A DNA stretch of 64,000 nt, from contig MCFH01000005.1 in the NCBI GenBank assembly GCA_002104945.1, forward strand, positions 1,178,001-1,242,000, read 5' to 3'. Shown here in pieces: positions 1-64,000 of the stretch (position 1 is its first letter; each line of letters starts with the position of its first letter). The position numbers and the translations under genes are program-made. Source of the DNA: Piromyces finnis finn (Eukaryota; Fungi; Neocallimastigomycota). Below the pieces are notes generated by a model. It ran no database searches and was not told the origin of the DNA. It was given only the letters and a program-made list of their open reading frames with translations.

Positions 1-378
1 GAAAGTACTGCCCTTGAATACTACGATCAATTAGAAAAGAATGGAAAGTTCGATGGTGATGGTATGCGTTATTAAACATACTTATGTATATACGATAATT
101 TTTATTTTTGTCCTATTTGTTTTTCCAATAATTAACAAATTATATTTTCTATTTTAAATAAATAAGAACAAAAGCAATACCCAACTACCAAATTATGGAT
201 TTTAATTTTCCTTTCTAAGCTTTATGATAACAAGAGAAATTCAACTAAAGCTTTAGAATACATTAATAAGGCTATCGAACACACTCCAACATTAGTTGAA
301 TCCTACATGTTAAAAGCCCGTATTTACAAGGTAACAAAAAAATATATAAGTTCAAAATATACAATAATAATTAGATAC

Positions 379-451
<73 letters not shown>

Positions 452-1150
452 TATTTATCTAATTTTTAAATAATATTCTTTTCAGCATGCTGGTGATTTA
501 GAAACTGCCATGAACATCATGAATGAAGCTAGAGAATTAGATTTACAAGATAGATTCGTTAATTCTAAATGTGTCAAATACATGTTAAGAAACGGTAATA
601 TTGATGAAGCCGAAAAAACTGCTGGATTATTCACTAAAGTTGATTCTCCATCTCCACTTGCTGATTTAACTGAAATGCAATGTACATGGTATGAATTCGA
701 AAAGGCTATGGCTTACAAAAACAAGGGTGACAATGGTCTTGCCTTAAAGTTACTCCACCAAATAAACAAAGTACTTAATAAAAAAAATGAAAAAAAAGTA
801 GTCTTAAATAAAATAACTTATTGTATTTTTATTATTATTATTATCTTTTTTTTTTAATACTAGCACTTTAATGATATATATGATGATCAATTTGACTTCC
901 ATGTTTACTGTTTAAGAAAATCTTCATTCCGTGCCTATATTGAGTAATTATTAAAATATTTAATTCCTCACTAATATAAAGAAAATATATAATAATAATA
1001 AAATATTTTTAATTTGAAATAGTCTTTTACAATATGAAGATAAAATAAAGTCTCACCCATACTTCTTCAGAGCTGCTGTTGCTCTCGTTAAGGTAATTTT
1101 TTTTAAAATGATAATATTCAACATAATTCATTTATTAATTTTTCTTTTTC

Positions 1151-1185
<35 letters not shown>

Positions 1186-2575
1186 CTATATCAATAAATA
1201 CTATAATAGTTATACCTTAAACTTAATAGTCAACCAAGAAAGACTAAAGAAGAATTAGAAATGGAAAAATATGGTAAATCTTCAAATTAAATAATAATAA
1301 AAACTAAAATTAATAATAATTAACATGATAAATTTTTTTATTATTCAAGCTAATTTATCACCATCTGAAAGAAAGAAGGCTTTAAGAAAAGCTCGTAAAG
1401 CTCAATTAAAGAATGCTCAAACTCAAGTTGAACAAACCCAAAAGAGTAATTACGCATAATTATTTAAATTAAATTATTATTCCATAAAAGATTATAAGAA
1501 TAGCAATTCATATTTAATAAAAATTTAAATTACTAATTAATAGAGGAAGACAATACCACCAACAAGAAAACTGATGATGATCCAAATGGTGAAAAATTAC
1601 TTAACGCTAAAGACTATGTTGAAGAATGTGTTCCATTCATTAAATCTTTATTAGAATTTGCTCCAAATAAGATTGAAAGTCATATACTTGCTAGTCAAGT
1701 CTACATTCTTAAGAGTATATATCAATTTATATATTATTTTGATAAATATTTTATATATTTATTTATTTATTTAAAAATATTTTAAATTCATTTATAATAG
1801 AAAAGTACTTACTTGCTCTTAAGTCATTAAAGAAATCTCTTGCTATTGATAAGAATAATGGTGAAGTTCATAAAAACATTGTCCAATTTGTCAAAAATTG
1901 TAAGTAAAGAATAATAATAATAAATAAATAAATAAAATTGCAATATAATAGAAATCATATTTTATATTTTATAATATTTTAATAAAAATATTAATAAATA
2001 ATATATTATTAATTTTAGTCAACGCTGATAAGGACACTGTTAATGCTACTTCAAGAAAAATAATAGAAGAAGAAATTGCTAATATCACTAATAATGATGT
2101 TTCAAAATTTACTGATGACTTCCTTGCTAGTAACCCTAACTCCATAACAAATATCATTAAATGTAAATATCATAATAAAACAGTTATATAAAACCCTTAA
2201 AAATTTTATTATAATTAATTGGCATCATAATTAACATTAAATTTTAATAATTTTTAAAAATAATAGCTGCTGAAGCCAAGTTAATTATTGACCCAAATCA
2301 AAATGTTGATTTCTTAGTTAATGTTGCTAACACTATTGATGACTCAAAATATGAAGAAGGAAGAACTTTAGATGTAAATATTATATTTATTATTTAAAAT
2401 AACAAAAAAAAAATTAAATATTAATATTTAATTATTTTTATTATTATATATGAATATATAGAATTCCATTGAATTATACAATTTATTAAAATCCTTAAAT
2501 AAGAATGAAGTTGCTGAACAACTCAAATCAAAACTTGCTTCCATTTACACTTTTTCTACTTTCTTAAAAAATTAA
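1..2575 (+). CDS. NAT1: N-terminal acetyltransferase A auxiliary subunit (Nat1/NAA15), 5'-truncated by the window edge, multi-exon
   Basis: Hand-spliced GT-AG exons include <1-61, 167-330, 486-770, 864-943, 1023-1092, 1210-1273, further exons, and a last exon 2462-2575 ending in TAA. They read [83 protein letters not shown] and DDDPNGEKLL, which are characteristic Nat1/NAA15 segments. Confidence 0.95.
383..446. repeat. (ATT)n microsatellite in a NAT1 intron
   Basis: Near-perfect trinucleotide run inside intron 331-485. Confidence 0.9.
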
Positions 2576-2881
2576 AAAGAAAAATAGCGACATGATAAGA
2601 ATCAATTATAAAAAAATATAATTATCGAATATGCAAAAAAAAAGGAAAAAAAAAAAAATTAAAATGTAACAGATTATTATGAAATTTTCTAATAATTAAT
2701 ATAATTTTGTTTAAGCTTTTTTTTTTTTTTTTTTAATATAATTTATATAATTATTATTTTAAATATATTTACAATTAAAATAAATTATAATATTTATAAA
2801 AATAAAATTTATAATACATCTACTGCAAACATTAATAAATATTTTTAAATATAAATAATGCCTATTTTTTTTCATTTATTA

Positions 2882-2883
<2 letters not shown>

Positions 2884-2970
<87 letters not shown>
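2884..2970. repeat. (ATT)n microsatellite, intergenic
   Basis: Perfect trinucleotide run between the convergent 3' ends of NAT1 and the ADIP-like gene. Confidence 0.9.
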
Positions 2971-2973
<3 letters not shown>

Positions 2974-3361
2974 TATATTCTGTTTTAATATTTATTACTA
3001 TTTAAAATATGAAGAATGGTATATATAACAGGATAAATTTATACTTTTTTAAAATGAAAATGAAAAGAAAAAAAAATATTTAGATTAATTATGAAAAAAT
3101 TTATATTATTAACTATTTGATAATATTTAATCAAAATATAATACAATAAATATTTAAAAAAAATAATAATAATAGATTATTAAAATAGTAAAAAATTCAT
3201 TTAAAAATATAGTAAATATATAGTTTATAAAATAAATGATCAGCATCAGCAATAATATATTTATAAATATATTTTAAAAGAAAAAAAAAAAGGATATCTG
3301 TTTTTTCGTTTATATTATATTTCCATATATTATAATTAAATTATTAGATGGATAGTTAAGC

Positions 3362-6123
3362 CTAGGATTTATTCAATTCAGAATTATTTTTTAAGCTATA
3401 AGTTTTAGATAAAGATAAAAATGATTGTTTATTTTTATTAATACGTTCCAAAGCTTGATTTATAAATGCATTAATATCGTCTTTTTCTTTATTTCTTATC
3501 ATAAATTCATCTTGATTATTAATATTTTTTATTGATCTTGAGGATTTCGATTCTGAATTTAACATAATTGGTGTATTAGATAATATGGATTGAGATAATG
3601 GTGATTCTGAAATTCTTAAACTATTGGTTGTATTAAAAGAACTGTCAATATAACTGTTTTTATTTAAATTATTTATATTAGGTGAAAATTTTGTTGGTAT
3701 TGGTGTACTTAGATTACTGTTTAATGAATATGAAAATGATTTTAATTCTGGATTATTAATAGGAGTATTAGATGATTCTGAGTTAATACTATTAATTCTA
3801 GTATTACTTTATTAAAAATGACAATAAAAATAATAATTATTGTTATTATTATTGTTTTTATTCCATTAATAAATTACATAGGTAATGAATTAATTAGTAT
3901 TTATTATAATAATTGATGTCTTTTTAATATATATATACTATTTTATTTATAATTACATTTTTTCTTCTTCAAACTTCTTCTTTTCATTTTCAAGTGATTC
4001 TTTTTCTTGCTGTTGATTTATTTTGAATAAATAGATATACATTAATATATTATTATAATAATTACTATGAAATAGTTTTAAATAAATCGATTTATTAATA
4101 TATATATATAATGTATAATGTATAATTACAGCAAGTAAGGCTCTTTCTTTTCCCATTCGAACTGCTGCTTCGGTAAATTTCTTTTTTTCTGATTCTAATT
4201 GTTCTTTTTGTTTTTCAATTTTTAAATACTCTTCTTCAAGTTCTGCATAAACAAGCTTCCTATCCTTATTATTTAATTTTTTATTACTATATTCTTCGTC
4301 TATTTGCATGTTTGCTAAATGAGAATTTATAAATATATTGTATATACATATATATATATTTCATGATTAATTTTTTTTTTTTTTTATTTATTTAAAAAAT
4401 AAAATCAAATTTAATAATAAGCTTACAATCTTCCGATGATTTATAAGCTAGTTCTTTATTATCGATTGAAGTTTCTTCTTCTTGTTCTTGATCATTTACA
4501 TCTTCTTGAATTGAAAAAATATATTCTTTAAATTGCTCCAATAAATCATTCACTTTTTGACCTAAATATTCTCTTGAAATACTAAGTGGTAACTTAAATT
4601 GAGCATCTTCTGGTCTTATATATTCATTCTAATTACAATAAATATATATACAATATGATTATTTAATATTTATTAAAAGAAATAATAAATATTGGATATA
4701 ATTTATTTTAAATATTTAATAAAATTTTACTTGAACTAAAATATTTGTAACTTCTTCTACATTATTTGGATCAAACTCCCTTTCATCTTCTTCTACACCT
4801 AAAATCAATTCGATTTCCTTATAAATATCATATAAAGTTTGACGTAATAAGCAATTTTCATTATGTAACTCTTTTTCTGAATGTTCATAGTTTGAAATTA
4901 AAATTGAAAACATATCTTCATTCTAAATAAATATATATAAACATATATTCAAATTATATTCAAATTAATAAAATTATATTTATACATGATTATATATTAT
5001 TATATTAATGGATTTGATAAATACTGAAGATTTTTTATCATTGGATATAACAATTTTTGATAATGGATTTGCTAAATGAAATCTTATACCAGAATTTGAC
5101 ATTTTTTCATTAAATCTTTTTTGTAATTTTTCTTTTACTTTCTGTAATTCAATTTCTTTTTTACGAATTTCATGCTTTCATATTATTTAATTAAAATTAA
5201 AATAAATTATTATAATGGTAAAAGTGAGTATAAAAAAAGGGGGGTGAAGAAGAAGAAAGACAAATTATTTGATTATATATAAAATTATTTTACCATATAT
5301 TGATTTTTTAAAGATTGTAATGTGTTTTCCAAATGTTTAATTTTTTCTTTCAAAGTGGTATTATTTCTTTTAATTTCTTTATTGTTTCCAGTTAATTCAC
5401 TAATTGTTTTTATTATTATGATTAATTTATATTCTGTAATAAATTACAAAATTAATATATATTGGTAATTACATTATTTTATTATTTAAAGTTTTTAATT
5501 CATGTTGAGAATGTTCATGTTTCTGTTTTAATTTATCCTAAAATAATAAGAAAAATGAGAATAATAAATTAATAAAAAAATAATAATAATAAATTTAAAT
5601 TTATATTATTTTTACCATATTTGAATTGAGAGTGTCATTATCTAATGCTAATTGTCTTAAATCATTCATCATTTCCTGTTTATAATCATTATCTTTCTAA
5701 ATTATATTAGCAATTATGTTAATATTTGCTAATTATTTATATAATATTTAATATAATAATTAAGATAATGTTGATATTACTTGATGTTGTTGAATCAATG
5801 CGAATATACATTCTATAATATGCCTTGCATCTTCTTTCTTTAAACCTTTCAAATTAATGTAAGAAGGAAATCCTTGAATTGATAATTGATGATTTAAATA
5901 TTTTAAACTATCTTTAATATTTAAATCTGTTTTTATATTATTCTCCTTACTTTTTAATTGTAGTATTTATATAATAAAAAATATATAAATATATGTTTAT
6001 GTATTATAATAATTATAATAAATATAACAATAATGAAATCCATAACAAAAAGGCATACTCCTTAGTAAGTAATTCTTCCAACCCTTGCATTTTCAAAGGA
6101 CTTGGTACATCTGAAGACATCAT
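3362..6123 (-). CDS. Afadin/alpha-actinin-binding (ADIP/SSX2IP/Msd1-like) coiled-coil protein, multi-exon
   Basis: Start MMSSDVPSPLK at 6123. Spliced exons read SLKYLNHQLSIQGFPSYINL...IIECIFALIQQHQ, QEMMNDLRQLALDNDTLNSNM and HEIRKKEIELQKVKEKLQKR, a pattern typical of the ADIP domain. Later coiled-coil exons overlap ORFs 4716-4913, 3953-4309 and 3362-3565. Stop TAG at 3362-3364. Confidence 0.75.
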
Positions 6124-7089
6124 TTTTGCTGTTAGATTTAACTTTAAAACCACTTCAATTCTTTTATGTCAATACCTTAAATTCAAAGAAAATATGTTTT
6201 TATATATAATAAATGTAAATTTCTATAATTCTACCTTTTGAAATTTTATTTAATAAATATTAATTATTAATCCCAGGAAAAAAAATTTTTCATTAAATAT
6301 TTCAAATTACTTTTTTGAATTTTAAATTTTTATTCGACAAATTAAATTTTTATAACCATCAATTGGCCCATATTGGGCTTTATTTAATCTTAAATTAAAT
6401 TTTATTATTAAACAAGCAGTTTTTTTAAATTAATTAAACATTTATAAAGGTTAGATTAAATAGGTTTTTTGACATTTTTTTTAGTATAATTTCAAAAGTC
6501 AAATAAAAAAACAAAAGTTATTATAATATAAATAATAATTAAATATTTATTTTTTTTTGAAAATTACATGATAATTACAATTATAATCCATAAAATTAAA
6601 AAACTCTTGAATTCTAGTATATACATGATGTCAAAATATTTTTTTATTCTAATAAGATTATCTTAAATTTTATTGGACTTAAATTATACATTATAAATAA
6701 TGAAAAAAAAAAAAGAATTATTCAGTTCATATATACAAAATTCAAAGAAAATTATAAACTAATTTATAATCATAGCACTATTTTAATAATTAAATGCTTA
6801 TACAAATATCTCTATATTTCAATATTTTTATTAATTATATATATAATATATAATATATATTAAATATGTTATTTAAAATCAATAACAACATATTCGAGGG
6901 TATTTTATATTAGTATATATTATATAAAAGTAAATAATTAATATTTTAACATTAATTCTTTTATTTTGCTTAAATTAAAATATATTTAAAAAAAAAAAAT
7001 AATAACAAATTAATAAATACTATAATAATATATAAATTATAATATATGATTAATATGTATAATATTTTTATTGTATATTTATTATAAAA

Positions 7090-10000
7090 TTAAACATTAT
7101 TTTTCATTTTTTCTTTGTTTCTTTTTTCCCATAGTTTTTTTCTATATTTGCTAATAATTTTATTTGATAAATTTCCAATTCCTCCTTTTCTTAAAACCAA
7201 ATGGTAGCCTTCATTTTTAGGGAAGGTTACTCTCCAAAATACTTGCATTTGTTCTATTAAATCATTATTACTTGATGATGATAATTTATTATCTTCATTG
7301 CTATTACTTCCGCTTTTATCATTATTATTACTAATATTACATTGATTATTTAATGATACATCATTTGTATTATCTTCTAATTCATCATTTTTAATACAAT
7401 TTGTAGAAATATTTTCTTTATCATTATTTTCACTTTCATTGATATTATTATTTGAACCAACTAATTTTCCATTATTTTTATTTAACGATGGTATGTCTTC
7501 ATCTTTGATATATGTTGTACTAACATCTGGAGTTAAATAATATTTAACATAAGATGATCTTCTTGACTCACCAGTTGAACATGATTCGTTAATAATTTCC
7601 GAAGATAATATAATTATAGGTTTATTGAGTTCGTTGGAAGATGATACTATAGATGAACTATTAATTGAATTAAATGAACCTGATTGTTTATTTTTATAAT
7701 CTAATAAAGCAGATTCTGAAAGATTATTTAATTTTTCTTCATTACCTAATTTATTATCTTCTTGAGAAAATAAATTTCCATTATTATTAGTTGGAGAACT
7801 TGATATAGATGGAATAATTTCATTTGAACAATATATTCTGAAATCAGGACCTTTAGCTCTTATACCCTTATTTTTTTGACCTATTACTATATCATTTGGA
7901 TCTAATTTATTAGTCATTTTCTTATTACAATTATTTTTTGATGGAGATAATAAATTGTTCTTATTTTCTATATTAGGATTTTTAATTTCATTTATATTAT
8001 TATCATCATATTGATAATATATATTAACAAAACTTTTAAATTCATCATTACTATCTATCTGTTGAAAATCATTAAAAGTATGGTGACTCTTTTTTAATTT
8101 ATTAGTTGAATTATTAGAGCAATCTTTATCATCTTTTGAACTGCTCATGCTACTTAAACTAAGAGATAAAGAATGATATTTCCTACTTAGATTATTTAAA
8201 GAATAATACTTATTTTCTTGTGGTATATCATCTTTAATCATAAAATTATCATATTGACATGATAGTGCGTTTTTTTTATGTTTTGTATGATTCAAATGCG
8301 ACTGTCCAATTTTACTACCATTTAAAATATCTAAATATTTAAAGTTTTGTTGTTTATCTATAATTTTTTCTTTTAATTTTTCTTCTATTGTTTTTATTAA
8401 AATATCATTATTAAACGATACAAATGAAGATTTCTTCGGATCACTAGAAATTATACTACAAGAATCACCATTATTGCTTAAAGGTATGCTATTTTCTTCA
8501 TTTAATTTTATTAAATCCCCATTTATTGTTCCGGTTAATTCATTAATACTAAAGAAAAATTGCTCTTCATCATCCTCATCTTCATCTTCCGATCCTGAAT
8601 ATGAAATAGACGAACATGTTAAATCAGATGATTGTGTAGACACTGATGATTGAGATACCATTGATAATGGAGGTGAATATCTGATTTCATTATGACTATG
8701 ATTACTTAAAATATTATTTTTATTATTAAATACATTATTAATATCATTGTTGGATGTTGTTTCTTTTATAATATTTTCACTACTTCCTAATTTTGTAATA
8801 GAATCATCTAATAATATTACTTTTTTTATAATATTTTTTAAATATTAATATTAAATTTATATATATTTCAAACATATTTATGTAATATAATAATATACAT
8901 ACCTTGTTCATTACTTGATAAATCTATATCTTCATTGCTTGATAAATTGTTACTAATTGAATTGGAAGTGCTTAAAGTTAAACTATTATTGAACATTGAT
9001 TGGATGTCTGTTTTTTCTTTTCCTTTTTTATTTTTATATTTCAGTACTCTATTTCTTAAATTAATATTAGTATTACTTGCTTCCTTTATACTATCTTCAG
9101 AAGAACAAAATATATCATTTTCATTACTTGATAAAACTTGTGGGGAACTAACAATATTTAAATGGGAGGAAGACATAGAATTATTTACGTTATTAGTTTT
9201 AGTATTTATTTGATATAATGGTTTTACAATAATTAAATTTCCATTTTGATCATTTTGATTATTTGAAGTATCCTCCATAATGCTAGATTGTTCACAATCT
9301 TCAAAAGAATCACTAGATTCATTTAAATAATCACTATTATTAACGTTATCATTAAATTGACTTTGTGAATAATGGTTAACTGAATATAACTCTTTTTTAC
9401 TATTTATTTCAGAATTAGATTCATTACTATATAATTCATTAGTATTATTATTTATATCTATAGAATTGTTTATGCTTTCATTAAGAGTATTATAATAACT
9501 TTTATTATTATTATTTTTAATAGCTTGATTATCAGATGAAGCAACATTAATTGAATTTATCGAATTTAATGTATCTCTACTAGATTTGTTTTTAAAATTA
9601 TTATATTTTATAAATGATTTTTTATAGCGTTCTGTGTTACCGAGATTTTCAAGTTGTTTCTTAAGAATATCAAAATTAGAAATACTTTTTTTACTACTAT
9701 TTTTCTTACCAGGTAATTCTGTATTGGAATTTTTCAATGAATCTTTCTGAATTGATAATTTTTTTGAATTTACTAATTTTCTATTCTTCAATGCAGTACT
9801 TATTTTATTATAAAATGATCCCTCAAGATTATTGTTATAATTCACTGAATCATAATTATATTTATTATTTTTTGATGGGTTTTCAGAATAACTTTTTGTA
9901 TGATTTCTATTTTTATGTTTTTTACTTGAAAACGATTCTTCTCTTTTTTCTATACTCTTTATATTATCCGATGAACTATGTATTGAACCATCATTAGAAT

Positions 10001-12252
10001 TCAAATTTGTATTTGTAATTGAACTTTTAGAATGCCTGATTTTATTTTCTACTATCTGGGGCATATTTGTTTTATTTTTATTTTCATTATTATTAAATAT
10101 GTTTTGTTGAGGTTGATTCTTATATTTTATTGAAAGAAATGATGAAAAACTTTTATTTCTTTGATGGCTATGTTTTCGGCATGGTAAATGTTGATTTTGT
10201 ATAACCTGATAAAGTTGTTGTTGATGTTGATGTTGTATTTCATGTTGTTGCTGCTGTTGTTCTTGTTGATGTTGGAGTTGGGCATTACCTATTTCTGGAT
10301 TGGCAGTTTGCTTTGAAGAATCTCCATTTTCAAAATTCTTTTTTAACTCTAACTGGTTGGTAATAGGATTTACTAAAGTAATTGAATAATATAAATTTTT
10401 CAAAGGATTTATAGAATATCTTGGTCTAAAACAAATCTTTATATAAAATAAAAAAAAAATAAAATTATTACTAAAAATAAATTCTTCTAAAAAAATTATA
10501 AAATACATAAAAAGAAAATATTATATACCTCCATAAATCTATGGCAATCAATGATTTTATATGGTAAATTCTTTATATATTAAAATATTATATATAAGTG
10601 TTTTAATAAATACTATTATAATAGTAATATAATTTTTAACTTAATATTTACATTAATAAAATCCCATCCTTCTAATTCATCATCATTCTTTGAAATATCA
10701 TTTTCATATATACGCAATAATGTCAATGTTACTCTTATAATTGTTATATAGCCTTCCCTGTAATAATAATAATATTCGATATTTATTACTTAACCATAAT
10801 ATAAAATATGTATATATGTATGTATATAAATTTAAAAATTATTCTTACGTAAATATACAATCCCAAACTCTTAGAACAGTCTATTTATAATAAGAAATAA
10901 GATAAATTATGAATTATAAAAGGTATTATATTTTAAAAATATATTAAAATTTATATATAGTAAATTTAATAGTATATAATATACCAACCTCAATTGGTAA
11001 TACACCAACAAAGCATGTAGTCATCCATTTAAAAGTTAAAATGCCTAACTTTGTTAAATTTTGAGAATCAGGTACTTCATCTATTCCATTCATTATATTA
11101 TTCTTTTTTTCCATATCTTTTTTCCATTTTGCTACTTTTTTTACACCAAATTTTCTTCCATTTTCGTCAATAATTAAATTCCATAATAATTCCTGTTCTA
11201 TAATAGCACCTTCCATACCATTTTCTCCATACATTTCTCTAGGAAGAATTTTATCAATTAATGTAACAAAAACCCAGAAACACATTTCTTCGATGGCAGT
11301 ATTTGTTTTAAATAGTTTATCATTATTTTGAGAGAAAATTAAAAGTAATAAACCCGCTATATAATTTAATGATTGACAATATCCAATAGTATAAGAAGTT
11401 CCACCATATCCATTATCAGATTTTGGAAGAGAATAATATACAAATGCAACTAAAATATTTCTTAATGATCCAATATATGGATTAATGTAAAATTTTTTAT
11501 TTGGTACTCTTTCATCATCACTATCCATTGTTAAAACACTTTCATCCACAGCAAAGTATTTATTATCAGGAAAAGTTCTAAATAAATCTATTTTTTTATT
11601 TTGTTTAAAATAATTGATTATAACAATAAAGTGTTACTCATCACTAATAACTAAATTAAAAATAACTAATTCTAATTCTTTCTATTAAATTCACTATATA
11701 CCTTTTTCAACTGCAAATATACAATCCAGAGACTTTGAATCTTTTTTTGTTAATCCTTTACCTCTTTCAATATATTCATACTTTAATAATTCTACATATA
11801 AACCTTTATTTTTTTCCATTTCCTCCTTTGCCCCACTATAATAAAACCAACATAATGATCTAATATATCCAGGTATTCCTTTACGGATAAATCTTTTAAG
11901 TTTTGATGACATTGATGGAAACTCTCCACCACATTCTTCTAATAATAAATTCCATTTCTGTTCCCTTCTTTCTAGAATTCTTTGATAATATATTTCATAT
12001 TCCTCTTGTCTCTTTTTAGATATATATTTATATATTTTTTTAAATCCATATTTATCACTTTATAAAAATTTATTATAAATGAAAAAAAATATAATAAATA
12101 AAAAATTATATATAATTAATATACAAAAAAAGGAAAATTTATTTTTTATTATATTTTAAATACTTGTATAATTTATTTTTTAAAAAAAATAATAATAATA
12201 AAATAAAAAATAAAATAAAAAAGAGCCACAAACATTACTTATTTTAAATAAA

Positions 12253-12283
<31 letters not shown>

Positions 12284-12505
12284 TAATAAGTAGAGTAATA
12301 AAAAAGATTTTTACTAAATATCTTTATCATCTTTGATTTCTGAAATAATTGAATTTTCTACTAATGGAATTTCTATATTATGAATTAAATATTCCTCATT
12401 ATTCGAAACAAGACCATTATTATCAAATTGATATTGATTTTCATCATCTTCTGAAGAGTAATCATTTAAATCAATCTCTACTAATTCATCATCAATGATT
12501 TCCAT
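7090..12505 (-). CDS. TBC-domain Rab GTPase-activating protein, Msb3/Msb4 (Gyp3/Gyp4)-like, with a long N/S-rich C-terminal region
   Basis: Exons 12505-12315 and 12057-11702, then an exon starting at 11587 and further exons. They give YDKYGFKK...KWNLLL...SKLKRFIRKGIP...WFYYSGA, EKDLFRTFPDN, GYCQSLNYIAGLLL, EEMCFW and TVLRVWDCIFTEG. Large 3' exons correspond to ORFs 8868-10508 and 7090-8661, joined by a GT-AG intron at about 8810-8900. Confidence 0.88.
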
Positions 12506-14390
12506 TATAAAAATTAATATATATTTTTTAAATATTTAAAATATTATTGTTTTTGTTGTTACTATTGTTTTATGTTTTTATATTTCTTCTTTTTTTTTTT
12601 ATCCTTCTTTTGTAATATTATATATAATAGTATTTTATTTTGAATAAATTAATTTAAATATTTATATCGTATTATATGAATTCCATTAAATTATATTATT
12701 AACTTTTATAAAATTTAAAAAAAATTGAATATTAAATATATCCAAAATATTATTTTCTCTTAGTATTGTTACGATATGTTTGAAGAAAAAGAAAAAAAAA
12801 AATATACTAAAATTAACTTTAATTATAAAACAATATTTATGTAAAACTGTTTGAAATAATGATAATATGTTATAATGAATGATATTCTTAATTTATATAA
12901 TGTTATATAATGATTGTTTGTATATTTCTATTATTTATATAGTATAATATATTCTATTTTATAAAAAAAAAAAAAAAAGATAGTAGATAATTTTTTATAT
13001 TTTATATCTTATAATAGAAGAGTTTTATAAATAATATGTTTTATATGAATATTTATATAATTAATTTGTATTATCCAATATGTTATTTTCATTTCCAATA
13101 ATTTTATTTTATTTTTTCCTATATATATAATTAAAAGTATTTTAACTCTTTTTTCCCTTTCTATATCACTTCATTTTTCTTTTTCTTTTATGCCTATAAT
13201 TAAAAGACCTTTTTTAATTATTTTTTCTTTATTACTCTGTGATATTAAATTAAAAATTTGGTTTAAAAAAAAAATAATATATATAATATAAATATGGAAA
13301 ATTTTAAATTATTTAATTTATTAGTAAACCACAATTTTTAATTTAACATTTTCAAACTTTAAAAATAATTAATTTATTTTTTTTTTTTAATTTTTTGAAT
13401 AAAAAATAAAATGGAAGTTGTTGCTGTTGCTGTTGTTTTACTTAGTATTGCAATTAAAATTAGTTTTATTATTTAATTTCTTTTTCTTGGGATATTTAAT
13501 ATATTATATGTAATGGATTTAAATAAAGAACTACTATAAGATATTATTTTTCTTTAATGAAATATTAATGTCGAAAATTTACAAATTAGAAGGATAGAAT
13601 AAAATTAAAAATTGTAATTAATATTTAAAAATTGAATTTAAACATTAATATTCTCCAATAATAAAACTTTAAAAGCGTATAATTAAAATTATAAAAATAG
13701 AAACACATAATTTGAACATGTCCTTGGTAAATACACTTTTATATTTTATTTTAAAGAACATGTCATAAATAAAACAATTAAAAAATGTTGTAAATTGGTA
13801 TATTACTATAAACATATTTTCAAATATTTTAGTATTAATATTAAAAAATTACTATATATTTTAATAATAATATTAAAAAAAAATTAATTTGTTTTCATAT
13901 AGTTTAGAATGACAATTACATTAAAAAAATTATTTTGTTTTCATATAATTTAGTAATAATAACATTAAAAAAAATATTGAGAATTACATAATGCTTATTG
14001 TCAAAATATAATATTTTCAAAGATGTAAGGTTTTCAAATAAATACCACCATAATACTTATACATATATTACAATTGCTATATAAGGAATATTTGTATATA
14101 AAATTAGCATTTAAAGTTTAATTATTTCTCTCGCTTTATTATCCTAACCTTTAAATATTTTTTATAAAAATAATGTAATAATAATGTATACAGATTTTCA
14201 ATATAAAATTTAGCAAATAGTTAAAATGAGTGGTTTAATATTATCCAATCAACATTAATTTTAAAATTTTACATCCAATGTATTTCATGTATTATTTGAA
14301 AAAAATAAGTTAGGAATTGGCTACAAAATTTAATATCCTCTCTCTTAAAATTTATTTTTTGTTGTGAGGTGAATATTCACGATTTGCAAC

Positions 14391-15072
14391 ATGGTTAGAT
14401 CAGGTATTGCTATTGGTCTCAACAAGGGACACGTTACTACTCAAAGAACTCTTAAGGCTAAGCCAAGCACTAAGAAGGGTGTAAGTTTTTTAATAAAAAT
14501 GTGATAAATGGATGAAAATGTGTTGTAGTGTTTTTTTTATTTTGTATTGTTGAGTATATGTGTTGTTTATGTAAATGAAAAAGTTATGATATATAAAGTG
14601 GTGTTAAATAGAAAAGGTAATATGATATAAAACGTTATGTCATATATCTTCTAAATTTAATTATGTCCTTTATAAATTAATGAATTGGTTTTTTAATTAT
14701 TAAAAAATGTAATGAATGTATGAATGAATATTTATTGATAAAATTATCAATATATTATTAAATAATATATAGCAAAACACCAAGCGCAGAGTCTTAGTCA
14801 AGAATGTCATTCGTGAAATCGCCGGTTTCGCCCCATACGAACGTAGAGTTATTGAATTATTAAGAAACTCCAAGGATAAGCGTGCTAGAAAGTTAGCTAA
14901 GAAGAGAGTAAGTTATTAATAAAATTATATAATGTGATGATGAATGAATATATGTTAATTTAAAATAAATATAATATAATAATATCTAAAATAGCTTGGT
15001 ACTTTCGTTCGTGCTAAGAAGAAGGTTGAAGAACTCAGCAACGTTCTTACTGAATCCAGAAAGCACCACTAA
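14391..15072 (+). CDS. RPL36: 60S ribosomal protein L36 (eL36), 3 exons
   Basis: Exons 14391-14480, 14773-14907 and 14995-15072 translate to [100 protein letters not shown]. Both introns start GTAAGT and end AG. Confidence 0.98.
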
Positions 15073-15698
15073 ACGAATTAAATTCAATAATAATTTAATA
15101 AAGTTCATAATCAAAAATTATAAAACAAAAATAGATGATTCAATAAAAGTAGAATGTGTATTAAGTTTTGTGTGAAGAATGTATTAAATTTTAAATGAAT
15201 TCCAGTATTTTGGTTGTAATTTAAATAAAGTATACCAATATTATAAATTTAAAGTCGGATTTTATCAACAAAATTATAAAAAGTATTGTCGAAAAAAAAT
15301 AGAATAAATATATTTTAAAGATAAGGTATTATTTTAAAAATATAAACAACTATAAATTGTATGAGTTATTAAAGTAGTTTTATAAAGTGCGTTGAAGTTT
15401 TGTTTTAAAAGTATGATATTTTATAATTGGTATTTTGTAATTTTGGGGATAGAAGCTTTTTATTAAAGGAATATTTTAAAGGTAATTTAATTGTTGTTGA
15501 TATAGTCAACAAAGATAGTTGTATGTATAAAAATGAATTTTTATCATATTTAGGTAATGATGAAATATTTTATTTTTCCATTTCTCTAAATAGGTGAAAG
15601 TTCCAATTAAGTACAATAACCTGCCGAAAGTACGAACAAAATTAAGATTTTAATTATTTCTTTAAAAGATTTAAAAGAAAAATATTAGATAAGATTTC

Positions 15699-15731
<33 letters not shown>

Positions 15732-18700
15732 AAATAATTCCTGTAGTGTGTAGGAAGCTACATTTCAGTAAGTTTAGTAAGGGATACCTGATAGCAATAA
15801 GTAAAAGAGCCTGCTTTACAGATTTCTTAGTATAAATTGTAAAAAAAAAAAAAAAAAGTTTAACGATTTATAAAACTTTTTTTTTTTTTTTACGTTTTTA
15901 CATTTTTATTATTCATAGGTGTGAACAATATAAAAATAAAATACACAAGTAGGAAGGAGGGGAAAAAAAAAAAAAAAAGTATAGATAGACTACTTTTAAT
16001 TTATACTCGAAAAGAATAGAGGATAGATGACATTCCTTTTAAAGAAATATCAATATTTTTATTTTTATTGCTACTTCTTCTTCTTCATGGTAAAACTACT
16101 ATTACTTTTTAACGAATCCACCTTACAAATCAAAAGGGAATAAATCTTTTGTGAAACAACAACCACCATTGAAACAACCGACAGGATTTTTTTTTTTTTT
16201 TTTTTTTTTTTTATAAGGATCTTTATTTAATTATAATGAGAGAGAGAATATGTCGATAATTAACAAAAAAAAAAAAAAAAACATTTTAATATTTACTTTA
16301 CATCCATAAAGTCTAATAAATAAAATTCATTCAGAATACTTACTCCTAAAAAAATGTTTATAGGAGAATAAAAGAGTTTTCTCTTTTCTAGGTAGAGTCA
16401 CATCACCACCATCACCTTTTCCTAGTTTATATTTTCCTTTTTTTTTATTATTATTATTATTATTTAAAATTAGGGATGGATTCGCCCACTCACCCAACTA
16501 TACACATTGTTGAGTTTTCATCTCAACAATTTTTACAACTATTTAATAGCTTTTATTCATTTTGTTTTTAACTCGTGATCTATATTTATTTCTTCATTCC
16601 AGAATAGATTTAATAAAAAAAAAAAAAAAAGTTAATAAAATCATGCGACGACATCATAGTCATAATATGTGTACAACATAAAAAATAAAAGATTTCAACT
16701 TTAAAAAAAGTCAACCAGCCAGTACACATTTATTCTAAACCTAAAAAACTATATTTTTTTAAAAAAAAAAAAAAAAAAAAAATGCTTCTAAAAATATATT
16801 TCTTTTTAATAGTTTAAATAATACAATTTCAGTATTCTTTTTTGTTTGGTTATTTGTTTGTTTGTTAAATTATTCATGAATAACTAAATTTTATGAAAAT
16901 TTCAGCAACTAATACATAATCGATGAGGTGAAACTGGTCCTTTTTTTTTTTTTGAAAAAAAAAAAAAGTTATCATACTTATTAATAGTATTGGTTAAAAA
17001 AAATAATAATAATAATAATTTTAATAGAAATCAAAAAATGTATAAAATTAATAATAACAGTAATAGAAGAATAAATATATCATGGTAGCTCTTTTTTTTC
17101 TAATAAAAAATGATATTAACATTGTTAATATTTTATTCAATAGATTTGTTTAAAAAAAAAATTCAGTAATTAGAAACATTAAAAAAAAAAAGGTCAATAA
17201 AAACAACTATTATTAAGAAGGTATCCTAACTTTACCTTTTTATAAATTTTTAAAACTCTTGAAAATCAAATATAATCATTCTATTTGCTTTTTTTTTTTT
17301 TTTTTTTTTTATCTTTTCTTTTATCTAACATGGTATATATATATATATTTAAATGTTTAGCCCTATATAGTTTTTCTAACGATTCAAAATATATATATAA
17401 TTTTGTGTTTTATAAATTATCCTATTATATCTATTATATATATATATCTCTTTATTCTTTTACTATTAGTATGATAAGAGTGATGATGCTATTTCAATTT
17501 CCAAAGATAACAATAATAATTGTATAATTCATAATATAAATCAAAATCAACTTTATTTCAAAAATACATTGAAATAAATACAAAAAATATTCAACTTATT
17601 TTTTAATCTTTTATATATATTATATGATTACTAGTTTTTAAACTAACAAGTCATATTCCATAAAAAAAATTAAATTTTTTATGGTGGTGGTTGGTGGTTG
17701 AGCTTCTTTTTTTTTTTTTTTTTTTTTTTTTTGAAAATAAAAATATGAATAAAATTAATATTTGTAGCTTAATCAAAAAAAAAAAAGTAGATAATAATAA
17801 TATTTATTATTACTGTTGTTGTTCATGATAAAATAAAATGATAACTTTTTTTAAATAAAACATGGATAATAAACAAAAATTTTTATTTTTGTTTATTTCT
17901 TCAATAGTATATTAATATGGAAATAATGAAATATAAAATTATCATTCCAACAAAATAAAAAAAAAAAAAAAAAAGCAAACTAAATTTAAACTTTATAATA
18001 TATTAAAAAGTAATTCTATAAATTGATATTAATTATTTCTTTTTTTTATAAAAAAATTGGTATATAAATAAAAAAAAAATTGTTATTAAATATTTATATT
18101 TTTATTAAAGCTATCCATTAGTATCCGTAATTAATAATCTACTTTTTTTTTTAAGAAAAAATAGTATTATCTCTAGTCACTTTAATTACATTTATAATTT
18201 CATTTGATAGTTAAAATAATTAATTTTCATAAAGGGTTAAGTCAAATAATGAATTAAATTAATCTAATCCCTATGCCATCTCAAAAAAAAAAAAAAAAAC
18301 CATTTTAAAAATATATTATTTTAAACAATAATAAAAAAAAATACATTATTATATAAAAAAATAAAAAAAAATGTGTTTATTTAAAAATTAAATATTATGT
18401 AACCAAAGTAATAAGGAAATAAGGAATTATTAATTTTTTTTGTTATTTCAATCAATCTTTTCTATTAATTCTATAATTTAATATTGGATATGATGTAACT
18501 ACTTAAAAGCTTAGAATTAATATTGATATACATAAAAAAAGCAAGAAACAAAATAATATTTATTAAAAGTTTTAATTCAATTCTATAGTACAACAAGTCA
18601 AAACAATTATATACAATTAATGAACTTTTAGTAAAAAAAAGTAATATTTAAAATATATAAATAAAGGATTAGAATTTTAAAAATTAAAGGATAAAAAATT

Positions 18701-19329
18701 TTTGTATATTATATATAGAGGAATAAAAGCAATAAAACTTGGATTTCACAACTGGAAAGTTTACTAAAGTAAATATTGTATCTTTTATTTATTTAAAGAA
18801 TAGATATGAGTATTTTTTTTTAAAAAAAAAGATAAATAAATAAATAAATAAATAATAGCTTTTTATTTTATTTTATTATTATAAAAGCATTAAATTAAAA
18901 AAAAAAAAGTAGATAAATTATTATTATAATATAAATGACTATTTTTATTTTTTTGTATAATATATTTATAATCTATTTATATATTAAGAAAACTTTCAAC
19001 TTTGGTATAGAATTAGTTGTTGGTTTATTGAGTGTAGGATAAGGGTAGTTTTATATTTATTTTTAAATCTAATTATTAAGAAAAGGCTTTGAAAAAAGTA
19101 ATAATAATAAAAAATAATAGTAATCTTAAATGCTATAATTAGAATAATAATAATAATACTACAAATAATAATAATATTAATAATAACAATAATAATAGGT
19201 ATTATTTATTTATTTATTTATTTATTATATCTATATTTTTACTATTATTTATGTTTAAGGGATGAATCAAATTTTTAATATAATAATAATTAGAATAATA
19301 ATAATAGAATATAGAATTGGAATTGTAAA

Positions 19330-19945
<616 letters not shown>

Positions 19946-22900
19946 TTTAGAATTTAAAAAGGAAATTAAATTTTTAATTCTTCTGGTAAATCAATCCACT
20001 AAATATATTATCAATCGATTGTAATCAATTGAAATAATAAATATAAAATTTTTTTAGTGTTACATTTTTTTTTTGTATGTAAAGTGGTGGTAGCCTGTTT
20101 AGAAAAGGTTTTTATAAAAAAAAAGTTAACATTTGAATGAACGAAACTGAAACCATTCTATTTTTATGTTTTACCCAGCAAGTTAATATTTTATTTTTTT
20201 TAATAATCTATTTGTCTATCTATTATACTAAGAATGAATAATAATATGCGTATTAATATTTTCCCTATTAAACAAAAGTACAAAATATTTATTACATTGA
20301 TAAACCATTTCTTTTTCTTTTTTTTCTACTTTTAATATTAATAAAAACATTAACAATAAGCAATTAATTACTATTATTATTATTATTAGTTTTCAATAAC
20401 GAGCTAACAAATTAACTTTATCATAAAATTTTTATTTTTTTTAAATGCATATTACACTAATGTAAAGAGAAAAAAAGTTTCCATAACGATTTCTCTCATT
20501 TTTTTTTTTTAGTAATATTTATTAAGAATAAATAAAAAAAAATACTTGTAAAAAAGGGTAATTATCTTGTTTAATTTTACTCTAAAGAAATTCATAATCT
20601 CAATTTGGAATATTTATTTATATAAACAACAACAACAACAAAATGTGTGTACTAGATTTCTAGTAAAAAATTTTTTTTTCATTTTTTACTTATTTAGCGG
20701 TAGGTCTTTTTTTTAAAACATTTTTTTTTGTATAAGTTATGAAACCAATAAAACAATAAAAATCATGGCCGTAAAAAATAAAAAAAAAATGGTTGTACAA
20801 CATCACCATATTTTATCTAATTTTTATAAAAAAACATGCTTTTTTTTTTCACGTTTTTTATTTTATTTTGTATTACCTAAAAACTCTTTATTTTTCTTAA
20901 AAAACAAACAATCAATCTACCTATGCTTTACTAAAGAAACACACCAAAACTAAGTGATGCTACCACCACTACAAAAGTTTATGAAAATTTTATTTTTTAA
21001 TAGCAAAAAAAAAAAAGAAATGCAGGGTTTCTATTTATAATATATTTGATTACATTTTAATATATTTCATCTATTTATTATTTATATATAAAAATTCTTT
21101 TGTTAAAGGGTAAAAACTTTTTTTTCTATTCTATTAAAAAAGAAAATAAAAATTCTATGGAAAAGGAGTGGTTTTCCATTTAAAAGTTGTTGTCATTTTA
21201 TTATTCAAAGTATAAAATATTAAATATTCTATACTTTATTGGGTTTAAAGGCTCACATTTGGTATCATCATTCTCTTTTTTTTTTTTTTATACGTCAATG
21301 ACTTTGATGATGGCATAAAGAATTAGTATCTTTAATTAAAATGAATTTTTTTTAATAATTAAACTATGGAATGAATCTATATTAAAATGTAAATGTCATC
21401 ATACCATTATATCCTTCATATTAAATGGTAAAATTTAGATTAAGAATATGTTTTTTTCCTTTTTGAATAATCCTTCATCCCATCAACCCTTTTCAATAAA
21501 AGTCTTTTTTTTAACATAATTTTCTTATTATTATTTAGTAGTTCATCATCATTTTATATTATTTTAACACCTAGATTCTATCTTTTTATCCATCCTCTTC
21601 ATTATCCTACTACTATTTACTTTTTAAATTGATTGTGGGCTTTGAAATTTTTATTATTAAAAAAATGAAAAGGAAATCTTTTTTTTTTTGTATTATATAT
21701 TATTATATATTATGATTATATTGTATTATATTGTTAATATATACGATAAAACATTTCTATAAAAGGGAAAATTCAGAGTTAATTAATATTGTTGTATTAC
21801 AATGAAATTATAATAAATTATTTTATATTTATTCCATATATTAATTAATATATTACAATTAACATAAATTGAATTAATTAATATATTATAATTACTATAA
21901 ATTATATTAATTTCTTTTAATATTTTCTATTGAATATGTATTATTATTATTTCAAAAAAAGTGCACTTTTAAAAATAAAATTCTATAAAGCGGTTTAAAC
22001 TACCACTAGTACTATCATTTTAGTAGGAATAATGCAAAAAAAAAAAAAAAACTTTATATAACTATTTTCTTAAAAAAAAAAGATAGCATCCTTAATTAAG
22101 GATAAAACATTTTTATACCATTCATGAATACTTTTTTTATTTTTGTACTTTTCATGACAAAACAAATTCATTTATTCTAAATTTATTAAGGAATTAATTT
22201 ATGAAATGAAATGAAAAAAAACTCCTTTTTTTTTTTTTTAACCATTTTATTTTAGGAATATTCTTTTTTTTTATATTCAATAAAAGTAAGCATTAAGTCA
22301 ACAAGCAAACTACTAAAACTAGTAAAAGAGATTAAACTCGTTTTTTTAAAGAATTTGATGTTATTTTATTATTGAAAATGTTAGAATGAACTCAGTAATG
22401 AAGCTTTTTTTTTTTTTATTTTAAATAACTAGAAATGAATATTTAAAAAAGAATCCACTTTTTTTTTTTTTAAAAATATTTATTAAATTTAACGGCAGGT
22501 ACACTAAAAAGGATCTTATTCACAAAAGTGATGAAATAGTTTAATTTTAATCATTATGACAAAGTTTTTTTTTTTTTTTTGTTTTTCCAAATCATTTCTA
22601 TTTCTATTACTATTGTTTTTATTATAAATAATAATATCTATATACTTCATTATTCATATAGAAGGATTCTTTTTTAATTTTTTCATTTTCACCTAATTTT
22701 CTATTAATATTTACTTCTTTTTTGTGTTAATTGAAATTAAATCATAATACTAAATCATTGTATTAATCATCAGGAAAACACAATATTTACCATAAATTTA
22801 TGGTTTTTATATTTAATTTATTCCTAAATTTATTAATAATCTATGAAATTTTATTTCGTGATAATCAGCTGATTATTCTTTTTTTTTATTACCTAAAGAA

Positions 22901-25440
22901 TATTCTAAAACTAAAATAGGATTTTTGGTTAGGATGAAATAGAAAAAAATGTGACAAGATAAAAAAATAAAGAATTATTAACTTTAATTATTATTAAAAT
23001 AAAGACTATTTTTTTTTTAAAAGGTAAAGGTTGATGGTAGGGTGGAGTCAATAGGGATAATGAATAAACTATAAGTTACTGTAGAATGGTTGAAGCAATT
23101 TGATTTTTTATAGGATTCATTAAAATATATTTATACATATTATAATCATATAATCATTTGATAGTCATTATAAAAGTACTTTTATAATTTTTTTTTAAAG
23201 TATATATTACGGTATACAACACTAAGGCATATATATTATTAATAAAGCATGGTGTATATTTTTAAGACATTTCATTACTTTTTTTTTTTATTATGAAGAT
23301 CTATTCTATTAAAAAAAGTGTAAAAAAAAAGGGTGTTATATGGTTATTAATTACTATGATTTCATTGAAATGTCCAAAAAAAAAAAAAAAATAAAAACGA
23401 CCTATAAAATAAAATCAGTAGTCAATAATATCAAGTTAGAAAGTGGATTTTTTAATGGAAAAGAATTTATTGTTTGTTCATTTTACCTTAACCAGTTTAT
23501 TTCCAAAAAAAATCAAATGAATAAAAATTAATGTCATTATTAATAGATAAAACATCTTTAATACTTTTTTTTTTTTTCATTTTTTTCCCTTTAGCATTGG
23601 TATATTGAGGGAATCCTTTTTATGGATCAAGTAAAAATAAGGCCAGTGAACATAACTTTTTCATTTTATTTTTAATAAGAAAATTATAATGGGGGATGAG
23701 GCTTTGATGATCCTTTTTTTTTTTTTTTTTTTTTTCATTTCATATACATACACACTATAGAATGTGTGAGTAGCCTATTTAAGAATATTCTTTTCTATAT
23801 ATAATTTATATATGAAGCAATTTATTAATGATATATGAAAAAAAAATAAACTTATTATGATTTAGTACCACATCATAGATCGTCAAATGAATTTTTCTAT
23901 ATAAAAGTATATTGTATTAAGAATACTTACGTATACCTATATCATTCTCATAAATAAATATTTTAAAATATTTTTATTCTCACAAATAAATATATATGTA
24001 TTTTTAAGTTAATATTTAATTTTATAGACAAGTATTTAGGCCACAGTTATACCAACAAATTTCATAAAATAAGTTTTATTCTATATGGAAGGAATCAAAG
24101 TACCGATCATTTATTCAATACTAAAAAGAAATGGATCAATGATACAATTTATTATTATCATTAATGAATTTAATTAAATAATATATTATGAATATATGAA
24201 TTAATACTATTGCATTTATTAATTTTTCTAAAAACGTTTTTTTTTTACAAAGTGAAACATTGTTAGGTATAATGCCTTAATATATCACAATATATAACAA
24301 AAATTAATTGGCTAATATAGTATATTAAATTATTTAATTAAAATATAATTTCCTTTCCATTTAAATAAATGATGGAAAAATTGATAGCGCATTGATTGAG
24401 TAAAAAAAATAAAGGTAAATGCACTATGCATTACATTATATTTTTATTGCATAAAGTAAGGTATAAATGATGGAAATAATGAAAGAAATATTAAAGCTTA
24501 AATTGCTGATTATCCTACTTTTTTTAAGGATAGAAACATCTTTCATTATTATACATAAATCAATAGATTTTTAAAAATGATAATGATGGAAAGAATATTA
24601 ATTTACATCAATATATTATTTAATAAACTCTAATTTTATGAATGAATTATATTTAATATAAATGTTATATATATTATTCATATATTAATATTTTATGGAT
24701 AATTTAATGACATTGAATGTCAAAAGATTAAAATTTTAAACTTTTTTTTCATCAGTAGAATTAAATTAATTAATTTTGAAATTAAAAATTAATTTATTTC
24801 ATTACTCTTACAATATATTGCGGTCATATATTATAATATAATGTATAATATGGTAAAAATTTAATTAATAATCAGTGTATTTCCTAAAAATAGAACGAAA
24901 AATTTTAGAATTTGTAATTTTATTTAATTTAATTAATTAATATATTAAAAGTAAACTATAATATATATTTAATTCATTTTATTATTTGTCAACATTTTTT
25001 TTTTTTGATAAAAGAAAAAAGAATAAAAAAAAAAGGTGTAGGTGAAAATAAACAATCTTTTATTATGAAGGCCAAAGCTTTATGAGGGTATTGAAACTAA
25101 ACGAATATCAATACATTTTTAATGTAGATTAATTAATTTATAATATTGAAATTTTTATAAAAATTGTATTAAATAAACTAAATAAATATATATATTTTGC
25201 CATGTCCACTTTTATGGAGTTTTTTTTTTTTTACCACCCTTTATCTTATTTAATTTTAGATACATTTTTTATTTTGGATAAAATGTAATATACCAAATAT
25301 GTAAATCTTGTACTACATCATTTCACTAAAATAAGAATAATTAAATTTTATTTAATAAAAATAAAATTTTGTATCATAAGAAAAAATTTAAACAAAAAAA
25401 AATAGATCGAGTCATATAGAAACGATACAAATAGAAATAA

Positions 25441-25560
25441 ATAATTAAAATGTTAATTAAATGAATAGATCCATTATTAAATAATTAAAATGTTAATTAA
25501 ATGAATAGATCCATTATTAAATAAATAAAATGTTAATTAAAGGGATAGCTACATTATTAA
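25441..25560. repeat. 40-bp tandem repeat, three copies
   Basis: ATAATTAAAATGTTAATTAAATGAATAGATCCATTATTAA occurs identically at 25441 and 25481, with a diverged third copy at 25521. Confidence 0.9.
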
Positions 25561-25643
25561 ATAAATAATAATAATAATAATAATAGCAACAAATAAGCAT
25601 AATATCAAAAGAATAGTTTTATTTCTTCCATCCATACAATACC

Positions 25644-25992
25644 TATACAACATACAATACCCTTAAAATATCCTTTCATGACTCTATACATTTTTTTCTT
25701 TTGTGGATAGATTTTTGATAGATATAAATGTTTCAAAAAGAAGTGCTACGCCATTTTGTATATTTTTTTTGTTTTGTATATAATATATAATGAATTTGAG
25801 TTTTTTTTTCATTTAACTTGATTTGGATTTAATTAATTAAATTTTAATAATTATAAAACTCTTTTAATAATCATAGAAAAAAGAGGGTCACTTGTTAAGT
25901 ATAGCACTTCAACCCAAAAATAAACCTTAAATATTTCTGAGGAGAGTATAGAGTCATACAAAGGTATAAGATGTAAGATGAATGGTTGTATA
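25644..25992. repeat. Degenerate inverted repeat (foldback or MITE-like relic)
   Basis: ATGACTCTATAC (ending 25689) pairs with GTATAGAGTCAT (starting 25946). TATACAAC (25644) pairs with GTTGTATA (25985). A nested pair GAAGTGCTA (25740) / TAGCACTTC (25902) lies between them. Confidence 0.5.
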
Positions 25993-28900
25993 TAAACTAC
26001 ATTTTATAGAATAATGAAAGGATAGTATTTTAATAGAAGAAGAAGAATAATAAAGCATTATTATTGATATTAAAAGTTAGGTATATCCTGTTTCCTATCT
26101 TTTTATTTTCTTTGTCATCCTTTTTTTCATGAAAAATACTTTTTTTAAATGTCACATTTTGTTCCATCAAATCAATATATTATTAATATACTAAAAATAT
26201 ATATTTAATATATTTTAAACTATTATTAATATATGTTGCCAATAAAATTAATACAAATTTAATATATTATTTTCCATTCTAACTTTAATGGAAATTAAAA
26301 TATAAAACATTTGAAAGTAAAAAAAAAGGTCAATGTAGAATCAAAAAAAAAAAAACAACAACAACAAAAGAAACTAGTCTTTTTTTTTTTTTTACAATAT
26401 ATATCTAGTCTTTTTTTTTCATTTTTTATAAGTGTTTAAAAAAAAAAGCAATCCAAAATGAAATAAAAGCAAGTGTAATTTATACAATTCATTTTCACAT
26501 GAATAGAACTCTCTGTTAAACGGCGGTGAATTTTTATTTTATTTCCTATTGAAGGATTATTGGGGATTTCTAATTTTTCTATTAAATGTTTCATTTTATT
26601 AAAGATAATATTTAATAATAATATTTAATTATAGGCTTATTATAACAAAATATTAAATAATAATAATACTATTATTATTATAGTATAAAATAGTATAAAA
26701 TATAAAATATAAAATATTATTTAATATTTAGTATTATACCAACATTAATTATTATAGTAAAATGCGTTTCATTGTTTTTTTTTTTTTAGTTTAAAAATAA
26801 ATTTAAATTTTATTGGTGGAGCGTATCTTTTAGTGACAGATTAAATTGTTTATTTTATTACATTTGGTTTTTTTTTTATTTTAATTTTATTTTTATCTTT
26901 ATTCATATGTCATTCTATATAATACTTTATTTTTTTAAGAAAATAAAGGTAAAGAAAAAGTGTTAAATACCATATCACATAACTACTATGAATAGCTATA
27001 AAAAAAAAGGCATATAGTACCTTTACTTTTTCTTTTATTTCTAATGCTTATGTAGCAGCAGTAAGGCTTTTATTTTTTTTTAATTGACATGCGATTAAAA
27101 ATTTTTTTAATGAGGATATTTCTAATATATTATAATTATATTATATTCCTATTGACCATTAATTTTTATAATTATTTAATACATTGGTAATATATTATTA
27201 TATATAAGTAATTATTGAATTGCAATATAATATAATTATTATTTAATTTATTATTTTATAATATGAATATATTATTTTAACCGTTTATTATTATTTATAA
27301 TTGAATATATTAGGAATATATTGTTTAATAAATGGTAAACTTTATTTATTATTAAATTAATTTGTAACTTTTTAATAATTATTTTATATAGTAATTATCA
27401 TAAAAAAAAGTTTAGGTGATGATAAACTTTATTTATTAATATTTTGTATATCTATTCGAATGATACATCATGATATAGAATGAATAGAATCCTATTTCAT
27501 ATTATATTAAATAATATATGGAATATATATATTACTATTAAATTGTAATTTTATCAATTTAAATAAATTAAAAAACATTTTTTTTATTATTAAATTTTTA
27601 ATATTAAATTTTTTTATTATAAAGTGAAGTATTATAAATATTATAAATTATATTTATTAAATATTATTTATTTATTAGTATTATGATGAATGATAATAGA
27701 ATATTTAATTATTTTATTTAATAAAGGGCATCATCATATATTGGATGGAAAATTAAATAAATAAATAAAATGTTTAAAAAAAAATTCTTCTTTTTCTTCT
27801 TTATCCTTTTTTTTATATATATATTTCTTCTTTTTATAATGCCTATTTAACTTTATATTTAATTCCTTTGTTATAGTTAATATTCTAATTGCAATTTTCA
27901 CTTTTTTTTTTTTTTACTTTATAATAACGAATTCAATTCTACTTTTTATTATATTTTTTATCAACGTTACTACCTCAATATTTATTTTAAACCTTGTAAA
28001 AAATATATATATATACTTATACTCTAAAAAAAATAACAAAAAAAAATCGAGGATTTACTATCATTTATATACATAACCAATACAATTTATTATATTTATA
28101 GTTAAAAAAAAAAAAACTAGATACCAACGTAGAAAACGTATATACTTTAGTTTATAAACTAAACCCATAATATATTATATAGATTAAATTGAAAAAAAAA
28201 GAAATTAAATTTAACAAAACATTGCTTAGTTTGAAATAGAATATAAAACTCTAAAAAAAACGAAAGAAAAAAACTAGAAGAATTTATTTTTTTTTATTAA
28301 GTAAATATATATATTGATATTTTTTTATTCATTTATATACATATAAATTTGGTTTAAATTTAAATTAGTTTATATATAAAAATTTAATAATAATAATAAT
28401 TATATATAAGAATTTAATAATAATAATAATAATAATAATAGTAACAAAAAAAAAATAAAAAATAAAAATATATATATGAGGCTTCATACTAAGATAAAAT
28501 AAAATCAAAATTTAAAAGTTTTATCTATTAGTCTACTTTTATCAAAATATTAGATAGATAGATATAAAATAAAATTATACCATTACACTAAATAAAGAAA
28601 AACCAAAGTTTAAAACTTATAGTTATCAAACTATTACTGATAACTGAAGAGTGTGAATAATAATAATAATAATAAAAAAAAACTTTTTTTTTATTATAAA
28701 AGTTAACGAAAATTATTTTATATTTAAAAATAACTTTTATTTTGTAGGAAAAGTCATGAAAAATTCAACTATTTATTATTCAAAGAGAATATAGTGAACA
28801 AAAAGGAAGAAAAAAGAATTGTAGAGAAGGAATAATATAGCACTAGAATTTTATTATTTTTAATATTTATTTACAAACTACACTACATTACATACACCTA

Positions 28901-29192
28901 ATCTAATAGAAAAAAAAAGAGAAAAAAGAATAAAAAAGTTTAAAAGTAGAAACAACAATAACAATAACCTTGTTTAAGTTAATAAAGGTTAAAAAAAAAT
29001 CAATTTATATTTATTTGTTTTTATAAAATAAAAATAGTTAGTAGGAAAAAAAAATAACTGTCACAAATAATAGGTATATTCAATAGTATTCATATTAATT
29101 AAAAAAAAAACTTTGATTTTTTTGTGGAGAAATAAGGATTAATTTTTAAATATTTTATTATGAATAAATATAGTATATAAAAAAGTTATATC

Positions 29193-34280
<5,088 letters not shown>

Positions 34281-36758
34281 GACAAAAATAACTTTTCTAA
34301 AAAAAAAAACAACTTTTGACAATAACAAAACATCATTTTTAGTACTTTAAAAATTCCAACTAGTAATACAAAACCCATTTATAATTTTGGTAAAAAAAAA
34401 AAATATAGTTACAATAGTATTTATAAATTTATTTTTTTTCATCATTTATTATTTCAATTATATTATTATCTTGTATAGATACAAGATATACAAGATAATA
34501 GATACATTATTTATGCATCATTTATCTTTTAATATAAGTATTATATGCTTTATTATATAATACATTACACTATTATTGTATGTTTTTTTTTATAAAAAAA
34601 AATAACAAAGAGTATTTTATTGTTATTTTTTTTGTAAACTTTTTTTTATTTAACTATTTCTAGTTCTATAGTTTTTTTTTTTTAAATTAAATTAATTTTT
34701 ATTTAATTTATATATATATAATTTTTTTTCATTAATTTAAATAGTATAACTGAATAAAGAAATAAAAAATAAAAAGACAAAAAATATCAAGTAAAAAAAA
34801 CTTTTTAAAGTTTCCAATTTTTTTTTTTTCATCCTAAGCATTAAAAAAAAAAAAGATCGTTTGATGATGATTTGATTGTACTTTTTTAAAGTTTTTTTTT
34901 TAATCCAATGAATACAAAAAAGCTTAAATAGTAAAATGTAGAAATTAGTTTCCAATTTTTTTTTTTTTTTTTTAAAATTAGTTTTCAAATAATTAAAGGA
35001 TACGATAAAAATAGATTTAAAATTTTTAAATACACTTAATATAAAAAATAAAAGCCTAATAAAACCTTGCTTTTTTCATTTTTTTTTTTTTTTATTTTTT
35101 CTCATAAAGAAATTAAAAAAAAATTAAATAATGAAATGTATCCTATTTTGAGAAAAGAAATAAAAATAAATAATTAAATAATAATAAAAAATTGGGTTTA
35201 AAAATGTTTTTTTTTTTTTTTTTTTTTTTAATCCCTTTTTCCATATTTTAATATTTTAATATTTTTATTTTTATTTTTATTTTTTTTACTTTTATTATGG
35301 AAAACTTTTTGATCCTCCTTTTTTTTTTTTTTAAAATCATCAAAAATAAACCATTTTTATATAACATAAAAATTTAATCTTTTTTTTTTTTTTTTTTTTT
35401 TAATAATTACTATCACTTTATTATGGAAATTTTCATTATATTTAATAAAATACTATAATTCATCAATAATTCTTTTCATTGCTTTTTTTTTTTTTTTTTT
35501 TTTTTCTTATTACCACCACTACCATTTTATTTATCTTTTAGTGGTTTTTTTTTTTTTTTTTTTTTGTTACCATTTATTGAATATAAAAAATAATTATAAT
35601 ATATAAAATATAATTTTTCAATAGAGTCAAGTCAATTGGAATAAATTAAATTTTAAATTAATTTAATATATATTTCTAAAGGGTTAAAAACTAAAATTTA
35701 TTTATTTTATTCATTTATTTAATTTTTTAATTTGCACTTTTAAAGTTTTAAGTAAAATAGAAATAAAATAGAAATAATTATATATAAATTATTATAAATA
35801 TATATATAAAATATTATTTAAAAATAATATTAAAAATATTTTAAATAAAATAAAATAAAAAAAAAAAAAAATAAAAATAAATAAAGAAAGAAAAAAAAAT
35901 AATAAAAAATAAAATAATAAAAAATAAAATAATAAAAAATAATATATTATATTTTTATTTATTTATTTTTATTTTAAATTCTCTTTTTATTATTTTCTCC
36001 TATTTTTCCTTTTTTTTTTTTTTTACTTACACAACTTTTAAATTTTATAATAAATTTTAAATTTAAAAAAAAAAAAATATATATATAGAAATATCTATTA
36101 TTAATGCCATTCTATTAAATAAATAATATTATTAATAATAATAATAATATTGACAATAACGATAACAACGACAGCAATAATACAATAACAATACCAATTT
36201 ATATAATTATATATCAATATATATTTTAAATCATTTGTAGTATAGTATCTATCATTTTGAACTTTTTAGTATATAATTATTATTATTATTATTTTTTTTT
36301 TAAAAAAATTATATATATATATATTAAAATAAAGTTTAAAGTCATAAAATGAATTAAGAGTATAAGGAAAGGAAAAAAAAAAAAAAAAGAGATAATATCC
36401 ATAGATACAATTTTTTTTTTATTTATTTATATTTTTTAAAATTAGCATTTGTTCATTGGTATCTCTCTTATTTAATATATATACATTTATTTTTTTTTAA
36501 AAATTATTATTGAACAAAGATACTTTTTCACGAAATAGGTATTCTTATTCACTAATAATAAATAAATAGTAGTAATAATAAAAAACTAGTAAATATCTTT
36601 TACACATACATATATATAATATACATATAACTTAAAAAAAAAAGATAATAGTTAAATAAAAAACTATTACTTATCTATATCTTTAAATATATGTATAATT
36701 ATTCTTTGTAATAAAAGATAACTATAGAAATTTTATTATAGTTTATTTTTTATTAAAG

Positions 36759-36789
<31 letters not shown>

Positions 36790-37992
36790 AAAAAAGGGAA
36801 AGGAATTATTCCTTTAAAATTTTGTAAAATATCGTTTTAGAAAGAAAAGCAAAGAAATTTGTTTTATTATCAGTTTAAAATTAATGGAAATTTAAATTAA
36901 ATTTATTATTATTATTATTTTTTTAAATTTTGAAATATATTTCAATTAATTACTTTTTTTTTTAAAAAAAATTTAAAATAATAATAATTATTGTTTTATT
37001 TTTATAATAAATACAATAAAGTAATATATATATGAATACAATTTTATAGAGACCATTCGAATTTATAGTAGTATTGTGAAAGTATTATTCATTCAATTTA
37101 AAATTTATTTTATTTTTTTTCATTTTTAAACATTTCAAATTGGAATCACCCAATTAGAATTAGAAATGTTAATAAAAGTGTATTAACATTTTTAAGAAAC
37201 TATTACAATGAAGTTTTAAATAAAAATATATATATATATATACATATATACATATATCATATAAAAAAGAAAAAATATTTAAAAACTAGTATAAAATATA
37301 GTAAATTTAAATAGATATTTCTATATATTACAATTTTATCCTATATATCATATTTTATAATAATTAATTAATATTATTCTTTTTTTCTTTTTTATTTTTT
37401 CTTTTCTTTTTTTTTTTTTTTTTTTTCAAAAGAAAAATTAAAATTTAAAAATTAAAAAAACACATTTCAAAAAAAAAAAAAAAAAAGTAATTCAATTTAT
37501 TTAGCATTTTAATTGCATTGTAAAAAAAAAAACAACTTCAATTTAAAGAAAATTAAAATACAATATAATAAAATAAAATATTTTTATTTTATTTTTTATA
37601 ACAGCCAGTCAGTTAGTCAATTAAAAAAAAAAAAAAAAGTAACATTTTACGTTTTACCCCATTATAAAAAAATTATAAATATATATATATAAAAGAAAAA
37701 AAAAAAAACATAAATTAATTTAAATTGGGAATACAAAAAGTTTTTTTTTTCTTTTTTTTTTTTTTTTTGGTAAGTTAAATATGCCTATTCAATGATATAT
37801 CAATATATATATATATATAAACTTTTTAAAAAAATATATAAGAAATTAAAATGCATTTTGAAATTTAAGAAAAAACAATTAATTGAAATTTTGAATAATA
37901 TATATTTATATACCTATTTTATAGTCCATTTATCTTTAATTATATTTAATTGAAAGAAAGAGAGAAAGAGTAAAAAAAAAAAAAAAAAAAAA

Positions 37993-40900
37993 ATGAGTAC
38001 TTTATATAAGTTGTCTACAGCAGCTTCAAAAAATAATAATGGTAATTTAACTCTGTATTTTATTTAAAACTATGTGTATTTAAATAAGAATATATATAAT
38101 TATTACTATAATATTGTGGGGAAAAATTAGTAAAACTCTAAATTTATTATTATTATTATTTTTTTTTATAATTTTTTTTACATAATTATAATAATTTATA
38201 ATTAAATAAAACTTGGAATTTGATTCAATTTTTTTTTTTTTTTATAAAAAAAAAAAAAAGATAAGTTAAATAGTCCAAAAATAAGTAAAATTTCCAATTC
38301 ACCCTTATCACCGAAAATAAAAAGAACCATTGACGAACATCATAAAAAATCAAAAATCATTAGAAATAGAAATTATAATTATGGTGGAAAAGGCATCAAC
38401 CAAAATAATAGTTTTCATTTTAATAAAAAAAATCTTCAAAAAAATCTTCAACTAAATTCACCAAATTCTTTAATTCCTTTCAATTCCTCAGTATTTAATA
38501 GCCCTACAACACTTCAAGAAAATGGTGATAATCCATACCTTCAATTACCATCACCCGAAGAAAATAATCCTATTAAAAATGAAATTGATACCCAAAATTT
38601 CTCTAATAGAGAAATGTTATATTTTAGGAATGAAGCCCAAGATACCAATGAAAATAGTAATGAAAAGAACATCACTACTACTTTTACTACTACTTGTACT
38701 AATGATGATGATGATGATGTTGTAAAAGAAACAATAGATGATGAAACAATCAATTCACAATCCATCATCTCAATCATAAATGAAGCTAATCATAGGGAAG
38801 GCGGAGAAGAAAAAGAAAAATACCTTTATGAAAATGAAATAAATTTATCGGAAACAGAAAATGAAGTAAATGATATGGATTGTTATGGTAGTAGTGGTAG
38901 TGGTAGTGGTAGTGATGATAATAATAGTGATAATAATTTGGAAATACAATTAAATGAAATGAAAAACTATTCTATACTATCAAATAGTAATTTAAATTCT
39001 CTTCAAAATACCATCATTCAAAACGAATTAGATGATACAAATAAATTAAATCCATATGACAAAGTTTATAGTGGCATTATGGATGACAAATCAAGTCCTA
39101 CTACGGAAGATATCAATAGTATTGTTATGAAGGAAAAAGAAGAAGAAGAAGATGAGGAGGAGGAGGAGGAGGATGATGAAAAATTAAATATCATGGAAAA
39201 TGTTGGTAATTTTGTAATGAGTAATGAAAACCTTCATAGTATAGCTATGGTGGATAGTGATAACGATGATAATAAATTAAGTCCTATTGAAGAAGAAGTT
39301 AGTAGTATGATGGTTAATGATCATCCTAGTGATAATACAACAAGTAGTAATAGTATTAAGGAAAAATTAAATCAATTTTTATTGGAAAATGGTGATAATT
39401 TAGATAATTTATATAATATTGATGAAATTGTTAATGTGAATTTGGATGCTCTTAATCAACTTTTAAATGATAATAATTCATCCGAATTCATCAATTCTCT
39501 TTTAAATACAACCGACTTATCTTCCGTTAATGTTGTTGTTGATGATAGTGGTGAGCAACAAACTACTACACTATCAGAATTGATTGGAGGGCCAAACCCT
39601 TCTTTAAAATCGTATCATTCATCAAAATCTTTATTCAATGGAATTTCGGGTAGAGAGGATCAATCAATTGATAAGACTAACAACAACAACAACAACAACA
39701 ACAATAACAACAACGGCAACAACAGCAATAATATCAATAATAATTGTAATAATAATGATGATAATGATGAAAATCAAAATGTAATTCATAATACATCGGA
39801 TACTTTTACTAATCATGAAGAAATGATAAATTCAGAAATATCATCAAAGATAAATTTATTAAATTTGGATGATACTCTTAATTCTACTACTACTACTACT
39901 ACTACTAGTAATGGCTATAATAGTAATGATAATAGCAATAGTGATAATAATAATGATAATACCAATGAAATTGATCTTTTATTACATCCTTTTGAACCTT
40001 TATTTAAATATACTAAAGAAACTTTTAAAAAAATAAATGAAAACCAAGAGATGCTTGGGGATGAACATGGTAAATATAATGACAATCCGCCGATAGAGTA
40101 TCAACCTTATCATGCTAAGGATAAAGAAAAAAATAAAGAGAGAGTTGTTGAGGATATGAATCATGAATCTTCTGCCTCTTCATTCACTACCCTACAAAAA
40201 AATACTAAAATTGAAATTTCTACGCATTCTACCTCAATCAATTATCATAATGAAAGAGAACAAACTCTATCACCACCGGATCATTCTATGACATCTAAAG
40301 TTTTAAATTCAAATAAAAGCTTTACACTACCAAAAGTAGTCGATACACCCTTATTTTATTCCACTACACTTTCTAGTAGCAGTAGCAGCAGTAGTAGTAA
40401 TGGAGGGGAAACTAATCATCGAAATTTGGAAGCTTTGCATGATCAAATAATGAAAGATCATCAAAAATCGGTTGCTACCGATTCTTCCACAAAAAATACC
40501 ACTGGCGTTATCATTCGTAGATATAAGGATAAATCATCGGAAAAGGTGGATACATCCATAAAGAAAAGTTTAAAATTGAAGAGTAAAAAGATGCGGTCCA
40601 AGTGTAAACCTTCTCATGTAAGTTCTCTTCGAAAAGAAATCTTAAAACGTAGTTTTCAACATCATGAAAATGATTCTTCTAATAAACGATTAAAATTGGA
40701 CGAAAAAGTAAATGGAAAACATCATCATCATGGCGGTATAACCAATGCTAAAGTTTTAACACCTATTCAAAATGATTCTAATCCTGGTCAGCATCATCAT
40801 CATCACCATCAGAAAGAGGAAGAGGCAAAAACTATCTCATCCTCTTCTTCTCATAACGACACTACCAATGAAATAAATTCATCCATTAAACATTCATCCT

Positions 40901-41389
40901 CCTCTTCCACCCTAACCTCATCCTCAATAACATCAACTTCTTCTGACAGAACCTCAAAAATTCAGAAATCCCATTCCGCCAAACTCTGCCATACCAAATC
41001 TTTAAAAAGGATGACAAGTGCTTCCTCCTTAGATTCCTATTTTCAAAATGTCTCAACGTCATCAAGACCTTATATGCCTGTAGGTATTGCTTTAAAAAAG
41101 GAGCAAGGTATTATTACAAAACATGGTGTCATTCCTTTTAAAAATGATAAATCTAAACCTATTGATATAATTCATCATGAAATTCCAGTATTAACTGGTA
41201 ATACCGCCAATCTCATGAATTCCTTTTTATCCATGTCAGCAGCAGCAGCAACAACAACAACGGCAACTACGAACAATAATAATGGTCTTAAAAATGAACC
41301 CATAAATACCTCCACCACACTTTCAATGTCAAATTTCATTGACAACTACCTAAATAATAATACTTCAATGAAAGAAGGTAAATACAAAA

Positions 41390-41421
<32 letters not shown>

Positions 41422-41980
41422 AAATATAAAATATATATATATATATATATATTAAATCAAAATAATGATTTAAAATTTATTGAAATCATATATATTATAA
41501 ATAATAATGATTTATTAAAAAAAATTTTTTTTAATAATAATAATAATAATAGATCATATTAAATCAAATACGATGCAGTTAATTATTCCTTCAAGTAATC
41601 CGAAAAAATCTATTAAAAATTATAACCAATTAACATTGAATTCAGAAAAATTAAAAGTAAATACCAATAATAATAACGGTAATACTATGGATACAAATAG
41701 TAATAATATGAAAATATCAAATGCTTCGTCATCTTCTTCCCAATCCAAATTTGATACTTTTAACACCCCTAAAAATAATGTTACTGAGAGTACCATGATG
41801 GATGATACCCCATTAATTTATCTTCAAAATTCCCGTAAAAATCTTGTGAAATACATTAAAAATTCTATTAAAAAACAATCGGGTAAAATTCAACAAACAA
41901 AATCAACAGCTGAACGTAAAGGTTTGGTGGTTCAGAAAAATAAATTAGTTCGTAAGAAAAAATGGCTTAAAAGTGTTTAA
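37993..41980 (+). CDS. Large (~1197 aa) intrinsically disordered protein of unknown function, 3 exons
   Basis: Exons 37993-38041 (MSTLYKLSTAASKNNN), 38261-41377 and 41553-41980 join in phase through GT-AG introns. The open frame extends upstream of ORF 38614 without stops. The product is N/S/T/E-rich with a basic C-terminus (KNKLVRKKKWLKSV). Confidence 0.75.
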
Positions 41981-42646
41981 AAAAAGAAATTATATATAAT
42001 AATGATAAAAAAAAAATAATAGTAATAATAAATTAAGAAAAGATTTTATCTTTTATTTTTTCCCCCTTTATCTTTTAAAATGTATGACAATATTATCATA
42101 ATAATAATAATAATTAATTGTTGGTTTTTTTTCTTCTTCTTTTTTTTATATTAACGAAATTTATTTTATTTTATTTTATTTTATTTTATTTTATTTTATT
42201 TTATTTTTAAAATTTTTTTTTTAAATTTTATATATATAATTATAAATATATATATATATATTTTTATCTATTACCTTGTAAAAATAAAATAAAATAAAAA
42301 AAAAAAAAAAATTATACAATAAAATAATGCTAAAAGATTTTCAATACTAAAGTCTGTAATTTAAAAAAAAAAAAAAAGAAAAGAAAAAAAAAAAAACATT
42401 AAACGATTATAGAATAAAATATATATAATAAATATTTGCAAAAATATAATTTTAATAATAATTAAAAAAATATTTAGGAAAAATCCTATTAAAGATAGAC
42501 ATTGAATAATTCTAATATTTAGTCATTTTTCGTAATTGATTCTTTGGTTTAAAATATATATTTTATTAAATATATATTTGTATATATTTAATAAAATCAA
42601 AGACTTATAATAAAAAAAAAAAGTTTTTTTTTTTTTTCAATGGTTT

Positions 42647-42680
<34 letters not shown>

Positions 42681-42719
42681 ATGATATTTCTGAGGTGAGG
42701 ATGAAGGCTGACAGCGTTT

Positions 42720-46396
<3,677 letters not shown>

Positions 46397-47332
46397 TTTT
46401 TTTTATTATTACTATTTTTTTTTTATTTATGTAGATAGAATATTTTTATTTTATTATTAATTCTATGGTCTTTATTTCTTATCTTTTATTAAATAGTATA
46501 ATTTAAATAGTACAATAAAAATTTAATCCATAAATAGGCAAGTTATCCTTAATAAATATACAAATATTTGATGATGTAGTAAATAGTCTATTCAAATTTT
46601 AGATAATATTATATATATTGTATATTTTTAACAATAATATAAAGTATCACTAATTTTATTTTATTTTTATTTTTTATGTGTATTTATTAATCTTTGTAAA
46701 GCAATAATAAAGAATTACTTAAAAACTTTTATTAAGTTCTATAATACATTTGTATAATTAAAAAAAAATAACTAAATTGAAATAATTGTTATTTTGCTGC
46801 TCACAAAGGTTCCTTTTTTTAAAAAAAAAAAAAAATATATACATATATAACATATATATATAATGTTAAATAATAAAATTATTTTATAAATTTTATCAAC
46901 AACTCTGTTTTTAATTTTAAATTAAAAAAGTTTAATTTTTTTTCTCCAAATTGTAAATTTTAAATATTTTTATTTTACAAATAGGATGAAAATAATCAAT
47001 ATTTATAAAGCCTTTTTTACAATATTTAATAATGTTTTATATATACATATATTTATAATATGTAATTAAAAAAAAAACTTAGCCTCATTATTCATATTAC
47101 ATATATTTAATCTATTAATCACAATAATAAAATCTATTTGATTATGAGGAAAAAAAAAAAAAGTTTAAATATATATTTATAATTTTCCTTTTTAACCTTG
47201 ATTTTCTAAAGATTAATATGTAATTTTAAAAAAAAATATTTCAATAATTTATTTCATTATAATAAATGATAATCTAAAAAATATTACTTATAATAATATC
47301 TTTACACAAAAATAAAATAAAATAATTAAAAA

Positions 47333-50266
<2,934 letters not shown>

Positions 50267-51182
50267 AAATAAAAATAATCAAATAATATTATTATTTACA
50301 ATAATTATAAACATTTTTTAATTATATATAAAATAAATAATTTAACATATGATATATGAAATGGTATTCTCAAATCAACAATGAATGTATATAATATATA
50401 TATACATAAATATATTTTGGTTTATTTTTACATTAAAATAATCCTTGTTATATTAAAATGTAGTTTGAAATTAGAAATCTTAATTCTTGAAATTTAAATT
50501 TCATAAAATTTTACATTATTATAACTTTAACATGAAAATAAATATTCATTATTACTTAAATATCTATAATACCTTTTTTTTTTTTTTCAAATTTGAAATT
50601 GAAATTAATTTTTTAAAATATAATTTTAGTAATTTAATTAAATAAATATTTTTATTTTAATTTGTCTAATTATAATCCTACTTTTTTTACAATATTATTG
50701 ATTTTTTTTAAAATTGAAATTAATTCAATATTTTAATTTCTTTTTATTATATATATGAAAAAACAAGGAAAAAAAAAATTATTTTTCATAGTTAATATAT
50801 TAGCATTGAATTGTTTTATTATAATTTTTTTATTCGTTTTATTTTTATTATTTTTTTTTATTTCTATAAATAAATTACAAGATTTTTTTTTTTTTTTTTT
50901 TTTTTTGAAAGCTTTTTGTATATTTTTTTGTGATTTGGAAAAAAAAAATAAAAATACAATTGTATTTTTTATTTTCTTTTATTATACATTTTTTGGTCTA
51001 AATATTTTATGAATTTGTGAAATAGTTGCTGATAAAAAAAATGGATAGATTATAGTAAAATAAAAGTCCTAAAAAAGTTTAATAAAAAAAATAAGTATTT
51101 ATTTATTTTTTTTTCTTTTTATAATACCTTTATTTTAGAGAGAGGAAAAAATAAAGCTTTTTTTTATTTTTATTTAAATAAT

Positions 51183-52796
51183 TTAGAATCCCTTCATAGT
51201 TTCTTCAATAACTAATCTAACTTGCTTTAAGGCAATTTCCTTCTTACCACCATCAGTCTTAACATCAATGCACTTCTTTGGTCTACCTAAAAGGTTAACA
51301 AGAGCCTTTGGAGCAATTTCTTCATAAACAACTTCCTTAGAAGCAATCTTTTCACCAGAGTAGTTGTTAATAGCTGGAAGAACGGCTTCTGGGAACTTAC
51401 CTGGGTGAGCAGTAGAAAGGCAAATAGTGTAAACTGGGTTCTTAGCATGCATCTTTTCAGCAGCAGCAACACCAACAGCAGTGTGTGGGTCAAGAACGTA
51501 GCTGGAAGACTTGCAGTGATAGTAGCGACCAATAGTTTCAGTAGTCTTTTCATCAGTAACATTGAAAGAATCGAAAAGAGTGTGAGCACGTTCAAGAACT
51601 TCAGCTGGAGCAGTGAAACCACCAGAAGTCTTTAATTGTTGCATCCATTCGGCAATGGTAGCACTGGCCTTTTCATCATCAGCAGCAGTAGCGGTAGTGC
51701 TTTCAACACGACCATCACCACGGACTAAGTACCAGATAAGACGTTCAAAGTTGGAACTGATGAGAATATCCATAGCTGGAGAAAGAGTTTGCTTAACTTC
51801 TGGTTCATTTGGACCAACCTTCTTCTTTTCGTAGGAACCAGTTTGCATGAAACGGTAAAGAATATCATTTTCGTTAGTAGCAATGCAAAGACGGTCAGCT
51901 GGAAGACCCATACGAACAGCATAGTAACCAGCTAAAATATCACCAAAGTTACCAGATGGAACAACAAATTGAATCTTTGGAAGAGTTTCTGGCTTGGTAT
52001 CAGCATTAACAGCAACATTTAACTTCTTTAATAAAGTGAAGTAAGAGTAGAAGTAGTAAACAGTTTGAGCAAGAATACGAGCCCAGTTAATAGAGTTGAT
52101 AGCACCTAATTGGTACTTGTTCTTGAATTCGGCGTCAGAGAAGAGAGCCTTAACAGTTTCTTGACAGTCATCGAAAGTACCTTCAACAGAAACATTGAAG
52201 ACATTTGGATCGAGAACAGAAGTCATTTGAGATTCTTGAATGTTACTAACACGACCCTTTGGGTGAAGAATGAAAACAGAAATGTTCTTCTTACCACGAA
52301 GACCGTAGATAGCAGCACCACCAGTATCACCACTAGTAGCACCAAGAACGGTAATACCGTCTTGCTTTTCATCTTGTTTCTTGTCCTTGTTCTTTCTAAT
52401 TAAGAAGTATTCGAAAAGATTACCTAAGAATTGAAGAGCAACATCCTTGAAAGCAAAAGTTGGACCGTGGAAAAGTTCTAAAACGTAAAGTTGGTCGTTA
52501 GTGACGTTTGGAAGTTTGTTTAATGGAGTGATGTCCTTGTCATCGAAAGTGGAGTAAGACTTTTCAATGATAGTCTTAAGATCATCATTTGGAATTTCAT
52601 TAACGTCAATGAAAAGACGAAGAACTTGGTAAGCAAGATCAGTAAATTTTAAGTTGGACCATTCAGCAATTTTTGAGAATGGAACTTTTGGAATTTCAGA
52701 TGGGATATATAAACCACCATCTGGAGCAAGACCTTGTAAAACGGCATTTTCAAAAGTAAGACCGCTAGATTGACCACGAGTACTTCTGTATCTCAT
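51183..52796 (-). CDS. THR4: Threonine synthase (PLP-dependent), intronless
   Basis: Starts MRYRSTRG...LQGLAPDGGLYIP. Contains the PLP-lysine motif ELFHGPTFAFKDVALQ plus GATSGDTGGAA, NSINWARILAQ, VPSGNFGDILAGY, TLSPAMDILISSNFER, DPHTAVG and LSTAHPGKF. Single 537-aa ORF. Confidence 0.97.
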   Translation of the reverse strand: MRYRSTRGQSSGLTFENAVLQGLAPDGGLYIPSEIPKVPFSKIAEWSNLKFTDLAYQVLRLFIDVNEIPNDDLKTIIEKSYSTFDDKDITPLNKLPNVTNDQLYVLELFHGPTFAFKDVALQFLGNLFEYFLIRKNKDKKQDEKQDGITVLGATSGDTGGAAIYGLRGKKNISVFILHPKGRVSNIQESQMTSVLDPNVFNVSVEGTFDDCQETVKALFSDAEFKNKYQLGAINSINWARILAQTVYYFYSYFTLLKKLNVAVNADTKPETLPKIQFVVPSGNFGDILAGYYAVRMGLPADRLCIATNENDILYRFMQTGSYEKKKVGPNEPEVKQTLSPAMDILISSNFERLIWYLVRGDGRVESTTATAADDEKASATIAEWMQQLKTSGGFTAPAEVLERAHTLFDSFNVTDEKTTETIGRYYHCKSSSYVLDPHTAVGVAAAEKMHAKNPVYTICLSTAHPGKFPEAVLPAINNYSGEKIASKEVVYEEIAPKALVNLLGRPKKCIDVKTDGGKKEIALKQVRLVIEETMKGF

Positions 52797-54204
52797 TTTT
52801 TAATAATATTATTATTATTGAATTTTTTTTTATGAAGGTTTATGTATTGTAGAAAACTATAAAAGTATAATTATATATAATAAAAATAAAAATAAATTAT
52901 TATCTTGTTTTATATTTATTGTATTTGTTTTTTGTATTATTTTTTTTTGTAATTTATTTATAAAATGTGGTAATTACTTTCTAAATAAAAATAAAAATGG
53001 TGGATTATATCTAATATTTTGTATATATTAAATATAAACTTTTATTATTATTTTTATTATTTAGTTTTTTTTAAAATTTTGTTAAAGAATTAAAAAAAAA
53101 AAAAAAAAAAAAAAACATATATATGAATATTAAAGATTATTTTAGGAAAAAATTTAATTGGAATCTGATATTGATAATATATTAAAATATATTGTAATAT
53201 ATTATACTATTAAAATACCATTGAATAGTTTAAAAAAATCTTTAAAAACTTTTAAAGAAAATAAATCAAAAAGTTTATAAAGGATGATTGGAAAATAAAC
53301 CTATAATAATATATGGATATAATATATTATCATTATACTGTTATTATATTGAATTTTATTATCCATTATTTCTTAATAAAAGTAAATGTATAAATAATAA
53401 TAATTTAAATAAATTTACTTATCATAACAAAAAAAAAATTTAAATAAAGCACAGCACATTTTAAAATGTTGAAAAGTGTTGAATATATATGTAAATTTGG
53501 TATAACAATTAAATTGTACTATTTAACAATAATAAGTAGGGTTATAATAAAGTTGCATGTCTCTATTATTTTCTTTTATTTATTCATTCATTTATTCATT
53601 ATTCATTCTTAATAAAAAAAATAAAAATAACAAATTAATCCACAATTTTTAAATTAATAATGATACACATGTTAAATTAAAAAATTGAATATGAAATAAA
53701 TCAAAATTTTATGTTAAAACTTTCTTATAGTTTTATTAATGTTATGGTATGGCTAGAGAACTTCCAGTACTAATTTTATTCTAATTATTTTGTTTTTTTT
53801 TTTATTTTATTTTGTATTATGTTTTTATCTTAATTTTTAATATATTATTTTTTTATATTAATTATATTATCATAAACAAATATATATATTATAAAATTTA
53901 AACAAATATATAAAAATAAATATTATGATCATACAGGAAAAATAAAAGTTAATAATTATATATATATAATATAGTAATAATAGTAGATGATAATGTGATA
54001 TATAATAAGATGTATCAACAAAAAGTTACAAATCTTATTTAATTATTAATAATATTAGTTAATAGTAGTAATAGTAATAGTATAATTACTAATTGAAAAA
54101 AAAAAAAATGTTGAAAATTATATATAGTCATATATATATTGTTCCTTCATATTTTTTGTTTTTTGTTTTTTTTTTTCAATAGTTATTAAAAATAATTACA
54201 AAGT

Positions 54205-55356
54205 TTATGATGAAAGATGTTCATTAATAAAACTAGAAAATTTCTTAATAAAACTTAATTTTTCAGATTCTTTTGGATTAATTTTGCTTTCATAGGCATC
54301 AATAGCTTCATTTAAAATTCTTAAATGATCATTAGTTATTCCTATAAGCTCCATTTGCTTTAATTTATAGAAAGCAATTAAAGCAAAAGCTTCATTTTCT
54401 GAATTATTTTCAATATAATTGTTTTCGATTTGTTTAAGTGTTGGTGACAAATCTCTAATAGCATCACATATATCATTATATTCATTAATACAATCAGGTT
54501 TATTTATTTTATTACAAAATTCGACTAAATTATTCTTCATTTGACTTTTTGGAATAATAGTTTCAACAGTCTAATATATATATTACCGTAATTATTGTAC
54601 CATATATTTAAAATAGTTTAAGGTATTTATAGATATTCATATAATAAATTGAAGTTTAATTGAAAACGATAATAATATTGAACATATATATAATTTATAT
54701 TATATATAATAAGTAATGTTAATAAATAAAAGTAAAATAAGGAAAAAAAGATATAAATATGTTATTAAAAAGTATTATCTTTTATTTTTTTAATAATCAT
54801 CAATGAAATATTATTTACTTTATGTATATATAAATACTAATTTGAATATTACCTCAATAATGATTTTTAAGGAATCAAAATCATTTTGTATTCTTTCTAA
54901 TTGAACAGAATCTGTAGTACCCTTGGAATCAATGATTTTTCCACTACGAACACTTAAAGTATTATCCCTATATGCTTTTTGAATCATTTCAAGACATTGA
55001 TTATCTAAATATTCATTTTGACCAAGTTTAAAATCAAGATCAAGATTCTGACCTAATTCAAGATCATGATTATTATTCCAACCAAATTCACCCAATGTAT
55101 CATTAACAAAAGATTCTACATTGAAAGAAATAGTAGAATCTAATTGATCAATATCAATACCTAAAGTAGAATAATTTACTTGTGGAAGTTGAGTTGGATC
55201 AACAGAGGAAATAACAGAAGGTCTTTTTTGTCTAGGAACTTTTTCTGTTTCTTGTTGGGATGGAACTTCCTTTGAAGGAAAATAGTATTCACGAAGTTTA
55301 TCAGCCTTTTTTGTCCTGTAAACTTCTTCGTCCTTTTGTTCAATTTCAACAGACAT
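54205..55356 (-). CDS. Hypothetical protein (~289 aa), 2 exons
   Basis: Exon 55356-54853 (donor GAG|GTAATA) splices in phase 0 to exon 54570-54205 (acceptor TTAG|ACT). This joins ORFs 54820-55356 and 54205-54540. Confidence 0.7.
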
Positions 55357-56446
55357 ATTTATTATTTTTTTAAAAAAAAATTATAAAAATAGGATTATTT
55401 ATTGTTTTTAACTTTTTTTTAGAGATTTTGATTTATTTTTTATTCGATTTTTCAAATATATATATAGTTATAAAAAAAAGTGTAACATAATATATAATGA
55501 TTTAATAAATATTTTCAATATTGAATGATTTTTGAAATAGTGTATTTTTTATTAATTTGTTTTTATAATCATGAATAAATAAAATAAAATAAAAAAAAGG
55601 TTGTAAAATCGTTTATAGACACATTTGCGTACATATTTATATTGTTTTAGTATTTTTAATTAAAGTTTTTCCATCAATATTTTTAAAATTCATATCCATA
55701 AAAAAAAAAAGACATAAATGGCAATAAATTTTATTATTGTTACCCGACAATAATTGTTTAATTAGATATATTAAAAAATAAAAAAAAAAAAAAAAAGTTA
55801 ACACATTTGTATTTTAAATAAAAAATAAAAATGAATTGAAGTAATATCAAAATAATAATATAATATTATTAATAATTATTTGATATAGATTATAGAATAG
55901 AGAATTTTTTTTAATTGTTTTTCTTTTTTTTAATAATTATTATTTGAAATATAACGGTTGTTTTTTATTATTATTTAAACCTTTTTAGTTTTATGATTAT
56001 AAATATAGAATATATATCATCATTGATAATTCAAAAATAGTTACATAGACTATTTTTTTTGTTTTGTTTTGTTATATATTTTATTTTCTTTTATATCTTT
56101 TTTAAATTATCAAGTATATAATTTTTTTTTTTTTTTAATTCTTAAGTTCTCTTCCATAACTATTTATTATTTTATATATTACCTAAAATATTTAAATATT
56201 ACAATAAAAATAATAACAATAATAAATGAAAGATAAAAGATATTAATATAAATTACCTTTTGCTATTATATAATGATATTTTTTTTCTTGCTTTTATTTT
56301 TAGAATTAAAAGAAGAAGAAAAAAGTTTTATTATTACAAATTTTGAATAAGTAATAATATATATAATTATATACAATTATAATAAGAATGTAATATAATT
56401 TAATTTTTTAATAAAAAAAAAAAAAAAAACATATTTAGCAAAAATG

Positions 56447-56484
<38 letters not shown>

Positions 56485-57400
56485 GTATATTAACTATTAT
56501 CTATTATAATAATAAAAAAAAAAATTCATATCCATATATATAAAATAAAGTTTAGTTATTTTTTGACTTTGTATGTCAACAAAATTTAATGAAATTAAAA
56601 TATGCTATATATAATTTGTATATATATATAGAAAAAAAAAATATGCATTAAAGAAGCATGTAAGAAAAGCCAATTTTATATATAAAAAATAAGATAATTA
56701 AAAGTTTAATATTATAAAAGAAGATTTATAAATAAACTATCAATAAAGAAAATTATTATTATAATGCATTTATATATATTCCAATATTTTTTGTTTATCA
56801 TTATTCCTAAATATGTATGATATGTATGATGTAGCAAACTGAAATTTGGTGATACTAAAAATATTAATATATTGTTTTTAATGAAATGGATTAATCTCTC
56901 TAACATAAAAATAAATTTTATAAGGGATAATTAATCTAGACTTTTCATAAAAAAAAAAAAATCACCTTTATTTATTATACTCTTGTTAATTCAAATAAAA
57001 ACAGTAAAATACTAAAAATTTTATTTCTCCATTTTAAAAATTGTATTAGAACATAAGAATAAGATTTTAAAACTTAAAAATTTGGTATAATTAACGGTAG
57101 AGAGTTAAATCTTAAATTTTATTAAAATGTATTTTTAAATCATTAAAAAAAAAAAAAAGTTTCATTTGAAATGGGTATATGTAAATAGTATAATATATAA
57201 AAAGTATAAATGGTATAATTTAAATAATGAAATAAATATGTTACATAATTTATCTAATTGTATAACTTATAATACACTTTATAATGAATAATACATTATA
57301 ATAATTCATTGATTTAATTTTTTAATCATTTATATTACCTCACTATCACCCCTTTTTAGAGTAAAAGTTTATTAAAACATTTGGTGATTTGGAGTGCTAT

Positions 57401-57595
57401 ATATAAATGACAAGTTATCAAGTTATTGTTTGTTTTTGTTGCTTTTTTTGTAACTTTAACTTTATAAATTTATTGTACGTCCATATAAACATCAAGTTAT
57501 TGGTTTTTTGTTTTGTTTTTTAGCTTTGTAGATAAATAATATCTATAAATATCAAGTTGTTATCGTTTTAACTTTTGAACAAGTATTATAAACTT
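57401..57595. repeat. Three degenerate direct repeats immediately 3' of the pPolB stop codon
   Basis: A core of TATAAA-N(1-9)-ATCAAGTT(A/G)TT followed by a T/G-rich run recurs at about 57402, 57484 and 57544. ATCAAGTTATTG is exact in the first two copies. Confidence 0.6.
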
Positions 57596-57599
57596 TTTT

Positions 57600-60173
57600 T
57601 TAACTTATAACAATAGTTTCACTAGAAAAAAATGGTTCGACAATACCAGATTCTGAAATTTTACCTTTTTCATATATTTTTCTAAAATTTATATTTTTAT
57701 TTTCTATTTTAATTTTATTATCATACGTTCTAACCCATTTCTCTGTTTGTGCTTCAATACTATCCTTTTGAAATTCTTCAAAACTAATGTCATCCATGTT
57801 TTTATAATTCAATCCACTGATTTTTTTTACTAACTTTCCATCCATATCATAATACATATACTTTTTTAATCCTCGAATATACATCTTTTTAATTTGTTTA
57901 AAATCCCATCCATCTATTAATTCATCTGACTGATTTTTATCAATATAATCCATTAACTTTTTATTTCCTTTAATAAACACTGAATCTGTATCACAATATA
58001 AAATTTGTGCATGACTATCAACTTTTAGTAATTCATTCATTCTTAGCCATAATTTAAATCTGGATTTAGCTGTTATGAAACTAATTAATTGATAACACGT
58101 TTTCGAATTTATGTAATCATCGTATAATAACCATTGCCAATCATCAAAAGCATCATAATACGTGTATTTATAAAGTTTTCTTTTATTAACCAATTCTTCA
58201 ACATTTTTACATAAAGTTCTTTGTGTCATTACAAATCTTTGACCAAAACCTCCTGTTGTTCCATTCATTAAAATTTTTGGTCCTATTTTTTCTGTTGGTG
58301 TTTTGGCTTGCCTTTTCTTTTCATACCAACTTAAAAATATTGGAGATAAATCAAGAGAATCAAATATATAAACATTTTTAATTTCTATAACATCAATATT
58401 ATTTTTCAATGCTTCATATTCAAAATTCCACATATATAACAATGTTGGTACATCATAATTTTCTGAAATCAATATACCATTTCTTTTCCTACATATTGGA
58501 GGAATCGAATAAAATGTCTTGTATTTAATAATAACATCCATGGCCCACATTACTCCTTCCTCCTCTTTTGGTATCTCATGTTGTATTCTTAATAATTTGC
58601 CTGGCGTTATGTCTTGAACTACAGACGGATACATAGAAACTTTATCGGTAACTGCAATAAAATTTTCATCATCTGATTCTACTAATCCATGATAAAACAT
58701 TTCACATCTTCCACCATGATACGTTTCAAGAAATAATGCCTTTTCAAGTAAATTATTAGGAAGATCAGTAAATGTATTGAATATCGTTTGCTTTCCAATT
58801 GAAGATATAGATGTATTCGATAAAACCCATTTATAACCATCTGGATGAATAACGGATTGACACTTAACAAGCGGCTCTAACGATTTGTTTGTAATTTCCA
58901 TTGCTTGCTTAACAATCCTAACGTCATTCATACAATATTCAATATCATCTTTATTTTTATAATCCCATATTTTATTTCTATACCAATTTTTGGGGCATTT
59001 TCCATTAATCCAATCTTTATGCCCTTTATTGATTTTTAAACCATAGACTTCTGGTAATTTTTCAACAGGAAGTGAAAGTAATAATAAGGAATCATAAAAT
59101 ATCAAATTTTCACCATATCTTAATGTTTTAATTTGAGTACCATTACAAGCAATAAGATCATATTCATTCTTTTTACCAATATCAAAGTTTTGAATCATTG
59201 ACTTTAATAATAATATATGTTCAACTTTACCACCATTATGAGAATAACAATATACCAATCCTTTTTTTGACAAAATTTTAACATAATTAAAAAACATCTT
59301 AAAATTTCTAAATGATTGTTCAGTAGTTTCACCTTTTCTCACTGTAATTGCACATATTAAATTTGAATCTTTTGAAATTATTTCATCATCATTTAAAACT
59401 TCATATGACCATTCACAGTCAAACCAAACAATTGCATACACATTTCTCTCAATTTTTTCATTTTTCTTAAATAAACTTTTTATTTTAATGTTATCTCTAT
59501 CATCAGTAAAATCCGGGATACCTTTATAAATATAACCTATATGACAACCAATAGAATATAGCATAATATTATTATTAAAATCTTCATCTTTAATATCTTC
59601 TAATTGCTTTTCAGTTGATAATATTTTTACACTTCTTTTATATTTATTTTCTACCTGTTCAATTTCACAATAAAAATCATCATATTTTTTATGCATCAAG
59701 CTAAAATTCTTTAATTCACCAGCAGATTTACATCTTAACTCTGGATTCATATATTTAATTGATGAAATAATCAAACACTTATTTATTGACCTTGTAAAAC
59801 ATAAGGTATAGATTTTATTATTTATTCTTTTTGTTAACATAAACTCTTTGCCTTTTCCATTCCAAGGTTTTATTGCTTTAATACCAACTAGCACTGGTTC
59901 AACTTCACTGTATTCAATTGCATCTCCATATTCATCATAAACAACATTTTCAAAATCATTATGTATCGAATCCCAAAATGATCTTTTTACAACAGTAAAA
60001 TACGCACCAGATAATGATCTTCTAAATACATATCGTACTTCAAACATTCCGCTTTCATAATCATATTCAGAATTTATCGTTCTAAAAATATCAAAACTAT
60101 CTTCAATTTCTTCATTATTACTAACTCTGAAATTAGTATATTCATTATTTATTATATCGGTTTCATCACTCAT
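57600..60173 (-). CDS. Protein-primed family B DNA polymerase (linear plasmid / Polinton / adenovirus type), intact and intronless, 857 aa
   Basis: Motifs occur in the expected order: ExoI WFDCEW (~D252), ExoII YSHNGGKVEH (~H312), FYDSLLLLSLPVEKL...YGL...KG, ExoIII EYCMNDV, YHGGRCE, motif A DKVSMYPS (~D510), motif B KILMNGTTGGFGQR (~K633), motif C YCDTDS (~726-731) and GLKKY. A ~250-aa N-terminal extension precedes ExoI. Confidence 0.93.
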   Translation of the reverse strand: MSDETDIINNEYTNFRVSNNEEIEDSFDIFRTINSEYDYESGMFEVRYVFRRSLSGAYFTVVKRSFWDSIHNDFENVVYDEYGDAIEYSEVEPVLVGIKAIKPWNGKGKEFMLTKRINNKIYTLCFTRSINKCLIISSIKYMNPELRCKSAGELKNFSLMHKKYDDFYCEIEQVENKYKRSVKILSTEKQLEDIKDEDFNNNIMLYSIGCHIGYIYKGIPDFTDDRDNIKIKSLFKKNEKIERNVYAIVWFDCEWSYEVLNDDEIISKDSNLICAITVRKGETTEQSFRNFKMFFNYVKILSKKGLVYCYSHNGGKVEHILLLKSMIQNFDIGKKNEYDLIACNGTQIKTLRYGENLIFYDSLLLLSLPVEKLPEVYGLKINKGHKDWINGKCPKNWYRNKIWDYKNKDDIEYCMNDVRIVKQAMEITNKSLEPLVKCQSVIHPDGYKWVLSNTSISSIGKQTIFNTFTDLPNNLLEKALFLETYHGGRCEMFYHGLVESDDENFIAVTDKVSMYPSVVQDITPGKLLRIQHEIPKEEEGVMWAMDVIIKYKTFYSIPPICRKRNGILISENYDVPTLLYMWNFEYEALKNNIDVIEIKNVYIFDSLDLSPIFLSWYEKKRQAKTPTEKIGPKILMNGTTGGFGQRFVMTQRTLCKNVEELVNKRKLYKYTYYDAFDDWQWLLYDDYINSKTCYQLISFITAKSRFKLWLRMNELLKVDSHAQILYCDTDSVFIKGNKKLMDYIDKNQSDELIDGWDFKQIKKMYIRGLKKYMYYDMDGKLVKKISGLNYKNMDDISFEEFQKDSIEAQTEKWVRTYDNKIKIENKNINFRKIYEKGKISESGIVEPFFSSETIVIS

Positions 60174-60909
60174 TTTTGGTTTATATTATAGAAAAATGCA
60201 TTTATATATAATATTAATAAAATTATTTATTATATTTTATTATAATTTAAAAACAAATTTAATAATCTTTAAAATATGTATTTTATTCATTTATATTAAG
60301 TATTTAAAAATAATAATGGTTAATGGTTAATGTTAATGCTTTTTTTTTTTATTTTTTTTTTTTTTAATTATTAAATAATTCATTCAATTTAATATGTCAC
60401 AGGCAAATTATTAAAAAGCAAAATAAAATAATAATTAGAATAAAAAAATAATATGAAAATTTATTTACATTTTCTCTAGTTTATTTATTTAATTAAATTT
60501 AAATAATAATTTAATATAAAATAAAATAAAAATATTATTTTAATTTTAATTAGATAAAATGCTTTTGTTATAAAATAAAGTTTTTTATTCAGTAGTAGCC
60601 CTTAACACTTTGACAGATTTTTTTTTTAATTACAAAGATGAAAATTTTCAAAGAATACCATATGTATATATGTATATGAATTATGGCTAATGTTGAACCT
60701 GCCGCCGAGATTAATACAAAGAAATTAACTAATGCATAATACATATAAAGACAATTGTTTATTAATAAAAATTAATTCTAACCCATTTAATTTCAATATT
60801 CTAACAATTCGTATTAAATGGTCAATTATGATGTGTTTAATTATGCTAACTTTATTAATGAATAATATAATATTAAGAGTTACATTTTTTTTAATAACAT
60901 GACTTGTTT

Positions 60910-62270
60910 ATTAATGCAATGCAATGTATATGGCTAATATATACATGGGATATTCACACATTTTAACACTTCCCCTCAAAACCTAATTATTCTTAGATAT
61001 AATTTGGTTTATTGGTGAATCTGTGTATTTACATATTTTGATAATCATTATTTAAATCTATATTTTCTAATATTAAACTCTTTAATTTTGATTATTCTAA
61101 TAGATAAATTCCATAAAATTATAACATATCCAATTAATTTCTTTTATGTAAAACCATCCAAATAATTCAGATTTTAATATAACTAAGAATAAATATCATT
61201 AAATATTATTCCTCCTAAAACTAACTTTCTTTATATATCCATAATTAATTTTTAATTTATGATTCATGATATAATTATATCATTTGTGATGAAAACCTTT
61301 TTCTTGATGGAAGATATTATATTATCTATTAATTGTGAATTGCTTTTAGGTCTTACATTATATTTGAAATATTCGCTTTATAATTGTAGCGATAACTATT
61401 TTATAATATTAAATATTTTAGGGTGCACAGGTTTGTTAACAAACATGAAACTTTTCTTTTCATATTTGTTATTTTCAATATTTTAAGTTTTCTTTTATAT
61501 TTTTTTTTTTTTCTTTATATATTTGCTTTATGCAATTATTTCGGAGTCTCATTAGAGCGTTATTATTAAAGTTTTAATTTTCTATAATTTGACATTCAGT
61601 ATTTATATATTTTGTAAATCTTATTTAATAATTAAATGATTTCTTCAATATTTCACTTCATACTTCCTTATTCTTCCCCTTAAAATTCAAATATTATAAT
61701 TAAATTTTGGATTTTCATAGATGTACATTATTAGTGTAGTAGTATTTATTTCATATTCTTGATGAAATTTCATTTTTAATAACTCATATATTGTTATATA
61801 AGTCTATAATATTACATCTTGCAATCATATTACAATCCCATTACGTGAAAAATACTTCAGATTTTATATCATTCTACTACATTATAGCAACACTTTTATT
61901 TACTCTTTGGTTTTATATCTATATTAAACTGTAGTAATTCTTATGGTTAACTCATTAGTTTCCGTCAATTAAATTATAATTGCATTCTTCAGCTTAGCAA
62001 TAATTGATGCTTTTTGATAAACAATAACTTTATGATTGAATATATTGTACAACATCTTTTTATATATCTATCTTCTTAAATGCTAATGAATTCAAGTTTA
62101 TTTTATTCTAAGAATGATATCTAATAGAATAGAAATTTATATTATTATATGCTTTAAATAATTTTTTTATGTGATTTTATATGGAATTTATATGTAATAT
62201 ATGGCTTATACATTAATGTAATATAATGTATATGGTAAATGTATACATGGAATATTCACATATTTTAACA
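60910..62270 (-). mobile_element. Decayed, internally deleted Ty1/copia LTR retrotransposon
   Basis: Direct repeats at 60910-60968 and 62212-62270 match at 51/59 and both begin TGTTAAAAT on the minus strand. A polypurine tract TTGAGGGGAAG abuts the 3' copy. A stop-riddled RNase H-like remnant (...HK*YNYIMNHKLKINYGYIRKLV...NYLDGFT*K) lies at about 61130-61350. The low-coordinate ends of the LTRs are unresolved. Confidence 0.75.
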
Positions 62271-64000
62271 TTATTGACCTTTTAAATTTTTTGATTTGTT
62301 TATTTAAATTAGTTAATTAGAATGATATTTTGAGTTAATTGTAATGATAAACTTTATCATTTTATTAATAAATACTTTTCTATTTTATGCAATATAATAA
62401 AGTATTGCTACTTATAATAACTTTTTATATATTTTATTCCTGAAATGAGAATTGCCTTTACAGAAAGACTATTTAATTATTTGATATCAAAATTTGTTAT
62501 TCCTTATATCCTGAAATAAAAAATATATATATTTGTTATTTAATTAAAAAAAAAATAATAATAATAATAATAAACGATTTATTTTTATTATTAAAACTAT
62601 TATAATTTGTTTTCATTTAATATATCTTTGATCGTAAAGATAAAAAACACTTTTTTTTATTTTCGAATAAAGCTTTGAATAGTATTTTTTATTATTTTTT
62701 TTTTTAATTTATTATTTATGTATATTTATATAAAATTATTAATGTATATTCATTTTTTTAAATGAAAGCATTCGTTATTATTATTTTTTTAAAAGAATAA
62801 AAGTAAGGAAAATACACTTTTAAAACAAGCAAATAAATAAAGTAAATAAATAAATAAATAAATAAAAAGCTAACTTTTTAACTGAAATATACAATAATTA
62901 TTTTCGTTTTTTTCTTATCATTAAAAAATCTTTACTTAATATATTGAATTATAGTTATTTAATATAATTTAAATATATTTAAAAAAAACAATTTGAAAAG
63001 GTTAGAATTTAAAAAGTTTTGAATTTCATTAATAATTAAATACTTTTTTTTATTAGTACAATATTACAATAGTAATAGCCATAATACACGGCATTTGTGT
63101 AATTTCAAAAAAGGTAAGAATGATTATTTTATATCTTAATATATAAAATATAAAATATTTTGTTAACCTAACCTTTTTAAATTTAACATTTTTGAAATAA
63201 CTTTTAACCTATTATTTAATAATCTTATGTAATTCCTATACATTCAAAAATGGTATACCATTTTTAATAGTAATAAATGAAATAAATATTATTAAAAGTA
63301 AAATACAATTATTTATACTCATATATAGTTTAATATAATTAAAAATACACAAAGTTGTATATTATATTATTAATATTATTAAATATGCAAATTTCTGCAT
63401 GAATAATATTAATATTTATGCATATTTATTAATGTTTCATAATCTTATTTTGAAAATACTTGTTTTAAACTTTTTTAAAAAAATCAACTTTTTTTTTTTA
63501 ATTAAAATAATGATTTCTTTTTTTTTTTTTTTTTGAGTCCAAAAAAGACGAAACATAAATCATGAAAATGAATACTTTTTTTTTTTTTGAAATAATATTT
63601 TAAAAATATATTAATATTTATAAAAAATGAAAAACAAAGATTTATATATTTTAACTGATATATATTTTTTCTTTCTTTTTTTTTAAAAAAAAGTTATGTT
63701 ATAAATTATAATAATAATATTTTAATGTACTTAATAAAACTTTGCAATCAGTAGATATACATTGTTATATATAATCTAAATTAAATATATTTACATATTA
63801 TTATTATGATATAAATAAGAACATAAAATATATAGTAATGTTTTTTATTATTATTTTATTATAACTTTTTTTTTTTATTTTTTATTCCTTAAAAAGAGCT
63901 ATTTTTTTTAAAAATTTCTTTTTAATCTTTTTTTTAAATAGTACAAAATAAATTAAAAAATTGGAAAATTTTTAATTTTTATATTAAGATTATAATATTG

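Follow-up and report, generated by a model that had tools for sequence, protein, structure and literature searches.

The window analysed here, 64,000 nucleotides of Piromyces finnis DNA, contains an intact gene whose product, judged from its sequence and modelled fold, is a family B DNA polymerase of the protein-primed type (pPolB) with a predicted priming activity. Because those relatives of this polymerase that were looked up lie mostly on contigs of about 4 kb, we propose, with a probability of about one half, that the gene is a captured chromosomal copy of a tiny linear element, a capsid-less, self-priming DNA replicon of about 4 kb.

The polymerase gene and its surroundings

The uninterrupted 857-codon ORF claimed in an earlier note on this DNA was found at exactly 57600..60173 on the minus strand. 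The features of the gene and its neighbours are as follows.

57600..60173, minus strand: pPolB gene, intact uninterrupted ORF, 857 aa, standard code
59850..60146, minus strand: aa 10-108, predicted PRD1-like terminal-protein (TP) domain, from secondary structure and conservation
59928..59930, minus strand: Tyr82, predicted nucleotide-linking (priming) residue, followed by Gly
59520..59849, minus strand: aa 109-218, predicted vOTU-like cysteine protease
59775..59777, minus strand: Cys133, at a helix start, putative vOTU Cys
59541..59543, minus strand: His211, at a strand start, putative vOTU His
58878..59441, minus strand: aa 245-432, 3'-5' exonuclease domain (D252/E254, E318, Y413/D417)
57603..58877, minus strand: aa 433-857, phi29-like polymerase domain with motifs A, B, C and KxY
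54205..55356, minus strand: left host neighbour, outside the element, gene with two exons whose 289-aa product is conserved in Neocallimastigomycota
60884..62270, no strand assigned: right neighbour, outside the element, decayed LTR-like remnant between 85-nt direct repeats

All exonuclease and polymerase motifs of a pPolB had been read in this protein before, and the family alignment agrees: the exonuclease residues listed above and the polymerase motifs D510-x2-S513-x-Y515, K633-x3-N637-x3-G641 and D728-T-D730 were invariant in 31/31 aligned family members. Altogether, conservation was 31/31 at K770 and at 15 catalytic or motif positions, and 29/31 at Y772. The query protein alone matched nothing in Pfam, DNA_pol_B_2 included, but 17/31 family members matched DNA_pol_B_2, and in the Atlas features the query reached 0.98 to DNA_pol_B_2 clusters. 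With the query by itself, a search of PDB sequences returned nothing meaningful, and the family profile found phi29 polymerase as its best PDB sequence match (E 3.6e-13). For the fold comparisons we used an AlphaFold model with a pLDDT of 87.5 (an earlier model from 6 sequences had only 52). In searches that effectively covered residues ~227-831, the model aligned with 516/571 residues of phi29 polymerase (Z 27.4, rmsd 3.0), whereas RNA-primed PolBs had Z values of at most 13.3. The alignment coverage over phi29 suggests that the TPR1 and TPR2 insertions are present.

When plasmids and phages were searched by tblastn, only weak bacterial and archaeal pPolBs were found (23-29% identity, best E 1e-8). 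The top matches in BFVD were eukaryotic bidna-like and adintovirus pPolBs (>1,000 columns, E 1e-33 to 1e-30, TMq 0.56-0.61). Bidnaviruses and the Drosophila Vesanto virus gave the best structural matches and have PolB segments of similar size; the segments of Vesanto, 3.3-5.8 kb long, have inverted repeats, and PolB is encoded on several of them (PMC8363768). The gene could be read as an endogenised segment, the one with the polymerase, from a small multipartite DNA virus of this style whose capsid genes sit on other segments, and the ~4-kb contig size of the relatives would fit a segment equally well. We consider this reading unlikely, since the bidna-like targets are only 11-15% identical and longer (~1,040-1,110 aa), the bidnavirid vOTU is inactivated whereas Cys and His are kept here, the Vesanto polymerase ranked 26 in one search and was absent among the 50 BFVD matches listed, and IMG/VR scans yielded no relative. 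These viruses have insect hosts.

No integrase, ATPase, capsid or RNA polymerase (phage-type RNA polymerase included) was present among the ORFs in 48000-64000, and reading through the left flank (55498-57599) in all six frames gave no Pfam match. Inverted and direct repeats across the pPolB ORF did not outscore those of 14 control AT-rich segments (best inverted-repeat score 22.1 bits, a poly-A, versus 18.3-27.3 in the controls), and searches for TIR and TSD around the ORF were negative. The earlier note had seen no integrase, packaging ATPase, capsid, RNA polymerase or TIR in the flanks, and these results uphold it; it was likewise right about the protein class and about an anaerobic gut fungus as host. 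Its stop-filled copia element on the right is supported in part: the 85-nt direct repeats (60884-60968 and 62186-62270) are 78% identical and the interior is riddled with stops, but the interior had no Pfam match in three minus-strand frames. The GC3 of the pPolB gene is 0.16, compared with 0.13-0.21 in neighbouring host genes; thus, codon use does not mark the gene as foreign. An assembly chimera or a contaminant can hardly explain the locus: the gene adjoins ordinary host genes on a contig of 1,372,137 bp, a different large contig from this species holds a diverged second copy, and the stretch was recovered at 0.53-0.98 of sampled words in 4 runs (3 further studies, same organism label).

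Predicted N-terminal domains

In the model, residues 10-108 have the topology strand-helix-strand-strand-helix-strand. The predicted TP domain ends with G106-x-G108 (G106 in 24/31 and G108 in 29/31 members), a possible TP cleavage site. In the PRD1-like TP fold, the linking Ser or Tyr lies between helix 2 and strand 4 (Krupovic 2024, 10.1101/2024.03.18.585575). Tyr82, which is Tyr in 27/31 family members, is located at the low-confidence end of helix 2, before the last strand (pLDDT <50 at 80-88), and its position matches that described for the linking residue. The vOTU protease is defined by a catalytic Cys in helix 1 and a His in strand 4; Cys133 (Cys in 30/31) and His211 (His in 29/31) sit in the matching elements. 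We infer that aa 10-108 probably constitute a TP domain and aa 109-218 a vOTU protease, in identity as well as in activity. The clade members concerned are only 19-38% identical, and the retention of Tyr82, Cys133 and His211 at such identity would be expected if protein priming and self-cleavage were still in use. The Atlas search with the TP part returned no named cluster, only unnamed ones at 0.90. The whole-model structure searches, in which residues ~227-831 were aligned, listed no OTU or LF/PAD chain, and the family N-terminal profile had no significant match among 105 other polymerases (best iE 0.038).

Polinton/Maverick and adintovirus pPolBs (10.1101/2024.03.18.585575) share the predicted order of TP, vOTU with intact Cys/His, exonuclease and palm, and an adintovirus polymerase is among the top fold matches of the P. 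finnis pPolB. Compared with Polintons/Mavericks, however, the P. finnis protein is compact (857 aa), its locus has no integrase, capsid, ATPase, protease gene or TIR, and its clade relatives lie on contigs of ~4 kb, not 15-20 kb. Mitochondrial linear plasmids are, like the element proposed here, capsid-less linear DNA with a TP-fused pPolB, but their polymerases have no vOTU-like D2 (Krupovic 2024), whereas the P. finnis pPolB has a second N-terminal domain with conserved Cys/His. Because such a domain is predicted here, a mitochondrial-plasmid source is disfavoured, in agreement with the earlier note, which had thought it unlikely.

The clade and its contigs

The P. finnis pPolBs belong to a distinct, apparently undescribed clade of ~30 divergent polymerases. 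In a tree with unnamed outgroups, a branch with an SH-aLRT of 98 separated the clade (33 rows) from the remaining sequences. The P. finnis pair and P0009 (SH-aLRT 100) are nested within the clade as sister to P0005 (99), and the stem to the P. finnis/P0009 group is long (0.53). A gap in search scores also delimits the clade: it takes in 27 long matches with E<1e-30 plus P0068, and the next long matches were weaker than 1e-21. The closest relative outside P. finnis is P0009, at 70% identity and on contigs of 4.6-7.9 kb. Locus scans of metagenome, viral (IMG/VR) and genome contig collections found no relative, and no description of the gene or the clade was found in the literature, with most subscription papers and bioRxiv supplements outside the search.

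The relatives' ~4-kb contigs are described here from protein records and contig sizes. Among the full-length relatives looked up, 21/26 (11/14 clusters) were on contigs of 3.4-4.9 kb; the median length of these short contigs is 3.9 kb, which leaves about 1.2 kb beyond the ORF. In a control with two host genes, 15/20 contigs exceeded the ORF by at most 480 bp. One cluster had contigs of 3.5-4.2 kb in six full-length records. Exceptions were P0054, on 27-38 kb contigs, and the P0009 cluster. Alternatively, contigs of ~4 kb might represent segments of a virus, chromosomal repeats whose many copies were collapsed into one, chromosomes of gene size or long transcripts.

The P0054 contigs also fit a reading in which the gene is the remnant of a larger element of known type (Polinton, PLV or the killer/helper plasmids of fungal VLEs), with the polymerase gene as sole survivor. 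The predicted TP-vOTU-exonuclease-polymerase architecture is common to Polintons and cytoplasmic plasmids, and the DNAP-bearing VLE contigs of Cunninghamella range from 3.9 kb upward, so that ~4-kb contigs could be cryptic helper-dependent VLEs. We regard such a remnant as quite improbable, given the flanks free of any such gene or TIR and the clear score gap between the clade and all other pPolBs. The motif ATNTGA, the UCS promoter motif of pGKL-type VLEs, had 0 matches in the 120 nt upstream of the start. In a TBLASTN survey with VLE DNAPs, no VLE was reported in zoosporic fungi except for one Kappamyces contig (10.1101/2025.10.13.682091). P. finnis was screened in a survey of pPolBs but is missing from the pMVRE hosts given there.

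Fungal VLEs (pGKL1/2, Coemansia, Cunninghamella; Heneghan et al. 2025, 10.1101/2025.10.13.682091) nevertheless resemble the element proposed here in being capsid-less, in having a TP-fused pPolB with an active vOTU, in including small DNAP-bearing members from 3.9 kb, and in their occasional nuclear capture. On the other hand, the YKP housekeeping, chitinase and toxin genes of VLEs are absent at the window locus. The pMVREs/transpovirons (PMC13215967) are likewise small pPolB elements, some of them capsid-less in fungi, and are associated with giant viruses; their pPolBs lose most of the exonuclease, whereas that of P. finnis is complete and invariant. The P. finnis genome carries NCLDV polymerase fossils. 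Six P. finnis polymerase entries in the PMC13215967 supplement proved to be NCLDV-type fragments, not the 857-aa pPolB.

The second copy and the proposed replicon

A second intact P. finnis copy, 88% identical and known as a protein record, is located on a separate contig (291,490 bp); the gene had been called stand-alone, which is true at the window locus but not in the genome. This diverged copy, the TP/vOTU N-terminus and the ~30-member clade on ~4-kb contigs had all been missed by the earlier note. The two copies differ at 1/106 conserved and 95/746 variable sites (p 5e-5), and only 0.2% of 1,000 neutral simulations reached 47 changes without a stop. Purifying selection acted on both P. 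finnis copies.

The presence in a single species of two intact copies that are under purifying selection, together with host-like codon use and the lack of element ends or partner genes near the ORF, also fits a domesticated host gene, captured once long ago in the Piromyces lineage, duplicated, and serving as a nuclear strand-displacing or repair polymerase. The long stem (0.53), followed by short branches, could mark such a change of role, and the contigs of the P0009 cluster exceed those of most relatives in length. There is a precedent in E. histolytica, an anaerobic gut eukaryote with four intact stand-alone B2 polymerases and no associated integrase, protease or ATPase (PMC3511435), for which such a nuclear role has been proposed; those genes are Polinton-derived, ~85% identical to the polymerase domain of an E. 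invadens Polinton (PMC3511435). Domestication shares its origin with the captured replicon and differs in where selection acted. It appears somewhat unlikely to us: both copies keep Tyr82, Cys133 and His211, which would serve protein priming and not chromosomal repair, and the gene has no introns. Moreover, the 5 matches (7,988 candidates scored) included no homolog named from Neocallimastix, Anaeromyces or Piromyces sp. E2, whereas both left-hand host genes do have records in Neocallimastix and Anaeromyces, on contigs of equal length. NCBI is the sole source given in the record of the window copy, whereas its neighbours also have annotated-protein sources.

In the captured-replicon model that we prefer, the protein would work like the polymerases of Polintons and yeast linear plasmids. 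At the end of the element, the first nucleotide would become attached to Tyr82 of the N-terminal domain. Cleavage by the vOTU domain close to G106-x-G108 would release the terminal protein, and the molecule would be replicated through strand displacement by the phi29-like exonuclease-polymerase, with no need for a helicase or a primase. As no integrase was seen, fragments of the element may have reached the chromosome passively during repair by the host, on two or more occasions in P. finnis, or in a single event with a later duplication. It is chiefly on the element as it replicated that purifying selection between the two copies would have acted. What we infer from the captured copies and their relatives is the linear element in its free form, together with its ends and the way in which it integrated. 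Among the origins listed in the earlier note, an uncharacterised linear element or a minimal self-synthesising element fits best, but the "recent" endogenisation is not borne out, as no element ends survive around the ORF.

The ~30 deeply divergent, compact TP-vOTU-pPolB proteins on unit-size ~4-kb contigs point to a missed branch of protein-primed replicons. We tentatively suggest that linear replicons of ~4 kb form an undescribed class, widespread in eukaryotes, in which one polyprotein (TP, protease and proofreading polymerase) makes up nearly the whole replication machinery, without capsid, integrase or RNA polymerase, with gut fungi as hosts and at least two captures in P. finnis. If so, the element would rank with the smallest protein-primed replicons known, and would possibly be a satellite of the giant viruses fossilised in the same genome. 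The P. finnis copies provide the only named host of the clade, in a phylum for which no linear plasmids or VLEs were found in the literature examined. If the gene is instead domesticated, it would be a rare nuclear pPolB kept by a fungus. The unusually well-conserved Tyr, Cys/His pair and G-x-G site offer a direct test case for the model of linking residue and vOTU cleavage. OrthoRep is an orthogonal replication system, and on its model the element could supply one for the biotechnologically interesting anaerobic fungi.

Polymerase class and predicted N-terminal domains

The annotated features of the locus are as follows.

57600-60173, minus strand: ORF for a DNA polymerase of family B and protein-primed type (pPolB), 857 codons without a stop or an intron
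60884-62270, no strand assigned: strongly degraded LTR-like remnant whose two 85-nt direct-repeat copies are 78% identical; it lies 700 bp upstream of the start of the polymerase
54205-55356, minus strand: two-exon gene of a 289-aa protein, whose spliced product is P. finnis BCR36DRAFT_344807
51183-52796, minus strand: intronless threonine synthase gene with a strong codon bias (GC3 0.30, no ATA)
about 47445-50266, plus strand: gene of a receptor-like protein bearing a 7tm_3 (class C GPCR) domain (E 5e-11)

The polymerase ORF is uninterrupted and lies exactly where the earlier note had placed it, and the exonuclease and polymerase motifs claimed there are present, with catalytic residues invariant in the 31-sequence family alignment. 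As to membership in DNA_pol_B_2, which the earlier note had raised, the ORF had no match in Pfam, but DNA_pol_B_2 clusters are its neighbours in the ESM Atlas (0.98). Bacillus phage and plasmid polymerases were weak tblastn matches (best E 1e-8), and phi29 polymerase ranked first in a PDB search with the family profile (E 3.6e-13). An AlphaFold model built from the 31 sequences (pLDDT 87.5, pTM 0.88) superposed on phi29 polymerase along 516 of 571 residues (Z 27.4, rmsd 3.0), whereas RNA-primed family B polymerases scored far lower (Z at most 13.3); its top BFVD matches were bidna-like and adintovirus polymerases (more than 1,000 aligned columns, 10-13% identity). The ORF product is a protein-primed-type family B polymerase. 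While Asp is the usual residue of canonical exonuclease motif II, all 31 aligned family members have Glu (E318, 59220-59222, minus strand), a possible signature of the clade.

The available text of Krupovic et al. 2024 (10.1101/2024.03.18.585575) describes two N-terminal domains in eukaryotic pPolBs: a PRD1-like terminal protein (TP), whose linking Ser or Tyr is placed after helix 2 and before strand 4, close to a Gly or Pro, and an OTU-like cysteine protease (vOTU). This protease retains its Cys and His in Polintons, mavirus and cytoplasmic plasmids, is inactivated in adenovirids and bidnavirids and is missing from mitochondrial plasmids. The N-terminal elements of our model follow the order given in that text. 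Residues 13-101 form strand-helix-strand-strand-helix-strand, and Tyr82 (Tyr in 27 of 31 members, with Gly next to it) sits in a low-confidence segment ahead of the last strand. After this TP-like domain comes G106-x-G108 (Gly in 24 and 29 of 31 members), followed by a domain in which Cys133 (30/31) starts a helix and His211 (29/31) starts a strand. From topology, position and conservation, the N-terminus is predicted to comprise a TP domain and a vOTU protease; the fold searches covered residues ~227-831. In five related records (P0052, P0054, P0055, P0059 and P0060), extensions of 150-400 aa precede the TP-like domain.

The polymerase family and the second P. finnis copy

When 1.84 billion representatives were searched with a profile, 28 matches fell at E<1e-30, 27 of them 828-1,240 aa long, below which scores dropped steeply to other pPolBs. 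A tree was built from 475 exonuclease-polymerase columns and 82 rows: 32 from the family, 20 long other matches and 30 of the 84 shorter ones. In it, the family and the record P0072 formed one side of a branch (SH-aLRT 98). The window copy and ORX42405.1 grouped with the P0009 cluster (SH-aLRT 100) on a long stem of 0.53, as sister to P0005 (99) and inside the other family members. No account of the gene or the clade turned up in a literature search of limited coverage.

ORX42405.1 (BCR36DRAFT_416149), known from its protein record on a 291,490-bp P. finnis contig, is 88% identical to the window copy. We rejected it as an orthologue: since the window is very probably P. finnis too, it is a second copy. 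Identity within the pair is lowest in the N-terminal domains (77%) and highest in the exonuclease and polymerase (93-94%). Of 106 conserved columns, those kept by 70% or more of the other 28 family members, 1 differs between the copies, against 95 of the 746 remaining columns (Fisher p 5e-5), and 0.2% of 1,000 neutral simulations attained 47 amino-acid changes without a stop. Because differences avoid conserved columns and neutral simulations rarely remain stop-free, both copy lineages have been under purifying selection since their split, whether on a free element or within the chromosome. An origin by domestication and duplication inside the host, for which the accessible part of PMC3511435 offers a precedent in Entamoeba, is rather unlikely. 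An artefact is very improbable, as words sampled from the stretch recur in 4 runs from 3 other studies that carry this organism label.

Among 5 matches (7,988 candidates scored), no named homolog of the polymerase came from Neocallimastix or Anaeromyces. The two left-hand host genes, for the 289-aa protein and threonine synthase, are both recorded on equal-sized contigs in Neocallimastix (636,446) and Anaeromyces (15,011).

Flanking DNA

The earlier note saw no integrase, packaging ATPase, capsid or RNA polymerase in the flanks, and we found no such ORF in 48000-64000. Its finding of no terminal inverted repeat (TIR) also holds: the top-scoring inverted match that spans the ORF, a poly-A tract, does not stand out from the scores of 14 control segments. 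The neighbouring "copia element" is a decayed LTR-like remnant with a direct repeat, but copia identity is no more than plausible; Pfam gave no match on three frames of the remnant or on six frames of the left-flank read-through. With no integrase, capsid or TIR, the locus falls outside the Polintons, and descent as a remnant of a Polinton or a cytoplasmic virus-like element (VLE) is improbable.

At 0.16, polymerase GC3 is similar to the values of five host ORFs nearby (0.13-0.21) and unlike that of threonine synthase. By eye, a short motif recurs in three imperfect copies at about 57410-57570, all lying downstream of the stop codon of the polymerase by no more than 200 bp. GC here is slightly higher (0.19-0.20) than in host intergenic DNA (0.10-0.13), and these copies could be a remnant of an element's end.

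Threonine synthase shares one 90% cluster with its Neocallimastix and Anaeromyces orthologues. The ORFs of the 289-aa protein gene had no Pfam match, and all 4 named homologs of the protein (14 matches) were Neocallimastigomycota or NCBI records without a name. In the receptor-like gene, a weak match to a bacterial-type solute-binding domain (E 0.001) precedes 7tm_3.

A possible small linear replicon

Contig sizes were taken for 14 family clusters, mostly top scorers, of the roughly 30 that lie outside the P. finnis/P0009 clade; one 508-aa partial was left out. Twenty-one of 26 full-length relatives lie on 3.4-4.9 kb contigs (median 3.9 kb, with a median of 1.24 kb beyond the ORF); the others comprise two ORF-length contigs, one of 5.4 kb, and two of 27 and 38 kb from one cluster, P0054, which may be part of a chromosome or of some larger element. 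P0009 contigs span 4.6-7.9 kb. In a rough control with two host genes, leaving out 9 genome-assembly rows, 15 of 20 non-genome contigs were at most 480 bp longer than the ORF. The contigs keep to a narrow size range even though identity of the proteins to the query is just 19-38%, which suggests an element with a unit length of about 4 kb, the relatives being known here from protein records and contig sizes. Such contigs could also be polymerase segments of a multipartite virus, and the accessible part of PMC8363768 gives Vesanto segments of 3.3-5.8 kb; we consider this origin unlikely.

We propose, with a probability of roughly 0.5, that the polymerase gene derives from a small linear replicon that lacks a capsid. 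Its polyprotein would use Tyr82 for priming at a terminal repeat, vOTU cleavage near G-x-G would free the terminal protein, and the molecule would be copied by processive strand displacement. For transcription the replicon would depend on the nucleus of its host, on a helper element or on a giant virus, and passive capture would yield the chromosomal copies. Available portions of two sources report NCLDV fossils in P. finnis (PMC7017919) and six NCLDV-type P. finnis entries in a supplement (PMC13215967).

The replicases of Polintons and yeast VLEs are the predicted working likeness of the query, while in the features tested the query or its locus is unlike mitochondrial plasmids, bidnaviruses and mavirus-type elements. 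As far as the accessible text of Heneghan et al. 2025 goes (10.1101/2025.10.13.682091), VLEs occur from 3.9 kb upward in Mucoromycota and Zoopagomycota, and none were found in zoosporic fungi except on one Kappamyces contig. In the available part of Wei et al. 2026 (PMC13215967), P. finnis was screened and is not named among hosts of mavirus-related elements. Unlike the window locus, the multi-replicase examples in the accessible part of a 2026 preprint (10.64898/2026.10.13.758929) pair pPolBs with DDE integrases. That single-polyprotein linear replicons of about 4 kb form a new class is a tentative proposal, somewhat less probable than the replicon origin itself. The gene and its clade are apparently undescribed, yet the kind of protein they encode, a protein-primed-type family B polymerase, is already known.
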